The notes under the pieces: model-generated | Database searches by the model: none | Told to the model about the DNA's origin: nothing | The model's input: the letters and a program-made list of their open reading frames with translations, nothing else | Sequence record: OR886155.1 | Length of the DNA stretch: 64,000 nt | Reading direction: 5' to 3' (one strand) | From: Escherichia phage FH3 | Made by a program: the position numbers and the translations under genes | Part shown: positions 1 to 64,000 of the stretch, piece by piece | Layout of the letters: each line of letters opens with the position of its first letter | Numbering within the stretch: the first letter of the stretch is position 1

Positions 1-56
1 TCCATGTCATCATCGTCATCTACTTCACCGCCACCAAAACAACTCATACAGGCTCC

Positions 57-278
57 TTAGTAAACTAAACCTATAGCCTTTGCATCGGGCTGAGGGACTA
101 CCTTTGCGCTAGGGCGATAGCCATCCACTGAACCATTCCAAAGGTTGACACAGGTAATATACCCATCGTCTATGATGTCTGTTTTAATCCAGAAGTGTTT
201 ATCATGACCAAAAACACTTCCGTTTGGCAGCGTGGACAGTTCAGCGGTTTTAAGTGACTGCTTAGAGTCTAGTTTCAT
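57..278 (-). CDS. small early protein, member 1 of a five-copy paralog family
   Basis: ORF track; shares ...G(S/D)VF...FW(I/L)...D...RPS..V(V/M)P(Q/R)PD with ORF 3307-3525 and the G-x-VF core with ORFs 3526-4293. Confidence 0.4.
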   Translation of the reverse strand: MKLDSKQSLKTAELSTLPNGSVFGHDKHFWIKTDIIDDGYITCVNLWNGSVDGYRPSAKVVPQPDAKAIGLVY

Positions 279-535
279 AATAACCTCAATTATCGTAGCA
301 TGTATTCCAATACATGTAGTTAACGTACGTTCTCGGTTTGATTCCGTACATGATGAAGTGAGTCTTCTTGATCCTTTCCTTCAGCGTGTAATAAAGGCCA
401 TCACTGAAGTTACCAATCTTTACTTGGAAGCGTAAGGAGCGAGCATCCATTCGAAGCATGGAGATTAGCTGTACCCTACTACCTCCAGCCATCTCTTCAA
501 GAAGCTTCTTTGTATTCCAATAATGAGCTGTCATA

Positions 536-817
536 TTACCACTCCTTACCGGTTGTTGTTACAGAACCACCACACCACTGTGCATCTGACAAGGTTTTAG
601 TTTCCTCATCTACTGCTGCACCGTTCAGGCATGAGATACCACTGTAACGCATATCAATTTCACCAGAAGGAACCTTCTCACCTTTGTGCCAGCGAGAAAC
701 ACAAACACCTTCCACTGCTACTGCACACCATCCATCAGGACGGCTCTGTACGCAGCCTGTAAGGGCTATGCAGACAAGGAAGATACATATTAAGGATATT
801 ACACCACCCCATGACAT
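536..817 (-). CDS. small lipoprotein (possible superinfection-exclusion type)
   Basis: Internal Met of ORF 536-874 begins MSWGGVISLICIFLVCIALTGC: hydrophobic signal peptide ending in lipobox L-T-G-C; GGAGGTG 7 nt upstream of this ATG; listed start at 874 is probably too far upstream. Confidence 0.45.
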   Translation of the reverse strand: MSWGGVISLICIFLVCIALTGCVQSRPDGWCAVAVEGVCVSRWHKGEKVPSGEIDMRYSGISCLNGAAVDEETKTLSDAQWCGGSVTTTGKEW

Positions 818-837
818 AACACACCTCCAAGAGCCTC

Positions 838-926
838 TAGCGAGGATGACAGGGTTCGAACCTGCATACTCCAATTACTTCTTTAACGACCGCTTAGAAG
901 GCGGGGAAGATACATCCTCGCTAGAA
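838..926 (-). other. tRNA-like structured element (not a canonical tRNA)
   Basis: Minus strand: 9-bp helix GCGAGGATG/CATCCTCGC closing a GCAGG-TTCGAAC-CCTGT T-arm-like hairpin and a CCGC-CTTCTAA-GCGG hairpin; no D-arm could be placed. Confidence 0.25.
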
Positions 927-930
927 GCTC

Positions 931-1371
931 TTATTTATTATTGAAACCCTTGCTCCAGTAATACTTACCGTTGCAAGACCTACTACAAAAATGGTTTTGG
1001 TTTTCTTTGTGGACCTTGTTACCCCTTCTCTCAAAAGATGTGCCACAATTACTACAAATCAAAGTAATGACCACACCCTTAGGTCTGTTCTCTAAGGTCT
1101 TCTTTAAGTGATCATTTGTGCTTAGAATCTGAAGGTTAGATATCTCATCATTGGTTGGATTTTGATCAACATGATCTACCTCTTCCTCCGCAGTAAGATA
1201 CCTCCCTACATGGCAAGACATTAAATACCTTGCATAAGAGATCGTAGTCCTATCTGTGTTAGAGTTGAATAGGTCAACACGCCTCCTCCCATCCTTACTT
1301 GTCCTTAAATACCCCAACCTCCAGTCATTGATGAAGGGGTATTCCAACTCTATTTTCAATACCACCTCCAT
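931..1371 (-). CDS. HNH-family endonuclease (putative homing endonuclease)
   Basis: HVDQNPTNDEISNLQILSTNDH motif plus C-terminal CSNCG...CSRSC zinc-finger-like cluster. Confidence 0.55.
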   Translation of the reverse strand: MEVVLKIELEYPFINDWRLGYLRTSKDGRRRVDLFNSNTDRTTISYARYLMSCHVGRYLTAEEEVDHVDQNPTNDEISNLQILSTNDHLKKTLENRPKGVVITLICSNCGTSFERRGNKVHKENQNHFCSRSCNGKYYWSKGFNNK

Positions 1372-1394
1372 TGAGCTAAGGGTGCTAGATTTGT

Positions 1395-1604
1395 TTAACT
1401 AAAGATACGAATGGCTACATCGTGACCAATATGACCGGGAACTTTATGCTGTTCTATTTTCAAACAGTGTTTACAGATACGAGATACACGAGATTCTTTT
1501 CTCTCGACCGGAGTGTCTTTAGCGTGGGTGATATGTAGGTTCTCAGTGATCACCCACTCGTGTTTACATCCAGAATCTTCGGGCTTTTTCTTACGAAAGA
1601 ACAT
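1395..1604 (-). CDS. small Cys/His-rich protein, Zn-ribbon paralog C
   Basis: Internal start MFFRKKK...; CKHEW...CKHC pattern related to the two upstream ORFs. Confidence 0.35.
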   Translation of the reverse strand: MFFRKKKPEDSGCKHEWVITENLHITHAKDTPVERKESRVSRICKHCLKIEQHKVPGHIGHDVAIRIFS

Positions 1605-1612
1605 AACACCCC

Positions 1613-1777
1613 TTAGATCAGATCTGTTTTCTTGTGCAGACCACACACTTTACAGCGAGAGTAGATACGCAACCCTTGTCGCTCTCTGTCAGTAAGTTTA
1701 TTTGTGATCGTCAGTTCATAAGTATGAAGATCTTCCCACTCATGGAAATGAAAGAAGCGTTTGAACCATTTGATCAT
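1613..1777 (-). CDS. small Cys/His-rich protein, Zn-ribbon paralog B (54 aa, below ORF-track cutoff)
   Basis: My translation: MIKWFKRFFHFHEWEDLHTYELTITNKLTDRERQGLRIYSRCKVCGLHKKTDLI; near-identical architecture to paralog A. Confidence 0.35.
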   Translation of the reverse strand: MIKWFKRFFHFHEWEDLHTYELTITNKLTDRERQGLRIYSRCKVCGLHKKTDLI

Positions 1778-1786
1778 AATGATTCC

Positions 1787-1948
1787 TTAGATTACATCAC
1801 GATGACTAACATCACCACACACCTTACACTGAATAACGTAACGTGTGCCCTTGTCGTTATTCCCATCTGAATCTGTATAGACCAGAGGGTGAGTATTAAT
1901 AATCTTCCAATCATGACAATGAAAGACACGCTTTAGCCACTTGAACAT
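1787..1948 (-). CDS. small Cys/His-rich protein, Zn-ribbon paralog A
   Basis: C-terminal part of ORF 1787-2122 from internal Met: MFKWLKRVFHCHDW...CKVCG. Confidence 0.35.
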   Translation of the reverse strand: MFKWLKRVFHCHDWKIINTHPLVYTDSDGNNDKGTRYVIQCKVCGDVSHRDVI

Positions 1949-1955
1949 ATTAACC

Positions 1956-2207
1956 TCAAGCACAAGCAGGGAGAGTGATGATTTTATACTGACCATCAAA
2001 CTCACTAAACAAACCCAAGAATGTAGGACTGTACGTACCAGTGCAAACAAACTCATCAAACAATGCGTTATAGCTAGGCTTAATCTTCCAAGCCCATACA
2101 TAACCCATCTTGTCAATTGCAATGTAACGAGTGTTCAGAGGAACAGTCATCATCACACCGTCAACTTCGATCACTTTAGTGATTGGTGCAGCTTGAAAGT
2201 TTTTCAT
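1956..2207 (-). CDS. hypothetical protein
   Basis: ORF track, 83 aa, same strand as flanking genes. Confidence 0.3.
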   Translation of the reverse strand: MKNFQAAPITKVIEVDGVMMTVPLNTRYIAIDKMGYVWAWKIKPSYNALFDEFVCTGTYSPTFLGLFSEFDGQYKIITLPACA

Positions 2208-2389
2208 ACTTTACCTTTGATAAAAATATCATTACCACAGACACAGCATGAACGAACAACAGTAGCGCCACGCTGAACGATACGAACCTCTTCCTTAACC
2301 AGATTAATACGAGCACCGCAGCAAGGGGAGTTGACATAAGAGTAACCAGCTTGCGTATGTTTTATTGTTTGCTTAGACATTTTATTCAA
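2204..2389 (-). CDS. small Cys-rich protein (CC...CC)
   Basis: ORF track; SPCCG...SCCVCG pattern. Confidence 0.3.
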   Translation of the reverse strand: MNKMSKQTIKHTQAGYSYVNSPCCGARINLVKEEVRIVQRGATVVRSCCVCGNDIFIKGKV

Positions 2390-2726
2390 GATCTCTCAGT
2401 TGTTCAGCCATTTGTTCGCATTCGTTGATGCAGAAAGCTTCTGTTCTTGGAACCCCGTTAGGGTTGAACCGTGTCTTATCACCTGCATGGGCACAATCAA
2501 ATCCGATTGTATTTAAACCACTCATCTCTTCAAGGGTGTCTTGCCATGTGACACCACCATGAACACTTACATAACAAACCTCTTCCTTTCCGTTATATCC
2601 GGTGAAGTTTTTATGTTTTAAGCTGTCTGGTAGCTCTACATATCCACAAAAATGGGAGTCGTTCATGTGCATAATCACAGCACGAAGACCTGATTTAGTG
2701 ACCCAATCTTTAACCATGCGTCTCAT
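2382..2726 (-). CDS. hypothetical protein
   Basis: ORF track; start moved to internal Met because the listed start overlaps a terminator hairpin. Confidence 0.35.
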   Translation of the reverse strand: MRRMVKDWVTKSGLRAVIMHMNDSHFCGYVELPDSLKHKNFTGYNGKEEVCYVSVHGGVTWQDTLEEMSGLNTIGFDCAHAGDKTRFNPNGVPRTEAFCINECEQMAEQLRDLE

Positions 2727-2770
2727 ATAAGCACCTCTTGTTAGTTTAAGTAAGAGTTGTCCCTTAATTA

Positions 2771-2798
2771 AAACAACAAAGGCCACCCGAAGGCAGCC
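2771..2798 (-). terminator. rho-independent terminator (minus strand)
   Basis: Minus-strand hairpin GGCTGCC-TTCG-GGTGGCC followed by U-rich tract; near-copy at 50101-50128. Confidence 0.4.
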
Positions 2799-3306
2799 TT
2801 TTATTTGTTAACTGTTATACGTCCAACCACCTTGCTTGTTACGAATGGCTGACATTGCATGAATCCAAAAGCCTTCCAGTTTCAGAGCACCGTTAGCTAC
2901 TGCATCCATACGTTCAGGGCGGTTCATACGTTTGGTTGATACTTTCATACCTATCTCTCTTTGTTAGTGGAGGCATTATTGCCAGTTGATATAAGGAATA
3001 GCCCTAGTCAGTAGACTAATCCTGACCGCGTACTCATTGCCGACCTTCTCTGCCTAAGAGTTCAGGTTCTAGAGCTATCTCTTATTCCAACTGGTGAAGA
3101 CTCCCTACCCCTAGGAAGTCTCCTGAATCCCAAACTAATACGTACCCCTACATATCAGAAAGTCTTTCGAAAATTAACAGGTTTTAGTCTAGCACCGGAT
3201 GTTCGAGCAAGCTCTCCCTAGCGGTGTGGCATATGCCTGAATTAATAAGTTAATGAGGAACACCCTCACATAGCCCTCTGATAAACACAAGGGCTATAAG
3301 TCGGTG

Positions 3307-3525
3307 TTACTTTTGAGTCAAATACAAATCAGGGCGAGGCATAACAGTGGTTGATGGATTGAAATTACCAACATAACCAGTGCTTAGATTGGCAGCCCTG
3401 CGTAGTCCATTAGAGAGATCATCATCTAGCATCAGCCAGAATTTTTGATCATAAGAGAAAACATCTCCCCCTTTAAGATCTTCCACATTTGCATATTTAG
3501 GAGTCTCAACTACTTTAATTTCCAT
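3307..3525 (-). CDS. small early protein, paralog family member 2
   Basis: VEDLKGGDVF...FWLMLDDD...PRPD; clear similarity to ORF 57-278. Confidence 0.45.
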   Translation of the reverse strand: MEIKVVETPKYANVEDLKGGDVFSYDQKFWLMLDDDLSNGLRRAANLSTGYVGNFNPSTTVMPRPDLYLTQK

Positions 3526-3783
3526 CTACTTACCCTTGTTGGTAATAATAACATCATGAAGAAGAACAATCTTGCTTTTCGAGCTAAGCTTAAGGACTTG
3601 CTTATTTGTCAGACTGAGGACGACACAACCACCATCAGAAGGCTTGGTCTCTTCAATCTGTGGGGTAAATAGCTGAACAACCATGTAGAAATCTGCTCGT
3701 GTTTCCCTGATTTGGAATACATCTCCAAGTTTGAGATCACCAACACACAAAGACGGTTCATTTACTTCAAGATTAATCTTCAT
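3526..3783 (-). CDS. small early protein, paralog family member 3
   Basis: VGDLKLGDVF core; abuts neighbours. Confidence 0.4.
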   Translation of the reverse strand: MKINLEVNEPSLCVGDLKLGDVFQIRETRADFYMVVQLFTPQIEETKPSDGGCVVLSLTNKQVLKLSSKSKIVLLHDVIITNKGK

Positions 3784-4009
3784 CTTTAGCCTCTATATTG
3801 GTTATGTGGAGATCGCTGCGTACTTGGCAAACTTCATCTCGTTTAAAAGGCATGAGCTTTCCAGTTACCACATCAACACAGTTGACATAGTTATCTGCGT
3901 ATAATGTGTCAGTTCTAATGTAAAGGGATTCTTTACGCTCAAACAGAACCCCCGGCTTCATGTTATTTAAGCGAAGCATTGTACGATCGGATTTAATATT
4001 AACTTTCAT
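3773..4009 (-). CDS. small early protein, paralog family member 4
   Basis: LNNMKPGVLF core; overlaps neighbour by a few nt. Confidence 0.4.
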   Translation of the reverse strand: MKVNIKSDRTMLRLNNMKPGVLFERKESLYIRTDTLYADNYVNCVDVVTGKLMPFKRDEVCQVRSDLHITNIEAKDED

Positions 4010-4011
4010 CT

Positions 4012-4293
4012 TTAATCCACCTTATTGGTAAGTCGAGCATTATCAACTACCTGAACAACAGTATCTTTTCTCAACATTGTTATTCTATCCGAAGTGAGAT
4101 CTACTACTACCCTTTCATCAGACTTCCAACTAGCTGAATAAACGGTTGAGGAATCTAGCTTTACTGTAAGATATAATTTATTTTTAGGTGGCACAGTTTC
4201 AAAAACACTTCCCACCTTCAGATCTTTCAGCTGCTTGACTACAGGGGCTGTATTAATATCATGCTTCATTGTTAATCTCCTGCTGCTTAGCAA
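4012..4293 (-). CDS. small early protein, paralog family member 5
   Basis: LKDLKVGSVF core. Confidence 0.4.
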   Translation of the reverse strand: MLSSRRLTMKHDINTAPVVKQLKDLKVGSVFETVPPKNKLYLTVKLDSSTVYSASWKSDERVVVDLTSDRITMLRKDTVVQVVDNARLTNKVD

Positions 4294-4555
4294 TAGCTAC
4301 TCGCAAGTCTTCATTAGCACGAGCAAGGCGTAATACTTCATTGTTGAGGCTCTGAAGACGCTTGTTTCTATCTTCAACTTGCATAATAAGATCATTAAGT
4401 ATTACTTTAACTTTCTCATTATACATCTCATCCACTCGGACTAGAGATTTATACATTCTTTCCCAGCTTGCTGCTTTGTTTCTGAGAACAATAAATCCTA
4501 TAACGCTGATAATTAAACAGCTTACAAAAAGGAATTTATATACTTCTAAAGTCAT
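4259..4555 (-). CDS. membrane-anchored coiled-coil protein
   Basis: N-terminal hydrophobic segment (FLFVSCLIISVIGFIVL) then heptad-like charged region. Confidence 0.35.
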   Translation of the reverse strand: MTLEVYKFLFVSCLIISVIGFIVLRNKAASWERMYKSLVRVDEMYNEKVKVILNDLIMQVEDRNKRLQSLNNEVLRLARANEDLRVAIAKQQEINNEA

Positions 4556-4755
4556 ATTATTTTACCCTTTATCAGAGATTAAAAGTAATATTATTTAAGT
4601 AAGTTATATTTAGTAAACTTATTTTCTAAGAAATTTTCAAAGGGTCTATATACAGAGCATTACTCATAGTCCCAGAATACTACCATCTTTTTCAATAAAT
4701 TTACTAAGTGGTTGGTTTATAAAGGAATTTAGTTTGTCAAATCTGGCACTAGTGA

Positions 4756-5145
4756 TTATTCCCTAGAGCTATTATCGAACACTAAATCACCACAATACAT
4801 AGGATTGGCATACCATTTTGGCACCCCTTCGCTCTTACTCTGAAAGTAAGTCCCACTATACAGCGGAACATAATTCTTCTTAAGGGCACGTTTAGCTAAC
4901 CGCTCGCTCTCTCCAATGGCTTGCTTAGTCATCGGATTTTTATCACGAAGCAGCTTTACATAACGTTTATAAGGTTTCTCCTGTTTTAATAGTACCGGAA
5001 TCCACTCAAACTGGTTCTTTTGTCTTATCACCTGTTCAGCGGTCAGTTTTCGTTGGGCCATTCTATTTATCACGGTATCCGCAACTAAAGCCTTACATGC
5101 GGTTGGCTGATTCCCTGCCTCATAATAAATAGTCAATGTCAACAT
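4756..5145 (-). CDS. hypothetical protein
   Basis: ORF track, 129 aa. Confidence 0.35.
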   Translation of the reverse strand: MLTLTIYYEAGNQPTACKALVADTVINRMAQRKLTAEQVIRQKNQFEWIPVLLKQEKPYKRYVKLLRDKNPMTKQAIGESERLAKRALKKNYVPLYSGTYFQSKSEGVPKWYANPMYCGDLVFDNSSRE

Positions 5146-5192
5146 TAGCTGGGCCGTTGTTATCAGAACTTGCTACCTCCTGTTTTACGGGC

Positions 5193-5220
5193 ATAAAAAA
5201 GCCCCAGCCGTAGCCGGGGC
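5193..5220 (-). terminator. candidate rho-independent terminator (minus strand)
   Basis: GCCCC...GGGGC hairpin (5201-5220) followed on minus strand by UUUUUU (plus-strand AAAAAA at 5195-5200). Confidence 0.35.
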
Positions 5221-5531
5221 AAACCTGAAAGCAACACATGACCGTTGCTATAAATACACTCGCAAATGCACTTACAGCAACGCAAAAAGCCGCTCAAAGG
5301 CGGCTATGCGGAAGCTTCAAATGGGGAGAGGGCACGACGCTACAGAAAGAGCGTCATAGTACTAAAAAGAGAGGCTATTGGAGAGGTTACTTATTGCCTT
5401 CCTTAATGCCTTGTTTTCTTGTTTAACCAATTCGTTTTCTTCTTGCAAGGATGCTACCAGATGGACCAGAACATCAACTACTGCATCACCTTGCCGCATC
5501 TCTCTGACTTTATTTAGAATCTCTGAATAAA

Positions 5532-5975
5532 TCATTTTACCCTCGCCTCTTTGATGGGGTCAATGTATTTCTCAACGCCCCATTTATGTTTACTATCTGC
5601 GTAGAAAACATCAGGCGCACACTGACTTGTCTTAGGGAATGCTTGCGGGTCTTTCGTGCTACCTTTAAACTTCTGCTTACCACGGGTGCGACCATTACAG
5701 AAGATTTCTAACTTCTTCTCTTCTTCTGTTTTAGCGCCCCCGCTCTGTAACAAAGAACGTTTATGATCGGCTAACAATAACGCATCAGCACGATGAACAC
5801 GATGGCCTACACGCTTTGCCACACTAGAAGGAATATGGGATTCAGCCTCAGCCTTTGCAGCACGACGTTTTAAACTACGCTTACTAACGTGATTAGTTGC
5901 CTTCGGTTTCTCTTTCTCCAGTTCAGAGATAGCAAAACAACGCCCGCCCTTCATGCTGATTTTAGATTTAGCCAC
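5532..5975 (-). CDS. basic hypothetical protein
   Basis: ORF track; K/R-rich, possibly nucleic-acid binding. Confidence 0.35.
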   Translation of the reverse strand: MAKSKISMKGGRCFAISELEKEKPKATNHVSKRSLKRRAAKAEAESHIPSSVAKRVGHRVHRADALLLADHKRSLLQSGGAKTEEEKKLEIFCNGRTRGKQKFKGSTKDPQAFPKTSQCAPDVFYADSKHKWGVEKYIDPIKEARVK

Positions 5976-6250
5976 AATCTTATTCCTTTTAGTGATAAAT
6001 TATATCGGGCAAGCCCATCAAGGTGACAGGCTTGAACAAATAACTTAATCGAGTAAACTAAATGACTTCCAACTGCGTAGCAGGATTGTACCATCATCCA
6101 TAGCCACGCATAACTTTAACAGCTTCTTGTTAGCACTACTCACCGTTGTAATTCGTCCGGTTGTACATTTACCTTTATTGCTATAAAGATAAACCACACG
6201 ACGGCCTAACAAACGAGATGGCGCTTCCTTAAATTCTGAAATGTTAGTGA

Positions 6251-6475
6251 TCATGATGCTTGATACCTTTGAATGTGTTCAATACGGGTTGATTGAGCAA
6301 ATGACGCTTTAACAGCCATTTTCCTAACTTCTTCTTTACGCTGGTTAGTGTGTACAGTATCCCAATGTTTGTTATCACGTTGGCGCTGTAATATCTTACT
6401 ACATTTGCGATGGTTTCCCGTGCTGCGATGTTTCTCACAAATAGGACACTTGCCAAAATTACTACTGAATATCAT
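6251..6475 (-). CDS. small basic Cys-containing protein
   Basis: ORF track; CPICEKH...HRKC cluster; the overlapping alternative frame 6244-6456 is judged less likely. Confidence 0.3.
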   Translation of the reverse strand: MIFSSNFGKCPICEKHRSTGNHRKCSKILQRQRDNKHWDTVHTNQRKEEVRKMAVKASFAQSTRIEHIQRYQAS

Positions 6476-6699
6476 TTTCTCAATCCCAGCTTTCTTAAGA
6501 TACGGCCTAACGTTGTTTCTTGCGTGATAATATAACTGATCGCTTCACGTTCCAGCGTTTCAATCTTCATTGGCGACGGATACCATTCACCGGTAATAAC
6601 ACATTTACATTCAACGCCATATTTTTTAGATAGGCGGTAATGTTGACCGTTGACAAGATTCCGATAAATCGTGGTATGCGTAATTAACATGATCATCAC
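6472..6699 (-). CDS. hypothetical small protein
   Basis: ORF track; abuts neighbours. Confidence 0.3.
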   Translation of the reverse strand: MMIMLITHTTIYRNLVNGQHYRLSKKYGVECKCVITGEWYPSPMKIETLEREAISYIITQETTLGRILRKLGLRK

Positions 6700-6801
6700 C
6701 TTTGATTAGATTCTTTGATTAATGCACTGAATCAATGCACTGATAAAAGAAAAGGCGCTACCCGTTAAGATAGCGCCTTATGTTTATTCGAATTGTCCTA
6801 C

Positions 6802-7710
6802 TTATGCCGCTTGGCGTGCTGCCATAATCTCAGCTGCCTTGCGCAATACTTCTTCCTCTTCTGCTTTCGCCGCTTGTTCGGTACGGGTAGCAACCGTTGA
6901 AGAGATACGACCTCGCAGACTTTCTAACTTCTCCTGCATAGCTGCAACAGTCTTTTCCATTTCATCAGCGTATGAATCGAGTGATTCTAATTCCTTGCTT
7001 GATGCGTTCATCAGATAATCATCTGAGATCGCTACCGTCGAGGCCGTTACTTTCTTGATGAGTGAATCAAAGGACTTTTTAACTTTGCCGACTTCTTCAC
7101 TCAAAGCAATGGTGTTATCACTGGTAGCGCCGTTGCGCTCATCAGCCAGTAATTTGGCTTCAATACGGATTGCATTCAAGCGTTCAACTAAAGCGTAAAT
7201 ATCCTGATTAAAATCTTCCTTGTTTTTCGCCGGAATTTGCAGGTGTGCCGCCACGTTGTCGTTGCAACCTTTGTAGAAGTTAGGATTATCCACTTCAATT
7301 GCACGACCTAAAGCAAAGTTTTCGAAAGCATTTGACCAGCGAGCACGATTTTGTTCCATTTTGGCCTTAATTTGCGCTTCTTTCGCGTCTTCTTTAGCTT
7401 TCGCCTCACCTTCCAGATTAATCCACTTTTTACGACCATTTGCCGCATCGGTGTTAAACTTGATAGGAGTTAAGAAAGTAATTGCAGTGGCAATCACATC
7501 CATATCACGAAAACGTTCGGTTAACAGAAAATCAACCGCCGACTGCAATACATCTAACTTCTTGCCGTTACTGCGGAAGTGCTGCAAGTGCCCTAACAGA
7601 AAATTAGAAACATCTTGTTTGATCGCCGCGTTATTGCTACGAATGTTGTTAGCCAGTGCGTTAAAACCAGATTCGTTAACCAGATTAAAGATCTTAGCCA
7701 TGATATTCAC
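6802..7710 (-). CDS. hypothetical early protein (coiled-coil C-terminus)
   Basis: 302-aa ORF, first gene downstream (minus sense) of the 1.8 kb non-coding region. Confidence 0.4.
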   Translation of the reverse strand: MNIMAKIFNLVNESGFNALANNIRSNNAAIKQDVSNFLLGHLQHFRSNGKKLDVLQSAVDFLLTERFRDMDVIATAITFLTPIKFNTDAANGRKKWINLEGEAKAKEDAKEAQIKAKMEQNRARWSNAFENFALGRAIEVDNPNFYKGCNDNVAAHLQIPAKNKEDFNQDIYALVERLNAIRIEAKLLADERNGATSDNTIALSEEVGKVKKSFDSLIKKVTASTVAISDDYLMNASSKELESLDSYADEMEKTVAAMQEKLESLRGRISSTVATRTEQAAKAEEEEVLRKAAEIMAARQAA

Positions 7711-9484
7711 CTTTCAATTGTAAGGGCGCTATTGCCCCGCTCTCTATGAGCTTGTTTAAGTCACTATTAACTTATCTCTAACCACTCACTTTTTAAGTAG
7801 TTACAGGTAAGTGAGGCGGTCTTATCAGGAGTTAACCTTGCCGCCTCCTTATCCGTGATGTTTCATCTGGTATCTTTAATTAGTCGCTATAAACGAAGCC
7901 GACCTGATAGCGATGATCAATCATCACAATAAGGCTATGCGTCCGACTCTATTTAATTACATTGCTGTAACCGTCGGCAATATCGTTTACTTTGTTTTCG
8001 CTCCCGCTTATCCTTTGTGCCAACTCCTGATCGCTAACCATCGCCCACTACGGGAGGCTATTGCGAAAAGGTCATTGACCGCCTAATATTCCGGCGTTTT
8101 ATATCTTTCAGCAGGTTTACTACATAAACCGACTATGTACTTTCGTCATAAGACGAATATCAAGCCGTTCACATCGTAAACGTTCGCATTAAACCTTATT
8201 GTTAAATAGCAATTTGCCACTTTTTAACCACTCCCCGCCGCCCTCAATTGGGCGTTAATTCTTCGGACTTGCCTACCCTGATTAACTTCTTTCACTGTAG
8301 CACCTTGTTAGCGATGACCGCCGCTACCCTTAACCGTGGGCGATTAGCTTAAGCCGTTGCGTGTACTCAATGAATCCGTTTATCAGTGGTGACTTTTCCA
8401 GTAAGGGAATGTAAGACTGTTTACCCTGATATTTTAGGGAGTCTTACACCGTTTTATCTGGTATGCTTTCCGATGGTTATTATCATCAAGCATATTCAAC
8501 CGATATATGGGAATGTTTAAATTATTAAAGAGCGGTAAATCTATCAGTGTGCTTTCTCACACTATGCAACTGTTAGCCGTTGTTACGCTTTTCACTGAAG
8601 CGATGATTTGCTTAGTGAGTGCTCATTATGAATCATGTTGTTTTCGCTGTCAACCGCTTTTTAATCTTTTTTCGTCGTTCCCGCTATTGGGAGGATATAT
8701 CAATCAGCTTTATTTGATTGAAGATTAAGCGGTGATGCTTAACTTATGATTCATATTGTTAAAGAGCGTTAGCCTTTTAGAGTGTCTGCTAATCACTGTC
8801 ACATTTAAGGCTTACTTATTCATTAACGGGCCGCCTACACCCGAACTACTCGCTGCACTATGTGCCACTTTTCCCGCGATACGTTGATTTGGGAACTTGT
8901 TAGCGGTGTATCTGCTAACTTGTGGTTAGTATGGACTACTTTAACCACGTTTGCAACTCTTTTTATCATCTTCTTTTAATTCCTTTCCCTTATCTCGCGT
9001 GAATCTATGCGAAAGGGCAAGATGATAAGTTTTTAAAGAGCGGGATTTTTTAAGTCATCGCTGACTATGCTCACTATATATCAGGCTGTTTTCGGTGTCA
9101 ATACTCTTTTTGAGAATATTTTCACTTTCTAACCTGATTTTTAAAGAGCGGGGCAATTTCTTGCCTTGTATGTTTTACATCGTACCCGATGAAATGAAGT
9201 ATACGCTAATCAGATGAGGTTGCAATAGGGTAAAGCAAATTATTTTAAACTTTTTCACTATAGGAAGGTAAAAGAGCAGGCGCACGCGATACATCATAGA
9301 AAACGGCTTGTAAAGCGATATTTAGCGGCCTAAAACGCATCACAACGAGCTAAAAGGGAGTAAGGCATACACTCACCTCATAAAAGAGAAAAGCCTCACT
9401 AGGAGGCTTACAGGAAGGATTAGAGAATCAGATAGATTATGACCATAGGCATGACTACGGCACAATACAGAAGAAAGATTAAGC
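7711..9484. repeat. 1.8 kb ORF-free region with reiterated motifs
   Basis: TTAAAGAGCG at 8525, 8759, 9033 and 9141; two hairpin + CCGT..TGTTT(C/T)ATCTGGTAT modules near 7820-7885 and 8400-8478; CACTATAGG at 9256-9264. Confidence 0.45.
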
Positions 9485-9850
9485 CTATGGATTTACACAT
9501 TGACCGTTACCGGATGCCATTTCATTCATAGACTCATCAAAGAGCGTCAACGATGAGCGCATCAAGTGATCGACCGTAATTTGCTTACCAGTGGTTTCAT
9601 TTACCAGTTGAATAGTTTTATCATATGATTGTACATGATCGAAATCATTTACATGTAAAATAATAACTTTAGGTGACTTTTTACCAGTGTCATAGTTTTC
9701 TACAATATAGGTGCACTGTAAACCGTCAACCGTAGCAGGGGAGAACGTTGCAGCCTTAACGCTACCCATAGCTGACAGCAGGACACCTAACAGGAGAACG
9801 ACAAGGAAGAAGCCTACAATCGTTTTAACGACGAATTTAATAAACCACAT
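9485..9850 (-). CDS. membrane-anchored or secreted protein
   Basis: N-terminal hydrophobic stretch FVVKTIVGFFLVVLLLGVLLSAMG. Confidence 0.4.
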   Translation of the reverse strand: MWFIKFVVKTIVGFFLVVLLLGVLLSAMGSVKAATFSPATVDGLQCTYIVENYDTGKKSPKVIILHVNDFDHVQSYDKTIQLVNETTGKQITVDHLMRSSLTLFDESMNEMASGNGQCVNP

Positions 9851-10038
9851 AGCAATTAACCTTTAATATTGAGATTAAGCAAATCGAGAGCGGCAACAAT
9901 CAGTAAATAGTTTAAAGAAATGAAGCCCACGACAAACAAAAACAAAAACAGCACAACAGACCTTAAAGAACGTAAGAATAAAGCATGTCAGCGACGAATA
10001 ACGCCACTGTAACAACGAACAAGCAACGCCAAAAATAA

Positions 10039-10311
10039 TCATTCTTCTTCATTGCTACCCTCGCCAAAAAATGCTACGCTGATTTGTTCCACTTCTTCCA
10101 GCGACAGAAGAATCCCACGTTGGGCTAGATACTTCCCAACAGTTAGATAATCTTGCACCAAGCAGACAATAGGAAAGCGTATGTTTTGTATCTCACCTTT
10201 AGAAAGAAAAGACAAATAACCAACGTCGGTTGACTCATCAAAGGACAATGTAACGCCACCGTAATTATGCGTGTCAATTAATGCAATAGTTTCATTTCCC
10301 ATCAGTATCAC
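10039..10311 (-). CDS. small protein, paralog trio member C
   Basis: THNYGG motif shared with ORF 10318-10476. Confidence 0.35.
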   Translation of the reverse strand: MILMGNETIALIDTHNYGGVTLSFDESTDVGYLSFLSKGEIQNIRFPIVCLVQDYLTVGKYLAQRGILLSLEEVEQISVAFFGEGSNEEE

Positions 10312-10317
10312 CCTTAA

Positions 10318-10476
10318 TTAGCCCATGATTGAGCAGGTTAGCCAGCGACAAGCCACCGTCTTAATATTATCGCCGACAATAAACAAGATTAGACACTTGT
10401 CAGAGTCATCAGTATATGAGAAATCAATCCCACCATAATTGTGAGTCGGAATAGTAAAGCTATGCTCTTTAGTCAT
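10318..10476 (-). pseudogene. small ORF, paralog trio member B, possibly frameshifted
   Basis: My translation MTKEHSFTIPTHNYGGIDFSY... (52 aa); the conserved C-terminal GGLSLANLL motif is encoded out of frame. Confidence 0.3.
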
Positions 10477-10720
10477 GTATCAATCTTTCACTTAACAGGT
10501 TAGCCAGTGACAAATCACCTTTGATATAGATGTCACGAAAATCAGCACGGGTAATTTCAAGGCCAGCAAATTTCAACCATTTTTTAGCTGACTGAAAATC
10601 CATTTTGCAAAAAGTGATAATAGGCACGATAAGCTGACCATCAAGCGTATTAAACATGATAGCAGTATCGCCAACAAAACAAGAAAAGTCGTTAGATAAT
10701 TCAACTTCTTTAATAGCCAT
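10469..10720 (-). CDS. small protein, paralog trio member A
   Basis: C-terminus GDLSLANLLSERLIHD; about 30 nt of its 3' end recurs at 10326-10355. Confidence 0.35.
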   Translation of the reverse strand: MAIKEVELSNDFSCFVGDTAIMFNTLDGQLIVPIITFCKMDFQSAKKWLKFAGLEITRADFRDIYIKGDLSLANLLSERLIHD

Positions 10721-10756
10721 TATTTATACTCCCAAAAGATTGGCAAATTAATTTAT

Positions 10757-11248
10757 TCACTTACTAGCCTTAATGCAGTTGGCTAAATTAACGTGAACAG
10801 TATAAACAGCGTTGTCAGCGTTATTGTAAACAGTTGTGGCGATCATCGACTCATTAACCGGACCATAACTCACAAGATTAGTAACGGCTTTAACGTCTTC
10901 ATAACGTTGTACAGTGCCAAATGTCACCATATCCATATCGTTATCGGTACGCTTAAGCACCAAATCACTGTTAGGCTGATTATCTAGCGTTTTAGATTGA
11001 AAGAGAACGCCATCATTAGTAACGTTGCTAAATTTCATCTTTAACACGATGGAAGTGCCATCACTATCAGCACCGTTACAAATCATCCAACCCTTATTGA
11101 TGGAACTAGAGAAGACACTAGCCGCATCAGTTGCAGGAGTAGGACTAGCGATAGCCTTATCAGAAAGAGATGTGACCAGTGCACTAACACCAATCGCTGC
11201 AACTAGTGCATAACTTGCCAGATTAACTACCTGCATTGCTTTAGCCAT
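10757..11248 (-). CDS. secreted protein with signal peptide
   Basis: N-terminus MQVVNLASYALVAAIGVSALVTSLS... typical cleavable signal peptide. Confidence 0.4.
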   Translation of the reverse strand: MAKAMQVVNLASYALVAAIGVSALVTSLSDKAIASPTPATDAASVFSSSINKGWMICNGADSDGTSIVLKMKFSNVTNDGVLFQSKTLDNQPNSDLVLKRTDNDMDMVTFGTVQRYEDVKAVTNLVSYGPVNESMIATTVYNNADNAVYTVHVNLANCIKASK

Positions 11249-12015
11249 TTCGTTACTCCTTAGATAGATTCAGTCAACTGTCATCAACTATATATTAAAG
11301 GAAAAGACTGTCAACCATCTATTTTCTAACTTTCTTGCATCCTACTGAAAACTAAAGGAATTTAATTTACTAAACTTTCCATACTCAGAGAATCAGCTTA
11401 CTTCTTATTGTTACTTTATAACACTACGGGTAACAGACCAACAGACCAGGACAAACGGGGATACAACAACCGCAGGACAGACCACGGGGAAACACAGCCA
11501 GATAGTGCGGTAGTAATATACCACTTAAATAATTGTATAACTCAAACATCAAAGACGTTCGCTACGCTCACAAAGGCACGCTGAAAAAGAAAGTAATAAA
11601 AGAAACAATTAAAAGAAATACAATCATCCACTTAATTAATACATACATCATTATTGCACTCATAATCATTACTATTGAAACTATTTACACTCAAACTATG
11701 GGGGATGGAACGGTAACAATACGGTATTATTAGACCTGTTATGATTGTGCCTGTACAGTGCTAGCCTTTCTCTCACTCTTTAAAGGGGTACTAAATAAAC
11801 GGGTAGGTAATGTATTGGGTAGTATACACGGGGGAATAATTACGGGGAGTAGGCACGGGGAAAGGTGGAACATGTAAAGGGAAGGTAAAGGCATTGCCAA
11901 TAACCCTTTTTTAAATGAGGACTCCCCCTTTTTAGGAAACGCGCGGGAAGCGGCTAGCCCCACTCGGTCAAATCAGAATTTTAAACTCTTATATATAAGC
12001 TTAAGAGAGGACTTA
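11249..12015. promoter_or_regulatory. divergent intergenic control region
   Basis: Lies between the minus-strand early block and plus-strand genes; ACGGGG-type motifs clustered at 11426-11490 and 11798-11862; AT-rich tract 11580-11740. Confidence 0.35.
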
Positions 12016-12177
12016 ATGAATCTAATTAAAGTATTTAGACGGATGAAGTGTAAGCACAATTACTATCTTCTTCGTAAAGCTTACGGGGATGAAAGAATAC
12101 ATGGTTTGTATCTATCAACATGGAAGTGTAAGGAATGTGGTAAGTTGAGATTCAGTACGTGGGTGGATAAGCCTTAA
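12016..12177 (+). CDS. small Zn-ribbon-like protein (53 aa, below ORF-track cutoff)
   Basis: My translation MNLIKVFRRMKCKHNYY...WKCKECGKLRF. Confidence 0.3.
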   Translation: MNLIKVFRRMKCKHNYYLLRKAYGDERIHGLYLSTWKCKECGKLRFSTWVDKP

Positions 12178-12391
12178 CGTGACATGGCCTTTATGGGGGT
12201 GCCTTAACATGAAGTCCCCTTTATGTCTTAACTTTATCAGAGGGATTTATGACTGAAGATGAATATGGTAGCTTCTCTGAAGAAGACTACGAAAATGAAT
12301 ACAGGTATGCTCGCGGGTGTCAATGTGAGGGTGCCTTTACGGGTAGGTCTTATGATGTGCCCTTTATACTCTTATTCAGAGGAGAAGAATT

Positions 12392-12658
12392 ATGAATTTA
12401 GTATTAGACTTTTTATCAGAGTTGATTCCACGGTTCAGAACGGAGAAATGTGCCTTCATTAAAGAATCCTCTGATAAGTATGGAGATGGTGAGATGATGG
12501 AACTCACTTGCATTGGTCGTCTGGTTGACTTAGGTGATGAAACAGATTTCGATGTTACGATGGATGTTAGCAGTTTAGGTTGGTTATTCTTCAGAGCATT
12601 CGTATCGTACAAATATGAAACATTTAAAGATTACAGCAAGGGAGGGACAGATGAATAA
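12392..12658 (+). CDS. hypothetical acidic protein
   Basis: ORF track. Confidence 0.35.
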   Translation: MNLVLDFLSELIPRFRTEKCAFIKESSDKYGDGEMMELTCIGRLVDLGDETDFDVTMDVSSLGWLFFRAFVSYKYETFKDYSKGGTDE

Positions 12659-13220
12659 TTTAATCAAAGCGATGGACCTTAACGAGTATAATTCACAGCT
12701 GTGTCGCTCTGGCTGTAGCTTACAACGTTTAGAAACTATGGGAAATGTTTCAGGATTGGCTGTACAAGATTTATATAGTGGAAGTATTCTTAAACCAAAT
12801 ATTACGGAGAACAAAAACATGTTAGATTTGATTCATACTACTCGCCCTAACTCTAAAACTAAATCAGCACCATCTACTCTGGAAGTAGTTGAGTATGAGT
12901 CTACTAAACATGATCACCTCCCTGACTATGCTCGTGCAATGATTGAGATGATTGAAGAAGCTGAATATGAAATGCTCCATGATTACATTACCTCCAAAGA
13001 TGAATGGCATCGTGATGTTCGAATCGAAGAAGATGGTACAGAAATAATTACGTGGATTCATAAGAGTGAGCTAGTAGACGACGCACTGCGAGACTACGAA
13101 AAATTTTTGGTCGACGGCTCTATTCTTTTAGAGGAAGAGAAGGGTGTAGAACTTCCGTGGGAAGGTGAGACGATTGCTCTAGGTAAGATGTTTAACCTGT
13201 CCGTTGGTGATTGTAAGTAA
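12615..13220 (+). CDS. hypothetical protein
   Basis: ORF track, 201 aa, followed by a terminator hairpin. Confidence 0.4.
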   Translation: MKHLKITAREGQMNNLIKAMDLNEYNSQLCRSGCSLQRLETMGNVSGLAVQDLYSGSILKPNITENKNMLDLIHTTRPNSKTKSAPSTLEVVEYESTKHDHLPDYARAMIEMIEEAEYEMLHDYITSKDEWHRDVRIEEDGTEIITWIHKSELVDDALRDYEKFLVDGSILLEEEKGVELPWEGETIALGKMFNLSVGDCK

Positions 13221-13225
13221 TATTT

Positions 13226-13248
13226 GCCTCCATTGGGAGGCTTTTTGT
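13226..13248 (+). terminator. rho-independent terminator
   Basis: GCCTCC-ATTG-GGAGGC followed by TTTTT. Confidence 0.45.
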
Positions 13249-13276
13249 GTTGTTGATAATGTAGAAGGAGTATAAA

Positions 13277-13750
13277 ATGTTTGGAGAAAACGGAGAACTC
13301 ACGCCTGCACAGGTAGCTGAGATTACAGGAAGATTACCCGGAGTAACGGAAGAACTTGAAGGCCGTGGTATGAACCCAAGCAATGGGAAGTTTCAAAAGG
13401 GAAATAAATTCGGACGACCCAGAGGTAGTAGAGGTAAACTGACACAATTAATGTTGGACCGTGTTGCTGCAAGTCATTTGTCTCCTGATGAAGTGTTAAT
13501 TCAAATTTACGAAGATCCTAATATTCCACCTGATCTTAGATTCAAGGCTGCATCAAAAGTTGCAGATCTGGTATATCCTAAGGCGGCCTCTGTTGAAGTT
13601 AAGATTGAGGAAGAGAATGTAATCAACGAAGAATCATTGAATGCACAAATCAAGGACTTCTTGACTGGAGCACTTGGTATCGACGTTATGCCTCCAGAAG
13701 AAGACAACTCTGAGGACGCTGAAAAGGGGGAGGAAGCGGACGAGAGTTAA
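13277..13750 (+). CDS. putative terminase small subunit
   Basis: Directly upstream of the large terminase; basic GRPRGSRG stretch and acidic C-terminus; assignment is positional. Confidence 0.4.
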   Translation: MFGENGELTPAQVAEITGRLPGVTEELEGRGMNPSNGKFQKGNKFGRPRGSRGKLTQLMLDRVAASHLSPDEVLIQIYEDPNIPPDLRFKAASKVADLVYPKAASVEVKIEEENVINEESLNAQIKDFLTGALGIDVMPPEEDNSEDAEKGEEADES

Positions 13751-13911
13751 GTAAAGGAAACAGGGAGCTGTCGAAGAACATCTGATTAGCAATCTGAGGA
13801 TTGTTATAGTTTTATTGCCACGATGTTCTTTTACAGTGTACCCTTGTAGTGGAGAGGGGAGGTTCTTTGACGAAGGGACTTTCCCTTTTCTATTTTTAAA
13901 CTGGAGGAAGT

Positions 13912-15453
13912 ATGTCATTAGATAAACAAATTTATGAAGCTCTAACTGGTAACAACCTTAGTGTAGAGGAAAAGAAAGCACTATTGAATATGTTGAAAGA
14001 GCGTGACCAATGGAGGAAGTATAATAAGATTTTGTCTTTCAAGGCGTATGACTTCCAAAAGAAATTTTATGCAGCAGGATTGAAGCATCGCTTTAGATTC
14101 TTGTGTGCAGCGAACCGTGTTGGTAAATCTTACAGCGAGGCATATGAGTTTGCTTGTCATGTCACAGGTCGCTACCCAACTTGGTGGACAGGATATAAAT
14201 TTAAAAGACCTATCTTAGCATGGGCAGTTGGTATTACAGGGGATTCCACAAGGAAAGTATTGCAAAAGGAATTGTTTGGTACACCTATCGGAAAGGATAC
14301 AAACTTATTGGGGACAGGTGTCATTCCTCGTGATGCTATCGTCATTGACACGATAGAACGAGATGGTAACAAACTTCAAATCGTACAAATTAAACATCAA
14401 AATGAGAGAGGAGAATTTGACGGTTTAAGTACATTAGAATTCCGTTCAACCCAACAGGGTGAACACACATTGATGGGTGCAACAGTTGACTACATTTGGT
14501 TAGACGAAGAAGATCCATACGAGTCTATGGCTATATTCGCACAGTGCGTCACACGTACACTCACAACTAAAGGTCTAGTTACAATTACAGCTACACCAGA
14601 GAACGGTTTAACTGAACTGGTAGATAAATTTATGAAAGGTGAAGGGGATGAGAACACAGGTTCTCTATATTTCCAGAATGCTTCTTGGTGGGATGCTCAT
14701 GCAGACCTAGGTGGACATATCACTGACCAAGATATAAAAGATATGACTGAAGGTATTCCAGCGTGGCAGTTAGAGATGCGTTCGAAAGGTATGCCATTGT
14801 TAGGAAGTGGTTTGATATATGATGTATCGGATGACACAATTAAATGTGAACCATTCGAAATTCCTGATACGTGGAAACGTGTCTGTGCAATTGATATTGG
14901 TATTGATCACCCAACTGCTGCTGTTTGGACAGCTTACGATGCAAACACGGATACTATCTATGTTTACGACTCATATAAAGAAGGTGGCTTTACTCCAGTG
15001 TATCATGCTCCAGCTATTAATGGTCGTGGTCAGTGGATTCCTGTCATCCTACCGCACGATGCGGACAATATTGAGAAAGGTAGTGGCTCATCTGTTGCTC
15101 AATTCTATAAGAATGCAGGGGTTAACGTACAGAGTGAGACCTTCTACAACAAAATTGGAATGGATGGTAAAAAGAACTTCTTTGTAGAACCGGGAATCAC
15201 AGATATCCGAGAAAGAATGATGAGTGGACGCTTTAAAATCTTTAACACAGCCGCTAACGCTAAGCTATTCGAAGAGAAAGCTAGATATCACCGTAAGGTT
15301 GGTAAGATTATTAAAGAACATGATGACTTAATGGATGCAATGCGCTATTCAGCGTGCTCTGTTACACATCGTGGTCGCTCTAAGCATGACGTTAGCTACG
15401 GAAGTGCTTCTCTGTATGAGGCAAACGTAAGCAGATGGAATCAGAGTTACTAA
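13912..15453 (+). CDS. terL: terminase large subunit
   Basis: 513 aa; Walker-A-like RVGKS, IWLDEEDP Walker B, C-terminal nuclease-like region; sits just upstream of portal. Confidence 0.85.
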   Translation: MSLDKQIYEALTGNNLSVEEKKALLNMLKERDQWRKYNKILSFKAYDFQKKFYAAGLKHRFRFLCAANRVGKSYSEAYEFACHVTGRYPTWWTGYKFKRPILAWAVGITGDSTRKVLQKELFGTPIGKDTNLLGTGVIPRDAIVIDTIERDGNKLQIVQIKHQNERGEFDGLSTLEFRSTQQGEHTLMGATVDYIWLDEEDPYESMAIFAQCVTRTLTTKGLVTITATPENGLTELVDKFMKGEGDENTGSLYFQNASWWDAHADLGGHITDQDIKDMTEGIPAWQLEMRSKGMPLLGSGLIYDVSDDTIKCEPFEIPDTWKRVCAIDIGIDHPTAAVWTAYDANTDTIYVYDSYKEGGFTPVYHAPAINGRGQWIPVILPHDADNIEKGSGSSVAQFYKNAGVNVQSETFYNKIGMDGKKNFFVEPGITDIRERMMSGRFKIFNTAANAKLFEEKARYHRKVGKIIKEHDDLMDAMRYSACSVTHRGRSKHDVSYGSASLYEANVSRWNQSY

Positions 15454-15623
15454 AATCCTAAGAGTTTCTAGAGAGGTTTAGGCCAGAGATTAGCCTTTCT
15501 AACACAGGGGGGGCAAGCATTCTGGCGGCTTGTTGGGGAGAGTAGGCTACGACCTCCCTTTTAGTCTTGTGGTTAAGAAATATAGGTGATTTGCTACCTT
15601 AAGTGCAGCTAGAAAGAAAAACA

Positions 15624-15654
15624 AGGGGGAGGTTTGTCCTCCCCTCTTTTATTT
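15624..15654 (+). terminator. rho-independent terminator
   Basis: GGGGGAGG-TTTGT-CCTCCCC followed by TCTTTTATTT. Confidence 0.45.
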
Positions 15655-15680
15655 AAGCTATCAACCGAGGGAGAGAATAG

Positions 15681-17924
15681 ATGGCTAAGCAAAAATATAG
15701 TGAAGAGGTGTTGGACGAGTTACGTGTTGACCTTCAACGTCGTTTTAATTACGCTCAAGGCTACGTGGACATGGCTGTTAAGGGCTATGCTCGTGAAGCT
15801 TGGGAATATTTCTATGGTAACTTACCTGCACCAGTAACTGCTGGCAGCTCTAGTTGGGTAGATCGTACTGTTTGGGAGTCTGTTAACGGTACATTGCAAG
15901 ATATTATTAACGTATTCTGTTCTGGTGATGAAGCAGTTACTTTCGTAGCTGACAACCAACAGGATTCTGATGCTGCCGATGTAGCAACTAAATTAGTTAA
16001 CCAAATTCTTCTGCGTGATAATCCGGGATACAATATTATCTCTTCTGCCGCACAAGAATGTCTGGTTACTCGTAACTCTTTTATCAAATACTATTGGGAT
16101 GAGCAAACTTCTACTCAAACTGAAGAAGCTGAAGGTGTACCACCGGAAGCATTAGCTGCATATGTTCAGGGATTAGAAGCTGGTGGACTCAAGAATCTGG
16201 AAATCTTCACTGAAGAAAATGAAGATGGTACAGTAGATGTTAAAGTTACTTACGAACAAACTGTTAAACGTGTGAAAGTTGAATACGTTCCTTCAGAGCA
16301 AATCTTTGTTGATGAACATGCTACCTCTTTTGCAGATGCACAATATTTCTGTCATCGTGTACGTCGTTCTAAAGAAGATCTGGTTGCTATGGGATTCCCT
16401 AAAGATGAGATTGAAGCATTCAACGACTGGACAGACACGATGGACACTACTCAATCTACAGTTGCTTGGTCTCGTACTGACTGGCGTCAGGACATTGATG
16501 CTGATATTGGTACAGATACCGAAGATATCGCTTCTATGGTTTGGGTTTATGAGCACTATATTCGTACTGGTGTTCTAGATAAGAATAAAGAGTCTAAACT
16601 CTATCAGGTTATCCAAGCTGGTGAGCATATCCTTCACACTGAAGAAGTAACTCACATTCCGTTTGTAACCTTCTGCCCATATCCTATTCCGGGTTCCTTC
16701 TATGGTCAATCAGTCTATGACATTACGAAAGATATTCAAGATTTACGTACCGCGTTAGTTCGTGGTTATATTGATAACGTCAACAATGCTAACTATGGTC
16801 GATACAAGGCTCTTGTTGGTGCATACGATCGTCGCTCTCTGCTTGATAACCGTCCCGGTGGAGTGGTTGAAATGGAACGTCAGGATGCTATTGACCTGTT
16901 CCCATACCATAACCTACCTCAAGGTATTGACGGCCTCCTAGGTATGTCTGAGGAGCTTAAAGAGACACGTACAGGTGTAACCAAACTAGGCATGGGTATC
17001 AACCCTGATGTGTTTAAGAATGATAACGCTTATGCAACTGTAGGCTTGATGATGAATGCTGCACAGAACCGTCTCCGTATGGTATGTCGTAACATTGCTC
17101 ACAATGGTATGGTTGAATTGATGCGTGGTATTTACAACCTTATCAGAGAAAATGGTGAAGTTCCTATTGAGGTACAAACCCCTCGTGGTATGATTCAGGT
17201 TAACCCTAAACAATTACCAGCTCGTCACAATCTTCAAGTTGTTGTAGCTATCTCTCCTAACGAGAAAGCAGAACGTGCACAGAAACTGATTAGCTTGAAA
17301 CAGCTGATTGCAGCAGATGCACAGTTAGCACCTCTCTTTGGTTTGGAGCAAGACCGTTACATGACTGCACAGATCTTTGAGTTGATGGGTATTAAAGACA
17401 CTCATAAATATCTTCTGCCTCTGGAACAGTATCAGCCTCCTGAACCTTCTCCGATGGAAATTCTCCAGCTTGAGATGACTAAAGCACAGGTTGAGAACGT
17501 ACAGGCTTCTTCTCAGAAGATGATTGCTGATGCATTCGACCAACGTGAACGTACTACATTCGAACAGCAGAAAGCTGCGGATGAATTAAGTCTGCGTCAG
17601 GAAGAGTTGCAGTTCAAGCAAGAAAATGCAGCAGATGCAATGACTCTGGAAAACCGTAAAGAAGATAACAATGCTACTCTGGAACAAGCTAAGCACAAGT
17701 TAGCTCTTATGCAACAGCAGGTCCGTCAGTATGAATCTGTACTGAAAGAATTGCAGATGGTTATGTCTCATCAGGTAGACCAAGAGAAGATTGTTCAGCA
17801 AGCTCGTGTTCAGGACAAAACTTTGGAACTCCAAAAGAAAGAAGTTAATGTAACTAAGAAAGAGCAACAAGCTTCTCTCAAAGATTCACGGATTCCAGGC
17901 AAACGTCTTGGAAGTAAAAACTAA
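15681..17924 (+). CDS. portal protein
   Basis: 747 aa, between terminase and scaffold/capsid genes; long C-terminal coiled-coil tail. Confidence 0.75.
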   Translation: MAKQKYSEEVLDELRVDLQRRFNYAQGYVDMAVKGYAREAWEYFYGNLPAPVTAGSSSWVDRTVWESVNGTLQDIINVFCSGDEAVTFVADNQQDSDAADVATKLVNQILLRDNPGYNIISSAAQECLVTRNSFIKYYWDEQTSTQTEEAEGVPPEALAAYVQGLEAGGLKNLEIFTEENEDGTVDVKVTYEQTVKRVKVEYVPSEQIFVDEHATSFADAQYFCHRVRRSKEDLVAMGFPKDEIEAFNDWTDTMDTTQSTVAWSRTDWRQDIDADIGTDTEDIASMVWVYEHYIRTGVLDKNKESKLYQVIQAGEHILHTEEVTHIPFVTFCPYPIPGSFYGQSVYDITKDIQDLRTALVRGYIDNVNNANYGRYKALVGAYDRRSLLDNRPGGVVEMERQDAIDLFPYHNLPQGIDGLLGMSEELKETRTGVTKLGMGINPDVFKNDNAYATVGLMMNAAQNRLRMVCRNIAHNGMVELMRGIYNLIRENGEVPIEVQTPRGMIQVNPKQLPARHNLQVVVAISPNEKAERAQKLISLKQLIAADAQLAPLFGLEQDRYMTAQIFELMGIKDTHKYLLPLEQYQPPEPSPMEILQLEMTKAQVENVQASSQKMIADAFDQRERTTFEQQKAADELSLRQEELQFKQENAADAMTLENRKEDNNATLEQAKHKLALMQQQVRQYESVLKELQMVMSHQVDQEKIVQQARVQDKTLELQKKEVNVTKKEQQASLKDSRIPGKRLGSKN

Positions 17925-17933
17925 GGACGTCGA

Positions 17934-18170
17934 ATGAACATTAGACATCAATTTAATAAAGAGCACGCCGCCGCTTTGGCGGCTCTCAACCTTAACGGCA
18001 GTCTTGACGCAGCATTAGAGGCATTGAAAGAAAGACTCATGACAGAGATAGTTCAAACAGAACCTCATGAGAATAAGAAACGCGAAGATTGTTATCAAAA
18101 GTATAAAATGGTTGGTAGCTTAAAAGAGGTCATAAAAGCTGCTATCAATAGTGCAGGAGATGTTTCATAA
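17934..18170 (+). CDS. small protein between portal and scaffold
   Basis: ORF track, 78 aa. Confidence 0.3.
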   Translation: MNIRHQFNKEHAAALAALNLNGSLDAALEALKERLMTEIVQTEPHENKKREDCYQKYKMVGSLKEVIKAAINSAGDVS

Positions 18171-19246
18171 TGCCACAAGATAATTATATTGACCCGAACG
18201 ATTTTAAATCTTTCCTCCAACTGGATGACCTGAAAGGTTCTTTCAAAGAAGAACTCGGTCGATTAGAATCTGAACAAGAACCAGAAGTGGACATTGACGA
18301 TGAGTTCCCGGAAAAAGACGGTGACGATTTCGACTTTGATACCGACCTTCTCGGTGAAAGCGATGAGCTTAAGTTCGAAGATGAAGATGGTTGGGAAGAT
18401 CGTGAAGAGGAAGGCGAAGTCGAAGAAGATGAAGATGAATCCTCTGAAGCAGAAGAACAAGAGGAAGAAGATTCAAGCGATGCAGAGTATGAAGATGATT
18501 CTGCTGACGGTGAAGGTGAAGTCTTTGATGTAGACTACGAAACCGTTATCACCCTTCCTGATGGACGTGAGATGACTATTGAAGAACTTTCTAATGGCTA
18601 TCTTACTGGTGCTGATATGACAGAACGAGAATCAACTCTTCAGCGTCATATGGAAGCATTCGAGGAACGTGTAGTAGGTTTGAAGGATGTATTAGAACTA
18701 GCGTCTTTAGAAGCAGACCGAGTAATTGAAGATTATAACGGTTTTGATTGGGACAAGCTTGCAGTAGAAGATCCTCAAGCATATGTTGAAAACAAACGTT
18801 TCCTAGAGAAGTACACAGCTCGCCGTCAACAGCTTGAACAGGCTCAGGTCCGTATTAAGCAGGAAGCAGCAGCTAAAGAGCAGGAAGCTTTCCAAGCCAA
18901 GAGTATTGAATGTGTTAATATTCTGAAACGTGAGATTCCAAATTGGGATGAAAACTTATATCAAAACTTAATGCAATACGCAATTGACTTAGGTGCTACT
19001 GAAGAAGAAGTATTGAAGGAAAACCGTCCGTCTATTTTCCTAGCTCTCCATAAAGCATACCAATTTGATAAAGGTAAGCAACAGGTGATGGCTAAGATTA
19101 AACGTCCCGGTGCTCCACGTAAGGTTGTGAAGTCTGATGCTGCAAAGTCTCGCACTTCCAATAAGCCCGACAACGCTAAGGTTGCCAAGGCATTCGCAGA
19201 GGGTCGCGTTAGTCACGAAGACGCATTCAAATTCCTCGTAGATTAA
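18170..19246 (+). CDS. scaffolding protein
   Basis: Immediately upstream of capsid gene; very acidic N-terminal half and helical C-terminal half. Confidence 0.6.
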   Translation: MPQDNYIDPNDFKSFLQLDDLKGSFKEELGRLESEQEPEVDIDDEFPEKDGDDFDFDTDLLGESDELKFEDEDGWEDREEEGEVEEDEDESSEAEEQEEEDSSDAEYEDDSADGEGEVFDVDYETVITLPDGREMTIEELSNGYLTGADMTERESTLQRHMEAFEERVVGLKDVLELASLEADRVIEDYNGFDWDKLAVEDPQAYVENKRFLEKYTARRQQLEQAQVRIKQEAAAKEQEAFQAKSIECVNILKREIPNWDENLYQNLMQYAIDLGATEEEVLKENRPSIFLALHKAYQFDKGKQQVMAKIKRPGAPRKVVKSDAAKSRTSNKPDNAKVAKAFAEGRVSHEDAFKFLVD

Positions 19247-19287
19247 TCGACAAATTAAATTATTAATAGTATAGGAGCTAACATAAC

Positions 19288-20346
19288 ATGGCTAATCCAA
19301 CTTTATTTGTATCGTATGACCAGAATGGTAAAAAACTTTCTTTTGCTAACTGGATTTCTGTTCTGTCCCCTCAGGATACCCCGTTCGTATCTATGACCGG
19401 TAAAGAGTCTATCAACCAGACTATCTTTAGCTGGCAGACCGATGCACTGGCAAGCGTTGACGGTAATAACGCACACGTCGAAGGCTCTCGTGCTGAAGAC
19501 GGCGAAATGAAACCGACCGTTATCAAATCTAACGTTACTCAGATTCTGCGTAAGGTTGTTCGTGTTTCTGATACTGCTAACACCACCGCTAACTACGGTC
19601 GTGGTCGTGAACTGATGTATCAGCTGGAGAAGAAAGGTAAAGAGATCAAGCGTGACCTCGAGAAAATCCTTCTGTCCGGTCAGGCTCGTACCGACGTTCT
19701 GGCTGACCAGTATCTGACTAACTCTGCAACTGATCCTGCTGTTGTTGGTCTGAATGACACCCATGCAGCTCGTAAGACTGGTGCATTCCAGTTCCTGTGT
19801 GCTCACGGTGGTTTGTCTGGTGGCGTTGTTGACAAGACTAAGAATGGTCCTGCTGACCCGGATACTGGTGCAGTAACTGTTAAAGTTGCACAGAATGCTT
19901 CTAACCCGACCACTAACATTGGTTTTGATGAAGCTGATATCTTTGATATGACTCTGCAACTGTATACCGCTGGTTCTGAAGCAGATATCATCATGATTAA
20001 CCCGGCTCATGCTAAGATCTTCGCTGGTCTGCAAGAAAATACTCAGGGTTCACGTAAGCGTATCTTTGAGAACACCAAGCAGTTCATCTACGAAGTTAAC
20101 AGCATCACTGACCCGCTGGGCCAAAGCTACAAAATCATCGTTAACCGTTGGATGCCTACCGATGCAGTTTACTTCTTCCGTAGCGCTGACTGGACTCAGA
20201 TGGTTCTGCGTGCTCCGAAACGTACTGAACTGGCTAAAGACGGTTCTTACGAGAAGTGGATGATTGAAATGGAAGTTGGTCTGCGTCACCGCAACCCGTA
20301 TGCTTCCGGCGTTCTGTTCACTGCTGCGGGAAAGGTGGCGGCGTAA
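19288..20346 (+). CDS. major capsid protein (short form)
   Basis: 352 aa, position after scaffold, followed by a strong terminator. Confidence 0.8.
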   Translation: MANPTLFVSYDQNGKKLSFANWISVLSPQDTPFVSMTGKESINQTIFSWQTDALASVDGNNAHVEGSRAEDGEMKPTVIKSNVTQILRKVVRVSDTANTTANYGRGRELMYQLEKKGKEIKRDLEKILLSGQARTDVLADQYLTNSATDPAVVGLNDTHAARKTGAFQFLCAHGGLSGGVVDKTKNGPADPDTGAVTVKVAQNASNPTTNIGFDEADIFDMTLQLYTAGSEADIIMINPAHAKIFAGLQENTQGSRKRIFENTKQFIYEVNSITDPLGQSYKIIVNRWMPTDAVYFFRSADWTQMVLRAPKRTELAKDGSYEKWMIEMEVGLRHRNPYASGVLFTAAGKVAA

Positions 20347-20870
20347 CAGTAGACAGTGTGACTGTTAGCCCTGCGTCTTTAGCAAGTCTAGAGACAGGGG
20401 CTACTCGGCAGTTCACTGCAAGCGCGGAGAAAAGTGATAGTTCTACCGAAACAACTGGCTTTACTTGGTCAGTGACAGGAGGTGGTTCTATCACTCAGTC
20501 GGGTTTGTATACTGCTCCGAGTGCGTCTCAATCCACTGATGTATCCATTACTGCAACTTTAGAAGGTGTTTCTGGTACGGCAACCATTTCCGAAATTGTT
20601 GCTCCTGCTCCTACTATTGTGAGTCGTGGGCCAATTACAGGTAAAGTAGGTGGTACTACCACTAACTTCAACACCATGTTTACTGTAACTAATTCTATTG
20701 CTGATGATTACACACTTGTTGTAACTCCCGCAGAAGCTGGTACAATAAGTGCTAATAATTCGTTAAAATTAGATGCTGCTGCAAGTGGCGAAGTTACTGT
20801 TCAAGCAAGTTTGACAGCCAACCCGTCTATCAATGCAACATGCACTTTTACTGGTGTAACACCTGCTTAA
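19288..20870 (+). CDS. major capsid protein long form with C-terminal Ig-like (BIG2-type) domain, predicted by -1 frameshift
   Basis: Downstream ORF has no ATG (GTG only) and encodes an Ig-like domain; predicted fusion about 527 aa. Confidence 0.5.
20328..20334 (+). promoter_or_regulatory. -1 programmed frameshift slippery heptamer G_GGA_AAG
   Basis: X_XXY_YYZ heptamer in capsid frame, 10 nt before the capsid stop; the -1 frame is open from 20268 and continues into ORF 20358-20870. Confidence 0.55.
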
Positions 20871-20875
20871 AATCA

Positions 20876-20908
20876 GACCCTGCCTTCGGGCGGGGTTTTT
20901 TCGTTTTA
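20876..20908 (+). terminator. rho-independent terminator after capsid gene
   Basis: CCTGCC-TTCG-GGCGGG followed by TTTTTT. Confidence 0.6.
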
Positions 20909-20971
20909 AGACCTATACAAGCCAGTGTGTAATGTATATTCTTTGTCTACATATAACAAGGAGGACAACCT

Positions 20972-21484
20972 ATGGCAATGCCAGATTTCAGAGAAGCTTT
21001 TACCTATGATCCAAATACAGGGCATCTTTTCTGGTCTATGAGTAACATCTTTAATAAGCAGAAAGGACAACGTGCCGGGTGTATTGGCGACAGAGGTTAT
21101 CGTAAAGTGACTTTTAAAAAGAAATCATATTTAGAGCATAGGGTCATAGCTGAACTCTTTCTTCCTAAGGTAGAAGGGAAGGACTGTGTCAACCATAAGA
21201 ATGGAATAAAAGACGATAACAGGATTGAGAATCTAGAGTGGTGTACTCAACAAGAAAATTGTACACATGCTTTTGAAACAGGCCTCTCAACACCTAGGAG
21301 TCTTGAGGATAACCCTAATTCCAAACTCACTAAAGAGCAAGTTCTCTTTTGTTTGGAGAACTACAAACCGAGAGATAGAGAGTTTGGAGCTAGAGCCTTA
21401 GCTAGAAAGTTTGGGGTCTCTAAAAGCACAATATCTCTCATTACTAAAGGCGTAAACTGGAAGGAGGTTTATTATGATGCCTGA
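20972..21484 (+). CDS. HNH homing endonuclease
   Basis: HRVIAELFLPK...VNHKNGIKDDNRIENLEW motif; inserted between capsid and tail genes. Confidence 0.75.
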   Translation: MAMPDFREAFTYDPNTGHLFWSMSNIFNKQKGQRAGCIGDRGYRKVTFKKKSYLEHRVIAELFLPKVEGKDCVNHKNGIKDDNRIENLEWCTQQENCTHAFETGLSTPRSLEDNPNSKLTKEQVLFCLENYKPRDREFGARALARKFGVSKSTISLITKGVNWKEVYYDA

Positions 21485-22223
21485 CGTCCAATATCCCATC
21501 AATACCTATGGGTGGCTAAAGAAAGCCGTGGCCCTCTGGGCAGATAGGGACGATGACGAATTTGTTAATCAAATTCCAAACTTTATTAATTTTGCAGAGA
21601 AAGAGATTTATCGCAACTTACGTATCCCTCCTCTGGAAAAGGAAGTGTATCTGAGTATCAAGAATGGTATAGCATTCATCCCACCGGACTACTTGCAAGC
21701 TCAATGGATAATGAGAGCTAAAGATGGAGCAATATTCCAAGTAACTTCCCCAGAAGAGATAAGCTATCGTAAACAGCATGGCACAATTAACCCCTCTCAC
21801 TGGAATAATCAACCTGTTAATTTTGCTCGTTTCGGAAGTCGTTTCTTGTTCTATCCACTGATTGATGCTGATACCCCTGTTTACCCTGAAGATGGAAGTC
21901 CTGCTATTCCAGCAGAGAACTCTGTAATTCTAAGCTATTATGCAGATCCTCCGGAGTTTCACGCAGACGAAGATACTAGTGCAATACTTACGATTGCTCC
22001 AGAACTTCTTCTATACTTTACCCTTAGGCATGCATGTCTTTTTGTTCAGGATGATAACGGTGTTCAAAAATGGTCTGCGTTAGGTAAGGCTATTCTTGAT
22101 GAGATGGTTGAGCAAGATAAGAAACAGGAGTACTCAGGTTCTCCTATTGCGATACCCAACAACATGACCAGACTTCAGAGTAGCCTGCCAGATATTTATG
22201 GAATACGTACCTCTAGAGTATAA
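21474..22223 (+). CDS. virion structural protein (possible head-tail adaptor)
   Basis: Position between capsid and tail fibre genes; no specific motif recognised. Confidence 0.35.
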   Translation: MMPDVQYPINTYGWLKKAVALWADRDDDEFVNQIPNFINFAEKEIYRNLRIPPLEKEVYLSIKNGIAFIPPDYLQAQWIMRAKDGAIFQVTSPEEISYRKQHGTINPSHWNNQPVNFARFGSRFLFYPLIDADTPVYPEDGSPAIPAENSVILSYYADPPEFHADEDTSAILTIAPELLLYFTLRHACLFVQDDNGVQKWSALGKAILDEMVEQDKKQEYSGSPIAIPNNMTRLQSSLPDIYGIRTSRV

Positions 22224-22232
22224 GGAGATTTT

Positions 22233-25200
22233 ATGATCAGTTACAACAACTCTGCACCTAATGCGGTTAACAACGTAGGCCAATTCGGTGCTACAGAAGG
22301 CTCTATCGGTGCTTACAAGTCAGCAGCTGAATACGCAGCTGATTCCAAGTATTGGGCGATGCTTTCTCAAAAGAACTACAACAGCATTGATGAAATTCTT
22401 AAGGAAGTAGAAAGACTCCATGCAGAAGGTAGTTTATTAAAAGAAGATATTGAACAACTCAAATTTGATTTTGAAAACCAAAACCAAATGCTTCTTGGTC
22501 TTATTCAACAAACAGGCGAAGCTATTGACAACACTAATATTGCTATTGGCGAAGCTGATGCAGCAACAGATCGAGCCAACCAAGCAGTGCAAGATGTTCT
22601 TACTCAATTAGATAAGATTTCTAATATGTCTGTTGTTGCCACAACCCTTCCTCCGGGAGCACCTGCAACGGGGAGTTTTGATAATAGTACAGGTGTTTTC
22701 TCCTTTGGTATCCCTGAAGGTCAACCCGGTAAAGATGGGAAGGATGGTACAGATGGTACAATCTCTGATATTGGGGATGTAGCTATAAGCACTCCTGTAG
22801 CTGATGATTATGGGTTCTTTGTGGACAAAGACAACGGCGGTTTGTATCGAACTCCAATGAGTGAGATTGCTAATCTTATTCCAGCAGTGGTTAGTTTCAA
22901 CGGTCGTACTGGTCCTGTTGTTCCAGCTGCTGGAGACTACACAGTAAGTCAAGTTACTGGCGCAGCTGCTTCTGGTATTAACAACGATATTAACCAGATT
23001 CGCGGGTTAACCACTGCCTTATCTGTAGCTCAAGGCGGTACGGGTGGTAAGACACCGTACGAAGCTAGAACCAACCTCCAGCTGGAAAGGTTCACCCAGA
23101 ATGATGCTAACACTACTTCAATGAAAGCTGGTGGTGATGGAAGGATTCGTCTTACAGTTAGCAAGTCCGCTGAAGGCTCTGGGTGGGGTTGCTTTAATGA
23201 CGACACTGGAGCATACATTCCTCTCGGAGTAGGTCAAGGTGGTACGGGGGCAACAACGGTGGCTGGTGTCAAAGAGAATCTCGGTATCAACCGCATAATA
23301 CAAGGTGGTAGTTATAGCGATTTCCTTACAGCCAACGGTTCCAACCGCTTGCGTATCCAAGATAACGGTGCATGGGGCAGCAGCACTGGAACAGGTTGGG
23401 TACCGTTAGGGGTCGGGCAGGGTGGTACTGGTGCAACAACAGCAGCTGGAGCTCGAGCTAACCTAAACTTGAATAGGTTTGGGGAAGTAGGTTCTGAGAC
23501 TCAAGTGTTTTCTCCTAACGGTAGTAAGAAAATCATTATTACTAATGACCGATGGGGAGCCTATGACATTGCTGCTTCCAAATACCTCCCTTTAGGTATT
23601 GATCAAGGTGGTACTGGGGCAAATACTGCTGATGCAGCGCGTATGTCTCTTGTTGCTGCTAAGAGTGGAGACAACTCTGATATAACCTCGATGACTAACA
23701 AGGTTACTTTCACGCAGTCTCCAGTGATTCCTGATGCAGTAGCTAACAACGAACCAGTAGCTCTTGGTCAACTGTCTACTGAAACTACATTACTTGAAAC
23801 GAAGATTAACGAAGCTAAAGATGCTGCTGCTGCTGCTAATACTAATGCGGATAGTCGTGTACCAACAGCTCAGCTTTCTAATACGTCTAACGTAGCTCAA
23901 GGTGATGCACTAATTGGGGTCAAGGCTCCTTTCGCTGGCGCTGCGGCTCGTACTCAGCATGACATAAATGCACAATTCAGTAGCATTCTTGACTTTCTTG
24001 GTGATAAATACAATGGCACTACGGATGCTGCAAGTTCCTTTATTTCTGCCAACACGCTTCTACCTAAAAGTCGTGAGATCATTGTTCCAAGCGGGACATA
24101 CCTCCTCAATAGTAATGTAGAATGTTATGGTCGCCGTTTCGTATTTGAAGAACCAGTGACATTTACTGGTGCTGGTAAATTCTATGGTGCTATTGTAAAT
24201 CGCATTATGTCGGATGGGACAACTAAAGTTTCCCAATGGGCTAAGCCAGGAACTACCGAGAGGATGACCACATCTGCTGTTTTCGGTGATAACGGAGTGA
24301 CGTCAACCGGAATTCAGATTGGTGGGGCTGTGCCATATAACGGTGCTGATGGTATTAGAATGTTTACCGATGGCAGTTCTGGGTGGTTAGGTGTTCGTGC
24401 ATCTAAATGGCCTCACCCTACAGAAATGGCGATATATCCAAGTTCTAAATCCGGGTCATGTCAGACAATCTCAGGCAGCAATGCTGTAAAAATCCTGTCT
24501 GGTGCTAGCATTACATCTGAAGCGATCGGTAAACCTATTGCTATCTATGATGCACTTTATACTGTAGCATCCGTAACAGCAGATGGTTTTACTGTTAAAA
24601 ATATCAATGGGTCACCTGTTACTTGGGGATCAAATGCAACCCACTCGTACAGCTTGTGTTACTACCACGGCAGTGGTGTATGCAGTGTATCCGGCACTAC
24701 TGTAACCCGCATTAGTGGTGATCCGTTTGTGATTCCCGACGCATCAGTACCTCAGACAATGACTATTAATGGTGTCGACTACCGTGTAGTGGCTTTTACA
24801 GACCCTCAGCATGTTACCCTTAGTTCTGCTCCGGGGGATTCAGCATCAACAGAATATAAATTCTGGGGTACAGTTAACAACCTCAACAGTGCACTTCGGG
24901 TTCATCGTATCAATGATGCTGGCTTTGAGGAAAATATTAGTCTCATTGCCAATAATAGTGGATATTACGCATTGCACGCTGCTGCTAGTAACCCAGCGAA
25001 TGAGCAGTATCCACTCTACATTGGATCTGGTTGGGAAGATAACGGGCAGATGCGAAGAAGCATTATCTCCGCAGCCAATGGAGATGTAACCCTCGGTGGT
25101 AACTACGGGAACGGGCCGTTATATGTACCCTATAGCCAAACCTCTAACCCACAAATCATGCTGGACAACAGGAATGGCAACGCCACCGTTACAGTCTCTG

Positions 25201-25943
25201 GTGGATCTACACCGGATGCGTCGTTAACTATTAAGTCTAAAGGTGCAGGTAAGGTTGTGTTCCACTCCGAGGTAGGTGTTAACGCCGCGATGTATCCATA
25301 TATAGATAACATCTATTCGTGTGGTAAGTCTGGGAATAGGTGGTCACAGATATGGGCATCGAACGCTACTATCCAGACTTCTGATGGGACGACAAAAACC
25401 GAAGTTCAAGGATCCAATCTATCTACAGACTTTATTCTGGGCCTAAACCCTGTTTCTTACAAAAACATTGTTGGTGGGAATGTTGTAGAAGAGATTGAAG
25501 ATGGTGTAGAGGAGATTGAACGTCAGGTGGTAGAAAAGGTTGTTTCAACTGAAGAAGTCCACGAACGTGTTGTTGATGGAGATGAAGTCTATTACGTCCG
25601 TAAGTTCGTTGACAAGGAAGTAGAGCGTCCAGTGTTCCATGAGGTTGATCTGCGTGATGAGCTAGGTAATGTCATTGGAACAATCAAAACACCGTTGATG
25701 GAGAAAGTAACCGTTCCTAAAACTCGCCAAGTTATTACGGAAGTACCGGGTAAACGTACGCACTATGGATTCATCGCACAGGAAGTTAAGGATCTCGTAG
25801 ACAAGTTGGGAATCTCCGACTTCGGTGGGTACGTTGAAGGTGAGGACGGTAAGCTTGGTCTTCGCTACGGTGAGTTCATCTCTCCGATAGTGTCTTGCTT
25901 GCAGGATATTATCAAGCGACTGGAACTGCTAGAGAAAAAATAA
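22233..25943 (+). CDS. tail fibre protein with collagen-like segment and C-terminal intramolecular chaperone (peptidase S74-like)
   Basis: GQPGKDGKDGTDGT Gly-X-Y run; four to five LG(V/I)(G/D)QGGTGA repeats; C-terminus ...GFIAQEVKDLVDKLG...LRYGEFISPIVSCLQDII. Confidence 0.8.
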   Translation: MISYNNSAPNAVNNVGQFGATEGSIGAYKSAAEYAADSKYWAMLSQKNYNSIDEILKEVERLHAEGSLLKEDIEQLKFDFENQNQMLLGLIQQTGEAIDNTNIAIGEADAATDRANQAVQDVLTQLDKISNMSVVATTLPPGAPATGSFDNSTGVFSFGIPEGQPGKDGKDGTDGTISDIGDVAISTPVADDYGFFVDKDNGGLYRTPMSEIANLIPAVVSFNGRTGPVVPAAGDYTVSQVTGAAASGINNDINQIRGLTTALSVAQGGTGGKTPYEARTNLQLERFTQNDANTTSMKAGGDGRIRLTVSKSAEGSGWGCFNDDTGAYIPLGVGQGGTGATTVAGVKENLGINRIIQGGSYSDFLTANGSNRLRIQDNGAWGSSTGTGWVPLGVGQGGTGATTAAGARANLNLNRFGEVGSETQVFSPNGSKKIIITNDRWGAYDIAASKYLPLGIDQGGTGANTADAARMSLVAAKSGDNSDITSMTNKVTFTQSPVIPDAVANNEPVALGQLSTETTLLETKINEAKDAAAAANTNADSRVPTAQLSNTSNVAQGDALIGVKAPFAGAAARTQHDINAQFSSILDFLGDKYNGTTDAASSFISANTLLPKSREIIVPSGTYLLNSNVECYGRRFVFEEPVTFTGAGKFYGAIVNRIMSDGTTKVSQWAKPGTTERMTTSAVFGDNGVTSTGIQIGGAVPYNGADGIRMFTDGSSGWLGVRASKWPHPTEMAIYPSSKSGSCQTISGSNAVKILSGASITSEAIGKPIAIYDALYTVASVTADGFTVKNINGSPVTWGSNATHSYSLCYYHGSGVCSVSGTTVTRISGDPFVIPDASVPQTMTINGVDYRVVAFTDPQHVTLSSAPGDSASTEYKFWGTVNNLNSALRVHRINDAGFEENISLIANNSGYYALHAAASNPANEQYPLYIGSGWEDNGQMRRSIISAANGDVTLGGNYGNGPLYVPYSQTSNPQIMLDNRNGNATVTVSGGSTPDASLTIKSKGAGKVVFHSEVGVNAAMYPYIDNIYSCGKSGNRWSQIWASNATIQTSDGTTKTEVQGSNLSTDFILGLNPVSYKNIVGGNVVEEIEDGVEEIERQVVEKVVSTEEVHERVVDGDEVYYVRKFVDKEVERPVFHEVDLRDELGNVIGTIKTPLMEKVTVPKTRQVITEVPGKRTHYGFIAQEVKDLVDKLGISDFGGYVEGEDGKLGLRYGEFISPIVSCLQDIIKRLELLEKK

Positions 25944-25994
25944 GTGGTCACTGTTTTTCTTGTGCAGTTGATGCATCTTATAGCTAAATCTAAT

Positions 25995-26016
25995 AACCCT
26001 CTTCGGAGGGTTTTAG
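25995..26016 (+). terminator. rho-independent terminator after tail fibre
   Basis: CCCTC-TTCG-GAGGG followed by TTTT. Confidence 0.5.
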
Positions 26017-26083
26017 TAGTATTTAGGTGAGACAGATAATGAATTCAATATGAATGAAAGGTTAATATATAGGAGACACTAAG

Positions 26084-26302
26084 ATGAAAATGATGAAACA
26101 AGCTGCATACGGTTTAGTTTGCTTAGGTGCTGGAGTTGTTGTATCAACAGCAGTTCCTGTTAATGCAGTCCACCCTTTAGTCACTACTCCTGCTCCAGTA
26201 GAGAAACTCAGTTCACAATGCAAGCAGCGAACCATTCAAAACAACTTGGTTGTTATTTGCCCTGATGCTGAATCTAACGCTCTGAGAAAGATACTACCTT
26301 AA
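26084..26302 (+). CDS. small protein with N-terminal signal/anchor (holin candidate or secreted protein)
   Basis: MKMMKQAAYGLVCLGAGVVVSTAVPVNA...; directly upstream of the lysozyme. Confidence 0.3.
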   Translation: MKMMKQAAYGLVCLGAGVVVSTAVPVNAVHPLVTTPAPVEKLSSQCKQRTIQNNLVVICPDAESNALRKILP

Positions 26303-26331
26303 TTTAAAGGGACCATGAAAGGAGGTTAGAA

Positions 26332-26823
26332 ATGGATAACGTCGCATTGCCACCTGTACAACTAAACTTAAGCCCAGCTGGAATGGAATTCATCATGAAG
26401 CATGAGGGTATGAGAACCAAAGCTTATAAAGATTCCGCAGGCATCTGGACGATTTGTGTAGGGGCTACGCGCGATATGAATGGTTATCCGGTTAGGCAAG
26501 GATTAACATATTCTATAGAGGATTGTCTAGCTCTGCTAGATAGAGACACACAAGACTCTGTTCGTGCTACTCAGAAGAACATAAAGGTTCCTTTGCTAGT
26601 TCATGAGTTCGATGCACTCACCTCTTTCAACTTCAATGTTGGTAGTGGGGCACTGAGCACATCTAAGCTAAGGAAAGTTATCAATGGAGAGGTTAAGGGT
26701 GATATATACTCAGAATTTCTACGTTGGGATAAAATTACGGTGAAGGGAGAGAAGCAGAGAAGTCAGGGTCTTCATAACAGAAGGGTTGCGGAAGCTGATC
26801 TTTATACCGAAGGTAAATATTAA
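26332..26823 (+). CDS. endolysin, GH24 lysozyme (muramidase)
   Basis: E...D...T catalytic spacing in MKHEGMRTKAYKDSAGIWTICVG; no signal-anchor. Confidence 0.85.
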   Translation: MDNVALPPVQLNLSPAGMEFIMKHEGMRTKAYKDSAGIWTICVGATRDMNGYPVRQGLTYSIEDCLALLDRDTQDSVRATQKNIKVPLLVHEFDALTSFNFNVGSGALSTSKLRKVINGEVKGDIYSEFLRWDKITVKGEKQRSQGLHNRRVAEADLYTEGKY

Positions 26824-26835
26824 TGGAGGTGCCTT

Positions 26836-27639
26836 TTGGCTATTGAAACTAATGCGGTCGTGATTACCGACCTGAACCCGCTCTATCCCAGAGATAGGGA
26901 TTATATCTACGAAGGGGCGGCCCAAATCCGCCTCATTAAACAAACACTAAAGAACACATTCCCTAATGTAACTGAGCCTGTTGAGATTGATTCTGATACC
27001 TTTAAGGTTATGTCAGAGAAACTTAAATTCACTGGTGATGCTATGGATGTTGGCGGTCTTATGATTAAGAACGCTGCTCCGGGAACTGGTGATAAGGATG
27101 TTGTCACTAAAGGCCAGATGGAAGCTTTTATGAACAACTGGATGCAGAATAAAATATTCCGTATTGGGTCTTACTATATCACTGAAGAGGACATCAACCC
27201 CGGAGACTCTATCTCTCTTGGGTTTGGCTCTTGGGCTAAAGTTACTGGTGTTATCATGGGTACTGGTGTGGTCAACCCTGATGGTACAGTTCCTAATGCC
27301 TCTAGGGTTGAGTTTACATCTGGAGCTACTGGTGGTAGGATTTTCAATACAGTCCAGACAGAGAACTTACCGTTGATAACTATTGATGGCTCTAGCTTCT
27401 CTGTTTCCAGTAACACCCATTCACACAATATCAACTTTGGTCGTGGGGATGCTAGTGGTCACAATAGTTCTCCTAACTGGTATAGTCCAGGTTCTGGGTT
27501 TACTCATAGAACAGAATCTGATACTCATACTCACACAATATCTGGTTCTGTTAGTTTTGGACGTGATGACATATCTCGTCAACCTATTAACACTTTGCCA
27601 CCATTCAGAGCGGCTCACATTTGGAGACGTATTAGCTAA
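26836..27639 (+). CDS. tail fibre-like protein with HxH repeats
   Basis: SNTHSHNINFG...SGHNSS...THTHTISGSVSFG resembles metal-binding HxH repeats of fibre tips. Confidence 0.45.
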   Translation: MAIETNAVVITDLNPLYPRDRDYIYEGAAQIRLIKQTLKNTFPNVTEPVEIDSDTFKVMSEKLKFTGDAMDVGGLMIKNAAPGTGDKDVVTKGQMEAFMNNWMQNKIFRIGSYYITEEDINPGDSISLGFGSWAKVTGVIMGTGVVNPDGTVPNASRVEFTSGATGGRIFNTVQTENLPLITIDGSSFSVSSNTHSHNINFGRGDASGHNSSPNWYSPGSGFTHRTESDTHTHTISGSVSFGRDDISRQPINTLPPFRAAHIWRRIS

Positions 27640-27648
27640 GGAGGAATT

Positions 27649-30600
27649 ATGGCGTTGTATCCAATAAAATCACTCGGTGCTGTCGGTGTTATTGCTGACC
27701 AAGCACCTACTGATTTAGCTCCTAACGCTTTCACTAACGCTATAAACGCTCGATTTGTTGAGCAGAGAGTTTTTAAGACGGGGGGCAATGCCCCTCTTTC
27801 TTACGTAGATGAAGATAAGGATCTAACCCCATTATCTTTCATATCTATGCCTTTCGATTACTATAGTGCAGGTAATAGCTTTCTTATTGTGGGAACCAAT
27901 AAGAAGTTATATAAACTAACAGATGAAAGCTTAACTGATATCAGCAGGAAAGTTGCTACGGTCACTAAAAAAGCTTCTGCTAATATCAAGATATACCCTG
28001 TAGTCTCTAGGATTACTCCTAAAGAGTCTACTATTTCTATGAACTTCAACCAAACTAAATCTCTAGAAGTTACAATCTCTCCAGAAGATGCTAATAACCC
28101 TGAACTTGTTTGGAGTGTTAGTAACTCTTCTTACGGTCAGATCACTGTAGACCCTACTGACTCTAAGAAAGCCTCTTTGACGTCTTTGAATAAAGAAGGT
28201 AATCTCGTAGTTACAGTTCAGACTAAAGATGAATCTGTATCAGCTCAGATTGCTGTCAATATTATTGACGGAGACTCAGGTATTTTCTTGAGTCAGGATA
28301 CTCTGACTGTCCGTAAAGGTGGAAATACTACCATAACTGCGGTGACTGGTAAAACTCCTGTAAGTTGGTCCACTACTAATGGCTCTATCATTTCTATAAC
28401 ACCTAATGCTAACACACTCACAGCAGTGCTTGTAGCTAATGGAGAAGGGACAGCAACTGTTACAGCAGACAATGGAACAAAAACTGCATCATGTATTGTT
28501 AATGTAATCCCACAGATTGATAGTATTACTCTGAGTCAAACAGATGTTACCATTAATAGAGGGGTTCAATATATTCTCACAGCTACAGTGTCTCCAACGA
28601 ATGCTCCTAATAAAAATATAACATGGACTTCCTCTAACCCGAATATTGCTACAGTGTCTGGTACGAGCACAGAGGCTACCATCACTGCAATTACAGCTGG
28701 ATTCACTGAGATTACTGCTACTACTCAAGAGGGCAACAGAACCGCTGTCTGTACAGTTCGTGTAGATTTGGCTGGAAGGATGATGAGAACCTCTCTTATG
28801 GCTGAGTCTTCTACTGAACCAGATGCTCCAGAAGTGGTTGAGGATGTAGTAGTTCCTGAATCAGAAGAGGTTTTATATTTTGCATCACCCTCCTCTGGGA
28901 TTGATACTACTGGAATGTCTGAAGGAAATAGCTTCTATGATTATTCAAACGTTGATGACATGGAAGGTTTTGCAAGAGCCTCTCTTTTTGCCACTCCTTT
29001 AGACTCTGTAACATTAGATGTAGTTAGTGCTTCTCTTGATGTAGGAGAGGAGATCGTTATTACAGCTACAGCGTCTCCAGAGGGTGACTACTCGTACTTA
29101 TGGTCTGTAGACAAAACTGGCTATGTCTCAACTACTTCAGTAACTGGTAAATCTATTAAACTTACAGCTCTTCGCAAAGGTGAGATTAACATAACATGTT
29201 CTGTCAGCCAAATGACACAAAGGGATTATGACGCGTTTGACGACTATCCTTGGTATCATGCTGTTATATCAAACTGTGCAGTTGCTACAACTCACTATGA
29301 AACACCACAAGTAAAAGAATTCGAATCTGAACATTTTACTGATCTTCCGGGGTGGGGAGAACAAACAGTGGTAGATAGTGATGGGAATCCTTCAGTTAAG
29401 AAGTTCAACTGGAAATGTGAAAGAGTTCGTTCTTTTAACAACAGGCTCTTTGCCCTGAATATGAGGGAATCAAATGCTTCTGGCGTTACAACTAACTACC
29501 CACTTCGTCTTCGTTGGTCTAATTTTGCTAATGAGAACAAAGCTCCTACACTATGGGATGACTTTGCCTATGATCGTTTAGTAACATCTGACTTAGCTTC
29601 GAACATAGTTGGGCAGACTGAGGCTCTGGAAAATGGTTATGCTGGTTACATTGATTTAGCAGACTCCAATGGCAGCTTGATTGATATCCTACCTCTTAAA
29701 GATTACTTGTTCGTTTACACGGAGTTTGAAACGTACATTGGTTCTCCGACTAATAACACGTATCAACCACTGATGTTCAAGAAACTCTTTAATGACTCTG
29801 GTATCCTTGCTCCTGAGTGTGCAGTTGAAGTAGAAGGTAGCCATTTCGTTGTTACTCAGAACGATGTGATCTTACATAACGGCGCAACTAAGAAGTCAAT
29901 CGCTTCCAACCGTGTCAAGAACATGCTGATTAATGAGATCTGTCTGGTCAACCCGTTAGCTACCAGAGTTCACTTACATCAAGATAAAAAGGAGGTTTGG
30001 ATTCTTTATGTAGGTCCGGGAGAGCCTAAGGAAAGTTATGCTTGTACTAAAGCTGCTGTATGGAATTACGAGTTTGATACTTGGTCTTTCCGTACTATCC
30101 CATATGCTCAGTGTATTGGTTTGGTTGATCCTCCTGTCCTTGAAAGGGGTCCAATTTGGGCTGACTTCCAAGAAATCACTTGGGATGACCCATCGATCAA
30201 AGAGCTTGTTTGGAGAAAGGATGCAACAAACTTCAGACAGAGGATTACGATAGTAGGTTCATTCTTGAGGGGATTCTACCAAGTGGATGTAGGCGCTCTT
30301 GACTATTTCTATGACAGATTAAATGATGCTGTTATAGAGAAGCCTCTGGAAATGAGGTTGGAGAGGACTGGTATAGATTTTGATAATGTGACGAATGAGT
30401 GGAATCAGAAGCATGTTAATAGATTCCGTCCTCAGACAACTGGCTCAGGCACCTATACCTTTGAAGCTGGAGGTAGTCAATTCTCAAATGAATATGGACA
30501 CCCACACACATCTAAGACTTATACAATCGGTGTTGACAGACATGTCTCGGTGAGACTGAACCATCCATACCTTTTCTATAATGTTATAGATAATGATGTT

Positions 30601-30660
30601 AACAGTAATGCTGCTATCAATGGGTTAACGATAGAGTTTGCTGTTGGCGGACGGAGATAA
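27649..30660 (+). CDS. large tail protein with tandem Ig-like (BIG2-type) domains
   Basis: 1003 aa; repeated TxxVxPxxA...W(S/T)SSN...ATV...G.ATITA modules in the N-terminal third. Confidence 0.5.
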   Translation: MALYPIKSLGAVGVIADQAPTDLAPNAFTNAINARFVEQRVFKTGGNAPLSYVDEDKDLTPLSFISMPFDYYSAGNSFLIVGTNKKLYKLTDESLTDISRKVATVTKKASANIKIYPVVSRITPKESTISMNFNQTKSLEVTISPEDANNPELVWSVSNSSYGQITVDPTDSKKASLTSLNKEGNLVVTVQTKDESVSAQIAVNIIDGDSGIFLSQDTLTVRKGGNTTITAVTGKTPVSWSTTNGSIISITPNANTLTAVLVANGEGTATVTADNGTKTASCIVNVIPQIDSITLSQTDVTINRGVQYILTATVSPTNAPNKNITWTSSNPNIATVSGTSTEATITAITAGFTEITATTQEGNRTAVCTVRVDLAGRMMRTSLMAESSTEPDAPEVVEDVVVPESEEVLYFASPSSGIDTTGMSEGNSFYDYSNVDDMEGFARASLFATPLDSVTLDVVSASLDVGEEIVITATASPEGDYSYLWSVDKTGYVSTTSVTGKSIKLTALRKGEINITCSVSQMTQRDYDAFDDYPWYHAVISNCAVATTHYETPQVKEFESEHFTDLPGWGEQTVVDSDGNPSVKKFNWKCERVRSFNNRLFALNMRESNASGVTTNYPLRLRWSNFANENKAPTLWDDFAYDRLVTSDLASNIVGQTEALENGYAGYIDLADSNGSLIDILPLKDYLFVYTEFETYIGSPTNNTYQPLMFKKLFNDSGILAPECAVEVEGSHFVVTQNDVILHNGATKKSIASNRVKNMLINEICLVNPLATRVHLHQDKKEVWILYVGPGEPKESYACTKAAVWNYEFDTWSFRTIPYAQCIGLVDPPVLERGPIWADFQEITWDDPSIKELVWRKDATNFRQRITIVGSFLRGFYQVDVGALDYFYDRLNDAVIEKPLEMRLERTGIDFDNVTNEWNQKHVNRFRPQTTGSGTYTFEAGGSQFSNEYGHPHTSKTYTIGVDRHVSVRLNHPYLFYNVIDNDVNSNAAINGLTIEFAVGGRR

Positions 30661-31672
30661 CAACAAGGGGCTTCGTGCCCCTTTTATTGTTTTGGAGGAA
30701 CTTATGGGTGCAGGTGGTTTTCGTAAGAACACTGGTCGTAATAACACCACACTCCCGTACAACGTTGGGTTTCTCAATAATGTACAGGACACAGAAACAT
30801 ATAACGTAGCCGTATATGACGAGCTACAGAAAGTTAGTACAGCTACTAACCAAATGTTCCAAGCTATTGATGAGATTCACGATGAGATTGATGTTCGTAT
30901 CAAAGCTCTTCATGCGATGAATCTACAATTTGATGAGCTTGAGAATAGAGTTACTACAGAGATAGAGACAGCTATTGCAGATATCCAAACTCAAATGGGG
31001 AACTTATCCACTGAAGATATTTGGGATAATTCTGTTCAACCTCCTGTAAAATTAGAAAGCACTGTATCTGGCTTTAAAACTAGTATTGAAGGTAACACAA
31101 CTAAGATTCAAACGGTAGAAGGGATTGTTAACGACCAAGGTCAAGAGATCGCTTTAGTTCAGACAGAGATTCAAAATATCAACGGAAGCCTTTCTCAGTA
31201 TATGAAACTCTCTGAGTATGAAGCTACGTGGGGTGTTAACTCTACAGTCAACGGAAAATATGCTGGGGTCAAGCTAACTAACAACGGAACAAACAGTCAA
31301 TTCCAAGTAACAGCTAACAAATTTATTGTTGGTGATGGCAGCTCCGGTAACACTCCTTTTGTTTTTGAAAACGGTAGAGCGAAGATGGAGTTTGCTGACA
31401 TAAAGAATGTCAACATTACAACTGCTATGATTGCTGACGCTAGGATACAGTGGGCACAAATTGATAATGTCAACATCACAAACGCACAGATTCAGAGTTT
31501 GTCTGCTAATAAAATTACCGCTGGTTCTATGAGTGGTACAAACTGGAGATTGACTGTTGGTGGTGATTTTGTTATGGGTGGTACTGGTGGTTCTCAGCTA
31601 TGGATGAATGGGAACAGGATAGATTTTTATGATGGAAGTGGTACACTCCGTATCAGAATAGGGAGTTGGTAA
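30638..31672 (+). CDS. tail fibre-like structural protein
   Basis: Coiled-coil N-terminus then ...NITTAMIADARIQWAQIDNVNITNAQIQSL... repeats; true start may be the internal Met near 30704. Confidence 0.4.
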   Translation: MLLADGDNNKGLRAPFIVLEELMGAGGFRKNTGRNNTTLPYNVGFLNNVQDTETYNVAVYDELQKVSTATNQMFQAIDEIHDEIDVRIKALHAMNLQFDELENRVTTEIETAIADIQTQMGNLSTEDIWDNSVQPPVKLESTVSGFKTSIEGNTTKIQTVEGIVNDQGQEIALVQTEIQNINGSLSQYMKLSEYEATWGVNSTVNGKYAGVKLTNNGTNSQFQVTANKFIVGDGSSGNTPFVFENGRAKMEFADIKNVNITTAMIADARIQWAQIDNVNITNAQIQSLSANKITAGSMSGTNWRLTVGGDFVMGGTGGSQLWMNGNRIDFYDGSGTLRIRIGSW

Positions 31673-31673
31673 T

Positions 31674-32708
31674 ATGGCATATGGAATATGGACAACGCCA
31701 GTTGGACCGGGACCAGCTTCTCCGGCTGAGATTTTTATTGATAGTAATTCCACTTTCCCTCAATTCAAGAATAGGGTCAGTGGTAATTACAACTTTAATG
31801 GAGGTAGTAGAGATTTCCCTATTTCTGGATGGGATGGCTCAGGCCAAATTGTTGTAGTCCCAACCGGCTCTTTGTGTTGGCAATGGGAAGTCCCTCCTAA
31901 CCTTGTCCCTGATGTGTATGTTGTAAATAACATAAGTATTGTGAATAACTCAACTTTTAGGGTTAGCATAAATATGAATCCCGGAAGTAACCCATTGTTT
32001 GACGTGGCTTTCAATGTATATCAAATATGGCCTAGAGCTAATAGAAACTACGGGATAACCTTTTCAAACACAGCTGATTACTTCTCTATATCAGATGCTG
32101 GGGTTGTTGGTCAATGTATTTGGGCTTGGGAAGGAAACATTAATGGTTCTATGCAAATACCAGCCATCAGTGGTTTTGATATGTCAAGAGCTTCTGTGTT
32201 TGCTAACTGGTCTGGAGGGCAAGGTTTACTGTACGATGCAGGGAGTCGTAATATCAGAGTTTATCAAAACAGAACATACGACAATGGAAACAACAACCAA
32301 ACAGGTACAATCAACAATGTGAGAGTTGCAGTGTTCTGTGATGGGGCTGGTGTTCCTACTCACAATGGTGGATTGAACATCTACTCACCTAATGGTTCTC
32401 AATGTGTATTCTCTACTTACAGAACACCTTTTATGGTTGATCGCTTTATGGCTATGAGTGGAGGAGACACTGGACTATCCTATCCTATGATTCCTCTGAC
32501 GAATGGGGCTGGTTCAATTAGAGGCCAAGCTGGTAGTTGGTATTTCCAACACGCAAGATCTCATATAATGAACGGGTCTTCTTTTGGCACAGGGTATGGT
32601 CGATATATGTTCCAGTGGAGTAGAAACTACGATATGGGTGGTGGTGGGGCTATCTCCCTTCAGGTTCCAGTACTAGATGCTAGGAAGATTTTTAGAAGCA
32701 TACAATAA
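31674..32708 (+). CDS. virion structural protein
   Basis: ORF track, 344 aa, in tail gene block. Confidence 0.35.
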   Translation: MAYGIWTTPVGPGPASPAEIFIDSNSTFPQFKNRVSGNYNFNGGSRDFPISGWDGSGQIVVVPTGSLCWQWEVPPNLVPDVYVVNNISIVNNSTFRVSINMNPGSNPLFDVAFNVYQIWPRANRNYGITFSNTADYFSISDAGVVGQCIWAWEGNINGSMQIPAISGFDMSRASVFANWSGGQGLLYDAGSRNIRVYQNRTYDNGNNNQTGTINNVRVAVFCDGAGVPTHNGGLNIYSPNGSQCVFSTYRTPFMVDRFMAMSGGDTGLSYPMIPLTNGAGSIRGQAGSWYFQHARSHIMNGSSFGTGYGRYMFQWSRNYDMGGGGAISLQVPVLDARKIFRSIQ

Positions 32709-32717
32709 GGAGAGCTT

Positions 32718-33500
32718 ATGGCAATTAGAATGGATATAGAAGAACTAGACCCGATGGTTCAACAGGCTTCAAAGAAGTATGGAATCCCAGCTGCTTTGAT
32801 TCATGCTGTAATCCAAAGAGAGTCTAGCGGACGTCCTAAGGTGGCTTCCGGAACTGGTCCTGTCGGTTTGATGCAGATCAGTAAAGGGTTAGCCAAAGAC
32901 TATGGTTACAAACTAGAAGATAGACTTGATCCAGCAAAGAATATCGACATGGGTGCTCGTTACATCAGAGACAACCTGAAAGCTTTTAATGGTGACGTTA
33001 AGAAGGCAATGGTCGGTTACTCAGAGGGAACTGGTGGTGCTAAGCAGATGTTCGCTGGTAAGAAAGGATTTACCCCTCAGGCTCTAGATTCAATGAACAA
33101 CAAACACTTTCTTCCTTTTTATGGTGATGCAGCTTCTCAGATTGCTAACCCTGTTGGAGCTTTGCAAGCTGTTCAACCAGTCAATCAGTTTAGTCCTGAC
33201 TTATTAGATAGAGAGAAGGCCGCACAAGCTCCGACTCAGGCAGAAATTGCTGCTTCTAAGACTGGTGCTTTAGGTGGCAATCCAGTAGAGTTTTACTCTG
33301 ATGAAGCACAAGAAGGGGAAGATCAGAAGCCTCAACAGAACTTTGGTAATGCAGTATTAGGGGTAGCTGCTATGCTTGCTGGTAAACCTCCTACTTCTCA
33401 AACAGTTCAGAGGGCAAGTGCACCACATGCGGCAGGTTCTCAGTACAGTCCACAAACACAAGCAGTGCTCAGACGTTTGGCTAGCATTGGTGTAAAGTAA
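32718..33500 (+). CDS. lytic transglycosylase (SLT domain), virion-associated
   Basis: ALIHAVIQRESSGRP...GLMQISKGLAKDYGY... catalytic E-S motif. Confidence 0.8.
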   Translation: MAIRMDIEELDPMVQQASKKYGIPAALIHAVIQRESSGRPKVASGTGPVGLMQISKGLAKDYGYKLEDRLDPAKNIDMGARYIRDNLKAFNGDVKKAMVGYSEGTGGAKQMFAGKKGFTPQALDSMNNKHFLPFYGDAASQIANPVGALQAVQPVNQFSPDLLDREKAAQAPTQAEIAASKTGALGGNPVEFYSDEAQEGEDQKPQQNFGNAVLGVAAMLAGKPPTSQTVQRASAPHAAGSQYSPQTQAVLRRLASIGVK

Positions 33501-33519
33501 TAATCTTTAAGGAGGACTT

Positions 33520-34572
33520 ATGTCTTTATTTGGAAAATCAGCTTCTAGCAAAATCACAGTGGCCCCTTCCTCTCAGGTTGATGCCCTGCTGAAGCAGATT
33601 GTTGCTAATGCTCAGAATATGCAGAACAACGATCCGGGATTCATCTCCCAACAACTGGCTGGGTTTAATGGCAACCAACAAGGTGCTCTGAATAACTTAG
33701 CAGCTTCTACTACTCAGAAGCAATTGGCTGATATGTACACACCTCGTACACAGCAAGGGTTGGACCAATTAAACTCTCTTGCACAGCAGTATCAGAATAT
33801 TGTCAACAGTGGTGGGGTTACAGCTGATGGTGTTAATAATTTTAGCAAAGGTTTGAACAATTCAGCTTTAGCTCAAGCTACTAGCAAAGCAGCTTCCAAC
33901 GTATCTCTCGGAAATGGTTCTGACTCAGGTTCTCTTCGTAGAGCTGCTGCTCAGGGTGCTGCTTTGAATGGTGCTAATACAAATCTATCTCGAACTATCA
34001 ATGGAAAGAATATGGGAATTAATGCCCTTCAACAAGACCAAAACTTCCAGAGAGGCTTACTTGGTGCTCAGTTGGGGTTAGCTGGACAGAACCTTAATCT
34101 TGGTGCACAAGGTGTTCAGGCAACCCAACAAGCTATCCAGAATCAACTCTTGGCTGGTAATTTACAACAGCGACAAGATCAAGCTCAAGCTGACATTAAT
34201 TGGCAGAATGCTATTGGCTCTAGGCAGTATGGGTGGAATCAGCTTAACAACCAGCTTAATGTATTAAACAGTGTAAGCCCAATGGCTGGGTACACAATTA
34301 AGAATGCCGCTCCGGGTATTAACACAGGACAGCAGATTCTCGGTGCTGGTATCACTGGATTAGGTATTGCAGGTCGTATGGGTGCTTTCTCTCCTAACCA
34401 ACAGACTCAGAATGCTTGGAGTTCCTATAACAACTCAGGTGGGCAATCTGGAATGGCTGGTCCTATGATTGGAGGTTCTAATCTTTCTCAACAGAAAGGT
34501 CAGTCTAACTGGTTATCCACAGCAGGTAGTAATATCTTAGGTGGTGTCTTAGGGGCATTCGGAGCAAACTAA
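33520..34572 (+). CDS. Q/N/G-rich virion protein (possible internal/ejection protein)
   Basis: Low-complexity Q/N/G/A composition; position in structural operon. Confidence 0.35.
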   Translation: MSLFGKSASSKITVAPSSQVDALLKQIVANAQNMQNNDPGFISQQLAGFNGNQQGALNNLAASTTQKQLADMYTPRTQQGLDQLNSLAQQYQNIVNSGGVTADGVNNFSKGLNNSALAQATSKAASNVSLGNGSDSGSLRRAAAQGAALNGANTNLSRTINGKNMGINALQQDQNFQRGLLGAQLGLAGQNLNLGAQGVQATQQAIQNQLLAGNLQQRQDQAQADINWQNAIGSRQYGWNQLNNQLNVLNSVSPMAGYTIKNAAPGINTGQQILGAGITGLGIAGRMGAFSPNQQTQNAWSSYNNSGGQSGMAGPMIGGSNLSQQKGQSNWLSTAGSNILGGVLGAFGAN

Positions 34573-34584
34573 AGGAGATTTAAT

Positions 34585-35553
34585 ATGGCTTTATTTGGAG
34601 GAGGGAATAGTAAAACTACTTCCCAAATGATTCGCCCTGAATACATTCAACAGTATATTGACCAGCTTAATAAGCAGATTGGTAATACCAGTTCAGGGGA
34701 TTATGTTTATCGAGATAATGTAGGGTTTAATAACAACCAGACGGAGGCACTTAATAACTTAGCACAATCTGGTGCTCTAGGAACTCTCTCACAGCAATAT
34801 ATGGATGCAGCAGGTCAAGGGTTAGGGTATCTGGATAATGCCTATAAAGGTTATCAGAGCCTCTCTGGACAAGGTGGGATTACTGGAGAACAGATCGGTG
34901 CTCTCGCTGGTCAACTGTATGATGACGATGCTGTGCAAGCAGCTATTACAGCTAATAATGAGCAGGTTCAACAGAACTTGGCACGTAATGCGCTTCCTCA
35001 GTTAGCTCAACAGTTTGCTGGTCAACAAGGCTCAGGTGCTCGTATGGCTAAGTCTTTTGCCCAAGGTGATGCTCTGAATCAGATGCAAGGGCAAGCAACA
35101 GACATTACCAATAGTGCCTATAACTCTGCTATTAGCCAAGCTGAAAGTATCCTCTCTGGTAATAGGCAGAATCAGGCAGCTGCTCTCTCAGGTCTTTCTA
35201 ATATTGGTTCTAACCTTTCTAACCTAGGTCAACAGGGTGCTAATTTGTCTCAACAGCAAATGATGAATCAATGGAATGCAGGGTTGCAGCAACAACAGCA
35301 ACAACAGAATGAATATGATAATGCCTACCAGAATGCTCAGAATGCAGCTAATTGGGGATGGCAGGATATCAACAACCAACTCGGTGCAGCAGGTGTACTT
35401 AACGGCGCTCTCGGACAAACTACAACTACTAAAACATCTGGTGGCAAAGGTGGTTTCCTTGGTGGAGCTATGAGTGGTGCAGCAGCAGGTTCTTCCTTTG
35501 GGCCTTGGGGTGCATTAGCTGGGGGTGTAATCGGTGGGTTGGCTAGTACTTAA
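34585..35553 (+). CDS. Q/N/G-rich virion protein, related in composition to the preceding gene
   Basis: N-terminus MALFGGGNSKT... parallels MSLFGKSASSK... of 33520-34572; poly-Q run. Confidence 0.35.
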   Translation: MALFGGGNSKTTSQMIRPEYIQQYIDQLNKQIGNTSSGDYVYRDNVGFNNNQTEALNNLAQSGALGTLSQQYMDAAGQGLGYLDNAYKGYQSLSGQGGITGEQIGALAGQLYDDDAVQAAITANNEQVQQNLARNALPQLAQQFAGQQGSGARMAKSFAQGDALNQMQGQATDITNSAYNSAISQAESILSGNRQNQAAALSGLSNIGSNLSNLGQQGANLSQQQMMNQWNAGLQQQQQQQNEYDNAYQNAQNAANWGWQDINNQLGAAGVLNGALGQTTTTKTSGGKGGFLGGAMSGAAAGSSFGPWGALAGGVIGGLAST

Positions 35554-35566
35554 TTAGGAGATAAAT

Positions 35567-37222
35567 ATGCAACAGACAACTTACGCTCAGGTTAGAAGTC
35601 GTGACCCGAGAAATACTTTCTATGGTGTTAATCCAGGAGCGGCTTCGGCCTCTCCTTATATGGCTAGACCGACTCAGACAGCAGACATTTCTATGTACCA
35701 ACGTCCTGCTGTACCTTCATCTCTTGCTGGTCTTATCTCTCAGGCAGAAGAAGATCAGAATGCTATGATTAATCCGGGATTCCAGCAACGCCTTATGGAA
35801 CAGCAGAATCAAGGAACCCCTACCAGTCTTCAGGGTATTGATATTGGAGCACCAGCCCCTGTAGCGGCTAATCCTAACCTATCCACTGATCAAGGTTTAC
35901 AAGATGCAGGGCTTATGCCTAGTGACCCTCTTCCGGTAACACCTCCCCCTAAACCACTAGAAGCCGGTCCTATGGAGTTTACTCCTTCTCAGGTGGAACA
36001 GGCACAAGGTGTGATTAACACTCTTGCTCAAGGACAAGACACTGGTGATGGGATGGCTGCTGCTACTCGTGCTAAAGATCAGGAACGTGTTAACAATGAT
36101 ATCTTGCAAGTTGCGAAAGCTAAAGACCCTTCTGAAGCTTGGAACAAACTACAGAAAGAACCGTTCTATCAGAACTCTAGTTTCTATACAGGTTTGATGG
36201 GTGTAGGTCTTTCAATCATGTCAGGTAAGTCTCCTATCGAAGCTTTCCAGATTGGTCAGGGAATGGCTAATCAGGATGAGACTAAGAAGCAACTGGAAGC
36301 TAACCGTGATGCCCTGATTGAACAAGGTTTCTCTCAAGACTCGATCGCAGCTGCTATTGCTAACGGAGATCCTTCTCTGCTGAAGATGAAAGCTGTGGAC
36401 CCTGCTCAGAAAGAAGCGTTGTATGCTGCTCGTGAAGAACGACAGAATGCTGAATGGGACAGACGTCAACAGATTCAAGAGCAGACTATGCGTGAGCGTG
36501 CTGAGGAAACTCGTCGAGCCGCTGAAGAAAGAGCTAATATGAACTTTGAACGTCAGAAAGAGTTAATTGGGTATCGTGATCAAGTTAAGGCTGAACGTGC
36601 TGAACAAGCTGCTCAGAGTTTTAACTTTAACCCGAAAGAAGTTCGTCTTGCTCAGAATACAGCTGAAGGTACGGTTGCTAAGCAGTGGGCAGAGAAAGGT
36701 GGTCTGTTTAACCAGTCCAACAAAGACTTGGATTTGGCTGATAAGGCTGTTAAGGATAAAGACTATCAGACAGCTCGTTCTGCTTACATGCAGGCTATCA
36801 TGAACTCCGCAAGGGCTGAAATCGGTGCTACTCGTTCTCTTACCGAAGAAGATTTGGGGCACTTTGCAGAAGACCCATCAATCTTCATTCGTGTTGGCAA
36901 CAAGTTTGCACTTAAATCTGGATGGCGTCCTACTGATTCTGCTCTTGCTTATGCTCGTAAGCAGGCTAACGTTGGTCACACCTCTGCAATGAAAGGTGTT
37001 GCTGATGCTAAGAGAGCTACGATTGAAGCTTACATCGGTTCTGGTATGGATAAGAAGAGAGCTACTGCATTGGTTAACCGTGCAATCCCTTCTGGCGGTT
37101 TCTACGATCCTCTAGGTGTTTTCTCTGAACAAGCGGAAGAAGCAGTTGGTGGTGCAGCAACCAATCCTAAGCTTAATGGTGCTTTATCGGCTGTAGAAGA
37201 TACTAGCTGGTTCACGCAATAA
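35567..37222 (+). CDS. virion protein (possible internal/ejection protein)
   Basis: 551 aa, in the same operon. Confidence 0.35.
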   Translation: MQQTTYAQVRSRDPRNTFYGVNPGAASASPYMARPTQTADISMYQRPAVPSSLAGLISQAEEDQNAMINPGFQQRLMEQQNQGTPTSLQGIDIGAPAPVAANPNLSTDQGLQDAGLMPSDPLPVTPPPKPLEAGPMEFTPSQVEQAQGVINTLAQGQDTGDGMAAATRAKDQERVNNDILQVAKAKDPSEAWNKLQKEPFYQNSSFYTGLMGVGLSIMSGKSPIEAFQIGQGMANQDETKKQLEANRDALIEQGFSQDSIAAAIANGDPSLLKMKAVDPAQKEALYAAREERQNAEWDRRQQIQEQTMRERAEETRRAAEERANMNFERQKELIGYRDQVKAERAEQAAQSFNFNPKEVRLAQNTAEGTVAKQWAEKGGLFNQSNKDLDLADKAVKDKDYQTARSAYMQAIMNSARAEIGATRSLTEEDLGHFAEDPSIFIRVGNKFALKSGWRPTDSALAYARKQANVGHTSAMKGVADAKRATIEAYIGSGMDKKRATALVNRAIPSGGFYDPLGVFSEQAEEAVGGAATNPKLNGALSAVEDTSWFTQ

Positions 37223-37289
37223 GACCTAAGTCCTGCCTTCTATAATGTATATAGGGGGTAGGACATTTTTATTTATAAAAGGAGACGTT

Positions 37290-40200
37290 ATGGCTAACAT
37301 TAAACCGTGGGAAGAAGCTTCCAAAGCTCCTGCGTATCTGAATGCCTCTCCGGAGCAACAAGCTCAAATGAGAGAACAATATAAGGCAGCAGGTGGCTCT
37401 ATTCCTGAGGAACAACCAGTAGCACAACCACAACAAGAAGAACGTGGTGCTATAGGTGAGTTTGCTCAAGGTGTGTCAAATGCTCTTCAATCTGGTGGTG
37501 CAAATATTGCAGCTAGTGCTGCTAAAGGTATTGGTGGTTTAGTTGAGATTGGTGAGAATCTAGCTGGAACACAAACTAGTTATGGTAAGCGTATCCAAGA
37601 GAACTCTCAGAACCTTCTGAAAGAACGTATGGATAAGATTGAGGATGGGATTGGTAAAACTGTTGGTCAGTATGCTGGCGTTGCTGGTGATATTGGTATG
37701 ACTGTTGCTAATCCATTGGCTGCTGCTGCTATCATCGCAGGTCGTGAGACAGGTCGTGCGTATGCAGACCAAACACCTGAAGAGGGAGAAGATAAATCTA
37801 TTCTAGATGCGGCCTTAGTTGGTGGTGCTAACTATGCGGCTCAGAGAATTCTTCCGGGCGCTGTTGGTACAGCTGAGTCCACACTTGGACGTATCGGTCA
37901 GAACGTTGCTAGTAACGCAGTGGCTGGTGCTAAAGGTGGCGCTCTTGTAGGTGCTGCTGAAGCTCAGAACAAGCATGGAGATGATACAACCTTTGCTAAT
38001 GTATTAGAGGGTGCTATCGAAGAAGGTGCTATGGGTGCTGCATTTGGTGGTGCAGTTGGTGGGGTTCATGGTTTGATTAGCCGTCCAGACTCTGCTGTCT
38101 TCAAGAATACTCCAGAGTATGCGAAGACTGATATTGCTGCTGATGACGAACTAATTCGCAGTGCTAAGAATATTGATGAATTGAAAGAAGCCTACTCTAA
38201 AGCTGAAACTGCTAACGCTGCTTCTGCTCTGAATCTTCTGGATGAGAATGGATTCCGTATTACAGATGCTGTTGCTGTAGATTCTCCTGCTGCTCAGCGT
38301 ATCCTCAATACTGACCAAGCTCGCGCTGAGAAAGCTGCTTCCGTTCAGAAAGAACATTCCAACATTCCGGGCCTTAACCCTTTAGCTTCTCCTGCTAAAA
38401 CTCGTGGTAAAGCATTCGCTGATAACGAGCACAACCAGAAGCAGGCTGTTGCTATGAAGGATGCAATGGCTGATTATACCAAAGACAACACGAAAGCTCT
38501 TACAGATGTTCTAGATAATCTAGACCGTGAATTAACATCTCTCCGAGCTTCTGGTGATTTTACTGGTAGTCCGATTGATATTAAGAATCGTACACAAGCT
38601 GACCGTGATTTCATTGATGCTTACAAGACTTTCTACAATGAAGCAAATCGATTCAAAGCTCGTGATGGTGAAGACTTTAATAACTTTGTAGAGAAAGCTG
38701 CTGAACTACAGAAGATGGCTGATAATGTTTCTCCAGAGATGAAGAAAGCTATCGGTGGGTTGAAGAAACTGAAAGGTATGCCTGAAGGTTTTAATCCTAT
38801 CCAAGATGCTTACACTCTGAACAATACAGCTAAGTTCATGAGCAATCAAGACCGTGGTTGGACTTCCCTGACTGATGATGGATTCCGTGAGGCTTCTTCA
38901 CCTAGTCTGGTAATGAATACTCTCGGTGCTGCTAAGTATGCTCTGAATCGCTTCTCTTCTCAGCGTGCTCGCTCTCAACGTGTTAAGCAACAAGAATCTA
39001 ACAGTGAAGCTATCCGCTCTCTTGCTCGTGGTGATTTGGAAGTTGCTCGTGCTAAATCTACTGCTGATGAAGCTCGTGCTAAGCTGGAAGAAGAACCAGT
39101 TGTTGATGACATTAAATTTAAGACGCAAAATGACGTGGAAACCGAACCGGTTCGGGAGTCTTCTTCTAGTACTGTGACAGAAGAAAATCCTCCTTCTTCT
39201 GCTCCTCAAGAAACTCCTCTTACAGCTCGTGATTTAGTTGCTCAAAGACGTGCTATCCGTCAGGCTGAACAGCGTCGTGCTGAAGAAGAGGCGTTAGCTG
39301 CTCAAGAAGCTCCGGTCGAACAAGCTCCACAGGCTGAACCTCTCCCTGCTCGCAACCCTTTAGAGGAGCGTCGTGCAATGGAACAGCAACGTGCTCAAGA
39401 AGAGGCCGCACAAGCTCCAGAACCAACCGTAGAGGAACCAACAGTCAAAGCTGAGCCATTACCTGCCCGTGCTCCTAAAGCTCCTAAGGAGGCTGTACAG
39501 GATGTTAAACCGGCAAGTGGTGTAGAACGTTTAGCTGCTATGTCTAGTGCTGCCCGTCAGGCTACTAAAGATCGTGCAGAACGTTTTGCTCGTTCTCTGT
39601 ACTCTAAGGCTGCTAAGGCTAAAGCTACCGCTGAAAACTTCTTGGCTTATAAAGGTGATCCTAAGGAATTGATGCGTCGTATTCGTCAGGAAGACAATGC
39701 TATCAACACTGAACGTCATGAAGAAATGGCTCGTAACCAGCTGGCTTCACAGCAAGGTATTGCTACTGCTAAGAACAACACTGTACGAACTAATTTTGCT
39801 GAATGGGTTAAGGAACGTGGTCTGCCAGAAGACATTGCTACTAAGGCATTACGTGCTGAAGAGAAAGGTTTAGGTGGGAACGTTACTAACTTGGATAGTC
39901 TGAAACGTCGTGCTGAAAGGTTGTATCAGAAGCAGCGTGAAGATGAGTTTGATAGATTGTATCAACAAGCTCTAGAAGAGAACAAAGCTTTCGATAATAA
40001 GAATGCTCCTAAACTGGTTGACCAGAAGAAAGAGCTTCAGTCTGAGATTGATGCTTTGATTGATTCAGAACCTTTACGTCCTGCTCAGAAAGATGCTATG
40101 CGCAAGTTGATGAATGACTTTGTAGATGGAAAGTTTAAATCTTCAGAGAAAGCTGGTAGGGAAGAGGCTTTGGAAGTTGGTCAGATGAAGGATATTTGGG

Positions 40201-41711
40201 ATGGGTTTATTAACACCTATAACAGAGAAGTGAATGCCTTCAACAAAGCCAACAAGAACTCTCAATACGAAGCTGCTGCTAAGCATTTACAGGCTCGTGA
40301 AGAACGTCTTGCTACCCTCAGGAAAAAGGCTCAGGCTCGTTCGGATGCTAAAGCTGCTGTTGAGAATGAACGTAAAACCCTAGAGGCTATTGCAGCTCAG
40401 AAGAGTGAGATTGAGAAGATGATGGAAGGTTTACCTAAACCTGTTCGTGAGGCTCAGGAATCTCGTACATTGAAACAGTTGGCTGCTCACCACGATAAGA
40501 ACTCTCCGGTTCCTCCAGAGAAGTTCCGTAGTTATATTGAACGTATTCACAACGCCGAGTCAGATTACCTTGATCGTCAGCGTCGTTTAACTGATGCAGA
40601 GGAAGATGCTCGTCAGGCTAAGTGGAATAAGATGTATGAGCAAGCGGAAGAGATGAACCGTAAGTTTGATGTGGACAAGAGAGTTAAGCGCAGTGAAGAG
40701 CTTAAAGCGGCCCAAGAGCGAGAGAATGACCTTATGGCAGTACAACGTCAACGTGATGACATTCATCGCCGTCTGATGCGTACTATGGAAGATAAGGGCA
40801 TATCTAGAGAGGATGCTGAAGCGTTTGCTGGTTCCTACATGGATAACCGTTATGCACTTCTCGAGAAGCCTATGACTCCAACTGAACATCAGAATGCTCG
40901 CTCTCGTATTGAGGCTGATGTTGAGAAGTTCGCTAAGAAGTACGAATCAATGACTCCTATCGAGAAAGAGATTGTTAAGGTTACTGGGGATACTGAAGGT
41001 AAGCTTGATAACTTGGATGCTGATACTAGGAAGGCTATTGAGGAGGCTCAGAAGGTTGACTCTGATATTAAGAAACTGCAAGAGGAAGAGTTGGAGATGG
41101 AGAAGATTCGTTCTGCTCTGCCTGACGATGAAAGATCTCAAGCAAATTCTGATATCTTGGAAAGCATTAAACAACAGGAAGAGGTCTTTGCTGATAAAGT
41201 AGAGAAAGCTTTCTTGAGTGGTAAAAGCTTGGATGAGTTGGCTAGTGTGGCTGAAGTTTTAGACAGGGTTCATGGTGCAGATAAGGCTGGTAACAACCGT
41301 CGCTTTGTACGTGCATTGCAGACTGCTGCTGAAAACAAGAAGAAGTATGGTGATAATCCAGTAGCTTGGTTTAGTGCTGATGATTATTCTGCTATTGCTA
41401 AACTTGGTGCTTCTTCCGCAGGTGGTAACAAATCCAGAGCACTGGAGAAGATCTTTGGTTCTACAGCTGAACAGGCTAAGAGTAAGTTGCTTGGTAGGGA
41501 TGATGTAGCGAAGATGAGACGTGTAATTGAAGAGAACCCTGATATTAAGATTCCTTCTTACAAGACAACGAACCGTACTGAGTACTTGAAGTTCTTGGAG
41601 AAGTTTAATGACGAAGGGAAGCCGAAGATTAAACGTGGCTCATTGTCAGAGAAGCTTGAACGCAGTAAGCGTCAATCGAGACTCCGTGTAAGAGTTCGAC
41701 CTAAGGAGTGA
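37290..41711 (+). CDS. very large coiled-coil virion protein (ejection protein or tape-measure-like)
   Basis: About 1470 aa from MANIKPWEEA (AAGGAG RBS); Gly/Ala-rich N-terminus then long charged helical region; listed start 37245 probably too early. Confidence 0.45.
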   Translation: MANIKPWEEASKAPAYLNASPEQQAQMREQYKAAGGSIPEEQPVAQPQQEERGAIGEFAQGVSNALQSGGANIAASAAKGIGGLVEIGENLAGTQTSYGKRIQENSQNLLKERMDKIEDGIGKTVGQYAGVAGDIGMTVANPLAAAAIIAGRETGRAYADQTPEEGEDKSILDAALVGGANYAAQRILPGAVGTAESTLGRIGQNVASNAVAGAKGGALVGAAEAQNKHGDDTTFANVLEGAIEEGAMGAAFGGAVGGVHGLISRPDSAVFKNTPEYAKTDIAADDELIRSAKNIDELKEAYSKAETANAASALNLLDENGFRITDAVAVDSPAAQRILNTDQARAEKAASVQKEHSNIPGLNPLASPAKTRGKAFADNEHNQKQAVAMKDAMADYTKDNTKALTDVLDNLDRELTSLRASGDFTGSPIDIKNRTQADRDFIDAYKTFYNEANRFKARDGEDFNNFVEKAAELQKMADNVSPEMKKAIGGLKKLKGMPEGFNPIQDAYTLNNTAKFMSNQDRGWTSLTDDGFREASSPSLVMNTLGAAKYALNRFSSQRARSQRVKQQESNSEAIRSLARGDLEVARAKSTADEARAKLEEEPVVDDIKFKTQNDVETEPVRESSSSTVTEENPPSSAPQETPLTARDLVAQRRAIRQAEQRRAEEEALAAQEAPVEQAPQAEPLPARNPLEERRAMEQQRAQEEAAQAPEPTVEEPTVKAEPLPARAPKAPKEAVQDVKPASGVERLAAMSSAARQATKDRAERFARSLYSKAAKAKATAENFLAYKGDPKELMRRIRQEDNAINTERHEEMARNQLASQQGIATAKNNTVRTNFAEWVKERGLPEDIATKALRAEEKGLGGNVTNLDSLKRRAERLYQKQREDEFDRLYQQALEENKAFDNKNAPKLVDQKKELQSEIDALIDSEPLRPAQKDAMRKLMNDFVDGKFKSSEKAGREEALEVGQMKDIWDGFINTYNREVNAFNKANKNSQYEAAAKHLQAREERLATLRKKAQARSDAKAAVENERKTLEAIAAQKSEIEKMMEGLPKPVREAQESRTLKQLAAHHDKNSPVPPEKFRSYIERIHNAESDYLDRQRRLTDAEEDARQAKWNKMYEQAEEMNRKFDVDKRVKRSEELKAAQERENDLMAVQRQRDDIHRRLMRTMEDKGISREDAEAFAGSYMDNRYALLEKPMTPTEHQNARSRIEADVEKFAKKYESMTPIEKEIVKVTGDTEGKLDNLDADTRKAIEEAQKVDSDIKKLQEEELEMEKIRSALPDDERSQANSDILESIKQQEEVFADKVEKAFLSGKSLDELASVAEVLDRVHGADKAGNNRRFVRALQTAAENKKKYGDNPVAWFSADDYSAIAKLGASSAGGNKSRALEKIFGSTAEQAKSKLLGRDDVAKMRRVIEENPDIKIPSYKTTNRTEYLKFLEKFNDEGKPKIKRGSLSEKLERSKRQSRLRVRVRPKE

Positions 41712-41719
41712 TAAAAGAA

Positions 41720-41760
41720 AAGCCCTCAAGGAGAAATCCAAGAGGGCTTTATTTGTTTCT
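41720..41760 (+). terminator. candidate terminator ending the plus-strand structural operon
   Basis: AAGCCCTC ... GAGGGCTT stem followed by TTATTTGTTT. Confidence 0.4.
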
Positions 41761-42074
41761 AAGTTTTAAAAACCATCAAATTCGTCATACATCCCAATTC
41801 TCTTCAGAAGTCTGGATGTTCATCTTCAAAGCATCCTGAGATGCCTCCGTAGAACCAATCTGATTTACTACCAAGAATAACAACTTCTTCATTCATATAA
41901 CCCCCTAGATTGTGTTTATAAAATTAATAAGCTTCTCTTCACTTTCATCAAAAGCTTTTCCAGCTGCTTCCATCTCCCAAGTGTCGGCGTTGTTGATAAA
42001 ACTCTGAGCTTCTAATAGGTCGTGGATTAAGTCGAAGAGTTTATTTTTATCTGCTTGTGTGATCATGTCAGTTC

Positions 42075-42302
42075 CTAGATTAAATCGTAATACTGAATAA
42101 TATCAGAGAGTTTGAACTCTCGAATCTCATCTTTCTCTACATCTATTGCTGTCATAATCCAACAAGGTTTGCCACCGTTATGAAAACGGGAGCTAGCAAC
42201 GGAGGTTCGGAGTGGAATAACGGACCGGTCAGCAACCTCGCCTCTCCAATTGCGATAGCGAAAGCGAAGCACTTGTTGCGTAGATTTTTGATCATCACTC
42301 AT
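42075..42302 (-). CDS. hypothetical protein
   Basis: C-terminal 75 codons of ORF 42075-42437 from internal Met MSDDQK... Confidence 0.3.
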   Translation of the reverse strand: MSDDQKSTQQVLRFRYRNWRGEVADRSVIPLRTSVASSRFHNGGKPCWIMTAIDVEKDEIREFKLSDIIQYYDLI

Positions 42303-42696
42303 TTCCTTTTTTGAATTGTTTTCTTGCATCATTCTCTTCTTTTGTTTTAATCTTATGACAAGGGTCTTTACATAGAACCTGAAAACCTTCTTTCTCACAC
42401 AGAGCACGAGAGATGATTTCATCCCAAGTTGCTTCATGATCTAAGGGAACTATAGGCTCTATGTGGTCAATAGCCATATCCTTTACAGGGTGGTCAGAAC
42501 CACACATGGCACATTTAAAGTGCATTGCCAGTCTTCCTGTCTTCGGATTAATCTTCTGCTCTGTCTTGGCGTCTGCTAGTGCATCGAACATGGGCTTCCA
42601 CTTTCTAGTCAGAGAACGAATCCCTGACTTGATGAAAGAGTTGTAACGAGCTTCAGTCCACATTCCACTACAGCGAGTCTTCTCAGACTTCGCCAT
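42295..42696 (-). CDS. HNH endonuclease
   Basis: CAMCGSDHPV...IDHIEPI...CKDPCH. Confidence 0.7.
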   Translation of the reverse strand: MAKSEKTRCSGMWTEARYNSFIKSGIRSLTRKWKPMFDALADAKTEQKINPKTGRLAMHFKCAMCGSDHPVKDMAIDHIEPIVPLDHEATWDEIISRALCEKEGFQVLCKDPCHKIKTKEENDARKQFKKGNE

Positions 42697-42875
42697 AATC
42701 AGCTTCTTCCCAAACTCGTTTGTTTACACGATGACTCACTTTGCCCTCACGAGGAATACGACCAGTTCGCTGATCAAACAGTTGATGTTTAATCTTTTGA
42801 TCTTTACGAGATTCACGATTGGATGAGTTTTCATCATATGAACGATAATCAAATTTACCCATTATAATATCCTTA

Positions 42876-43718
42876 TTACCAAGATTTATCTAACCATGTC
42901 CAGTCGAACAGGTCTTCCGGAGCCTGACCAACAAAGAGCAGCCGAGCATTCTCAAGCATCTTCTCTTCATCTTCAGTATCGAACTTCTTATAGTATTCCA
43001 TTCGTACTATATGATACATGGTCCACTTATCTGTAACACCAGCCAACAATTTAGCTGCTGCCTTCTTCCCTATTCCTTGACGTCGAAGCTGAAGCTTACC
43101 GCCCCACATAACTTCTTTACGTTCCCCACATCCGGGGATATTATCCGTACCATCTCCAATCAACATTTGATAGAAGAAGTTTTGCCATGAGACTAAATCG
43201 GATACATAGTGAGGAGGAACTTCTTTCTGTCTTTCTCCACAAGCCCAGCGATAATGCCATCCGGGAGTTATCAACAAATCCTTGTCTCTAGTACAGATGA
43301 TAGTATTCTTATCCCTACGTTGTCTTTCAGCTAGTGCATCATCAGCTTCTCTCCCAAAGACCTCAATGTATTCGTACTTGGCTTTAATGTAATCACCAAC
43401 GTTTTGCCAGTGAAAAGGTCTTTCTCCGGGAGGTCTGTTTGCCTTGTAGTCTTGCTGCTTAGCAACATCAAAACGGAAGTTACCGCCTTCGCTGAAGTAG
43501 AACACAACCTTACTGCAACCTGAGCGAGCAATGATTGTATCTATCTTGTACTGAAGTCGTTCAATCATGAAATTGTAATCAACTGGAACACGTCCTGTGT
43601 CAAGAAAGGGATGCTCCTGAGTAAGAGCACCCACTTCATATCGAAGAACGTCAGCATCCACTATAGCAACTTCAGGGAGCTTAACTTCTTCCATAAATAT
43701 CATCCTGAGCTTGAGCAA
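42876..43718 (-). CDS. 5'-3' exonuclease / flap endonuclease (FEN family)
   Basis: PIN-like N-terminus with acidic residues and H3TH-type GDGTDNIPG motif; true start may be an internal Met near 43694-43703. Confidence 0.75.
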   Translation of the reverse strand: MLKLRMIFMEEVKLPEVAIVDADVLRYEVGALTQEHPFLDTGRVPVDYNFMIERLQYKIDTIIARSGCSKVVFYFSEGGNFRFDVAKQQDYKANRPPGERPFHWQNVGDYIKAKYEYIEVFGREADDALAERQRRDKNTIICTRDKDLLITPGWHYRWACGERQKEVPPHYVSDLVSWQNFFYQMLIGDGTDNIPGCGERKEVMWGGKLQLRRQGIGKKAAAKLLAGVTDKWTMYHIVRMEYYKKFDTEDEEKMLENARLLFVGQAPEDLFDWTWLDKSW

Positions 43719-44570
43719 TAATCCAATCTAGATCTGAGACTGCTGATTCGATGGTTGAGTCATTAAACAGTAGATATGTTTTTCTCTGTTCGCCTTCAAT
43801 ATATGAACGAGAGTCTCCATCAAAAGAGCAACCATCTCTAAGAACTTGGACAACTTGGACATGGAAATTCTTTTCTAGTTCTCGTACCTCTGCATCAAAA
43901 CCTCCGTCAGTAAACACGACAATATCATCCTGACCTAGCCCTTCTTGTTTGATACTTTTTACAGCAAGATTCCCCATATGATTGTTGCCAAACATAGGTT
44001 TTAAGAAGTCTTCACTTGTAGAAATCATCAAATCTCTTACAGACTTCCCTCCCCATTCTGGTCTATGTTTTTCTTTCCATTCACGATCTTCATAGCGTGC
44101 TAGAAAATTTTCTAGAGGTATTCCTAGTGCAGCAGCAGCTACTCTGTACATTGGCTCCTTGAAGGATTTGGTTGAATATCCGTGGTGGTATGAATGGGCA
44201 TTGACCCAAGCATTGGCTATCGTATCTTTACCACAACCCGGAGGCCCATTAAGAATTACTACTAAAGGCTTATAGTGGGAATCTCCCACCATATTGGTCA
44301 GTGCTGGATTGCCTTGAGATTCCATTTCTAATTGCTCCGTGTGGTCATGTGAGTAATCTACTGGAGAAGTTTTGTTACCAGTAACTTTAGGTAAAATCGC
44401 TCTAGTTGTTTCTACGTATCTACCGCCATCAACATTGATTTGAAACTCTACAAGTTCATTCTGTAATTCATACCCTGATAAGTTGGATAGCTCCTCCAAC
44501 TCATCTCTGACGAAATTTAAATGTTTGATTTTAATTGCAAGAGCTTTCTTTAAAGCTTTTACCTCTTCAT

Positions 44571-44580
<10 letters not shown>
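43681..44580 (-). CDS. P-loop nucleotide kinase (dNMP kinase-like) with N-terminal extension
   Basis: NGPPGCGKDT P-loop and IVVFTDGG Walker-B-like segment. Confidence 0.55.
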
Positions 44581-46066
<1,486 letters not shown>

Positions 46067-46067
<1 letters not shown>

Positions 46068-46327
46068 TATTTTATTCCACGTTCTTTCAGAGCTTCTAAC
46101 AATCCATTGTGATTGGCAGCACATTCTGTGTACTGGTCCTGATACCACTCCAATGTAGTGGCTAGTGCTTTTCCTTGAGCACTCTCTAAAAGAGGTAGGT
46201 CAACCCTACATTCAGCTTTTAGGTTTGTTGGTAAGGGCATTGATTGCCTGCTGTTGTCGCTCATTGAACAAGCTGACATACTCATCACTAGCGCAGACAT
46301 TATAAAAAACTGGTTTAGTTTTCTCAT
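46067..46327 (-). CDS. candidate o-spanin (lipoprotein), overlapped-frame
   Basis: MRKLNQFFIMSALVMSMSAC signal plus lipobox-like Cys; starts inside 46212-46562 in another frame and extends past its end. Confidence 0.35.
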
Positions 46328-46562
46328 AATGCATCTCTTTATAAACGGTTTCCGTGTTCTTCTTCCAGTTAGATAAACCGGTAAGAACTCTCTGAGCAAC
46401 TTCATCAGCTGCTCTATTTCTTTCAATCTCTAACTCTTGTTGATGTTTCTCTTTATCCAGATTACTACTGTCTGTTTGGTACTCGTTAAACTTCATACCA
46501 CCAAAGAACACAAGAGCTGAGAAAACGATAAACCCTAAGTTATCACTTAATGTGTTTTGCAT
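46212..46562 (-). CDS. candidate i-spanin (N-terminal TM plus coiled coil)
   Basis: LGFIVFSALVFFGG TM segment then charged helical region; contains the o-spanin candidate start. Confidence 0.35.
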   Translation of the reverse strand: MQNTLSDNLGFIVFSALVFFGGMKFNEYQTDSSNLDKEKHQQELEIERNRAADEVAQRVLTGLSNWKKNTETVYKEMHYEKTKPVFYNVCASDEYVSLFNERQQQAINALTNKPKS

Positions 46563-46572
46563 GTTGTCTCCA

Positions 46573-46598
46573 ACGAAAAAAGCCACCCGGAGGTGGCT
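46573..46598 (-). terminator. rho-independent terminator (minus strand)
   Basis: Minus-strand AGCCACC-TCCG-GGTGGCT followed by UUUUUU. Confidence 0.45.
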
Positions 46599-46620
46599 AA
46601 GCTATAACAAGGAGAGTTAT

Positions 46621-47034
46621 TTATATGAATTTCTGCATACCTTTGATACGAGGGTTATCATCACCAACTCTCGATTTACAGTAAGCGATAAAAGATTCAG
46701 TATTGAGGTTATCTTTTTGGGAACCCCACTGAAGGTTGTCTGCTCTATTGTTGCTCGGATTATCATCCAGATGCATAACAACAGCGTTAGGAAAAGGTTT
46801 ATCACCGTGAAAAGTCTCACACACTAAGATATGAATCCTTTTCTTAAACTTTCTTTTCTTGTTTACAAACACCATTCTTCCATCTTTCTCTCTATATCCG
46901 CTATATGGTTTTCCTACGAAAAGCCTAACTCCACCATTATTCATTATGGCTGTGAAAGGCTTAATCTTAACTCTACCAAAAGATGATACGGAAAGGAAAT
47001 CATAATAGGGATGATCTTTCCAGACTTCTTCCAC
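46621..47034 (-). CDS. HNH homing endonuclease
   Basis: HLDDNPSNNRADNLQWGSQKDN motif. Confidence 0.8.
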   Translation of the reverse strand: MEEVWKDHPYYDFLSVSSFGRVKIKPFTAIMNNGGVRLFVGKPYSGYREKDGRMVFVNKKRKFKKRIHILVCETFHGDKPFPNAVVMHLDDNPSNNRADNLQWGSQKDNLNTESFIAYCKSRVGDDNPRIKGMQKFI

Positions 47035-47043
47035 TATTTATCC

Positions 47044-47790
47044 TCAAAATGGGCTATCGTTGTCGTCTTCATAAGTAGAAGCAGGCTCTTTATCAATCGT
47101 AGGGATTGAAGGAGTAGCTTCTTTCTGCTCTGTTTCAGAAGCACGAGTAATTTCACGACCAGCCAGAGGCATGTTCTTAGCGTCATTAGCTTGAGTAAGC
47201 AGGTTGCGCTGGAACGGGAACATCAGTTGATAGGATGCTACGTTCTCATCGGTTTCAGCATATGGTTCGAAGAATACCAGAGGACTACGAGCTTCACCAA
47301 CTGCTGCACGATATTTGGTTGGGATTGGAGAAATGGTCTTGATGGAGTTTTTAACTTCACCAGCTTTGTTAGTGTAAGAGTTAACCAGAATGTTAACAGG
47401 CTGACCTAACAGCACATCCTTGAACCAAGACAGATCACCTTTCAGTGCTTGAATACTTGGGTCAATCATCTTGCAAAGATCAAGAATACCAGAGTTCTTA
47501 GCTCGTGGGTTTACATCATAACTCTTGAACTGGCAAGCCGGACGTGGTTCTAATGCCTTACCATCGGAATCTTTACCAGTAGCATCAACACCAATCAGCT
47601 CGAAAGCTAAATCCATACGGAAAGCCGGATTCTTAGGAGTTACTGCTTTGGTCTTCGGGTCAATCCAAGGGTCACGATTGTGAACACCCAAACCTACTAC
47701 ACGAACGATACGTGCTTCGTACTCACCATCAGGGATTACATCGTAGTTGGATTTACGGGAAGCAGTTGCGATAGTTGGAATCATAGACAT
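47044..47790 (-). CDS. putative single-stranded DNA-binding protein
   Basis: 248 aa with acidic C-terminal tail ending ...YEDDNDSPF; first gene after an AT-rich promoter region. Confidence 0.4.
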   Translation of the reverse strand: MSMIPTIATASRKSNYDVIPDGEYEARIVRVVGLGVHNRDPWIDPKTKAVTPKNPAFRMDLAFELIGVDATGKDSDGKALEPRPACQFKSYDVNPRAKNSGILDLCKMIDPSIQALKGDLSWFKDVLLGQPVNILVNSYTNKAGEVKNSIKTISPIPTKYRAAVGEARSPLVFFEPYAETDENVASYQLMFPFQRNLLTQANDAKNMPLAGREITRASETEQKEATPSIPTIDKEPASTYEDDNDSPF

Positions 47791-48338
47791 ATTTTAATTT
47801 CCTTATTTAATTTGAAAGATTGTTGCTCTCTTTGAGCGGTTATGTATATTATACATTACGCTTATACCGATAAGAGTACTATATAATATAAGTATCTTTG
47901 GTAGTAGATATAACACACTAGTAATGTATATATTGTATAGCTGATAAAGTTATTGCAGGCTTGTATATTGGGCAATTCACAGAATCCCTTGCAAGTACCG
48001 AAGGGCAGGAGCCACCTGCGAGATAAAAATAGAGAATTAAGGAATCCTTGATTTAGGTTGTAGGGACTCCTAGGGACTTTGATTCTCTATTTAAAAGAAT
48101 ATTAAATACTTATTACCTAAATAATTAACTAATTTACTTAAAACCAATTCAAAAAGAGAGTAGCTAAAAGACCTATTCCTAAGAAAGCTAAGAAGTAAAT
48201 AATATAAGTTACCATTCAAATAAACCTTTAAAGTTAGTTTGTTCTACTATCCTCTGATAGTGAAGATTAGAATCAGCTTGTTTCTTTAACATCTCATTAT
48301 ATTGATCTCTGATAGAGTCTTTATATACCACAGGTTCT

Positions 48339-48842
48339 TTAAATAATGAGATCTTGTTCTTTTCTTCTTTCATCGAAAACCTTCCTAATCTCTTGCAGAG
48401 AAACAGCTTTATAGTTAATTTGCTCCATTGATGTACAGAAATATCTACAATCATCAATTACATGGTTATGAGTATGAGCATAAATATTAAACTTCCCTCT
48501 CATCTCATCAGTGTGAATAGGAATATGAGTTACCCAAAACTCTTTATATTTATAATCACCAGAGATTCTACGGAAGACTTTCATCATATCAGGGAGAAGT
48601 TCTAATCTGTCATGATTCCCTAAGACCAGATGCTTCTCTCCTTTTACTTCAGCGATGATATCAAGGGCATATTTTTCAAACACCCAATCACCAGTAAAGA
48701 AGACTTTATCACGTTCAGTTACATGATCAAAAGCGGCTAGAATTACTTTGTCATGCTCTTCAATGTTTTTAAATTGCTTACGAAAACTACAAATGTTGCG
48801 ATGGCCTAAGTGACCATCTCCTGCAAAATAGACTTCAGCCAT
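48339..48842 (-). CDS. calcineurin-like metallophosphoesterase
   Basis: GDGHLGH ... GDWV ... GNHD ... H.H metal-ligand motifs. Confidence 0.65.
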   Translation of the reverse strand: MAEVYFAGDGHLGHRNICSFRKQFKNIEEHDKVILAAFDHVTERDKVFFTGDWVFEKYALDIIAEVKGEKHLVLGNHDRLELLPDMMKVFRRISGDYKYKEFWVTHIPIHTDEMRGKFNIYAHTHNHVIDDCRYFCTSMEQINYKAVSLQEIRKVFDERRKEQDLII

Positions 48843-49560
48843 AAAGACCTCTTAAATTGTACACCCATCACAAGTTAAGTCACCTAGCAGTGACAGGGAA
48901 AGTAATCTGGATTGCTCATCGCTATACAGTTGATCAATCTCTTCTTTAAGTTTTGCCAACTCTATGAAATTGATAAGTTGACCATGTTCGAGGCAGTCTG
49001 TTTTTAGTACGAACAAAACTTCAGCGTCGGTTGAATCTTCACTTGAATATTTATCAATGTATTCCATTTTTTACTCCTATTAATTATGACCAAGATTTAG
49101 CTTTTACTTCGACGTATGTTTTAACCTCACCTTTCAAGACTTCCTGAGAAGCAATTGCACTTTCCTCAGAGTGATGTACAACGGTGATCTCTTTCTTCCC
49201 AATTCTGTAAGTGTGAATCCAAATCATACTTCTTCCTTATATTCCCAATTTCTTTCATAATACCCAGAGTTGTAGTTTAGGGCGCACTTCTCGGCCTCTT
49301 CTATGTCATCAGTGTTTAGAATATTTACCCACCCTCCAGCTTCATCAAAACCTTCTTCTTCCTCGTTAATCCATACACTATACTTTTTCATCGAGAAGTT
49401 CTTCCCCAATCTTTTACATAGCATCGACCGTTAACCCACTTCGTCTCTGACTTAAACTCTTGAGACAATCTCACTTCACAGTCTTCTCTACTGGCATCTC
49501 CTCCGATATCAATCAGATATAGGAATAGAGCTATACCTAAAGCCCAAAGAATTATCTTCT

Positions 49561-49953
49561 TCATCGAATCACCAAAGGCTCTTCAGAGTACACAGGAGCG
49601 GCTATTTCTACAGGAGGTGCTGCCCTAAGGTCATTAAGTCTTACACCCTTCAGCATACCGTCTAGGTGGTCCTTTTGGGGGATTCCAACAGGGAAGTCGT
49701 CAATCCAGATATCTACAAAGAAACCTAGCTGCCGACATACCTCATCCTTCTGGACACCATTGCAAAAGATGATAGGAATTTGCAAACACTCTGCATCAAT
49801 CTTAATATCGTGATTATCATACCCATTAGGCTCTGCAAAGCGATAAGTTACAAAACGTACATCATAGCCCTTTTCTTGCATTAAGGCCACCACAGAGCGC
49901 CACAGCTTTTTATCTGAGGTGTAAGTGTCATCGTAATCTAAACCAATATTCAT
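49561..49953 (-). CDS. hypothetical protein, possible HAD-like hydrolase
   Basis: N-terminal LDYDDT resembles HAD motif I (DxDxT); weak. Confidence 0.25.
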   Translation of the reverse strand: MNIGLDYDDTYTSDKKLWRSVVALMQEKGYDVRFVTYRFAEPNGYDNHDIKIDAECLQIPIIFCNGVQKDEVCRQLGFFVDIWIDDFPVGIPQKDHLDGMLKGVRLNDLRAAPPVEIAAPVYSEEPLVIR

Positions 49954-50100
49954 TCCCCTAGCTCCTCATGTTCATGACCACAAATAGGGCATTTGTATAA
50001 ATGGACAGGTGTTTCGAAGATCTCTGACCATTGAGTATCTATCCTTTTAGATACCGAGCCACATTTATCACATTCAGATTCTAACATCTCTAAATCCTTT

Positions 50101-50128
50101 AGACAAGAAAAGCCGCCCGAAGGCAGCT
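50101..50128 (-). terminator. rho-independent terminator (minus strand), near-copy of 2771-2798
   Basis: Minus-strand AGCTGCC-TTCG-GGCGGCT followed by UUUCUUGUCU. Confidence 0.4.
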
Positions 50129-50690
50129 TCTTATTTAACTGTTCACTTTAGCTTCAAGTGTTTCATTTTCAATACTCAAGTCAATCACTACACCCGTAAG
50201 CTCAACGACTGCTTGGCGAAGGGCATCTTTACCCATAGAGTGTACTTGAGATAAGAAGAAAGCTTTACCTTCTTCCGTGGATATGGTTTCTTTCAGTTCA
50301 GTTGCAGTCATTCTTTTCCTCTCTCTCTTTCCATAATTCAGCCAGTTCTAAATAATATTGTGCTTCATCAGCACGTCCTTGTTCACTACAGATGGCGCTT
50401 TGACGATAACACCAATCCGATGGCATCTCTTCCACTTCAATCTCCTTGTTACGAACCAATCAATAAGAATAGTTCATTCGTCTTATTTGTTCACTCTGCC
50501 AATGCAGGTATCTCTAATCTCTTAATTGTGAATGCTTTGTCTGGAAACTTTCGAACTAGCTCCGCTGCTTTGCTAATTGCTAAGTTCTCTGTTTCAAAGA
50601 TACAGAATTGACTATTCAGCGCGGTAATAGTGGAGCCACCACTGAAGATGGCCCAAGATTTATAATAATCACGAACACTCATAACCCACC

Positions 50691-50843
50691 TTAGTGCGTA
50701 TGCATCCAGTTAAGTCCAATCTGACAATCAGATGCCAGAGGACATTCCATGTTCAAGTACTCACCAGCTTTCTTAACGCAAAGCTCAGTGTGCTCTTTGA
50801 GTTTCTGTACATCGTTACGATTAACTGAGAACTGGCCCTCATC
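50691..50843 (-). CDS. DNA polymerase (family A), exon 2
   Basis: Encodes DEGQFSV...MECPLASDCQIGLNWMHTH*, matching the Pol A C-terminus after motif C; a stop lies immediately upstream in frame, so it cannot be an independent gene. Confidence 0.7.
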   Translation of the reverse strand, partial: DEGQFSVNRNDVQKLKEHTELCVKKAGEYLNMECPLASDCQIGLNWMHTH

Positions 50844-51441
50844 CATTTATGTTATTCCCAAATTACTTCGGGTATCGGACTATATCATAACAGCATAGCT
50901 AATTTGCTGTTGTTGGCGCTTCGAGGGTTTCCCTGTTAACCCCCTACTCCCGCAGGATAGTCTCTACACTTTCCACTTTCGAATCCATCTACAAGCGATT
51001 CCAAAGCTCACACCAAACCTTTCTGCAAGAGCAACACCAGTGCATTCATTGTTAAGCCAGAACTCTTTAGCAGCATTCTGTCTTTCTCTGTTTCTGCCAG
51101 TGTTTGACTCGATAGCATGTGCACTACCTTCTAAGATTTCTAGATGGTCAGTATTGCAACAAGCTCTATTCTTGCATTTATGGTTAACTTCATAACCGTC
51201 AGGGATGTTTCCAAATTTCTCTTCCATGACGTATCTGTGATACATGACCCATTTGCCATTTATCATTTTTCGAAAGTAACCATCTTTATTTAGTTTGTGT
51301 GAGATAGGGATGATACATCCTGTGCTAGTTGTTTCTAGCACTAGATCTTTCTTAGCCATATCACCTCCTAATAGCTTAGCTCGGTATTGCCCTCAACTTA
51401 ATGGTCGGGTTTCACCGAGTTCACCAACTTTTACATGCACA
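50844..51441 (-). mobile_element. group I intron in the DNA polymerase gene, carrying an HNH ORF
   Basis: 5' exon ends ...AUGCAU; intron nt 11-16 GUGCAU can form P1 with a U-G pair at the splice site; GACUA (50958-50963) and GAUAUAGUCC (50877-50886) match R/S (P7) elements; last intron nt is G; ligation restores ...IDMH-DEGQ... Confidence 0.7.
50964..51359 (-). CDS. intron-encoded HNH homing endonuclease
   Basis: YEVNHKCKNRACCNTDHLE motif; own RBS AGGAGGTGAT; entirely inside the predicted intron. Confidence 0.7.
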   Translation of the reverse strand: MAKKDLVLETTSTGCIIPISHKLNKDGYFRKMINGKWVMYHRYVMEEKFGNIPDGYEVNHKCKNRACCNTDHLEILEGSAHAIESNTGRNRERQNAAKEFWLNNECTGVALAERFGVSFGIACRWIRKWKV

Positions 51442-53142
51442 ATGAAGTTTATGCATATCAATTACCTTAGCACAACGAACCTTATCTTTCTCAATCCACT
51501 TGTTAAGGAACATCATAGCATATTTCATAACAACAGCACCAGCACATTGCAGGAGTGTGTTAAGGGCTTTATGAACCATAACTTTACCAGTGGCATCTCG
51601 TCTCATTGTAATCTTACGACCATCAACACCAATCAAGTATCCTTGAGCAGCTTTCTCTGTCATACGATCAATGAGGATTGCAATACATGGGTTCTCTGCC
51701 AAGAAACGTGCTCGCATCACTGAACCTTCGTCAGCCCCACCACCTACAATTGAACCAAGCTTAGCATCGCCAGCACCGTAGTTGAATGCATAGATAAACG
51801 TTTTAGCGTTGTCACGAGTAGGAAGACCAGCAAGTTTCTGGTTGTGGGAGTGGATATCACCTTCAAGGAGAATATCACGATACATAATAGCAGAAGCTAA
51901 ACCACGTTCTGCCAGAGCTTTCTTAGCTGGGTTGTTCTCTTCAATTGCCTCAGCAAGCATATCCCTACACTCTTTAATGAGGTAGTGAGCGAGCATACGA
52001 AGTTCAAGCCCAGAACCATCATACCCTAAGAATACTTCTTTACCAGCGGGTATGTAATATTTGTAAGCACCTACAGGTTTGTCTTTCTTCCCCGGTTTAC
52101 CTTTCTCATAAATTACGTTAGTACCTTTTCGTATATAACAACCATCAGGAACAACGTTAGTAATAACGAAAGGACGAGAATGATCACTGTCTGAGTTATA
52201 GTCAGACTCAAACAAACTGCGACACTCGTGACCAAACAAACCACGGGAGGGAATATTAACCACGATACGATGTTTGAATCGAAAAGTCGGCGTAGCGCAG
52301 CTGTTAGCTTCTGCCGAAAGTTTACCATCTTCGCGTTCCTTTGCTATGAGTCCACTGATAAGACCTAGCCTGTGAGCCGCTACAACGCGTCTCTTAAGCA
52401 AACTTCCGACACTCCCTAGCTCACCCCCTAACCCTTCTTCAAGAGTCTCCTCGAGGTTTGTAGGAGCTGTAGGCCACTTGTTTGAAGTGGCTAGTGCTTT
52501 CTTAATCTCATCAAACGTTACAGGATTACGTCGATTCGGGTTTAATCCCAAACCAAACACGTAAGCCTTCATATAGTTCTTAGTTTTAAACCTAAAATGC
52601 TTTTCTAAGAACTTCTTAATATCAGCGTCAACCATCTCGGCTGTCTGCTTCTGCTTAGCATTGCCTCGCATCCAAGCAGTATACCATGCTTGGTATGTTC
52701 CATACTTTCGCATGTCTTTCTTAATTTCGAAAGTATTCCAAGGTTTCTTAGATACGTTAAACTCTGGAGGAAGAAAGCCCTCATCCATAAGAGCTTCTTT
52801 AACTCGTGCATCTTTCGATGGGTCAAAGTCTACGTATTCGACACAGGTGAAAGCTCCACCAATATCTTCTCTCTTCAGCCCAACCCTATCACAATAGGCT
52901 TGAGGCCACTTCTGTAAAGCTCCAGACTTCTTAAACGGCTTCATGTAAGTAGAGCCATCTAATCTCATCTTAGGTAAGAGAGGAATCAACTCTCTGTCAA
53001 TATTAACAATAATCTCTTTAAGGAGGTGAATATACCACCGAGCATTTCTTCGGTTGAAACTCACTCCGTGCTTTGCTTGCTTAGAGATTATATCAGCGAC
53101 AGTCATCTCTGTCAAAAATGGAAGAGCGTCCGGGTTGCTCAC
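51442..53142 (-). CDS. DNA polymerase (family A), exon 1
   Basis: Motif A GYDGSGLELRMLAHY and motif B RDNAKTFIYAFNYGAGDAKLG present; motif C absent from this ORF; the last 9 codons of the listed ORF are intron sequence. Confidence 0.85.
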
Positions 53143-53158
53143 TTTATACTCCTTTAAA

Positions 53159-53581
53159 TTATTGGTAAAGTAAATCTGTAAATGCTTGGTTATCTTCTAC
53201 TACATTCAACATGGTAGCTTCATCACTATAAGCCCTAACCGTCCCGTTGACAACTGTCCAAGGAGGAGGTGGAGGTGGTGCATGGTTAGCCCTAGCTTCA
53301 CGAGGTTGCTCTCGTACTAAATGAGCCACAACCCTTTGGTTAGCGACTTCTTCTCTTTCTCGGATAGCTCTTTGGATGTAAGCCAGCTTCATACCCCAAG
53401 CTTCTTCAAACTCTTGAGGGTGTTTATCACTGATAACCACATATTGACGTTCAGGAATACCAGATCGAATCTCCGATAATAATTCATGGAACAGATCTAG
53501 TTCGTGCTCAGTGAGATTCATTTCGATATCATCCCACTTAAGAACTAAGAAACGGTTTTGGTGTCTAGCTGGTAATGGCAT
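53159..53581 (-). CDS. hypothetical protein with poly-Pro stretch
   Basis: ORF track, 140 aa. Confidence 0.35.
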   Translation of the reverse strand: MPLPARHQNRFLVLKWDDIEMNLTEHELDLFHELLSEIRSGIPERQYVVISDKHPQEFEEAWGMKLAYIQRAIREREEVANQRVVAHLVREQPREARANHAPPPPPPWTVVNGTVRAYSDEATMLNVVEDNQAFTDLLYQ

Positions 53582-53584
53582 AAC

Positions 53585-53869
53585 TCAACCTTTTGGGAAT
53601 GGCATTAAAGATTCCATAGCAGATTTAATTTCGTTATTGATTCGTGAGTCACGATAAGAGATAAACTTACCTTTGCTATCACGTAACATCACATGGGTTC
53701 TGGCTGTTTTGTGAGGGAGCAATGTGATACTAGTTGGAATAGCATCAATCCCTACAGCGTATTTGTCAATAGTCTTACTTTCAGCCAACAGATAAGACCA
53801 AGTACGCGGTTTCTGCTCCGGGCGGTTAGGGTATGTGTCTCGAATCTGTACCATAGCTAACTTATTCAT
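53585..53869 (-). CDS. small protein, paralog pair member 1
   Basis: ...KTARTHVMLRDSKGKFISYRDS...LMPFPKG. Confidence 0.4.
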   Translation of the reverse strand: MNKLAMVQIRDTYPNRPEQKPRTWSYLLAESKTIDKYAVGIDAIPTSITLLPHKTARTHVMLRDSKGKFISYRDSRINNEIKSAMESLMPFPKG

Positions 53870-53870
53870 G

Positions 53871-54128
53871 TTAAACTCCTTTAGGGAATGGGATGAGGTT
53901 TTCTACTGCAACACGATATTCTTTCTCTACATCTTTATTCTTATAAGAAATGAATTTCCCATCAGCCCCACGGAGGATTACATTAGTACGAGCTGTTTTT
54001 GGATTATGACCAATCTGGTTTGCAATTAGGCTGATGTTGTGTTTGACATCATGGTTATTAGTGAATTTCCACTTAGCCAGACGGTTAGTCCAAACATCAA
54101 TGATAGTTACGGTTTTTACAATAGACAT
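53871..54128 (-). CDS. small protein, paralog pair member 2
   Basis: ...KTARTNVILRGADGKFISYKNK...LIPFPKGV. Confidence 0.4.
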   Translation of the reverse strand: MSIVKTVTIIDVWTNRLAKWKFTNNHDVKHNISLIANQIGHNPKTARTNVILRGADGKFISYKNKDVEKEYRVAVENLIPFPKGV

Positions 54129-54197
54129 AATTATTACCTAAGAAGTTTAATTTGGTTTATATAAAAGAAAAGGCCACCTGATTAGGCAGCCTTTGTT

Positions 54198-54491
54198 CTA
54201 GAGACGAAGCCAAGTTTGATAGTCAGCTTCAGTGTAATGGTTGTTTCGAGAGTTGTTTTTCATTCCCTTGAGAGTAGCTCTCAGGTCAATGTTATGCTCT
54301 CTCCTTGTTCTATTCGGGTCTGTATCTTCTAATAGATGGGAGTGATCACTACAAGAGTAGTGCTTATAGTGGTCCCTGTATCCTCTACTTGGAGAATACT
54401 TGGTCATTAAAGTTGCAACTCTTTTTACACCCTCTGCTTTACAGAATTTACAATAAGTGTGAATGGTACATCTTTTTGTTTCTGCTGACAC
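54198..54491 (-). CDS. hypothetical Cys/His-rich protein
   Basis: ORF track. Confidence 0.3.
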   Translation of the reverse strand: MSAETKRCTIHTYCKFCKAEGVKRVATLMTKYSPSRGYRDHYKHYSCSDHSHLLEDTDPNRTRREHNIDLRATLKGMKNNSRNNHYTEADYQTWLRL

Positions 54492-54509
54492 TATAACCTC
54501 TTTATGAGC

Positions 54510-54788
54510 TTAAAGCTCCTTTGCGTGCTCCAGCTGCTTTTCCAGCTCGATCACCACTTTTGCCGCCGTTTGAACGGTTTGAGCTGACTGATTCAACACG
54601 TAAGTTGCTTGACGCATTAGAGCCTCCAGACTTGACAGCTCGTTTGTGTCCAACGTCTTTACCTCTGACAGCAGCTTTTCCATCGCGCTTTTCAACGATG
54701 CGACGTGCACGGTGGCGCTGAGCATCTCCGCTCTTGCTCCCAATTCCCGTTTCACCGCGCTTGATCGCAGTCCTTCTTTCTTGTGCAT
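54510..54788 (-). CDS. hypothetical coiled-coil protein (one of two overlapping frames)
   Basis: ORF track; the alternative frame 54502-54816 encodes a basic low-complexity product. Confidence 0.25.
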   Translation of the reverse strand: MHKKEGLRSSAVKRELGARAEMLSATVHVASLKSAMEKLLSEVKTLDTNELSSLEALMRQATYVLNQSAQTVQTAAKVVIELEKQLEHAKEL

Positions 54789-54815
54789 AATCTCTTTTTC
54801 CTACATGATCTGCCA

Positions 54816-55145
54816 TTAGATTTCTCCTGATTCTCTTTGATTAAAGGTGTGGATGGCGTGGCAATTAGCACACAATATCCTGCACTTCCTCATCTCTTCT
54901 TTTACTTGAGATAAAGATCTGGTGTGCCCTTTGGAGAGTTCGAATGACTTAGTTAATGGATTTAAATGATCAAACTGAAGAGCAGATGCGTGGCCCTTAA
55001 AGCCACACTCAGAGCATCCATAGAATGTTTTAACTCTACGAATAAAAGCTAGTTGCCTAACTCTTCTTCTCTCGTTATCTGCCTTTCTCTTATCTCTATT
55101 TCCTGGGTCGGCCCATCTACACGAGTCATTGCAAAACCTCTGCAT
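54816..55145 (-). CDS. HNH endonuclease
   Basis: CSECG...FDHLNP...CANCH. Confidence 0.7.
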   Translation of the reverse strand: MQRFCNDSCRWADPGNRDKRKADNERRRVRQLAFIRRVKTFYGCSECGFKGHASALQFDHLNPLTKSFELSKGHTRSLSQVKEEMRKCRILCANCHAIHTFNQRESGEI

Positions 55146-55439
55146 TATATACTTCGTTACAAATGGTACCTTACAGGTTTCACATTCCTTGTGGTAGGTT
55201 GCTATTTGGACCTCCTACTCAGTGTAAATAAAACCCTCTTCTATCATTGACTTTTGAGTACTAATCACTCCACCCTCCCGGTGGTTCAAAATTTTCTTGA
55301 ACATCCAGAACCTCTACATCATCACTCAGGTAGGTACTCTTGCCAAAACCTAAAAGCCAGCGAGCTTTATCAATATCTTTATAAAAATTAAGAGCTGCAC
55401 TACCATCATAACACTCACGAACTATAATACCGATTTTCA

Positions 55440-56180
55440 TTAACTGTTTACCTTTTCCATTGCTTTAACAATCGCCTTACAGAAACCAGAACGAACAATA
55501 TCATCTGACTCACCGTCTACAATCTCAGCGAACTCATACAGATCATGTTCATCAATAAAATTAGTAGCCCAAGTTAGGCCACTCTCACGACCACGCATAT
55601 CATGCTGGTTAGTATCACCCATGCAGAACAGCTGAGAGGTTTCTCCCAATCGAGTCATGATTGAGAAGGCTTCATCTTTAGTGGTGTTCTGGAACTCATC
55701 AACAATAACAATAGCATCATTGAAAGAACGACCACGGAGATATTCCAGAGGTACAAATTCAATGTTACCATTTCCGATTTGGCATTCATAGAATCCCTTA
55801 CCGTATCGCTGAGTAATAACATCAATGATAGGCATCAGGTAGGGTTCAAACTTCTCGCGCATTCCTCCCGGAAGTAACCCAAGAGAGTTACCCATGCCGA
55901 CCGAAGGGCGACTCAGAATGATCTTCTGAATCTTACCGCTTTTCAGTGCATCAATAACCGTGGAAGTGATTACAAAGGTCTTACCACAGCCCGCAGGAGC
56001 ATCTGTGAACACAACTTGTTTAGTCTTGATAGCATTGAGTAGCTCAGACTGAAACTGGTTCTGAGGGACTACAGGCTTTGCTAAAACCACCTCTTCATAC
56101 TCTCGCTTACCTTTACGAGTAACAAGTGCTTCTCGACGAAGGTCTTTCCGTGATTCTTTCCGTGATTGACGACGACTCAT
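55440..56180 (-). CDS. phoH: PhoH-like ATPase
   Basis: Walker A DAPAGCGKTF and overall PhoH-like layout. Confidence 0.8.
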   Translation of the reverse strand: MSRRQSRKESRKDLRREALVTRKGKREYEEVVLAKPVVPQNQFQSELLNAIKTKQVVFTDAPAGCGKTFVITSTVIDALKSGKIQKIILSRPSVGMGNSLGLLPGGMREKFEPYLMPIIDVITQRYGKGFYECQIGNGNIEFVPLEYLRGRSFNDAIVIVDEFQNTTKDEAFSIMTRLGETSQLFCMGDTNQHDMRGRESGLTWATNFIDEHDLYEFAEIVDGESDDIVRSGFCKAIVKAMEKVNS

Positions 56181-56362
56181 TTACGCTCTCCAATTTCTTC
56201 GTAATGACACTCAGTAGTTAAGCAGTCTTTACAGATTGCTGTATAAACCCTGACGTTAGTAAATCGTTTGTTCTTCCCTTTGGTTGGAGAGCCTTTGGCA
56301 AGCTCTCTGATAACCTTGTTACTTAAATGAAGGTTTGTTCCTTCACATTTAGAGCACTTCAT
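56177..56362 (-). CDS. small Zn-ribbon protein
   Basis: CSKCEG...CKDCLTTECH. Confidence 0.3.
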   Translation of the reverse strand: MKCSKCEGTNLHLSNKVIRELAKGSPTKGKNKRFTNVRVYTAICKDCLTTECHYEEIGERK

Positions 56363-57605
56363 TGTTTACCTCAGAAATTATAAGGGTCATAATCAAGAGA
56401 ATCAAACCCATAATCTGAGCTATTAAGGTATCGGCGCTTTAATCCGAAATCTTCGTAGTGAGGTTTTCCAGGAACAGTTTTGCCTTTGGTTATGTTCGTT
56501 ACTTGACTAGAAGAGAAAAGGTGAACCCCTTCAGAAGTCCTAGCAGAAGATTTTTCTCCTTTCTTAACCACTTTTCCTTTTTTGGCCCATCCTTCGAATG
56601 TTCTATATTGCATCAAAACTCCTTACCACAATGTCCATTCAGTAAGGGACCACAGAGAGTCCCCTATGTGGGTGTTGTCATGTCGGATGAGATCTTTGAT
56701 TTTATCAACATCAGTCAAGTGAGTTACATTCAAGATATCCTCAACATCTGGAACATGTTTGAATATGGCAACAATGTTATTACCATCATCAGAAAACTCC
56801 TCAAGCACATAAACTACACTCATGCGACATTAGCCTCTTTATGAAGTCTGTAAATAGCTGTCGCCATGCAAGCAACAGCCTCGTTGTGTGGGAGGTGCAT
56901 CCCTGTAGAACCATCCCAATCTTTGAACTCACTGTCAAAGACTCCGGTAGGCTCTGGATACAGAGCTTGCAGCTCCACTAGATCGTTAGCAACTTGTTGC
57001 CATTTATCGTCAGACCAGATAGGGTCATCCAACCAGTAATACAAATAGGAATGGATGATCAATTGCCTTCTGTGCCGATTAATTACTTCAGCGGGACTTA
57101 TCTCACTTCCATTTGAAGTCCTAAATGTATTACTGTCAATCATTACGAAAATTCCCGTTCTGTTAAAGAGTGCTGAACTTCATTATCCGGAGACCAAACC
57201 TTTTCTCCATTTACCAATTTCTTAGCATCTTCATCTGAAGCACAATCTAAAGCAGGATTATCAGGTGTTGGCTTCTTTGGAAATCTTTTCCAAGTCCAAA
57301 AATATCCGTCATCGTCTTGGCAACCAAGAGTCCACAAAGTTTTCATTTCACAACCTTAAATTTAAATGTTGTTGGGTGAGAATAATTCCACACAGTCAAG
57401 CATGTAGTAGGAGTAACCAAAGGGTTTGGCTGTTAAGTTGGAAACCATTTTATCAAAAAGGGATTGAGAAACATCCTCTTCTACTCCAACATCCTCAAGC
57501 TGCTGCTTTGTAGGATAGTCAGTGAAAGAGCAAAGAATTTCTGTATCCTCTCCTCTGTCTGCATCCTCAACACGACTCAGAATCCAAATATTCTTCCTAA
57601 CCATT

Positions 57606-58262
57606 TTAATTCTCCAAAGTTTTCTTCAGAGCTGCCCACGAGATTGGGTAGAGCTTAGCCATCTCTTCATCTACGGATTTAGCAAACACTCGAACTTCAT
57701 ATTGAGCGTGAGAGGATAGTCGCTGACGGCACAACTCAAACCAGCCATACAAAGAACCAGTCCACACCCACTCAGTGATCATCCCCTGAGGAAGAACAAA
57801 TCGAGCTTGCTCTGGTGCAATAAATTCAATCAACTTATCATATGCTGCTAAAGAAGCTTCATATGCATCGTTAATCAACATTAATGCTTCAGCTCGCTCT
57901 CCGTCGATGAGTTGAATCCCTGAACCTGCATGGAGGTCCGAAGGTCTCGCAAAAATCTCTTTAGGGATGAAGACTTCAACTGCTCCATCTTTATACCGCC
58001 GGGACATTTCGTTCCACGAGAATCCAACCTGATGCTTTCCCAGCTGTCTCGCAATTGCGATAGGTGCTTTGCATCGGAAACTGACTTGCGGGTGTCGGAA
58101 TGGAGTACAGTGTTTTTCCCGTGCAAGGAAGTTGATAAGTTTTGTGTCTCTCTCATTTAAGTCACCTTCTCGAACAACACCGAAAGATACTCTAGCTGCA
58201 TTGACTACAGATTTGTCACTTCCCATTGCTTCAATCAGTGTTGCTTGTAGTTGTTCGTTCAA
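57606..58262 (-). CDS. thyX: ThyX-like flavin-dependent thymidylate synthase homolog with atypical signature motif
   Basis: HCTPFRH...KAPIAIARQL...SWNEMSRRY fits ThyX; the position where I expect the RHR motif reads K-H-Q. Confidence 0.7.
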   Translation of the reverse strand: MNEQLQATLIEAMGSDKSVVNAARVSFGVVREGDLNERDTKLINFLAREKHCTPFRHPQVSFRCKAPIAIARQLGKHQVGFSWNEMSRRYKDGAVEVFIPKEIFARPSDLHAGSGIQLIDGERAEALMLINDAYEASLAAYDKLIEFIAPEQARFVLPQGMITEWVWTGSLYGWFELCRQRLSSHAQYEVRVFAKSVDEEMAKLYPISWAALKKTLEN

Positions 58263-58701
58263 TTAAAAGTTCCTTTTTTCGATTCATGTAAACTTGATGA
58301 GCTTCTTCGGCAGTTCCATACATACCTAGATGTATATCTACTTTATCAATACAAATAACAGCCCTATATCTGATAGTGCCTGATCTGTATTTGACAACCT
58401 TAACACCTTGAAGCCCTGTTTCCTTGTTTGATACTCTAGCCCCGAACTGGTTGTGGCAGTTTGTCGAGGTGTCCACCAATCTCAAGTTCTGTATTGAGTT
58501 GTTCTTCTTATTTCTATCGATATGGTCTATCTGAGAAGAAGGCCATTCTCCATAGTAAAAGAACCATGCCACTTTATGAGCTTTGTGTACTTTCCCTTTA
58601 AACCGCAGGGTTATGTACTTACTTCGAGTTCCTCCTAATTTCTTACCTTTTCGAAAGAACTCTCCAGTTTCAGGGATATACTCTAAATCATCGATTACCA
58701 T
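58231..58701 (-). CDS. HNH homing endonuclease with AP2-like DNA-binding domain
   Basis: SQIDHIDRNKKNNSIQNLRLV motif; C-terminal ...HLGMYGTAEEAHQVY. Confidence 0.7.
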   Translation of the reverse strand: MVIDDLEYIPETGEFFRKGKKLGGTRSKYITLRFKGKVHKAHKVAWFFYYGEWPSSQIDHIDRNKKNNSIQNLRLVDTSTNCHNQFGARVSNKETGLQGVKVVKYRSGTIRYRAVICIDKVDIHLGMYGTAEEAHQVYMNRKKELLIERTTTSNTD

Positions 58702-58966
58702 TCAGAGCTGTATCCAAAAAAGCTTTCAGGTTTGCTTCAGTCTGCATACCAGAAATGCTGTAGTGTGCACCACTATTACGGTCAGGCACAATGAAAGCAG
58801 GGATGCTTCGTACACCATACTTAACAGCTTGTTCACGACCATCACCTTCAAGGATGTTAATCTCTTCCACTTCTACATCAAACTCCTTAACAACCTTCTC
58901 AAAGGTAGGAGCCATTGCTTTACATGGAGCACATTGATCACTATAAAACTTAATTACTTTAGACAT
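58688..58966 (-). CDS. thioredoxin
   Basis: 92 aa, FYSDQCAPCK active-site CxxC, thioredoxin-length. Confidence 0.75.
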   Translation of the reverse strand: MSKVIKFYSDQCAPCKAMAPTFEKVVKEFDVEVEEINILEGDGREQAVKYGVRSIPAFIVPDRNSGAHYSISGMQTEANLKAFLDTALNGNR

Positions 58967-58974
58967 GTAAATCC

Positions 58975-59154
58975 TTATGCAGTCAGGAGGTGAAGCAGGA
59001 ATGGGATAACAACAGCTATGATAACCATGATGGTTGATGCTGTTTGAATCTCACCTTTCTTATCAGGGGTTTCTTCAATAAGCTTCCCAGAAGCCCAATA
59101 AATACCACCACCAATAAAGATAGCCCAAATACCCCATACGATTGCTGATAACAT
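58975..59154 (-). CDS. small two-TM membrane protein (59 aa, below ORF-track cutoff)
   Basis: My translation MLSAIVWGIWAIFIGGGIYWASGKLIEETPDKKGEIQTASTIMVIIAVVIPFLLHLLTA. Confidence 0.3.
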   Translation of the reverse strand: MLSAIVWGIWAIFIGGGIYWASGKLIEETPDKKGEIQTASTIMVIIAVVIPFLLHLLTA

Positions 59155-59214
59155 ATATCTATATCCTTATAAATAAGTTCGCCCCACCTCGGGTTAGGAG
59201 ACAGGGCGGAGGTT

Positions 59215-59793
59215 TTAGTAAGACACATCACCACTTGAATGGGACATGTTGCTCTTGACGAAGTAGCAATACTTGCCAAGACCTTCATTAATTTCTTGAA
59301 GCATACTCTGATCGACAGGGTAGGTGGCTAAATCACCATCAAACTCATCCATCTTCTCAATAATACACATCAAGGTCATGCACATATCAGAGAGCATACC
59401 GTCCATGTCTAGATCAGCATTACCCTCTGAGAACCAAGCATGAGAGAGGTAGTTAGCTGCTGTAGCATCCACTTTAACACAGTGGTAACGCATACGTTCA
59501 GCAATACGATCTCCTACCTGTCGTGCGTAATCTTCCAGCTCATCAAACATACCATGAACACCTTGAAATCCTGCACCAGAGACGTTCCAGTGGTAGTTTT
59601 TAGCTTTGATATGCAAGAGTTCCATGTTAGCTTGTAAGCAGCTCAGGATGTGTTCTAGGCTGTTTCCACTAATCATACCCTGCATTGTTTCAAGGCGAGA
59701 GATTGATAGGTCGGACCGGTCTAACATGCTATAACTGTCACGACCGATCTCAGGTAAATCAAAAACATTCTTATGCATTTGGGTTTTCTCCAT
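59215..59793 (-). CDS. Dps/ferritin-like protein
   Basis: LQANMELLHIKAKNYHWNVSGAGFQGVHGMFDELEDYARQVGDRIAERM resembles the Dps four-helix ferroxidase region. Confidence 0.5.
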   Translation of the reverse strand: MEKTQMHKNVFDLPEIGRDSYSMLDRSDLSISRLETMQGMISGNSLEHILSCLQANMELLHIKAKNYHWNVSGAGFQGVHGMFDELEDYARQVGDRIAERMRYHCVKVDATAANYLSHAWFSEGNADLDMDGMLSDMCMTLMCIIEKMDEFDGDLATYPVDQSMLQEINEGLGKYCYFVKSNMSHSSGDVSY

Positions 59794-60100
59794 CCAGTTC
59801 AACTGAGTTAGCAACATTACGTGCGATATTATCCATTACCTGCTGAGTAATTACGATGCAGTTCTGTGGGTCTACTGACTTAGAACGCCCCATTTCAGGG
59901 TCATACACCTTAACTCGCTTAGCAGTTGAACCTGTAACCTGAAGAACCTTCAACAGATATCCCTGATTACCAATAGACCAAGCAACAACATCACGATTCT
60001 TGATAAAGCGACCAAGCATATCACGATGATAAAACTGTTGCATCACCTTGGATTTTGTAATCTCTTCAGTGGGCGGGGCCACTTTACTCAAATCTAACAT
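59771..60100 (-). CDS. hypothetical protein
   Basis: ORF track. Confidence 0.3.
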   Translation of the reverse strand: MLDLSKVAPPTEEITKSKVMQQFYHRDMLGRFIKNRDVVAWSIGNQGYLLKVLQVTGSTAKRVKVYDPEMGRSKSVDPQNCIVITQQVMDNIARNVANSVELDGENPNA

Positions 60101-60172
60101 AACTCTCTCCTGTAAAATACAAATTCTTGTTGTACTCTATATACATTTGAGAGTTACCATATCTACTACCAA

Positions 60173-60382
60173 TCAGTAATAAATTACTTTAGACATAAAA
60201 GAACCCGAGTTAGGGTCTTCGTACCAGCGATGAATGTCAGCACTTTTAACTGTTCCAATTAAAGTTTTCATCTTCTTCTTAGCAATACGAGCATCTTTAC
60301 GGGTGTCAAATAATTTGATATTATCTTTACCTAGATGGTGTCCATCTTCCCAAACAACACGAACAGCCCATATCTTTTTCAT
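60173..60382 (-). CDS. small basic protein, paralog pair member 1
   Basis: MKKIWAVRVVW...; adjacent to a similar ORF. Confidence 0.35.
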   Translation of the reverse strand: MKKIWAVRVVWEDGHHLGKDNIKLFDTRKDARIAKKKMKTLIGTVKSADIHRWYEDPNSGSFMSKVIYY

Positions 60383-60576
60383 TAGTAATGTACCTTTCCG
60401 CTGATATAAACACGACCAGAGGAATACTCTCTGGCCTTATGAATGCTAATACTCTTAGTTAAGTCCATATTGAACATAGACTTTTTAAACTCTCGAGCTT
60501 GTTGGCGGGTAGGTAGTGCAGTCATAGTCATACCACCTGATGCCCACTTAATCTTCGCTAACCAGAATTGTCTCAT
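60382..60576 (-). CDS. small basic protein, paralog pair member 2
   Basis: MRQFWLAKIKW... Confidence 0.35.
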   Translation of the reverse strand: MRQFWLAKIKWASGGMTMTALPTRQQAREFKKSMFNMDLTKSISIHKAREYSSGRVYISGKVHY

Positions 60577-60629
60577 TTATCTTTCATCCACATTAAAGGA
60601 GAGATGAAGTCTACTTCTCATAGACTTCG

Positions 60630-61100
60630 CTAGGAGTTTTGCCTCTTCAAGAGTTTTACTCCATACACAGACTCACGTTTACCATCTTTTTGAACAGATA
60701 CACAGAACGTCCCGCCCTTCTCTTGGTAGACATTCTTAACTCCTAGCTTGTTATCAACCCTTGTCTTAGCATTCTGACTGTTCTCAGAGTGAGAGCACTT
60801 TCTCAGGTTAGTTTCTTCTAGGTTTTCTCTGTTACCATCGGCATGATCTATTTGATATTCATCCGATAAATCCTCACCAGTATAAAGAACAAAAAGAATC
60901 CTATGATTATGGACACGAACTCCTCCTAAGGGAATTTGATAATACCCATCTTTTGTGAGCTTGCCATCAGGTTTACCTACTATATCATTAGCAAACTTAC
61001 TAGGCTTCCTTTTCCAAGAAAGCCCTGAAGGGGATGACATGTCTATATTAAAGAGATCAACTACTTCATCATAGCATATCAGCATGATTTGTTCCACCAA
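60630..61100 (-). CDS. HNH homing endonuclease
   Basis: YQIDHADGNRENLEETNLRKCSHSEN motif. Confidence 0.7.
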   Translation of the reverse strand: MVEQIMLICYDEVVDLFNIDMSSPSGLSWKRKPSKFANDIVGKPDGKLTKDGYYQIPLGGVRVHNHRILFVLYTGEDLSDEYQIDHADGNRENLEETNLRKCSHSENSQNAKTRVDNKLGVKNVYQEKGGTFCVSVQKDGKRESVYGVKLLKRQNS

Positions 61101-61623
61101 AAGCTTTTGTTGGCCCTTGTTGGTTATTGTATGAACCTTTAGTTGCGTAGCTATCCTCTTCCGAGGATGAGTGTTTAAAGAATTCCATCTGACCGATACG
61201 CATTCCCGGCTTGATCAGCAGAGAGTGGTGCTGTAGGACGTTCTTGAATTCCATAGTTAACTGACTGCCATGCCAACCACCGTCAGCATGACCAGCGTGC
61301 ATGTGCTCTAAGAAGCAACGACCGACAGTAGATCGTAGCATGAAGTCACAGCTAATGTTGTCTGGAAGGTTGAATGTCTCCACTGTATGAGCTAAGAAAC
61401 ACTCACCCGGTTTGATCACCAACCCTTCCTCTGGAATCATAACCTCATTGAAATTAGGGGATTCTTTAGCAGAGATATCAACAACCCCATTAGCTGCACC
61501 TTCCATCAGAACACGATCTCCAATACGAACATCAATGCTGGAGGAATTAACAGCTGAGTGTGGTGCATCAATAACACCATCATCAATTAATTTATGTAAC
61601 TCTGGGCTTCCTAGTAAACTCAT
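61069..61623 (-). CDS. dCTP deaminase/dUTPase-superfamily enzyme (Dcd-like)
   Basis: IDVRIG, RSTVGR, GWHG...LEF.N, KPGMRIGQ and YNNQQG segments match the Dcd layout. Confidence 0.75.
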   Translation of the reverse strand: MSLLGSPELHKLIDDGVIDAPHSAVNSSSIDVRIGDRVLMEGAANGVVDISAKESPNFNEVMIPEEGLVIKPGECFLAHTVETFNLPDNISCDFMLRSTVGRCFLEHMHAGHADGGWHGSQLTMEFKNVLQHHSLLIKPGMRIGQMEFFKHSSSEEDSYATKGSYNNQQGPTKAFGGTNHADML

Positions 61624-61632
61624 TCTTATTCC

Positions 61633-62946
61633 TTAGTTATTTGTTTCCATGTCAAAAGAGATTCCACGACCCGCTTCATCGGCAAACCGAACTGTACGGG
61701 TTTGAGGTTCTAATACTTCAGGGTTGTTGGCAATAAAGCGATCAGCGAGATTATCTACCACATCTTGGGCCACACCTTCATCAGTCCACACAGCCCTAAC
61801 AGGTGCGTTGATATCACCAACAGCAAAACCCTGACCAGAGAACTGGTGACGGCTAACAGTCAAGCCGTTTGATCGACCACGAGAAGGACTAGACATCCAT
61901 TGCTCCATAGAATCACTTGTAATACCAAGAGCTTCTTCAAAAGATGTTCTACGAGAAGAGCTTAGATTTCGTGCTTCATTTGCTCGACGTCTTGTAGGGG
62001 CTACAAACACCCCTTCAATTGCATTGTGTCGGTTAGGTTCGTCTTCTCTACCAAGCAGATCACCACCTGTATTAGTTGTTAAATTTGTCAACCCTTCAGA
62101 CCAATACGCATGAATCTGACCGGAACCGTGAAGACTAGACATAATCTGAATCTCTTCATAAGGGATTCCAAAAAATCGACTCATGTCTCGGTTAACACAA
62201 TATAGAGCACTTGTTGTATCCTCAATAAGAGCAACCTGACCTATTTCATTAACAAGATGACTGACTGGCTGAGGTGTAGGAAGGTATCGAGTTTGGGCCA
62301 TATATTGATATGCAACAGATGGGGCTGAGAATCTTAACACTTGTGAATTAGGCCACTTTTTGTGAACGTATCTGATTTCACGACTAGAAACAACCACAGG
62401 GCAAGGGGCGGTCATAGCTAAATACCCATGAGGGGTCATGAATAAGTTGTCAAGAGTCATCGCACCACGGCACATCATAGGAAAGTTATCCAATACCTCT
62501 TCGATAGAAGTAGGATAATTAAACATGAATTGGATACGAACCCCATTCCACTGAAACTCAATAATATCAGTGAATGTTAATTGAGAACCCCCAGCATAGG
62601 ATTCGTTTGTAGCTTCAGCAAGAAGAGATGAATACTCAATATCTTGAGACTCAAGCCACTCTTTAACGTTACTTTCAACTTCTCGTCCGAGATCTTGCCA
62701 CTGCTCATGACGGATGAAAGTATTTCGAGTTCTTGGGGCCTGTCCTCTGACAATAAAGATATCAATGTCATGCGGAGCTGTGTTATTAAGCACAGCATCA
62801 CGAATAGCCCCACCAGTGATGATAGGACAAATACAGTCTGGAATCAAGTTGTTGTTAATCAGCTGTTCAATGAAGTGACGACCAACAGTGATATCCGGTT
62901 GTTGAGCAACCTTATCTTCAATTCGGTTAATCGGGATAACAATCAT
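61633..62946 (-). CDS. nucleotidyltransferase with CCA-adding-enzyme/poly(A)-polymerase-type head motif
   Basis: ITGGAIRDAVLNNTAPHDIDIFIV corresponds to the G-G-A-V-R-D ... D-x-D head signature; the remaining ~380 aa not recognised. Confidence 0.5.
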   Translation of the reverse strand: MIVIPINRIEDKVAQQPDITVGRHFIEQLINNNLIPDCICPIITGGAIRDAVLNNTAPHDIDIFIVRGQAPRTRNTFIRHEQWQDLGREVESNVKEWLESQDIEYSSLLAEATNESYAGGSQLTFTDIIEFQWNGVRIQFMFNYPTSIEEVLDNFPMMCRGAMTLDNLFMTPHGYLAMTAPCPVVVSSREIRYVHKKWPNSQVLRFSAPSVAYQYMAQTRYLPTPQPVSHLVNEIGQVALIEDTTSALYCVNRDMSRFFGIPYEEIQIMSSLHGSGQIHAYWSEGLTNLTTNTGGDLLGREDEPNRHNAIEGVFVAPTRRRANEARNLSSSRRTSFEEALGITSDSMEQWMSSPSRGRSNGLTVSRHQFSGQGFAVGDINAPVRAVWTDEGVAQDVVDNLADRFIANNPEVLEPQTRTVRFADEAGRGISFDMETNN

Positions 62947-62947
62947 T

Positions 62948-63505
62948 TTACATTTTCCAATATAATGAAGGTGGGTCGTAAGGGTCAAATCCTGTGATTT
63001 CACACAAGAAAAGATAAACCTTAACAGTTAAGTTAACGTCCTGTTCACAATAAGTAAACATATCTTCAGTGAAAGCATCCCATGCTTCCTCTTGCTCACC
63101 ATAATCGCCCTTAAGTTCTCCTAAGAACTCACCCCACTGCTTCAAACCATGACCCCTTGGGCCACGTCTAGGGTCGCCTTTCGGATACTCAGGACTGTCA
63201 CCAATACGGTCAGGTTTAAGATATCGACTAAGACATAAAGTGTCAAAGACGTTAAAATTATATTTAATCAAAGAGGGATACATCTTCTTCAGAGCAGGTA
63301 AGTCGAAGTCAATAATATTATGACCCACGAGCACATCTGCTTCTGTCAGTTTACGAATCCCGTCTTCGATTTGGTGAGGCCGATAGCCCCACCTTTCACC
63401 AGTTTCAACATCGAAGATATAAATACACCATACTTTAGTTATGTCATCGTACAGTGCATTACTCTCGATATCGAATGCAAACACTTTCTTCTTTTTCTTT
63501 ACCAC
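62948..63505 (-). CDS. stand-alone 3'-5' proofreading exonuclease (DnaQ/Pol A exo-like)
   Basis: Exo I FAFDIESN, Exo [15 protein letters not shown], Exo [11 protein letters not shown]. Confidence 0.7.
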
Positions 63506-64000
63506 GGTGAAGCTCCATCTGCTTGGTTGACGAGAGAAGCTGCATCCTCTCCATTAGTTAAAACGAATGGATTATCTTCATCAACTTCAAAGTCTTCCCT
63601 CTCTACAAGTCTACCGGTTTCACTGATATACTTAGTATAACAGACACCTGTCTGACCGTAGTTGCGTTCTTTCAGTAATCGAATGACTGAGAGGTTCTTA
63701 GCTAAGCCGTCAGCTTGCTTGTCACGCTCAAAACCAATGATACACTGACACCAACGCATAAGAGAACGAGAGCCAGTGAACTGCACTTCACGTACCTGTC
63801 CACCTTCTTCATGAGGAGCACCACCTGCCGGAGCATTAAGGTGAGATAACACGAAAGCGGTAAAGTCTAGTTCTTTACACATACCAGCAAGCTCGGAAGC
63901 AATCTTACTGATTTCAGTGTTAATCTCTGAAGGGGTTAAATGAGACACCAGAGCGGTAATGTTATCAAGGATGATGAACTTACACTGGTTTTCAACTACC
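63499..64000 (-). CDS. DnaB-like replicative helicase, C-terminal part (gene continues past window edge)
   Basis: Frame open to position 64000; ...[11 protein letters not shown]... and ...[12 protein letters not shown]... match helicase motifs; listed start is an internal GTG. Confidence 0.7.

Follow-up and report, generated by a model that had tools for sequence, protein, structure and literature searches.

The window, by which we mean the whole 64,000-nt stretch of Escherichia phage FH3 DNA that was analysed (OR886155.1), carries on its minus strand a family A (Pol A) DNA polymerase gene whose main reading frame stops short of motif C, while the polymerase C-terminus is encoded downstream, on the far side of an HNH endonuclease gene. 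The question raised by this locus is how, and whether, a complete polymerase is made from it. An earlier note had proposed that the gene is split by a group I intron that carries the HNH gene; sequence comparison and modelling of the RNA fold, set out below, support this interpretation.

Exons, junction and intron-less relatives

The elements that had been described for the interrupted gene were all present: a Pol A frame ending in nine non-polymerase codons and a C-terminal frame downstream of it (Table 1). The first frame (53142-51421; 573 aa, GTG start) matched Pfam DNA_pol_A (E=7e-14) over profile positions 143-334 of 381, leaving the C-terminal part of the profile uncovered. Within its exon 1 portion lie motif A (GYDGSGLELRMLAH) and motif B (RDNAKTFIYAFNYGAG), and the last exon codon is the CAU for the His of motif C; the nine codons that follow are unrelated to polymerase, and their stop codon (TGA, 51423-51421) overlaps the 5' strand of helix P3. 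The downstream frame is reported by gene callers as a 51-aa ORF (50846-50691) reading M-DEGQFSV...IGLNWMHTH and preceded by an in-frame TAA; it is called from 50846 because the insert ends in an AUG that is in frame.

When ...ATGCAT (ending at 51451) was joined to GATGAG (starting at 50843), the frame read ...IDM-H/DE-GQF (the slash marks the junction) and yielded a family A polymerase of 614 aa, in which motifs A, B and C are found in one polypeptide only after the join. No contiguous motif C was detected elsewhere; the HDE straddles the junction and is recreated solely by joining the exons. The joined protein aligned with T7 DNA polymerase from residue 421 to the C-terminal His, with idMHDEgQ placed against awVHDEiQ by way of the VHDE of the T7 enzyme.

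Intron-less relatives gave the extent of the insert. Kuravirus Ptacy1479 has an intact 614-codon polymerase gene from which exactly the 607 nt in question are absent; its product aligned without gaps to the joined FH3 polymerase, with 6 substitutions, and the junction flanks ...ATTGATATGCAT/GATGAGGGCCA... are common to both phages. SkaterBoy, also intron-less, gave the same gapless match to the 614-aa product. The intron-less allele (Ptacy1479 or SkaterBoy) reads ATTGATATGCA(T/C)GATGA around the insertion point, and the flanks of intron-plus and intron-minus Kuraviruses are 97% identical. The start of exon 2 at 50843 was thus as originally proposed, but the last base of exon 1 is 51451 and not 51442, and the intron measures 607 nt, not 598. 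Judged from the sequence, the insertion point is between the His and Asp codons of motif C (H/DE), at E. coli Pol I position 881.

Table 1. Coordinates of the polymerase gene, the proposed intron and its elements in the window
Feature	Position	Strand	Details
Exon 1 of family A DNA polymerase gene	51451..53142	-	564 codons, GTG start at 53142
Proposed group I intron, subgroup IA2 type	50844..51450	-	607 nt, begins AAAC, terminal G at 50844
Read-through tail	51421..51450	-	exon-1 frame runs 9 codons (KLHCACKSW) into the intron
P1	51435..51456	-	exon AUGCAU (51456-51451) with internal guide GUGCAU (51440-51435)
P10	51446-51441 with 50843-50838	-	UUCAUU, directly 5' of the guide, with exon 2 GAUGAG
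P3	51422..51428 with 50918-50912	-	5' GUUGGUG with 3' CGCCAAC; covariation and MFE fold
P4	51419-51413 with 51386-51380	-	CUCGGUG/UACCGAG; encloses P5 (block 51380..51419)
P5	51409-51407 with 51392-51390	-	CCC/GGG, with extension; RNAalifold, covariation, MFE
P6/P6a	51379-51372 with 50975-50969	-	5' and 3' strands; RNAalifold and covariation
Putative HNH homing endonuclease gene	50964..51359	-	131 aa, in the P6/P6a loop
Catalytic core, 3' part	50878..50962	-	Rfam alignment, covariation in P8 and P3, MFE fold
P7 5' strand	50962-50958	-	GACUA
P7.1	50957-50948	-	UCC-UGCG-GGA; MFE fold
GUA linker	50947-50945	-	invariant in 11 sequences
P7.2	50944-50923	-	GGGGGUU/AACCCUC; MFE fold
P8	50911-50889	-	AACAGCA/UGCUGUU; covariation
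J8/7 and P7 3' strand	50886-50877	-	GAUAUAGUCC
P9	50857..50872	-	hairpin CCCGAA-GUAA-UUUGGG, GNRA tetraloop
Exon 2	50691..50843	-	50 codons and TAA; opens with Asp-Glu of motif C (DEGQF), ends NWMHTH

Fold of the intron RNA and the embedded HNH gene

Outside its ORF the insert comprises a ribozyme of ~211 nt. The pairing of AUGCAU with GUGCAU as P1, the pairing of GACUA with UAGUC as P7 and the terminal G had all been assigned correctly in the earlier note, and the search for a P3-P9 fold produced a full P1-P10 fold with covariation over 11 homologous introns, RNAalifold and MFE folding agreeing on the nested helices. P1 was paired in all 11 introns and its splice-site wobble, U51451.G51440, was invariant in 11 of 11; pair 3/27 covaries (A-U, n=4; G-C, n=7), neighbours the U.G pair and follows the exon sequence. 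For P10, 89% of cells were paired and 2 pairs showed double changes among the 11 introns, and the terminal G50844 was invariant across the compared introns. P2 is absent, GUAAAA alone lying between P1 and P3. Both P3 (7 bp) and P9 (6 bp) were 100% paired in the alignment, with compensatory changes in 5 of 7 and in 4 pairs, respectively. Between P7 and the 3' strand of P3 lies P7.1-GUA-P7.2 (50957-50923), and it is because of this signature that the intron is assigned to the IA2 type. The joining of P7.1 and P7.2 by G-U-A, and an ORF in P6a, are published traits of the introns of PhiI/W31 and Pf-WMP3 (PMC3428280).

For the covariation alignment the ORF was excised by hand and the structure was drawn in part from the same 11 sequences; once the pseudoknot and P10 were included, 97.7% of cells were paired, as opposed to 36-44% after sliding by 1-3 columns. 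Changes on both sides (compensatory) were found in 21 pairs, a number that was reached in 0 of 500 shuffles. Compensatory support fell in P3, P5, P6, P8 and P9; P4, P7 and P7.1 were invariant but fully paired, and the invariance of P7, P7.1 and most of P4 puts them outside what covariation can speak to. RNAalifold recovered P1, P3, P4, P5, P6, P8 and P9, and the MFE fold of the ORF-deleted FH3 intron recovered the nested helices independently (z=-2.98). In inner P7.2, the Kuravirus and T7-like rows were left unaligned by MAFFT because the helix is truncated in the Kuravirus rows, and the six non-paired cells there are an alignment problem. P6/P6a is short and is the least certain helix, and the assignment of the ORF to P6a, which depends on this modelled helix, is moderately secure. 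A first, hand-built P6 (CUAAGCU/AGUGUAG, ending at the stop codon) was rejected, one of its pairs being broken in seven T7-like sequences; the register given by RNAalifold (CU/AG plus CUA/UGG) was paired in 11 of 11 sequences and covarying.

A search with the Rfam group I model RF00028 (Intron_gpI) matched the FH3 region at 26.2 bits (E=3e-4); the gathering score is 50, and a scan at that threshold returned no match in the intron region. The homologous introns are below 50 bits too (13a, 37.9; K1F, 35.7; Vp_R1, 34.9; ECBP2, 27.2), those already annotated in 13a and K1F, which served as a control, among them; an ORF-less phage intron, L016, scored 83.6 bits. The low score is attributed to the ~400-nt ORF in P6a and to the IA2 extras; hence the failure at threshold carries little weight. 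In FH3, Rfam aligned the 3' half only, as J6/7-P7, P3', P8, J8/7-P7' and P9, with AGACUA and GAUAUAGUCC as the P7 strands of the model. Its placement of the 5' strand of P3 and of a 17-nt 'P4-P6' within the end of the HNH ORF was rejected, the true P3-P6 lying upstream of the ORF.

The HNH ORF had been proposed together with its own RBS, and both were borne out: the protein matched Pfam HNH_3 over residues 40-76 (E=7e-12; 45.2 bits against a cutoff of 24.8), and AGGAGG (51369-51364) precedes the ATG by a spacer of 5 nt (GUGAU). The last 12 nt of the ORF double as the 3' strands of P6a and P6, and one A (J6/7) separates its UAG stop from P7. No solved structure was detected in a PDB sequence search with the protein. 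Free-standing HNH genes of T3 (gene 5.3), phiYeO3-12 and relatives lie downstream of gene 5, adjoining the same target gene; their products share 38-46% identity with the FH3 protein over its N-terminal 64-76% but, unlike it, are encoded outside any intron, are shorter and lack the C-terminal part. The intron-less SkaterBoy has an additional 366-nt ORF adjoining its polymerase gene; examined as a possible free-standing homing endonuclease, this ORF had no Pfam match.

Related introns and alternative readings of the insert

Self-splicing has reportedly been shown experimentally for the introns of the T7-like phages PhiI and W31. These are said to have been described by Bonocora & Shub 2004 (J Bacteriol 186:8153) as group I introns of subgroup IA2 in gene 5, with the HNH endonuclease I-TslI. 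Their position is stated to be Pol I site 881 (PMC3428280), so that they share with FH3 both the Pol A host-gene family and the site, His/Asp of motif C; going by the PhiI/W31 description, P7.1-GUA-P7.2 and a P6a-located HNH ORF that has an RBS of its own are likewise common to both. The introns of T7-like 13a, K1F, VSG32 and JeanTinguely aligned over 83-99% of the FH3 intron at 64-70% identity, and their HNH proteins are 54-60% identical to that of FH3. FH3, however, belongs to a different family (Kuravirus/Gordonclarkvirinae) from the T7-like phages. Its 614-aa polymerase lacks an exonuclease domain and, over the conserved C-terminal 190 aa, is still only ~33-35% identical to the T7-like enzyme. 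The FH3 intron differs from the T7-like copies in a shortened P7.2, a lengthened P5 and a P1 guide adapted to AUGCAU instead of GUGCAU.

HNH-bearing IA2 introns are also located in highly conserved coding sequence of the Pol A genes of the Bacillus phages SPO1, SP82 and Bastille (I-HmuI, I-HmuII and I-BasI), of cyanophage Pf-WMP3 (I-PfoP3I) and of Xanthomonas phage phiL7. Their insertion points are Pol I 674 and 676, in the fingers, as opposed to 881 in FH3 (PMC3428280), and the ORF of the SPO1 intron is in P8 (PMC3073962). In a search of phage genomes, no DNA similarity of the FH3 intron to any of these was detected.

A homologous insert was found in 63 phage records, and every copy inspected was at ...H/DE...; this position was confirmed in 13a, K1F, VSG32, Vp_R1, DT115P1, PT2 and RCIP0053. 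The same site is occupied in Autographiviridae (T7-like), Gordonclarkvirinae, Grimontviridae (Vibrio phage Vp_R1) and podophages of Edwardsiella, Klebsiella and Aeromonas, the homologues in other families (13a, K1F, Vp_R1 and others) having 64-70% DNA identity; the HNH protein shares 54-61% identity with those encoded in the introns of 13a, K1F, VSG32 and Vp_R1. Within Gordonclarkvirinae, 10 of 97 records are carriers. ECBP2, vB_EcoP_SU7, PAS59, PE006, pEC-N1203-2Af.1, 1-6af and 1-6bf carry this insert at an identical position, with 85-100% identity overall and 96-100% in the ribozyme parts. Between FH3 and ECBP2 or PAS59, the non-coding ribozyme is 96-100% identical, the HNH ORF 80-88% and the flanking exons 72-78%, a ranking that is read, on these sequence identities, as selection on the RNA.

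Gene 5 of 13a and K1F is already annotated as a joined CDS. No intron or joined CDS is annotated in the GenBank records of the Gordonclarkvirinae named above, whose labels are 'DNA polymerase', 'homing endonuclease', 'DNA polymerase-like protein' and 'hypothetical protein'; neither the SU7 paper nor the Kuravirus-expansion paper mentions an intron, and a literature search on introns in phiEco32-like/Kuravirus phages found nothing relevant.

The GenBank records of close relatives, like the gene callers, give three separate CDSs, and the locus might be read as a genuinely split polymerase, in which a free-standing HNH gene was inserted and polypeptides of 573 and 51 aa assemble without RNA splicing. 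The exon-2 ORF does have an in-frame ATG, supplied by the final three insert bases, and in the phiEco32-like/Kuravirus group exonuclease functions are encoded apart from the polymerase (PMC9965538). Yet on either side of the HNH gene the non-coding sequence folds into a group I core that has covariation support and is conserved above the surrounding coding sequence, and a break at this point would separate the His of motif C from its catalytic Asp. The closest Shine-Dalgarno-like bases preceding the exon-2 ATG (GGGA) sit in the 3' strand of P9, and the T7-like inserts, annotated as introns, end in AAG (AAG/GAU) where FH3 has AUG, leaving them no in-frame start for exon 2. We consider a split polymerase very improbable.

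It is likewise highly unlikely that the insert is a decayed, non-splicing relic, the polymerase being a pseudogene with replication supported otherwise, or the genome being defective. A low Rfam score, the P7.2 shorter than in T7-like copies and the absence of P2 would fit decay, but P2 is also absent from the T7-like copies (13a, K1F, VSG32 and others), and the intron of Pf-WMP3, whose ORF starts in P6a, lacks P2 and splices nonetheless (PMC3428280). The core helices and conserved junctions are all intact, with the 96-100% conservation given above, as are the HNH ORF and both exons, and plaque-forming phages that were isolated independently have near-identical genomes (1-6af and 1-6bf, 99.4%; PE006, PAS59, ECBP2 and SU7). 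Catalytic motifs are typical sites of inteins too, the sole reason for considering one, and no evidence favouring an intein, a group II intron or an assembly artefact was found; we regard all three as negligible, the insert being no continuous in-frame ORF (it has stops after 9 codons and just before exon 2), no group II intron or other Rfam family matching the region, and the same insert, with its modelled group I fold, recurring in several independently sequenced phages.

Proposed splicing, mobility and significance

From the anatomy of the locus, the homology, the precise excision boundary and a fold that covariation supports, we conclude, with a probability of about 0.93, that in this phiEco32-like E. 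coli phage (Kuravirus, Gordonclarkvirinae) a mobile group I intron of IA2 type splits the Pol A gene. The splicing chemistry, the endonuclease activity and the homing we infer from the intron family. The pre-mRNA would be transcribed through the intron, and the guide GUGCAU would pair with the exon-1 end AUGCAU to form P1, with U.G at the splice site, while P3-P9 would build the core, with its P3/P7 pseudoknot and guanosine-binding P7. An external guanosine would attack the 5' splice site, and the freed 3'-OH of exon 1 would then attack after the terminal G (50844), P10 holding exon 2. Spliced mRNA would give the 614-aa polymerase with motif C intact; unspliced RNA would give only the truncated 573-aa product, which lacks the catalytic Asp. 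Most likely, the HNH protein makes a nick or cut close to the insertion site in the intron-less polymerase alleles of phages co-infecting the cell, and recombinational repair would copy the intron into the cut allele. Such homing would explain why the intron is patchily distributed among Kuraviruses and why several phage families have it at one and the same codon boundary. Indirect support for homing comes from this patchy distribution and from the intron being, across phage families, more strongly conserved than its host gene.

Whether a single lineage of intron and HNH gene moves between unrelated phage families, homing into the universally conserved His-Asp-Glu codons of family A polymerases, is to our mind evenly balanced. 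Over the phage groups that have the insert, endonuclease identity is 54-61% and conservation of the ribozyme core is higher still; the host polymerases of Kuravirus and T7-like phages share only ~33-35%. In Kuraviruses the copy would have been adapted to its host and minimised, with the guide retuned to AUGCAU, no P2, a truncated P7.2 and a ribozyme of ~211 nt.

The type of intron is already known from T7-like phages, and the FH3 case is correct but fairly ordinary; it reveals no new mechanism. With it, the PhiI/W31-type polymerase intron is seen in a second and a third phage family as well, at exactly the same motif-C codon boundary. In GenBank, the polymerase gene of these coliphages, which are candidates for therapy, is wrongly entered as two or three separate genes, often 'hypothetical'; its proper annotation is one joined CDS (614 aa) together with the HNH gene that the intron encodes. 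Naturally diverged copies of the intron, rich in covariation, are now available as a set, and with close intron-plus and intron-minus Kuraviruses at hand, homing, marker co-conversion and the cost of the intron are directly testable. If transfer across families is recent and ongoing, these phages would offer a natural system for the co-adaptation of endonuclease and ribozyme to divergent target genes.

The split polymerase gene and its joined product

The ORF layout of the family A DNA polymerase locus of Escherichia phage FH3 was borne out as the earlier note had described it; the three ORFs lie on the minus strand. The 573-codon ORF ends in nine unrelated codons (KLHCACKSW) followed by TGA, and an AGGAGG lies 5 nt (GUGAU) 5' of the ATG of the HNH ORF. 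That note was essentially right in calling a polymerase gene split by a group I intron with an HNH gene, although its last exon-1 base (51442) and intervening length (598 nt) required correction to 51451 and 607 nt.

Features of the polymerase locus, with two Rfam matches in the window
Feature	Coordinates	Strand	Details
Exon 1	53142-51451	minus	564 codons
Intron	51450-50844	minus	607 nt
Exon 2	50843-50691	minus	50 codons
Polymerase ORF	53142-51421	minus	573 codons, GTG start; Pfam DNA_pol_A, profile positions 143-334 of 381, E=7e-14
HNH ORF	51359-50964	minus	131 codons; Pfam HNH_3, E=7e-12, above curated cutoff
51-codon ORF	50846-50691	minus	M-DEGQFSV...NWMHTH; preceded by in-frame TAA
ORF directly 3' of exon 2	50491-50682	minus	Pfam T4_Y13H, E=7.8e-22
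Rfam Intron_gpI match	51036-50856	minus	26.2 bits, E=3e-4; gathering score 50
Rfam tRNA match	841-919	minus	29.7 bits, E=0.038; gathering score 29

The locus is 99.4% identical to that of Escherichia phage 1-6af and matched 97 records of phiEco32-like phages (Kuravirus and relatives, Gordonclarkvirinae), most of which cover just 79% of the query because the insert is missing from them. In the intron-less Kuravirus Ptacy1479 the polymerase is a single uninterrupted 614-codon CDS; joining the two window exons yields a 614-aa protein that aligned to it with zero gaps and six substitutions. The DNA flanking the insertion point is the same in both alleles (...ATTGATATGCAT|GATGAGGGCCA...), and since the bases flanking each junction differ, the excision boundary is unambiguous. 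The alignment of the joined protein with T7 DNA polymerase begins at residue 421, runs as far as the C-terminal His and spans the junction at catalytic motif C (idMHDEgQ in the window, awVHDEiQ in T7). Kuravirus-type phages encode their exonucleases separately from the polymerase (PMC9965538), which explains its short length. The anatomy, the precise point of excision, the recovery of motif C on joining and the intactness of the HNH gene are established here.

The final intron bases (50844-50846) read AUG in frame with exon 2, and gene callers therefore report a 51-aa ORF, labelled 'DNA polymerase-like' or hypothetical. The remaining Gordonclarkvirinae copies and that of Edwardsiella phage DT115P1 also have this AUG, and T7-like copies end in AAG. 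In the intron-less Kuravirus SkaterBoy_Bas90 (L002), the His at polymerase codon 564 is CAC, versus CAU at window 51453-51451, and therefore cannot supply the U of the U.G splice-site pair; the difference could be neutral, or the allele could accommodate the intron less readily. SkaterBoy and some other relatives carry an additional 121-aa ORF, without a match in a Pfam search, between the T4_Y13H-matching ORF and the polymerase gene.

Secondary structure and conservation of the intron RNA

Eleven non-identical intron copies were aligned after the ORF had been cut out of each by the analyst. Without pseudoknots, RNAalifold independently predicted P1 (including the exon), P3, P4, P5, P6/P6a, P8 and P9; the P7 pseudoknot, P7.1, P7.2 and P10 were added for counting. 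Standard pairs occupied 97.7% of 647 cells, against 36-44% after the 3' partners were slid by 1-3 columns, a figure inflated by the partial derivation of the model from the same 11 sequences. Both sides had changed in 21 of 60 pairs, a number reached by none of 500 shuffles; this comparison of compensatory changes with shuffles is not inflated by the circularity. The covariation score was 0.341, versus 0.03-0.08 when slid. P3 was the clearest helix (GUUGGUG/CGCCAAC in the window, UCUGGUG/CGCCAGA in T7-like copies, CUCAUUG/CGGUGAG in Vp_R1), and P8 and P9 each showed several pair types. P1 covaried with the exon (AUGCAU/GUGCAU versus GUGCAU/GUGCAC), as is required of an internal guide sequence. 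P4, P7 and P7.1 were fully paired but invariant, and thus uninformative for covariation; P6/P6a is short and the least secure helix of the model.

The minimum free energy fold of the ORF-deleted window intron contained P1, P3, P4, P5, P7.1, P7.2, P8 and P9 (z=-2.98); P7.1 and P7.2 linked via G-U-A define subgroup IA2 (PMC3428280). P2 is absent from the window intron, from the T7-like copies compared and from the self-splicing Pf-WMP3 intron (PMC3428280); among the copies compared, a P2-like hairpin between P1 and P3 occurred only in DT115P1 and RCIP0053.

The Rfam Intron_gpI match falls under the gathering score. Its alignment correctly positioned AGACUA (J6/7-P7), the P3 3' strand, P8, GAUAUAGUCC (J8/7-P7') and P9; its placement of P3 to P6 inside the end of the HNH ORF was wrong. 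When homologous loci were scanned with the same model, every ORF-bearing copy likewise scored under threshold: 13a, 37.9 bits, and K1F, 35.7 bits (both with gene 5 annotated as a joined CDS), Vp_R1, 34.9, DT115P1, 31.8, and ECBP2, 27.2. A low score is therefore normal for this intron family and is weak evidence against group I membership. An ORF-less intron in a Rhizobium phage ribonucleotide reductase (RNR) gene scored 83.6 bits. ARAGORN found no tRNAs across the whole window, in which the Rfam tRNA match only just exceeded its gathering score.

Relative to the window, the ribozyme segments (91 + 120 nt) were 96-97% identical in ECBP2 and 98-100% in PAS59, versus 80% and 88% for the HNH ORF and 72-78% and 73-78% for the flanking exons. 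With a functional ribozyme, non-coding segments are expected to be better conserved than the coding segments next to them, as seen here. Lateral spread of the intron in recent times could add to the high identity, but alone would not leave the ORF less conserved than the ribozyme parts around it.

Homologous introns and their insertion site

Sensitive BLAST with the 607-nt intron as query matched 63 phage records. Ten, from seven phages, were Gordonclarkvirinae at 85-100% identity (1-6af, 1-6bf, PE006, pEC-N1203-2Af.1, PAS59, ECBP2 and SU7); many were T7-like Autographiviridae (13a, K1F, VSG32, JeanTinguely, several Kayfunavirus and Teseptimavirus genomes), at 64-70% identity over 83-99% of the intron length. 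Other carriers include Vibrio phage Vp_R1 (Grimontviridae), Edwardsiella and Klebsiella podophages and Aeromonas phage PT2. In all copies inspected the intron separates the His codon from the Asp codon in ...(V/M)H|DE..., starting (A/U)(A/G)AC after GCAU and ending in a G that precedes GA(U/C)GA. In Klenow numbering, Pol I position 881 is the His of Q-V-H-D-E. The PhiI and W31 introns, with the HNH gene in P6a, occupy this position of E. coli Pol I (881; PMC3428280), and the window intron therefore shares their site. Homology to same-site introns and a covariation-supported group I fold are also established here.

Both the intron class and this specific family are already known from T7-like PhiI/W31 (2004), and introns are annotated in 13a, K1F and JeanTinguely. 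For Kuravirus/Suseptimavirus and Vp_R1, no record of the intron was found in the GenBank annotations inspected or literature searched; their annotations give the pieces of the locus as separate or hypothetical genes.

For the intron HNH gene of PT2 (locus L012, about 583-1003), the annotated start is an internal Met, giving 93 aa; the open frame begins about 46 codons upstream (MARKQLITFETTENGC...) and carries an insertion relative to other copies. The Rhizobium phage RHph_N3_13 intron (L016, MN988507, 1427-1676), a clear group I intron, interrupts an RNR gene annotated as two 'partial' CDSs, with an ORF annotated 'Srd decoy of host sigma factor' between the halves; over 61 nt, the 5' core of this intron shares 82% identity with window intron positions 17-77. 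Matches of ~60 nt (80-83% identity) to the window P3-P5 core in Aeromonas phages phiA047 and PhAER-3 and in the Salmonella phage PVP-SE1 primase/helicase (9225-9284) may point to additional group I introns, so far unannotated, in other genes.

Proposed splicing and mobility

By analogy with the PhiI/W31 and Pf-WMP3 introns, for which splicing has been reported experimentally (PMC3428280), the window intron would undergo guanosine-initiated self-splicing, and a single 614-aa polymerase would be produced. Synthesis of the polymerase as two polypeptides, without splicing, draws its sole support from the in-frame AUG of the final three intron bases, which T7-like copies lack, and leaves the conserved, covarying RNA unexplained. 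A dead intron is unlikely, as all core elements are intact and the carriers are plaque-forming isolates. In-frame stops in the insert, the Rfam scans and repeated occurrence of the insert in independent genomes exclude an intein, group II intron or artefact.

P6a and P6 take their 3' strands from the final 12 nt of the HNH ORF, whose stop codon lies one A (J6/7) away from P7; a given transcript therefore probably cannot be translated into the endonuclease and fold as a ribozyme at the same time. Free-standing HNH genes (gene 5.3) of the intron-less T7-like phages T3 (NC_003298, 15186-15455) and phiYeO3-12 (AJ251805, 15921-16226) directly adjoin the DNA polymerase gene (gene 5) on its downstream side, and their products share 38-46% identity with the N-terminal two-thirds of the window HNH protein. 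This arrangement was reportedly discussed by Bonocora & Shub (2009) as a route to mobile introns.

The insert is present in 10 of the 97 related records, and near relatives without it have 97-98% identical flanks. The window HNH protein shares 54-61% identity with its T7-like and Vibrio phage counterparts; for the host polymerase, even the best-conserved 190 aa share just 33-35% between Kuravirus and T7-like phages. The distribution and this contrast in identity fit horizontal spread by homing, which the putative HNH endonuclease would drive, into the conserved coding sequence of motif C.

Follow-up and report, generated by a model that had tools for sequence, protein, structure and literature searches.

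Organization of the locus

The window analyzed here comprises 64,000 nucleotides of Escherichia phage FH3 (OR886155.1). Positions 57606-61623 carry, all on the minus strand, genes for ThyX, an HNH endonuclease, thioredoxin, a Dps-like protein, a second HNH endonuclease and Dcd (Table 1). The initial annotation had described clustered ThyX-like, thioredoxin, Dps-like and Dcd-like genes interleaved with two HNH endonucleases; Pfam and PHROG searches bear out the identities and the clustering, and both endonucleases have HNH_3 domains. The cluster is already known, matching genes being annotated in phage 1-6af. The FH3 region is 99.7% identical to that of 1-6af and about 93% identical to that of phage SU10, and the labels thyX, trxA and dcd are present in the annotations of both relatives.

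Table 1. Positions of the genes and motifs discussed in the text
Feature	Position	Strand	Basis
thyX, flavin-dependent thymidylate synthase, 218 aa	57606..58262	-	Pfam PF02511 (Thy1) 3e-43
Extended ThyX motif region ARQLGKHQVGFSWNEMSRRY	57993..58052	-	translation; aligned to T. maritima / T. thermophilus RHR
K76-H77-Q78 of ThyX	58029-58037	-	translation
HNH1, HNH_3 homing-type endonuclease, free-standing, between trx and thyX	58231..58701	-	PF13392 1.6e-13; phrog_99
Thioredoxin, active site C-A-P-C	58688..58966	-	PF00085 1.5e-13; trxA/thioredoxin in relatives
Small hydrophobic protein, 59 aa	58975..59154	-	ORF; syntenic CDS in SU10 (gp066) and 1-6af
Dps-like (ferritin-superfamily) protein	59215..59817	-	PF00210 2.8e-7; phrog_3636 3e-55
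Conserved hypothetical, 109 aa	59771..60100	-	phrog_10984, unknown function
Two small hypothetical ORFs, 69 and 64 aa	60173..60576	-	ORFs; syntenic small CDSs in SU10, 1-6af
HNH2, HNH_3 homing-type endonuclease, directly downstream of dcd	60630..61100	-	PF13392 1.7e-9; phrog_99
dcd, dCTP deaminase, dUTPase-superfamily type, 184 aa	61069..61623	-	PF22769 1.3e-31
Nucleotidyltransferase, neighbor outside the cluster	61633..63003	-	phrog_12715 2e-248; weak PF01743 0.0019
Putative deoxynucleoside monophosphate kinase, outside the cluster	43687..44574	-	97% identical to SU10 gp030 (tblastn)

Both HNH genes are sporadic selfish insertions that stand outside the pathway. HNH1 comes with a 440-bp insert (58262-58701) that is missing from 1-6af and SU10 and was found in 5 of about 98 related records. 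The HNH1 frame extends 32 nt into thyX in a different frame, and the insert exchanges the ATG of thyX for the TTG that is the start codon in FH3. HNH2 is present in 1-6af and missing from SU10; 10 of the approximately 98 related records have it.

The Dps-like gene is annotated in relatives as a 564-bp version starting at 59778, and its dN/dS against SU10 is 0.09. Its product matches 36 Dps chains of the PDB, the best being a Dps/ferritin-family chain (2.9e-9), and the ferroxidase-site residues (HW...H...D..AER) align with these matches. The 109-aa conserved hypothetical protein gave no match in Pfam, NCBIfam or PADLOC. Dcd scores 100.3 bits against the TIGR02274 equivalog (cut-off 92.8). The neighboring nucleotidyltransferase, which probably starts at the ATG that gives 437 aa, has a Pol-beta/CCA-enzyme-like head (GGAIRD...DIDIF). 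Its homologues number 44 in total, all of them Gordonclarkvirinae-like and with identities of 73% or more; it had no match among PDB sequences, and its AF2 model (pLDDT 34) is unusable. The putative kinase had no match in Pfam and owes its label to the RefSeq annotation of relatives; it presumably takes the step that follows ThyX.

The ThyX motif and the remainder of the active site

The FH3 ThyX scores 128 bits against the TIGR02170 equivalog (NCBIfam thyX; cut-off 87.9). Its AF2 model (pLDDT 95) superposes on the T. maritima ThyX structures with TM of 0.82-0.84. The protein matches the ThyX annotated in 1-6af at 100% identity, and the gene is under purifying selection (dN/dS of 0.12 against SU10).

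An alignment by eye had placed K-H-Q where R-H-R is expected, and this placement was right. Both HMMER and MAFFT pair ARQLGKHQVGFSWNEMSRRY with ARQWFRHRIASYNELSGRY of T. maritima. In the phmmer search of PDB chains, the motif peptide matched ARQWFRHRIA-SYNELSGRY of T. maritima and ARQWFRHRTA-SVNEISGRY of T. thermophilus, and the MAFFT register at the motif is the same. R78, H79 and R80 of T. maritima thus become K76, H77 and Q78 in FH3, and one residue is added ahead of the serine (K-H-Q-X8-S versus R-H-R-X7-S). The full comparison is R78-H79-R80-X7-S88-G89-R90 in T. maritima versus K76-H77-Q78-X8-S87-R88-R89 in FH3. The FH3 protein lacks the family signature RHRX7S in its literal form. An intact R-H-R elsewhere, which the initial annotation had offered as grounds for rejecting its alignment, was sought across the whole of FH3 ThyX and is absent.

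The motif had been taken for a substrate-binding one. It is chiefly a flavin contact, and only its first arginine also touches dUMP. R-H-R is described as contacting the FAD phosphates, ribityl and isoalloxazine, with the first arginine facing N1/C2=O of the flavin; the motif, together with the arginine equivalent to R165 of T. maritima, is listed among the FAD phosphate and ribityl contacts. Mutagenesis of the M. tuberculosis enzyme is reported to show that activity requires the ThyX motif, which, like the missing literal signature, counts against ordinary thymidylate synthesis in FH3. The lysine in place of the first arginine retains the positive charge.

Outside of R-H-R, every catalytic position mapped from T. 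maritima is intact in FH3. Across 116 ThyX homologues (T. maritima numbering, FH3 in brackets), E144 (E151), R147 (R154) and R174 (R181) are kept in 116, Q75 (Q73), S88 (S87) and Y91 (Y90) in 115, and H53 (H51), E86 (E85) and R90 (R89) in 114. Q73, S87, R89, R154 and R181, the residues that hold or polarize dUMP, are identical in the two proteins. Reviews of ThyX list the conserved mapped positions as dUMP, flavin or folate contacts, and crystallographers have made mutants at them (S88A, R90A, R174A/K, H53A/D, E144R and Y91F). The initial annotation therefore stands in its gene identities, clustering, interleaved endonucleases and K-H-Q alignment, and its proposal of a different nucleotide or a different C5 chemistry does not, as the substituted sites are flavin contacts and the dUMP-holding residues are unchanged.

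The flavin contacts do vary. The R80 position is glutamine in 78 of the 116 homologues and K, T, H or V in others; the R165 position is Y, A or L across the K-H-Q clade; and the G89 position is arginine in 108 of 116 (R88 in FH3). These changes are coordinated clade-wide, which gives some credit to a tentative reading in which the K-H-Q-X8-SRRY clade would convert dUMP to dTMP as usual and may handle the flavin differently, be it by weaker FAD binding, by another pose through R88, or by use of FMN. Kinetics and inhibitor sensitivity would then differ. The canonical R-H-R enzyme of T. thermophilus also lacks R165 (histidine in its place), so this position is not diagnostic. We regard different flavin handling as possible, though doubtful; it refines the explanation that we prefer, ordinary thymidylate synthesis, and both can hold.

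Distribution of K-H-Q and the proposed thymidylate shunt

K-H-Q is the clade signature, and the majority state, of a very large ThyX branch and is not peculiar to FH3. It is found in 119 of the 120 closest ThyX homologues, in 74 of 150 distant representatives (R-H-R in just one) and at 45 of 80 ThyX loci in bacterial and archaeal GTDB species genomes. On a closed 1.79-Mb Spirochaetia chromosome, the K-H-Q gene has citrate synthase, aldo-keto reductase and short-chain dehydrogenase genes on one flank, and pyrD and a pyrF-pyrE fusion on the other; in a second spirochaete, the ORFs are laid out in the same way. The gene adjoins that of a 2-oxoacid dehydrogenase E2 subunit in two Chloroflexota, is flanked by AcrB/HlyD and IspH/MlaA in Nitrospinota, and lies in a chromosomal, non-phage neighborhood in Poribacteria. 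A literature search for an enzyme assay of any ThyX of the K-H-Q clade returned none. Because K-H-Q is common to so large a branch, ordinary chromosomal neighborhoods included, the FH3 enzyme most likely makes ordinary thymidylate.

The region is very probably the usual dCTP-deaminase and ThyX thymidylate-making block of a Kuravirus coliphage (Gordonclarkvirinae), and it most likely serves an A+T-rich phage by shunting dCTP to dTTP. Such a shunt suits FH3, since the phage has a G+C content of 42%, whereas that of the host is about 51%. The block would be a conserved early or middle one that channels deoxycytidine nucleotides to thymidylate. Dcd would convert dCTP to dUTP, or straight to dUMP should it share the bifunctionality of the solved relative nearest to it, with the host Dut supplying dUMP where needed. 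ThyX, with reduced flavin, methylene-tetrahydrofolate and NADPH, would turn dUMP into ordinary dTMP, which the phage-encoded kinase and host kinases would take to dTTP. K-H-Q-X8-S-R-R-Y is probably the ancestral spelling of the motif in a large cellular and viral clade. Its lysine stands in for the arginine opposite dUMP and flavin N1/C2=O, its glutamine for the flavin-phosphate arginine, and the clade-specific R88 (G89 in T. maritima) may compensate.

The initial annotation had also raised a noncanonical DNA base. The motif does not indicate one, given that it differs at flavin-contact sites, is spread throughout the clade, chromosomal genes included, and belongs to a protein above the thyX equivalog cut-off. 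Restriction resistance counts against the preferred explanation and is the one lead left. The BASEL study found Gordonclarkvirinae remarkably resistant to restriction-modification, with no modification pathway or inhibitor known. The window retains sites for EcoKI (12), EcoRI (9), EcoRV (27) and EcoP1I (91), so some further protection mechanism is implied. The retained sites, which show no depletion, would fit a Dcd-fed ThyX with changed substrate or C5 chemistry, and virion DNA carrying a noncanonical pyrimidine. The enzyme might, for example, stop at the exocyclic-methylene stage and release 5-hydroxymethyl-dUMP, or act on a cytosine or ribo nucleotide. The motif is truly deviant (two substitutions and a one-residue insertion), the exocyclic methylene intermediate is on the ThyX mechanism, and the BASEL study itself suspects covalent modification behind the broad resistance. 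Yet chromosomal genes from several phyla of bacteria also read K-H-Q, including the one next to pyrD and pyrF-pyrE, and a modified-base enzyme would make no sense in such settings. The arginine that reads uracil O4 (R174, R181 in FH3) is invariant along with the other dUMP contacts, which argues against a cytosine substrate. The known thymidine hypermodification pathways all begin with a ThyA-family hydroxymethylase, never with ThyX. The FH3 ORFs scanned and the SU10 annotation contain nothing that would shut out thymine and none of the downstream enzymes of such pathways: no dUTPase, dTMP- or dTTP-degrading enzyme, ThyA-like hydroxymethylase, or base-modification kinase or transferase. Restriction profiling served to map the termini of phiEco32, which means that such DNA is cut by at least some enzymes. 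CCWGG is strongly avoided (7 sites versus about 72 expected), as are several G+C-rich palindromes, which suggests that the DNA is exposed to restriction there. We consider a changed chemistry unlikely.

Comparison with known ThyX, Dcd and deoxyuridine-DNA systems

The T. maritima ThyX (TM0449; PDB 1O26, 4GT9 and 8REO) shares its fold and about 31-34% identity with the FH3 protein and is of the same length class (220 versus 218 aa); its R165 and N169 are Tyr and Glu in FH3. The contact map of the ThyX motif derives from the M. tuberculosis and H. pylori enzymes. Its listed dUMP contacts (Arg199, Ser105, Arg107 and the Tyr108 lid) have identical FH3 counterparts, and its Arg87 is probably R72 of FH3. 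The R-H-R of that map (residues 95-97 of the M. tuberculosis enzyme and 74-76 of the H. pylori one) hydrogen-bonds the FAD phosphates, ribityl and isoalloxazine; FH3 has K-H-Q in its place. M. tuberculosis ThyX is only weakly similar to the FH3 protein (E of 1e-4). The 239-aa chain of PDB 4p5a, a ThyX-family protein of ThyX fold, matches FH3 ThyX at 2e-16; the enzymes of T. maritima and T. thermophilus are closer to the FH3 protein. We take 4p5a to be PolB of Streptomyces cacaoi, the UMP/dUMP C5-methylase of polyoxin biosynthesis; if so, it is the established example of a family member with altered substrate use.

The best solved relatives of FH3 Dcd are 2qxx, which we take to be the M. tuberculosis dCTP deaminase:dUTPase, and 4a6a (9e-16), followed by E. 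coli Dcd (1xs1, 3e-10). These are distant kin only, of the same metal-independent dUTPase-superfamily type, and their RS(S/T)...R...E positions align with FH3; the aligned Ser, Arg and Glu are presumably the catalytic positions of E. coli Dcd. The mycobacterial one has been described as a bifunctional enzyme.

The phages PBS1, PhiR1-37 and DSS3_VP1 have deoxyuridine DNA, and a phage dCTP deaminase on which they depend heads the pathway, as in FH3. Their DNA is restriction-resistant, deoxyuridine DNA withstanding enzymes with T in their sites, and resistance is also reported for Gordonclarkvirinae. The BASEL authors proposed on their part that Dcd and the neighboring nucleotidyltransferase flood the pool with dUTP and that deoxyuridine DNA is packaged as in PBS1. 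On that reading, the ThyX of FH3 would be repressed, inactive or without relevance. We hold this to be very improbable. The ThyX gene goes unmentioned in their text, and it is conserved under purifying selection with its mapped positions outside of R-H-R in place. The characterized deoxyuridine-DNA phages use zinc-dependent enzymes of the dCMP-deaminase family, whereas FH3 Dcd is of the E. coli type. Those phages also remove thymine nucleotides with a dTMP phosphatase or a dTTP pyrophosphatase; no dTMP- or dTTP-removing phosphatase was detected in FH3, which instead has an apparently intact thymidylate synthase.

Gene content and mobile insertions

The window comes from a Gordonclarkvirinae coliphage (Kuravirus). 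Over bases 57000-62000, its identity is 99.7% with Escherichia phage 1-6af and about 93% with the related phages SU10 and ES17 and with some 95 further records. The whole region is transcribed from the minus strand. SU10 and 1-6af have the identical gene order, with annotations of dCTP deaminase (Dcd), DNA-binding protein, thioredoxin and thymidylate synthase. The initial annotation had described a cluster of ThyX-like, thioredoxin, Dps-like and Dcd-like genes interleaved with two HNH endonucleases, and profile matches together with the SU10 and 1-6af annotation bear out all of these identifications. The genes of the cluster behave as ordinary representatives of known families, and GenBank records nearly identical to this DNA already carry their annotation.

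Coordinates of the ThyX gene block, in order of transcription, and of other features of the window
Feature	Coordinates	Strand	Remark
Nucleotidyltransferase	61633-63003	-	First in transcription order
Dcd	61069-61623	-	Second, after the nucleotidyltransferase
HNH endonuclease (HNH2)	60630-61100	-	After Dcd; HNH nuclease domain PF13392
Three small hypothetical proteins		-	Between HNH2 and the Dps-like protein
Dps-like protein	59215-59817	-	Before the small hydrophobic protein
Small hydrophobic protein		-	Between the Dps-like protein and thioredoxin
Thioredoxin	58688-58966	-	Before HNH1
HNH endonuclease (HNH1)	58231-58701	-	Between thioredoxin and ThyX; HNH nuclease domain PF13392
ThyX	57606-58262	-	Last in transcription order
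NAD-dependent-ligase Ia domain protein	56820-57143	-	Stand-alone NAD+-binding domain, 107 aa
DNA polymerase gene	50694-53142	-	Interrupted
HNH_3 ORF	50964-51359		Within the DNA polymerase gene
Macro-domain protein	45630-46067	-	
SLOG-family (YAcAr) protein	44574-44963	-	
dNMP kinase	43687-44574		As annotated

The Dps-like protein is matched by 36 Dps chains of the PDB (the best being 4m35, at 2.9e-9), and its alignment with 4m35 keeps the ferroxidase-centre residues (H, H, D, E) in the arrangement HW...H...D..AER. Its scores fall under the cut-offs of the NCBIfam Dps models, and we therefore regard it as a divergent member of the Dps family. Thioredoxin and the Dps-like protein accompany the nucleotide-metabolism block as conserved passengers. 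Elsewhere in the window, the ligase Ia-domain, SLOG and Macro-domain proteins together point to functions connected with NAD/ADP-ribose in the early region.

HNH1 and HNH2 are selfish insertions that lie outside the pathway. Their presence varies among otherwise collinear genomes, HNH1 being found in 5 and HNH2 in 10 of the approximately 98 related records, and both appear to be free-standing homing endonucleases. The Rfam scan of bases 57000-62000 gave no match, and for this reason we do not consider them intron-borne. HNH1 corresponds to a 440-bp insert (58262-58701) that is absent from 1-6af and SU10, with precise boundaries. The insert replaces the last codons of the thioredoxin gene (…LNGNR versus …LSNK or …LRNK), which overlap the HNH start (58688-58701), and it converts the start of thyX from ATG-AAT, as in 1-6af and SU10, to TTG-AAC. 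The HNH1 ORF reads on into thyX for 32 nt in a different frame (58231-58262), and an AAGGA sequence is located 8-9 nt upstream of the new TTG start. Translation of thyX may have become coupled to that of the HNH1 gene. The interruption of the DNA polymerase gene is a separate case: residues 1-564 of SU10 gp051 are encoded at 53142-51451 and residues 565-614 at 50843-50694. The insert of about 607 bp contains a third HNH ORF, of the HNH_3 type, and a sub-threshold match to the group I intron family RF00028 at 50856-51036 (26.2 bits, E 2.6e-4; gathering score 50). This ORF is probably an intron-borne homing endonuclease.

The motif and active site of the phage ThyX

ThyX enzymes are homotetramers with bound FAD, in which each active site is assembled from three subunits and dTMP is formed with dependence on NADPH and CH2H4folate. 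The phage ThyX scores 148 bits with Pfam PF02511 (cut-off 24.8) and 128.3 bits with the NCBIfam thyX equivalog TIGR02170 (cut-off 87.9). Its ligand-free AF2 monomer model has a pLDDT of 95.4 and superposes on T. maritima ThyX with a TM of 0.82-0.84; every one of the top 50 Foldseek matches in the PDB is T. maritima ThyX, the TM values of this set being 0.77-0.84. Compared to SU10, the gene has a dN/dS of 0.12.

The motif peptide ARQLGKHQVGFSWNEMSRRY is encoded at 57993-58052. In a phmmer search against all PDB chains it aligned with ARQWFRHRIA-SYNELSGRY of T. maritima and ARQWFRHRTA-SVNEISGRY of T. thermophilus, and the same register was obtained with MAFFT when these two ThyX sequences were added to a 116-member alignment. 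R78, H79 and R80 of T. maritima are matched with K76, H77 and Q78 of the phage protein, which has one additional residue ahead of the conserved serine. The by-eye placement of K-H-Q at the R-H-R position is thus upheld by both methods, and an intact RHR elsewhere, which might have overturned it, was not found in the whole protein. The phage pattern is K-H-Q-X8-S, with the histidine and the serine retained, versus R-H-R-X7-S in the family; the deviation from this literal signature (Myllykallio 2002, as quoted in a later paper) is common to the whole clade. The RHR motif had been described as substrate-binding. This holds for the first arginine, which adds to dUMP binding, but the contacts of the motif are mainly with the flavin: in the literature consulted, it forms hydrogen bonds to FAD at the AMP phosphate, the FMN phosphate and the ribityl, and the first arginine faces N1/C2=O of the isoalloxazine and stabilizes the anionic reduced flavin. 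Lysine at the first position of the phage motif retains the charge.

The active-site residues were compared over 116 homologues with 37-90% identity. The residues of T. maritima that bind and activate dUMP are Q75, S88, R90, R147 and R174, along with a tyrosine lid, and H53 is the histidine that stacks on the folate. H53, Q75, E86, S88, R90 and Y91 correspond to H51 (conserved in 114/116 homologues), Q73 (115/116), E85 (114/116), S87 (115/116), R89 (114/116) and Y90 (115/116) of the phage enzyme, and E144, R147 and R174 to E151, R154 and R181, each present in 116/116. The residues that hold and polarize the nucleotide, stack on the folate and cover the reaction center are all identical in the phage ThyX and essentially invariant in the homologues, and the mutant crystal structures among the Foldseek matches confirm that the field treats these positions as catalytic. 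The arginine that reads uracil O4 is invariant, which in our reading argues against a cytosine substrate. We consider it likely that the phage ThyX is an ordinary thymidylate synthase. The earlier proposal that the altered motif may signify a different nucleotide or a different C5 chemistry is not supported, given the identity of the nucleotide-holding residues and the presence of K-H-Q in bacterial chromosomal genes. The interpretation as a whole thus finds support in part, for the gene identities and the alignment but not for the functional step. Possibly, the K-H-Q clade binds the flavin differently, which would refine the assignment as thymidylate synthase and not replace it. The alignment points in this direction with R80 to Q, R165 to Y/A/L and G89 to R in the clade (T. 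maritima numbering), and the arginine at the G89 position (R88 of the phage enzyme) may take the place of R80 at the FAD phosphates, but the T. thermophilus ThyX, which has the canonical RHR, is also without R165.

Distribution of K-H-Q among ThyX proteins

K-H-Q is the normal spelling of the motif in a large ThyX branch. Among the 120 database clusters nearest to the phage ThyX (identity down to 54%), 119 have it and the remaining one has K-S-Q. The more distant set comprised the best 150 representatives of a library clustered at 50% identity, which are 39-55% identical to the phage ThyX. Here the motif reads K-H-Q in 74, K-H-K in 15, R-H-T in 9, R-H-Q in 6 and R-H-R in exactly one, and nearly all have S-R-R-Y, versus S-G-R-Y in T. 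maritima. The close relatives in the phage collection belong to Kuravirus, Salmonella 7-11, Erwinia, Yersinia, Pseudomonas, Vibrio, roseobacter and Pelagibacter phages.

When one genome from each GTDB species was scanned with a 25-sequence ThyX alignment as query, 80 loci were obtained, of which 45 have K-H-Q. The annotated flanks of five K-H-Q loci contained no phage-like neighbors. In a closed 1.79-Mb Spirochaetia chromosome (OZ251568.1), thyX is flanked on one side by genes for citrate synthase, an aldo-keto reductase and a short-chain dehydrogenase, and on the other by dihydroorotate dehydrogenase and an OMP-decarboxylase/phosphoribosyltransferase fusion; the ORF layout is identical in a second spirochaete MAG. 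The gene adjoins that of a 2-oxoacid dehydrogenase E2 subunit in two Chloroflexota, and lies between AcrB/HlyD and IspH/MlaA in a Nitrospinota MAG and between an enolase-superfamily gene and an aminotransferase gene in Poribacteria. The chromosomal setting, once beside genes of pyrimidine biosynthesis, is most simply explained by a putative thymidylate synthase of the cell. A “Prochlorococcus” K-H-Q locus was not counted as cellular, being a phage fragment that carries, as judged by eye, a gp32-like single-stranded-DNA-binding protein. With the Spirochaetia ThyX as query, named cultured organisms were absent from the matches. Many of its close relatives are on contigs of about 43 kb that are probably phage genomes, and exchange of thyX between cells and phages is therefore likely.

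The ThyX motif varies more than its textbook signature would suggest, and cellular genomes show further lineage-specific spellings. R-H-T or R-S-T, spaced by X8, occurs in six TM6/Dependentiae/Babeliales loci (L037, L055, L058, L062, L069 and L072 of the scan) and in some unclassified proteobacterial MAGs, and loci L077-L084, mostly from Neomarinimicrobiota, combine the canonical R-H-R-X7 with S-R-R-Y. Two metagenomic homologues whose sequences were read (P0122 and P0195) contain an intein with an apparent HNH domain inside the motif, between K-H-Q-x-G-F (R-H-V-V-G-T in P0195) and S-W-N-E. The BLAST matches of P0260 and P0261 are split at the same position, and other long homologues have insertions at other positions. 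RHRX7S is unreliable as a signature for a very large branch of ThyX that spans cells and viruses. A filter built on the motif can lose this branch unnoticed (one published ThyX phylogeny dropped sequences more than two residues off the motif), and readers by eye may over-interpret the deviation.

Restriction resistance and the predicted pyrimidine pathway

The nucleotidyltransferase, with the head motif GGAIRD…DIDIF, has 44 homologues, all with at least 73% identity and all in Gordonclarkvirinae-like contigs. It had no sequence match in the PDB and none in PADLOC, the pLDDT of its AF2 model is 34, and the window has no tRNA gene that would suggest a CCA-adding role. Just past the right end of the window, the corresponding stretch of SU10 (52523-59933) has genes annotated as gamma-glutamyl cyclotransferase, RimK-like ligase, glutamine amidotransferase, amidoligase and COOH-NH2 ligase, upstream of the primase/helicase. 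A similar amidoligase system has reportedly been predicted computationally for phiEco32-like phages.

The BASEL phage-collection study points to Dcd and to the nucleotidyltransferase, flagged by its authors as a possible DNA-modification gene, and suggests dU-DNA in the virion; ThyX is not mentioned in its text. The sites for EcoKI (12), EcoRI (9), EcoRV (27) and EcoP1I (91) are not depleted in the window, nor are those for HindIII (39) and HpaI (30); AluI has 399 sites. For the first four enzymes the counts rule out site avoidance as the cause of the reported resistance of Gordonclarkvirinae, which is thus left unexplained. Against dU-DNA, a thymidylate synthase is present, apparently intact and under purifying selection, the Dcd family differs from the deaminase of characterized dU-DNA phages, and no dTMP phosphatase or dTTP pyrophosphatase was detected in the scanned ORFs and the annotated SU10 genome. 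We regard dU-DNA as highly improbable. Phages with noncanonical pyrimidines have such thymine-excluding enzymes, or a ThyA-family dUMP hydroxymethylase with kinase/transferase enzymes; a hydroxymethylase of this kind with a downstream kinase or transferase was likewise not detected in the same ORFs and genome, among which many small ORFs carry no assignment.

The initial annotation had also raised a noncanonical base, with Dcd supplying the substrate. A modified base made by ThyX would explain the same resistance, but we judge it very unlikely: K-H-Q is found in bacterial chromosomal genes, the known hypermodification pathways begin with a ThyA-family hydroxymethylase, and the termini of phiEco32 were mapped by restriction profiling. 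Furthermore, CCWGG is strongly avoided in the window (7 sites versus about 72 expected), and PstI, NcoI, CACGTG and TGGCCA sites number zero versus roughly 5-18 expected; the avoidance of CCWGG and of several G+C-rich palindromes implies that these sites are exposed. In its specific form, a K-H-Q-X8-SRRY ThyX with a remodeled flavin pocket would stop short of reductive methylation in Kuravirus-infected cells and give a modified thymidine precursor, in partnership with Dcd, the adjoining orphan nucleotidyltransferase and, possibly, the amidoligase/glutamine-amidotransferase/gamma-glutamyl-cyclotransferase cluster beyond the window. If true, the precursor would account for the resistance and the pathway would be the first ThyX-based DNA modification, a scenario to which we give very little credence. 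As to the restriction resistance of Kuravirus and its relatives, the ThyX motif itself is no ground to expect a surprise.

We return to the ordinary thymidylate synthase and its probable supply of dUMP. Dcd scores 100.3 bits with TIGR02274 (cut-off 92.8; family PF22769) and is of the E. coli/dUTPase-superfamily type. Its RST...GR...MEF aligns with RSS...AR...LEF of E. coli, in which the aligned Ser, Arg and Glu are the catalytic residues of dCTP deaminase. The best solved match is 2qxx, which we take to be the M. tuberculosis Dcd, followed by E. coli Dcd; the record of one relative reads “dUMP-forming”, and the mycobacterial enzyme is described as bifunctional. The dcd gene here and in 1-6af differs from that of SU10 at no less than roughly a third of positions (translations compared by eye), and the megablast homology to SU10 breaks across it; in the flanks, DNA identity is about 95%. 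We read this pattern as an apparent mosaic allele replacement directly beside HNH2. In the proposed route, Dcd would deaminate dCTP, yielding dUTP or, if bifunctional, dUMP, with host Dut as the source of dUMP otherwise. ThyX would methylate dUMP to dTMP, and the annotated dNMP kinase, with host kinases, would complete the path to dTTP. As it stands, this dCTP-to-dTTP shunt of a phage is routine. The G+C content of the window is 41.9%, compared to about 51% for E. coli, and the phage would therefore gain from a shift of the pool from C to T, an argument that has also been made for the chlorovirus PBCV-1.

Follow-up and report, generated by a model that had tools for sequence, protein, structure and literature searches.

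The window analysed here, a 64,000-nt stretch of Escherichia phage FH3 (OR886155.1), belongs to a Kuravirus, a phiEco32/SU10-like podophage, and is 99.7% identical to phage 1-6af. We observed that its minus strand carries a thioredoxin gene and a Dps gene, both real and both lying where the original prediction had placed them, together with a T7-like DNA polymerase (Table 1). Only the predicted end of the span, 59793, needs correction, as it marks another in-frame ATG. The Dps reading frame covers 59215–59817, and the ATG at 59778 is the likely start, because it overlaps the stop codon of the preceding gene (ATGCATAA), has a GGAG 9 nt ahead of it and is the annotated start in relatives. The finding is real but an ordinary one, since phiEco32 and SU10 already have annotations for both genes. 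The Dps has the same sequence as in phiEco32 (100% identity), and the thioredoxin is ~96% identical to its ortholog. A Dps gene is indeed uncommon in a phage, as had been suggested (167 of 50,697 records), but in this phage group it is conserved and long annotated.

Table 1 Features of the thioredoxin/Dps locus and of the polymerase genes in the window.
Feature	Position	Strand	Evidence
Polymerase exon 2 (DEGQFSV...NWMHTH)	50691–50843	−	Alignment to SU10 gene
Insert of ~607 nt in polymerase motif C (..MH/DE..)	50844–51450	−	blastn vs uninterrupted SU10 gene
T7-like family A DNA polymerase, polymerase subunit, exon 1	51451–53142	−	hhalign, Foldseek, blastn vs SU10
Thumb insertion, polymerase residues ~58–98	52849–52971	−	hhalign
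ThyX flavin-dependent thymidylate synthase, downstream of the thioredoxin gene	57606–58262	−	Pfam Thy1, 3.3e-43
Free-standing HNH homing endonuclease	58231–58701	−	Pfam HNH_3, 1.6e-13
Minimal thioredoxin, 92 aa	58688–58966	−	Pfam PF00085, PDB and family alignments
59-aa ORF between the Dps and thioredoxin genes, predicted membrane protein	58975–59154	−	phrog_9296, 7e-34 (unknown function)
GC-rich hairpin directly 3' of the Dps stop codon	59180–59208	−	Folding
Dps (mini-ferritin), 187 aa	59215–59778	−	Pfam, PHROG, PDB, fold, ligand alignment
gp68-like protein, 109 aa	59771–60100	−	phrog_10984; stop codon overlaps Dps start
Separate 3'-5' exonuclease subunit	62948–63505	−	Pfam DNA_pol_A_exo1, 1.2e-8; SU10 annotation

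The predicted Dps/ferritin-like gene was confirmed by matches to Pfam Ferritin PF00210 (2.8e-7, 31 bits, cut-off 24.5), phrog_3636 (3e-55) and PDB Dps proteins (E as low as 2.7e-9). Its AlphaFold model (monomer, mean pLDDT 79.8) has helices at residues 41–65, 71–98, 107–112, 125–150 and 154–176, which form the four-helix bundle with short BC helix of bacterial Dps proteins such as E. coli Dps, M. smegmatis Dps2 and B. anthracis Dlp-2. Foldseek superimposes the model on Dps crystal structures with a target-normalised TM of up to 0.92 and an rmsd of 1.1–1.6 Å. Phage and bacterial proteins are only 17–27% identical; the ferroxidase ligand pattern and its spacing are the same in both. The ligand region aligns without gaps, with phage H63, W64, H75, D79, D90 and E94 corresponding to E. 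coli H51, W52, H63, D67, D78 and E82, so that every ligand is present in the alignment that the original prediction had proposed as a check. These residues are invariant in 15 phage homologs, Privateer and E. coli, and a C-terminal K-(F/Y)-x-(W/Y)-F-(I/V)-x-S-N motif is likewise shared by phage and bacterial proteins. Judged by these alignments, the phage protein is a bona fide Dps with a predicted complete ferroxidase centre. Unlike its bacterial counterparts, it is carried by a lytic phage, always with a gp68-like gene ahead of it, and has an N-terminal extension of 40 aa, acidic or neutral, in place of the Lys-rich DNA-binding tail, which is of the E. coli type and not universal in the family. 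Residues 1–40 have a net charge of −2, compared to +3 for E. coli residues 1–22, and the pI of the whole protein is 4.7. Since the catalytic site is complete but a basic tail is absent, neither ‘DNA-binding protein’ nor ‘integrase’, its labels in databases, is supported.

The thioredoxin with a CAPC active site was likewise borne out. The gene product matches Pfam Thioredoxin PF00085 (E = 1.5e-13, 51.1 bits, cut-off 23.5), phrog_22 ‘thioredoxin domain’ (7e-13) and PDB thioredoxins (E as low as 3e-10), and has the active site Q-C12-A-P-C15. Within its family both cysteines and the proline of the CxxC motif are invariant, and the residue ahead of the motif, Trp in TrxA, is Q, S or T. Comparison with E. 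coli TrxA (as in the T7 gp5 complex, PDB 1T7P family) reveals a common fold core with 34% identity, which includes the CxPC motif, the cis-proline loop R-x-I-P and an equivalent of G92: phage R53-S-I55-P56 and G73 align with E. coli R73-G-I75-P76 and G92, and cis-Pro56 is kept. The phage protein differs from TrxA in the loss of ~21 N-terminal residues, the beta1-alpha1 unit (PDB alignments begin at E. coli residue 23–24), and in the changes W31 to Q, D26 to K and G74 to S, with K90 unconserved. It therefore lacks the five-strand fold with beta1-alpha1 and the buried D26, and at 49.9 bits it scores below the NCBIfam thioredoxin equivalog cut-off of 96.8. Minimal archaeal-type thioredoxins (MJ0307, Pfam Thioredoxin_3, NCBIfam TIGR00411) are of comparable size (~80–90 aa) and share the four-strand fold with no N-terminal extension and a CxxC near the N-terminus, but the phage protein matches this family less well than classical thioredoxin (28 vs 51 bits, Pfam). 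Homologs with as little as 34–50% identity all keep C12, P14, C15, cis-Pro56, R53 and G73, which argues for selection on thiol chemistry. The gene is predicted to encode a redox-competent minimal thioredoxin. Its recognition by host TrxB and ribonucleotide reductase is uncertain, because W31, D26 (now K) and the N-terminal beta-alpha unit are absent.

The two genes share their neighbourhood with genes for dCTP deaminase, ThyX, a primase-helicase, an exonuclease subunit and PhoH. The corresponding phiEco32 cluster is of the middle class (PMC8948821; PMC4281155), and mass spectrometry of SU10 lysate picked up both proteins (PMC4281155). Podophages of the C3 morphotype (phiEco32, SU10, 7-11, GAP52 and Privateer) have orthologs of both in the same middle-gene context; in C3 relatives outside the Kuraviruses the genes run Trx-gp68-Dps, and these phages bring ribonucleotide reductase genes of their own. 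The window differs from other members in the HNH endonuclease gene between the thioredoxin gene and thyX, which overlaps both and alters the C-terminus of the thioredoxin. This HNH gene is absent from the site in SU10 and 1-6af and present in ES17; it is a mobile insert, outside the thioredoxin/Dps function.

The gp68-like gene is a faithful, uncharacterised small partner of Dps. They occur together in all 13 loci of the C3-podophage lineage, as neighbours or as overlapping genes in 11. A phmmer search of 1.84 billion protein representatives returned only 30 cluster representatives of the gp68-like family, and no meaningful domain match came from Pfam scans of the protein and of its phmmer matches or from a profile search of the PDB; WD40 and LysM matches were rejected as spurious repeat matches. 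The gp68-like protein aligns with Privateer gp069, whereas pairwise BLAST of the window and Privateer was negative for the other pairings of small ORFs that flank Dps. The 59-aa ORF on the other side of Dps has two hydrophobic stretches, by eye transmembrane helices, and gave no match in a Pfam scan.

A T7-type polymerase had also been predicted nearby, and we recovered it with hhalign against T7 gp5 (probability 100%, E = 9e-55); in Foldseek searches of the PDB the top 27 matches are all T7 gp5. Unlike T7 gp5, the phage enzyme is split into exonuclease and polymerase subunits. The polymerase subunit gene is interrupted as well: nucleotides 1–1691 of the SU10 gene align to window positions 53142–51452, and the listed reading frame (51421–53142) runs past exon 1 into the intervening sequence, to 51421. 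This insert matches Rfam Intron_gpI at 26.2 bits (E = 2.6e-4), under the gathering score of 50, and is probably a group I intron with an HNH ORF. The ORF it carries lies at 50964–51359 (HNH_3, 7e-12). Splicing would yield a polymerase subunit of 614 aa.

The hhalign alignment places a thumb insertion of ~41 residues opposite T7 residues ~266–326, between helix H and helix H1 and before the FNPS motif, where Klenow has no residues. It is 22 residues shorter (three gaps) than the matching stretch of the 76-aa T7 thioredoxin-binding domain, so that the full-length domain of ~76 residues with basic loops A and B is not found. The insertion is predicted to form a compact, ordered beta-alpha-beta unit, with pLDDT above 90 in the absence of a partner. 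Polymerase R91-E92...T99...V101-E102 matches T7 R318-E319...T327...V329-E330, and the T7 contacts E319, P325, T327, V329 and E330, drawn from a molecular-dynamics and genetics study (PMC5984650), correspond to E92, A97, T99, V101 and E102; at A97 the clade consensus is Pro. The insertion is conserved across the polymerase clade with its contact residues, equally in LUZ24-type phages. By this alignment, the clade carries a putative short, conserved homolog of the T7 thioredoxin-binding domain, which makes the published processivity hypothesis concretely testable.

The thioredoxin is distributed differently from the insertion. It is present in Kuravirus, Privateer and the relative L009 and absent from LUZ24, L010 and L023, and across the clade we found no correlation between the insertion and a thioredoxin gene. 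LUZ24 has the same insertion and neither a thioredoxin nor a Dps gene. L009 has the thioredoxin-like gene and no Dps, while L010, like L023, has polymerase and Dps with no thioredoxin within 5–10 kb. Since the insertion occurs in thioredoxin-less LUZ24 types and the presence of thioredoxin and Dps varies among relatives, these data give no support to a specific coupling of polymerase and phage thioredoxin; members that lack the gene may use host thioredoxin. Among the 13 C3-podophage loci, the thioredoxin gene lies within 5 kb of the gp68-like/Dps pair in 10–11, with its position flipping from downstream to upstream. Privateer has it in the same gene block as the phage NrdAB, ~6 kb downstream, and on contig L010 Dps lies near NrdD/NrdG; both neighbourhoods point to a link of the pair with iron enzymes and the supply of dNTPs. 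The original prediction had offered a reductase outside the window as a possible client. Searches by tblastn with Privateer NrdA/NrdB and L010 NrdD/NrdG found no ribonucleotide reductase in the window or in the SU10 and 1-6af regions analysed, and the SU10 annotation outside the window (54.6–77.3 kb) lists none, so a ribonucleotide reductase of the phage's own was rejected as client.

We give an even chance to the reading that thioredoxin and Dps are a redox and iron-housekeeping add-on of the replication phase, and not an obligatory part of the polymerase. The Dps would assemble the usual 12-subunit cage, oxidise Fe2+ with H2O2 at its inter-subunit sites and store the iron, which could lessen Fenton damage to replicating phage DNA. 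DNA binding through a basic tail is improbable, because such a tail is absent. The thioredoxin would be reduced by host thioredoxin reductase and act as a general disulfide reductase that feeds host ribonucleotide reductase and thiol peroxidases, while phage dCTP deaminase and ThyX would drive dTTP synthesis. Against this, the host client enzyme is already served by TrxA and Grx1, and the benefit of a second Dps is unclear because E. coli has its own. The tight pairing of the gp68-like gene with Dps also hints at a more specific function.

Alternatively, the thioredoxin might act as processivity subunit for the T7-like polymerase that the phage encodes, docked on the thumb insertion as E. coli TrxA docks on T7 gp5, with replication independent of host TrxA. 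This hypothesis has been in print since 2021 for this phage group (PMC7881722), and we regard it as a possibility, if an unlikely one. The idea that the thioredoxin serves the polymerase is structurally plausible, because the insertion sits exactly at the position of the T7 thioredoxin-binding domain and its contact residues are kept. The thioredoxin in turn retains R53, I55, P56 and G73, although these residues are conserved in nearly all thioredoxins, and K90, G74 and W31 are not retained. Kuraviruses also keep the gene despite having no ribonucleotide reductase. However, the insertion falls short of the T7 domain and is predicted to be well ordered on its own, it is just as conserved in LUZ24-type polymerases, LUZ24 itself having no thioredoxin gene, L010 and L023 combine polymerase and Dps with no thioredoxin nearby, and TrxA is already supplied by the host. 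A broader form of the proposal, in which the virus-encoded clamp on a conserved ‘mini thioredoxin-binding domain’ would free the replisome from TrxA while LUZ24-like relatives recruit the host protein, we hold to be quite unlikely; if true, the principle of a thioredoxin clamp, as in T7, would hold for a large and diverse polymerase clade.

The remaining proposals start from Dps. The gp68-like protein, Dps and thioredoxin might form one module of partner-assisted iron storage and thioredoxin-driven release to NrdB/NrdG-type dNTP enzymes, which we consider improbable. The constant gp68-like/Dps pairing fits it, as do the thioredoxin gene that stays close despite its flip and the relatives that place the trio in the NrdAB gene block or the pair near NrdD/NrdG. 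But proximity is weak evidence, because replication-module synteny is conserved anyway. In addition, L010 and L023 have no thioredoxin gene close to Dps, the members are set apart by other genes in IME267 and in phages of the 7-11 type, and the gp68-like protein has no recognisable domain. We know of no precedent for thioredoxin-driven release of iron from Dps. Finally, in line with its ‘DNA-binding protein’ label, Dps could be associated with DNA or with the virion and coat, condense or accompany the genome of the phage. Mass spectrometry found Dps in Privateer virions from CsCl step and equilibrium gradients (PMC7881722), which also counts against the housekeeping role favoured above, and it was abundant in SU10 proteomics (35.8% coverage; PMC4281155). 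The SU10 sample, however, was lysate precipitated with PEG, and cryo-EM work on purified SU10 virions, in which only major gel bands were analysed, does not mention Dps (PMC9509320). Moreover, an iron-loaded Dps cage could co-band with phage in CsCl, the gene is a middle and not a late one, and the acidic protein (extension charge −2, pI 4.7) has no Lys-rich tail. Taken with these points, a place of Dps on the genome or in the virion seems highly improbable.

The value added for the two genes is modest, and as matters stand little is new. Kuraviruses are phage therapy candidates, and the BASEL collection now offers members on E. coli K-12 (Bas89–94), so that experiments should be easy; we found no mention of Kuravirus dependence on host trxA in the BASEL paper. 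Near the genes, the phiEco32 gp36 promoter motif (tAATGTAtA) has one-mismatch matches only, at 59830–59838 and 60140–60148, and across the window its matches are not above chance (25 found vs 20.5 expected). A scan for sigma-70-type promoters gave fewer sites than in shuffled sequence. The hairpin that follows Dps has an 11-bp stem with 7 GC pairs and a folding energy of −18.5 kcal/mol (z = −2.0). Suseptimavirus IME267 has the identical stem with a different loop, and the hairpin resembles a terminator or an element that stabilises RNA.

We identified a thioredoxin gene and a Dps gene in the FH3 window, each assigned by family membership, catalytic residues, fold and genomic context. A megablast search of 50,697 phage records with positions 57500-61700 returned 98 matches, nearly all from Escherichia and Shigella Kuravirus phages, that is, phiEco32/SU10-like podophages of C3 morphotype in the subfamily Gordonclarkvirinae; the closest were 1-6af (99.7%) and ES17 (96%). 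Both genes lie on the minus strand in a block of middle genes, which in transcription order encodes a primase-helicase, an exonuclease subunit, a nucleotidyltransferase, dCTP deaminase, small ORFs, the gp68-like protein, Dps, a 59-aa membrane protein, thioredoxin, ThyX, PhoH and DNA polymerase. The BASEL paper speculates that the deaminase and nucleotidyltransferase produce a DNA modification behind the restriction-modification resistance of Gordonclarkvirinae. The HNH gene beside the thioredoxin gene is present in ES17 and not in SU10 or 1-6af, and it alters the thioredoxin C-terminus. The locus itself had been described before: in 2014 the SU10 paper listed CDS65 (thioredoxin), CDS67 (DPS-domain protein) and CDS68 as genes that every sequenced C3 phage conserves. 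The original prediction is confirmed as an observation, and its interpretation is partly supported and not new.

Features of the thioredoxin-Dps region and the polymerase gene in FH3
Feature	Position	Strand	Basis or remark
HNH_3 ORF inside the polymerase insert	50964-51359	-	
DNA polymerase subunit, 573-aa ORF	51421-53142	-	T7-like (phmmer, hhalign, model)
Free-standing HNH_3 homing endonuclease gene 1	58231-58701	-	Between thioredoxin gene and thyX, overlapping both
Thioredoxin, 92 aa	58688-58966	-	Pfam, phrog and PDB matches
Dps	59215-59778	-	Pfam Ferritin, phrog_3636, PDB Dps family
gp68-like protein, 109 aa	59771-60100	-	Stop codon overlaps Dps start codon
Free-standing HNH_3 homing endonuclease gene 2	60630-61100	-	Near thioredoxin/Dps locus
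dCTP deaminase	61069-61623	-	Adjoins nucleotidyltransferase
Nucleotidyltransferase, 456 aa	61633-63003	-	phrog_12715; weak PolyA_pol head domain
Exonuclease subunit	62948-63505		Middle-gene block

The thioredoxin gene lies where it had been predicted. Its product scored 51.1 bits against Pfam Thioredoxin (cut-off 23.5, E=1.5e-13) and matched phrog_22 and PDB thioredoxins (best E 3e-10). It fell under the NCBIfam equivalog cut-off for thioredoxin (49.9 vs 96.8 bits), and within NCBIfam its match to MJ0307-type mini-thioredoxins was weak. Alignment with E. coli thioredoxin 1 (TrxA, sequence from NC_000913) and 14 phage homologs showed that the phage protein begins at about TrxA residue 23 and so has a minimal thioredoxin fold without beta1-alpha1. 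C12, P14 and C15 (C-A/V/S-P-C), R53 (= R73), P56 (= cis-Pro76) and G73 (= G92) are invariant in the family. Of the other TrxA residues, K90 is not retained, W31 is replaced by Q, S or T, G74 by Ser, and D26 by a nearly invariant Lys. Both cysteines and the cis-proline are strictly kept in homologs down to 34-50% identity, a pattern that suggests selection on thiol chemistry. Homologs occur in 130 of the 50,697 phage records.

The Dps open frame reaches 59817. The ATG at 59778 has GGAG 9 nt upstream, is the start annotated in relatives and shares bases with the upstream gene's stop codon (ATGCATAA); 59793, where the gene had been predicted to begin, is another in-frame ATG. The protein matched Pfam Ferritin (31 bits, cut-off 24.5), phrog_3636 (3e-55) and 59 PDB Dps-family sequences (best E 2.7e-9). 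In an alignment with the Dps proteins of E. coli (sequence from NC_000913) and Privateer and with distant metagenomic homologs, it retained every ferroxidase ligand: H63, W64, H75, D79, D90 and E94 correspond without gaps to E. coli H51, W52, H63, D67, D78 and E82, and all six are invariant in 15/15 phage homologs. The loss of ligands that had been named as grounds against the prediction is therefore not observed. The AlphaFold2 model (mean pLDDT 79.8, core >90) has the helix pattern typical of Dps, four long helices and a short one in the BC loop, and its top Foldseek matches were only Dps structures (target-normalised TM up to 0.92, rmsd 1.1-1.6 A over ~140 residues). Residues 1-40 form a family-specific extension modelled at low confidence. 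Orthologs are labelled 'integrase' in many Kuravirus and Suseptimavirus GenBank records and 'DNA-binding protein' in others (including ES17, IME267, DE5 and EC.W2-6, and also L012 1501-2067); the sequence supports neither label. The gene had been called unusual in a phage, and it is uncommon, with homologs in 167 of the 50,697 records, among them C3 podophages and phages of Streptomyces, Aeromonas, Synechococcus and Listeria. Nor is it novel or confined to this phage, since the phiEco32 protein is 100% identical and the gene is annotated in SU10. Directly after the Dps stop codon we observed a GC-rich hairpin with an 11-bp stem (59180-59208, minus strand), whose stem is identical in Suseptimavirus IME267 and whose loop has diverged. 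The hairpin may either terminate transcription or stabilise mRNA, setting Dps apart from the genes for the membrane protein and thioredoxin that lie downstream.

Our favoured reading, held with moderate confidence, is that in the replication phase Dps acts as a dodecameric iron/H2O2 detoxifier and thioredoxin as a host-recycled disulfide reductase. Dps would assemble as the usual dodecamer, and its ferroxidase sites would remove Fe2+ and H2O2 during phage DNA replication. The thioredoxin would be redox-active, recycled by the host thioredoxin reductase TrxB, and would support host ribonucleotide reductase and thiol peroxidases beside the phage dCTP deaminase/ThyX pathway. How the subunits assemble, what is catalysed, which clients are served and how the phage benefits are inferred; the literature shows the expression class and the detection of the proteins. 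The gp68-like protein is a candidate for a dedicated partner of the phage Dps: across the C3-podophage lineage its gene accompanies Dps at 13/13 loci, at 11 of them as the immediate neighbour, and it was not found beside more distant Dps genes on seven viral contigs. The family is very small, a search of 1.84 billion proteins yielding only 30 cluster representatives, and it has no Pfam or PDB match and no detectable domain. It is improbable that gp68, Dps and thioredoxin form a single iron module. An association of Dps with DNA or the virion appears quite improbable. The Privateer paper (2021, PMC7881722) reported Dps in CsCl-purified virions, and in the SU10 paper mass spectrometry detected thioredoxin and Dps in PEG-precipitated lysate; a cryo-EM study of purified SU10 virions, in which only major gel bands were analysed, mentions neither protein. 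The first 40 residues of the phage Dps carry a net charge of -2 vs +3 in the Lys-rich tail with which E. coli Dps binds DNA, and the whole protein has a pI of 4.7.

The thioredoxin had also been proposed to serve the nearby polymerase, an idea stated explicitly in the Privateer paper (2021, PMC7881722), where it is proposed as the polymerase processivity factor. The polymerase is T7-type, as predicted. T7 gp5 was its sole PDB find by phmmer (1.4e-29), a 75-sequence family profile aligned with T7 residues 206-704 (hhalign, probability 100%, E=9e-55), and the 27 best PDB matches of its AF2 model (pLDDT 87.9) were T7 gp5, followed by Bst and Taq Pol I. The T7 thioredoxin-binding domain comprises 76 residues between helix H and the FNPSS motif (PMC5984650). 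At this position the Kuravirus polymerase carries a ~41-residue insertion (residues ~58-98), whereas Klenow has nothing there. Its C-terminal half is recognisably homologous to the T7 domain: R91-E92-D-I-G-G-A97-F-T99-C-V101-E102 aligns with T7 R318-E319-Y-V-A-G-A-P325-Y-T327-P-V329-E330, a segment that includes the reported gp5-thioredoxin contacts E319-K90, E330-R73, T327-I75, V329-R73 and P325-A93 (PMC5984650). The published idea is therefore structurally plausible. However, the insertion and its conserved residues occur in 75/75 aligned clade members covering the region, including the 545-aa LUZ24-type enzymes, and LUZ24 itself lacks both thioredoxin and Dps by annotation and tblastn. Relatives show every gene combination: the two genes occur together in Kuravirus and Privateer, one contig (L009) has solely a 70-aa CGPC thioredoxin-like gene, and two (L010 and L023) have Dps with no thioredoxin found within 5-10 kb. 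Moreover, the insertion falls 22 residues short of the T7 domain in length and is confidently predicted to form a compact beta-alpha-beta unit by itself. These three results weaken the idea, and we regard a role as clamp of this polymerase as unlikely. The thioredoxin residues matching the T7-binding surface are those kept in almost all thioredoxins.

A phage reductase outside the window, the other suggested client, was not borne out. Privateer NrdA/NrdB and L010 NrdD/NrdG queries gave no tblastn match in the 64-kb window or in the regions searched of 1-6af and SU10, which took in the SU10 sequence beyond the window; the SU10 annotation lists no ribonucleotide reductase at 54.6-77.3 kb, and the SU10 paper mentions none. 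In Privateer, NrdAB is encoded ~6 kb upstream of thioredoxin-gp69-Dps within one gene block, and Dps is immediately followed by a 98-aa 'ribonucleotide reductase' fragment. L010 carries the anaerobic NrdD/NrdG and a small ATP-cone protein near gp68-like and Dps (Nrd-context loci: L010 650-6080; L005 1-2718 and 10034-10330). Since these non-Kuravirus relatives have Nrd genes, the ancestral thioredoxin may have served a phage ribonucleotide reductase; the Kuravirus thioredoxin could serve only that of the host.

Compared with T7 gp5, the polymerase has three further insertions (residues 137-205, 313-372 and 389-425, within 51451-53142 on the minus strand). Only in the C3-phage clade do the thumb and fingers insertions reach ~60-70 aa and 37 aa; in LUZ24-type enzymes they measure 40 and 9 aa. 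The gene (50691-53142, minus strand) is broken inside motif C (..VIDMH|DEGQF..) by ~607 nt at 50844-51450. In SU10 and phiEco32 it is uninterrupted (614 aa), and by blastn SU10 nt 1-1691 correspond to 53142-51452 and nt 1693-1845 to 50843-50691. An Rfam group I intron matched the insert at 50856-51036 below threshold (26.2 bits, E=2.6e-4). As group I introns require, the last base of polymerase exon 1 is U and that of the insert is G.

Follow-up and report, generated by a model that had tools for sequence, protein, structure and literature searches.

A putative nucleotidyltransferase remotely related to the anti-Gabija protein Gad2 in the replication operon of Escherichia phage FH3

The window considered here, that is, the whole 64,000-nucleotide stretch of Escherichia phage FH3 that was analysed (OR886155.1), carries on its minus strand a complete coding sequence (61633..62946), given in the open reading frame list as 437 amino acids plus the stop. 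The class-II-type nucleotidyltransferase (NTase) motif that the initial annotation read in this frame is present as a single GGAIRD...DID, and the gene lies where it was said to lie, between a Dcd-like gene and the exonuclease and helicase genes, in the order helicase-exonuclease-NTase-Dcd. Specifically, the upstream neighbour, encoding the DNA polymerase A 3'-5' exonuclease subunit (62948..63505, minus strand), has its stop one base before the NTase ATG, and the downstream neighbour, encoding a dCTP deaminase (Dcd; 61069..61623, minus strand), starts 9 nt past the NTase stop. A scan for promoters and terminators around the NTase gene gave none above shuffle expectation, and the gene is therefore seemingly read as part of the helicase-exonuclease-NTase-Dcd operon. 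It thus shares one operon with early replication genes and is translationally coupled to genes of the replisome.

The sequence is 100% identical to that of Escherichia phage 1-6af, a Kuravirus, with phiEco32 at 90% nucleotide identity, and the gene is the orthologue of phiEco32 gp73 (phi32_73) and of SU10 CDS74. The Kuravirus clade forms a separate PHROG, phrog_12715, which is the protein's own family (full-length match, E 1.9e-248). Searches with NCBIfam models returned no matches to the protein, and phmmer against PDB sequences gave no meaningful one. The gene, which the initial annotation put first as a candidate for an undescribed activity, had not gone unnoticed: orthologues are already annotated as 'nucleotidyltransferase', and the BASEL paper singles out the Dcd and NTase locus.

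The NTase gene is found, in synteny, in 97 of 97 Gordonclarkvirinae records. Between the window phage and Bas87 or Bas89, however, the protein retains only 32-34% identity (39-41% in the N-terminal domain), whereas the helicase, exonuclease, Dps, Trx and ThyX genes are 76-94% identical; for neighbouring genes as a group the range is 76-100%. This divergence between genera could reflect an arms race or the replacement by a distant homologue. Dcd belongs to a cassette that was swapped with a Bas89-like phage, and the cassette boundary falls at the NTase stop codon. In Aeromonas phage LAh_9 the helicase-exonuclease-[X]-Dcd frame is kept, with an unrelated 123-amino-acid protein in the place of the NTase; that this open reading frame is a degraded NTase was ruled out by an hhalign probability of 0.7%.

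The conserved catalytic domain spans residues 1-205 (62332..62946, minus strand), in which an N-terminal strand and helices precede a class-II-type head. Motif A (residues 43-66, ITGGAIRDAVLNNTAPHDIDIFIV; 62749..62820, minus strand) comprises the helix-turn GG and the predicted metal-binding residues D60 and D62. It occurs once in the window, its columns are invariant in the family, and the alignment to PF01743 starts there; in particular, GGxVRD and, one strand further on, DxD are found at residues 45-62 (GGAIRDAVLNNTAPHDID) and are family-invariant. E130 (62557..62559, minus strand) lies in the strand that follows the one carrying DxD, beta-strand 125-133 of the predicted structure, and is almost invariant in the family alignment, with Asp instead in one small relative (P0055). 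By analogy with Pol-beta NTases, it is likely the third catalytic carboxylate. The catalytic residues are invariant across 34 sequences with identity as low as 22%, the conserved putative catalytic set being GG / DxD / E130, and the catalytic domain, with a dN/dS of 0.06-0.10, is under purifying selection. The acidity of this domain (pI 4.5-5.1) was considered as a clue to the substrate and dropped, the head of E. coli Cca being acidic too.

The initial annotation had described the C-terminal part as unlike the known body domains of class II enzymes, and this holds: an 80-residue helical subdomain and a disordered tail of 150 residues are predicted instead. The small helical subdomain (residues 206-284; 62095..62331, minus strand) is family-specific; in the structure model it has helices at 209-220, 247-259 and 263-270 with pLDDT 78-94. 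It shows only 23-27% identity between genera, a dN/dS of 0.10-0.27, and no match to the class II neck, at most 165 residues of the protein being aligned. The tail (residues 285-437; 61636..62094, minus strand) is R/G/N/S/T-rich and variable in length, with a pLDDT of 25-46, indels, poor conservation and a dN/dS of 0.44-0.84, and has a conserved end, ...RFADEAGRGISFDMETNN. Its last residue is aromatic in 9 of 25 family representatives, against a background of 7.7%.

In the predicted structure a head-domain fold of class II type is recovered, with RNA 3'-end NTases top-ranked, and the closest solved structures are class II enzymes, all of them acting on RNA 3' ends. PF01743 (PolyA_pol head) gives a match starting at motif A; with 19.1 bits (E 0.0018, profile positions 3-77 of 126) it remains under the gathering threshold of 23, and the Bas87 and Bas89 orthologues give 13.6 bits or no match. 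With the class II relatives (E. coli Cca, PcnB; PDB 1miv, 3aql, 4wby, 1ou5) the protein has motif A and the head fold in common. In sequence the likeness ends early: hhalign against E. coli Cca and PcnB aligns 27 columns and stops after motif A, and Kuravirus or Gad2 profiles against PDB chains gave no sequence match beyond that motif. In class II enzymes, motif B (RRD) is linked to ribose recognition, while motif D (EDxxR) is the protein template that chooses CTP or ATP, and a helical neck, body and tail hold the tRNA. The Kuravirus NTase is without all of these. In chained hhalign alignments, the position equivalent to motif B (RRDxTIN) and to Gad2 FDFTV (residues 152-163, LDNFPMMCRGAM; 62458..62493, minus strand) reads LDNFPMM (F155-P156), with Pro156 in place of Asp, F155 invariant and P156 almost so; FD is kept there by the small relatives P0055 and P0056. 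Similarly, the helix equivalent to motif D (EDPxRxLRxxRF) and to the Gad2 helix YPxxSxxRxxKY (residues 183-199, PVVVSSREIRYVHKKWP; 62350..62400, minus strand) reads PVVVSSREIRYVHKKW and is devoid of the templating Glu-Asp...Arg, while Y193 and K197 are almost invariant. The neck, body and tail tRNA/RNA-binding domains are absent, as about 150 residues align and 285-437 are disordered, and a Pfam search found no PolyA_pol_RNAbd domain. The bacterial stand-alone 'CCA-adding enzyme head domain' of S. pneumoniae (NP_344798.1, PDB 2la3) scores below full class II enzymes. Judged by these features, the Kuravirus NTase is unlikely to be a canonical CCA-adding enzyme.

A further, remote relationship is with Gad2. 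The family profile matches Gad2 homologues with an hhalign probability of 94.5% (E 7.7e-8, 125 columns), aligning residues 42-194 with Gad2 28-165 and so covering the whole catalytic domain. HMM comparisons in both directions score up to 24-28 bits on family members; the Kuravirus-type HMM gives up to 23.8 bits on Gad2 homologues, with 8.8 bits for the B. laterosporus Gad2, a verified one, the Gad2 HMM gives 3 bits on the window NTase, and BLASTP of the window NTase against verified Gad2 produced no alignment. Precomputed matches to PF26128 'Gad2' are weak; they exist for the identical protein (P0001) and many orthologues and carry the mark '(weak)' on P0003 and P0052. Eight Gad2 homologues share the invariant residues A30, G31, G32, F38, D45, D47, F50, F106, D107, T109, F128, L137, P146, R152 and Y156. 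The GG, the DxD, F64, F155 and P183, R189 and Y193 of the NTase have counterparts among these, the last three corresponding to P146, R152 and Y156, whereas D107 is replaced by P156, T109 by Met, and F128, in the HEDF motif, has no counterpart. Gad2 and the Kuravirus NTase are both phage-encoded and have a GG...DxD head, but the FD(F)T Asp, the HEDF motif and the structured C-terminal region of about 230 residues of Gad2 (proteins of 394-400 amino acids) are missing from the latter, the alignment stopping at Gad2 residue 165. Conversely, the class-II 'RD' after GG is kept by the Kuravirus NTase and not by Bacillus Gad2. A search of the PDB with the Gad2 profile gave no match, and hence no solved Gad2 structure for comparison.

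Gad2 is known from Bacillus phage SPbetaL7 (ORF159), with a homologue in a Brevibacillus laterosporus prophage (Yirmiya et al.). Its knockout makes SPbetaL7 Gabija-sensitive, and a homologue rescues SPbeta (Yirmiya et al. preprint). Gad2 occurs in an anti-defence locus, next to tRNA arrays or in RNA-repair clusters, in contrast to the replication operon of the Kuravirus NTase: in three genera of the Vequintavirinae, tRNA arrays have a true Gad2 homologue immediately downstream, and in jumbo phage CBB one is found among genes for an HD protein, Rnl1 and Pnkp. Active-site mutants of Gad2 are said to lose activity, a report given no weight here.

Smaller phage proteins complete the picture. The profile phrog_1614 matches the window NTase with E 1.6e-7, over residues 42-156 only, and Gad2 with E 2.3e-6, so that the former would be related to this group and not a member of it; among BFVD structural neighbours, phage NTases of 186-215 amino acids appear with TM 0.54-0.62. 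The phrog_1614 proteins (for example, Pseudomonas phage LKD16 ORF16, Ralstonia phage DU_RP_I gp11 and the Providencia phage PS3 'Poly A polymerase head domain-containing protein') come from podophages, have the same head domain in about 190-215 residues and keep the FD Asp and an H.DF motif, but have neither helical extension nor disordered tail. Their genes adjoin primase/helicase and polymerase or ligase genes; the small homologues of LKD16, DU_RP_I and VP506 lie between or beside them. The Kuravirus NTase would belong, with Gad2 and the small phrog_1614 NTases (T7-like and phiKMV-like phages), to a superfamily of stand-alone heads specific to phages. Of its members, Gad2 alone has a known phenotype, Gabija inhibition.

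On these grounds the gene is tentatively proposed, with chances somewhat short of even, to encode an active accessory NTase, template-independent and not CCA-adding, that would act on a nucleic-acid 3' end, probably in counter-defence. The core would correspond to the class II head known from tRNA nucleotidyltransferases and poly(A) polymerases, deprived of the nucleotide-templating motifs and of the tRNA-binding domains. D60, D62 and E130 would hold two Mg2+ ions, and an NMP would be moved from an NTP (or dNTP) to the 3'-hydroxyl of the nucleic acid. RNA seems a somewhat more likely acceptor than DNA, because the closest solved relatives act on RNA 3' ends and Gad2 homologues lie beside tRNA arrays and RNA-repair genes. 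The role may be an accessory one in host interaction or counter-defence rather than a core step of replication, and the disordered tail probably tethers the enzyme to a partner. The general notion in the initial annotation that the enzyme responds to host defences thus gains indirect support from the remote homology to anti-Gabija Gad2 and from the neighbours of Gad2 homologues, although not in the form of canonical tRNA CCA repair. A literature search found no paper naming both Gabija and Kuravirus, and the part of the BASEL text on Gordonclarkvirinae that was consulted reports on RM systems and Fun/Z without mention of Gabija (PMC11990801).

A broader and distinctly less probable extension is that the stand-alone heads of the Gad2 superfamily are a phage-wide counter-defence class, mending or masking those 3' ends, of tRNA or of DNA, that TOPRIM/OLD-type systems (Gabija, OLD and PARIS, for example) cut or sense, with the Kuravirus variant tethered by its tail and its conserved, aromatic-containing tip. 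If this were true, the mechanism of Gad2 could be studied through Kuravirus gp73 in a tractable E. coli system (BASEL Bas90, Bas91), and the unusual defence resistance of the Gordonclarkvirinae, common coliphages in therapeutic use, might be explained in part. Should the role be routine, the finding would do no more than refine how a known gene is annotated. To recognise a divergent Gad2 relative, and not a CCA-adding enzyme, makes a vague annotation open to specific experiments, whose outcome either way would bear on the workings of the whole small phage NTase superfamily.

Among the alternatives, the best to survive, unlikely as it is, is an enzyme of DNA ends linked to the replisome, recruited via the disordered tail and extending DNA 3' ends, whether at nicks, at breaks made by HNH enzymes or at the termini of genomes or concatemers, in replication and repair, or to mask them from end-sensing defences. 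A universal, syntenic and coupled gene with small homologues beside replication genes fits a replication-linked role as well. However, RNA is what the top-ranked structural relatives act on, and the unrelated gene in the slot in LAh_9 and an NTase far more divergent between genera than the replisome genes speak against a core replication role. In addition, replication-gene clusters of T7-like phages harbour unrelated accessory genes too, which makes gene position weak evidence.

Improbable is a non-nucleic-acid acceptor or a nucleotide product, where the enzyme would nucleotidylylate a small molecule or a protein of the host or its defences, or make a nucleotide-derived inhibitor or signal: such folds ranked under the RNA 3'-end NTases, PADLOC models gave no matches to the protein, and no partner or fusion domain indicates such a substrate.

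The hypothesis of the initial annotation, that the NTase restores tRNA acceptor ends (CCA) damaged by host tRNA-targeting defences, is quite improbable. It draws on the class II type of motif A and head fold, on the Gad2 homologues that adjoin tRNA arrays and RNA-repair genes, on the TOPRIM relatives of GajA (P2 OLD, PARIS AriB), which are tRNA cleavers, and on the bona fide CCA-adding enzymes that jumbo phages carry in RNA-repair modules (PMC7824862). Nevertheless, the CTP/ATP-selecting motifs and the tRNA-binding domains described above are missing, no Rnl (RNA ligase) or Pnkp is annotated in Bas91, a fully annotated Kuravirus, and the single tRNA-Arg gene of Bas91 already encodes CCA. The host, moreover, already has Cca. 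A tRNA-like element at 841-919 was rejected as a dedicated substrate, occurring in 4 phage records against an NTase in all 97.

The most doubtful alternative, very improbable indeed, is that NTase and adjacent dCTP deaminase are part of a covalent DNA-modification pathway: Dcd and NTase are not co-inherited, Dcd being swapped as a cassette that ends at the NTase stop codon and existing without NTase in LAh_9, and dU-DNA is unlikely in a phage with its own ThyX and dNMP kinase. DNA-modification pathways are not known to use a class-II-type head NTase. The idea originates from the BASEL authors, who suggested DNA modification to explain the strong RM resistance of Gordonclarkvirinae to the systems tested and flagged the NTase, with Dcd, as one of two genes possibly causing it (PMC11990801). 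In its favour, the window contains EcoRI (9), EcoRV (27), EcoKI (12) and EcoP1 (91) sites, so that site loss is no explanation for resistance to those enzymes. Site avoidance is real for CCWGG and 12 GC-rich palindromes, strongly avoided in the window, and suggests, against modification, DNA exposed to restriction in nature.

Remote matches to the NTase superfamily at E below 1e-3 comprise 420 cluster representatives. Extra domains in the longer proteins among them were not informative; one of these longer matches consists of four true class II enzymes in tandem.

The 437-aa nucleotidyltransferase (NTase) encoded by the ORF at 61633-62946 (-) is the product of a gene that is already catalogued under a broad annotation, and is therefore not a new-gene discovery. 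Specifically, its 1314-nt stretch is 100% identical to that of Escherichia phage 1-6af (OR983333.1) and 90-92% identical to about 30 further Kuravirus genomes, including phiEco32, SU10 and the BASEL phages Bas90 and Bas91; the ORF equals in length phi32_73 of phiEco32, labelled 'nucleotidyltransferase' in RefSeq, and the family corresponds in PHROGs to phrog_12715 'nucleotidyltransferase' (E 1.9e-248, full length). In agreement with the initial annotation, which had set the gene between a Dcd-like gene and the exonuclease/helicase genes, the ORF starts one base past the stop codon of the PolA 3'-5' exonuclease subunit (exo), and the dCTP deaminase (Dcd) starts 9 nt beyond its end. Because of this tight spacing, and since a scan around the gene detected no promoter-like or terminator-like sites above shuffle expectation, the sequence reads as a primase/helicase - exo - NTase - Dcd operon. 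In an earlier phage paper, one NTase peptide was detected and placed among the early gene products. Two HNH-type endonuclease ORFs of 156 aa each (58231-58701 and 60630-61100, both on the minus strand) also lie inside this nucleotide-metabolism operon; at their ends they run 14-32 nt into the adjacent ThyX/Trx and Dcd genes, and they are absent from these positions in other Kuraviruses.

Motif A, on residues 43-66 (62749-62820, minus strand), had been accurately described from the sequence: across all six reading frames of the window, the pattern GG[AGST][VILM]RD-x5-15-DxD has a single match, where 0.005 would be expected in shuffled sequence. In the proposed search with PF01743-type models, the Pfam PolyA_pol head matches residues 43-119 at E 0.0018, and its 19.1 bits fall short of the gathering score, 23. 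Sequence similarity to CCA-adding enzymes is limited to motif A, through which alone the family profile reaches solved structures of these enzymes (E 0.0016); likewise, hhalign of the family against E. coli Cca and PcnB aligns 27 columns and no more. At the motif B position, located through the Gad2 alignment, the NTase reads LDNFPMM, with Pro156 in place of the Asp kept in class II tRNA nucleotidyltransferases/poly(A) polymerases, in Gad2 and in small NTases, and at the motif D position it reads PVVVSSREIRYVHKKW, the Glu-Asp...Arg being absent. The NTase thus misses the residues that give class II enzymes their template-free choice of CTP and ATP; it also misses the helical domains that hold the tRNA, in line with the initial remark that their body domains are not resembled. 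Membership of the CCA-adding/PAP family is therefore rejected. The chemistry is probably of the same kind.

A more extended similarity is found with Gad2, the Gabija anti-defence protein 2. Knockout of Gad2 leaves Bacillus phage SPbetaL7 fully Gabija-sensitive, a co-expressed Brevibacillus prophage homologue blocks Gabija, and an NTase domain is predicted in the protein by AlphaFold (Yirmiya et al. preprint); its mechanism is still given as unknown in a February 2026 review (PMC12904381). PF26128 'Gad2' is the precomputed Pfam label, marked weak, of an identical protein and of many relatives. When the Kuravirus-type profile was aligned by hhalign with eight Gad2 homologues from the supplementary table of Yirmiya et al., 125 columns were matched over NTase residues 42-194 (94.5% probability, E 7.7e-8), far more than are shared with Cca/PcnB. 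Specifically, P183, R189 and Y193 of the NTase correspond to the Gad2 invariant P146, R152 and Y156, whereas of these two proteins only Gad2 keeps the motif B Asp. Reciprocal HMM searches score family members up to 24-28 bits and the NTase of the window itself at 3 bits only, and BLASTP of the NTase against Gad2 gives no match. The small podophage NTases of phrog_1614 are matched by both the NTase (E 1.6e-7) and Gad2 (E 2.3e-6), and an exhaustive profile search collected about 30 close cluster representatives (E < 1e-20) and a halo of about 390 proteins, mostly of 180-250 aa. Gad2 in turn aligns weakly with Cca/PcnB (hhalign, 44% probability), its FDFTV being placed on class II motif B (RRDxTIN) and its YPxxSxxRxxKY on motif D (EDPxRxLRxxRF). 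We conclude from these profile comparisons that the phage stand-alone class-II-type heads form one superfamily, with the Kuravirus clade as a divergent branch and not a bona fide Gad2. Very probably, the NTase is active, belongs to the class-II-head/Gad2 superfamily and is no canonical CCA-adding enzyme. To the existing annotation, this analysis adds the exclusion of the CCA-adding reading, the placement beside Gad2 and the small podophage NTases, a domain map (head, clade-specific helical piece and disordered tail, often aromatic-ended in the family) and a divergence between genera much above that of the flanking genes.

The N-terminal region of about 205 residues, ending in HKKWP, is conserved in orthologues of three Gordonclarkvirinae genera and in metagenomic relatives; past this point orthologues, 270 to 480 aa long, are hard to align. 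Structure prediction and comparison had also been proposed initially. AlphaFold2 modelled residues 1-284 of the full protein confidently and left residues 285-437 disordered (pLDDT 25-46), a further prediction restricted to residues 1-284 and based on 34 diverse sequences reached pLDDT 89.7 and pTM 0.87, and NTase-type folds were matched. Lower-ranked matches comprise TENT5/FAM46 (7.4-7.6), CdnE (7.3), TUTases, Pol X family polymerases (6.3-6.9), the stand-alone 'CCA head' protein 2la3 (6.3) and MenT1 (5.8), with only about half of the ordered region aligned; Foldseek returned the identical order. When predicted structures of viral proteins were compared, stand-alone NTases of 186-215 aa from T7-like and phiKMV-like phages matched best after the orthologues (TM 0.54-0.62). 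G45, G46, R49, D50, D60, D62 and Q139 are invariant across the family down to 22% identity, and E99, E130, F155-P156, Y193 and K197 nearly so in at least one family alignment, E130 being the probable third carboxylate. Within Kuravirus, dN/dS rises from 0.06-0.10 (residues 1-205) through 0.10-0.27 (206-284) to 0.44-0.84 in the tail, a sign that the enzyme domain is constrained and that constraint on the tail is relaxed. Within Kuravirus, the tail (61636-62094) also shows a dS of 0.08-0.16, much below the 0.37-0.60 of the N-domain, which may reflect mosaic ancestry or nucleotide-level constraint. The disordered tails of family members P0045-P0078 frequently end in aromatic residues (-SF, -DF, -WQW, -WTF, -FNF); of 25 representatives of 50% identity clusters, 9 have an aromatic last residue, against a 7.7% aromatic content of tails (p = 6e-5). 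Kuravirus tails carry ...GISFDMETNN.

An NTase match and an exo subunit (at least 60% identity) are each found in 97 phage records, and synteny of the block is maintained in metagenomic relatives at 32-39% identity. The NTase is by far its most divergent gene, being 34%/32% identical to Bas89/Bas87 (N-domain 41%/39%), against 90-91% for the helicase C-terminus, 79-86% for exo, 92-94% for the 109-aa protein, 82-84% for the Dps-like protein, 76% for Trx and 92% for ThyX. Dcd, 100% identical in Bas89 and 56% in Bas87, is a case apart, as it was apparently exchanged as a cassette. The stretch 60573-61641 (Dcd, the HNH endonuclease gene that follows it and the final 9 nt of the NTase) shares 92% nucleotide identity with Bas89, a Gordonclarkvirinae phage whose flanking genes reach only about 80-83%; it is unalignable to phiEco32 or Bas91, to which both flanks are 93-96% identical. 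Its sequence looks like a cassette exchange in connection with a homing endonuclease; one edge of the cassette falls at the stop codon of the NTase. In Aeromonas phage LAh_9 (98 kb) the primase/helicase - exo - Dcd frame is kept, and the NTase slot holds an unrelated 123-aa ORF (locus L016, 6546-6917). Universal presence, strong divergence and replaceability together are what a gene for host interaction, and not a core component of the replisome, would be expected to show; one ancient event in which a distant homologue took over would leave a similar picture.

As to function, we tentatively favour an accessory 3'-end nucleotidyltransferase that would serve host interaction or counter-defence, with RNA slightly preferred to DNA as acceptor. 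A true Gad2 homologue is encoded in 137 phage records, with no Gordonclarkvirinae among them. In Mydovirus, Seunavirus and Henunavirus (Vequintavirinae) an array of about 14-20 tRNAs is directly followed by the homologue as the first CDS (loci L017 5001-6458, L018 5001-6425 and L019 5001-6458), and in jumbo phage CBB the homologue gp079 (locus L020 4713-5825; hhalign 100%, E 5e-46) neighbours an HD-domain protein, RNA ligase 1 and polynucleotide kinase, which is the classical tRNA-repair set. These contexts hint at tRNA or RNA as a possible substrate of Gad2 itself. The TOPRIM relatives of GajA, P2 OLD and PARIS AriB, cleave tRNA, whereas GajA itself is classed as a DNA nuclease and end sensor (PMC12445682). 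Together with the gene contexts, this keeps an RNA or tRNA substrate plausible for the superfamily. These hints are not directly transferable to Kuravirus, since the annotations of the fully annotated Bas91 genome include no RNA ligase or Pnkp and its single tRNA-Arg(UCU) has an encoded CCA.

The small homologues are found in replication clusters: LKD16 ORF16 between helicase and ligase genes, Ralstonia phage DU_RP_I gp11 between primase and DNA polymerase genes, and that of Vibrio phage VP506 near primase-helicase, polymerase and ATP-grasp genes. A replisome-tethered DNA-end enzyme is nonetheless unlikely, the divergence of the NTase being of the kind expected for a host-interaction gene. That the enzyme nucleotidylylates a protein or small molecule, or makes a nucleotide product, is distinctly improbable, such folds ranking below the NTases that act on RNA 3' ends. 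Still less probable is true tRNA CCA repair, hypothesised in the initial annotation, given that class II selector motifs and tRNA-holding domains are absent. A step in DNA modification, suggested in the BASEL paper (PMC11990801), is the least probable, weakened as it is by the presence of ThyX and dNMP kinase, the strong avoidance of palindromes and CCWGG in the window and the swap of Dcd independently of the NTase. The BASEL collection offers K-12-infecting Kuraviruses for work on the NTase.

In the VP506-type locus L015 (1-1168 and 5001-5429) a few kb separate the small homologue from an ATP-grasp enzyme and from the primase-helicase and polymerase genes, a layout echoing the ATP-grasp/amidoligase/GATase/gamma-glutamyl cyclotransferase cluster just upstream of the Kuravirus helicase.

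ARAGORN finds no tRNA in the window, consistent with the absence of a canonical tRNA gene noted initially. A tRNA-like element at 841-919 (-) (flanks 828-932), which ARAGORN does not report, scores 29.7 bits with the Rfam tRNA model (gathering score 29). The 7-bp acceptor stem and the T arm are perfect, the anticodon loop is of the Arg(UCU) type and the variable region contains 20 inserted nt, while a D arm and an encoded CCA are absent; pairing of the acceptor stem is prolonged by the flanks to form a helix of about 20 bp (MFE -46.4 kcal/mol, z -5.9). The element is present in four phage records only (1-6af, 1-6bf, Bas93 and Bas94), and at this locus Bas91 carries its canonical, CCA-encoding tRNA-Arg(UCU), adjoining a homing endonuclease.

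Across the window (1-64000), CCWGG occurs at 7 sites against about 72 expected, and among GC-rich 6-bp palindromes 12 are absent, with PstI at 0 against 17 expected (Markov model). EcoRI (9), EcoRV (27), EcoKI (12) and EcoP1 (91) sites are present, so that the resistance to these enzymes reported in the BASEL paper is not explained by site loss. GATC occurs 146 times, against 237 expected.
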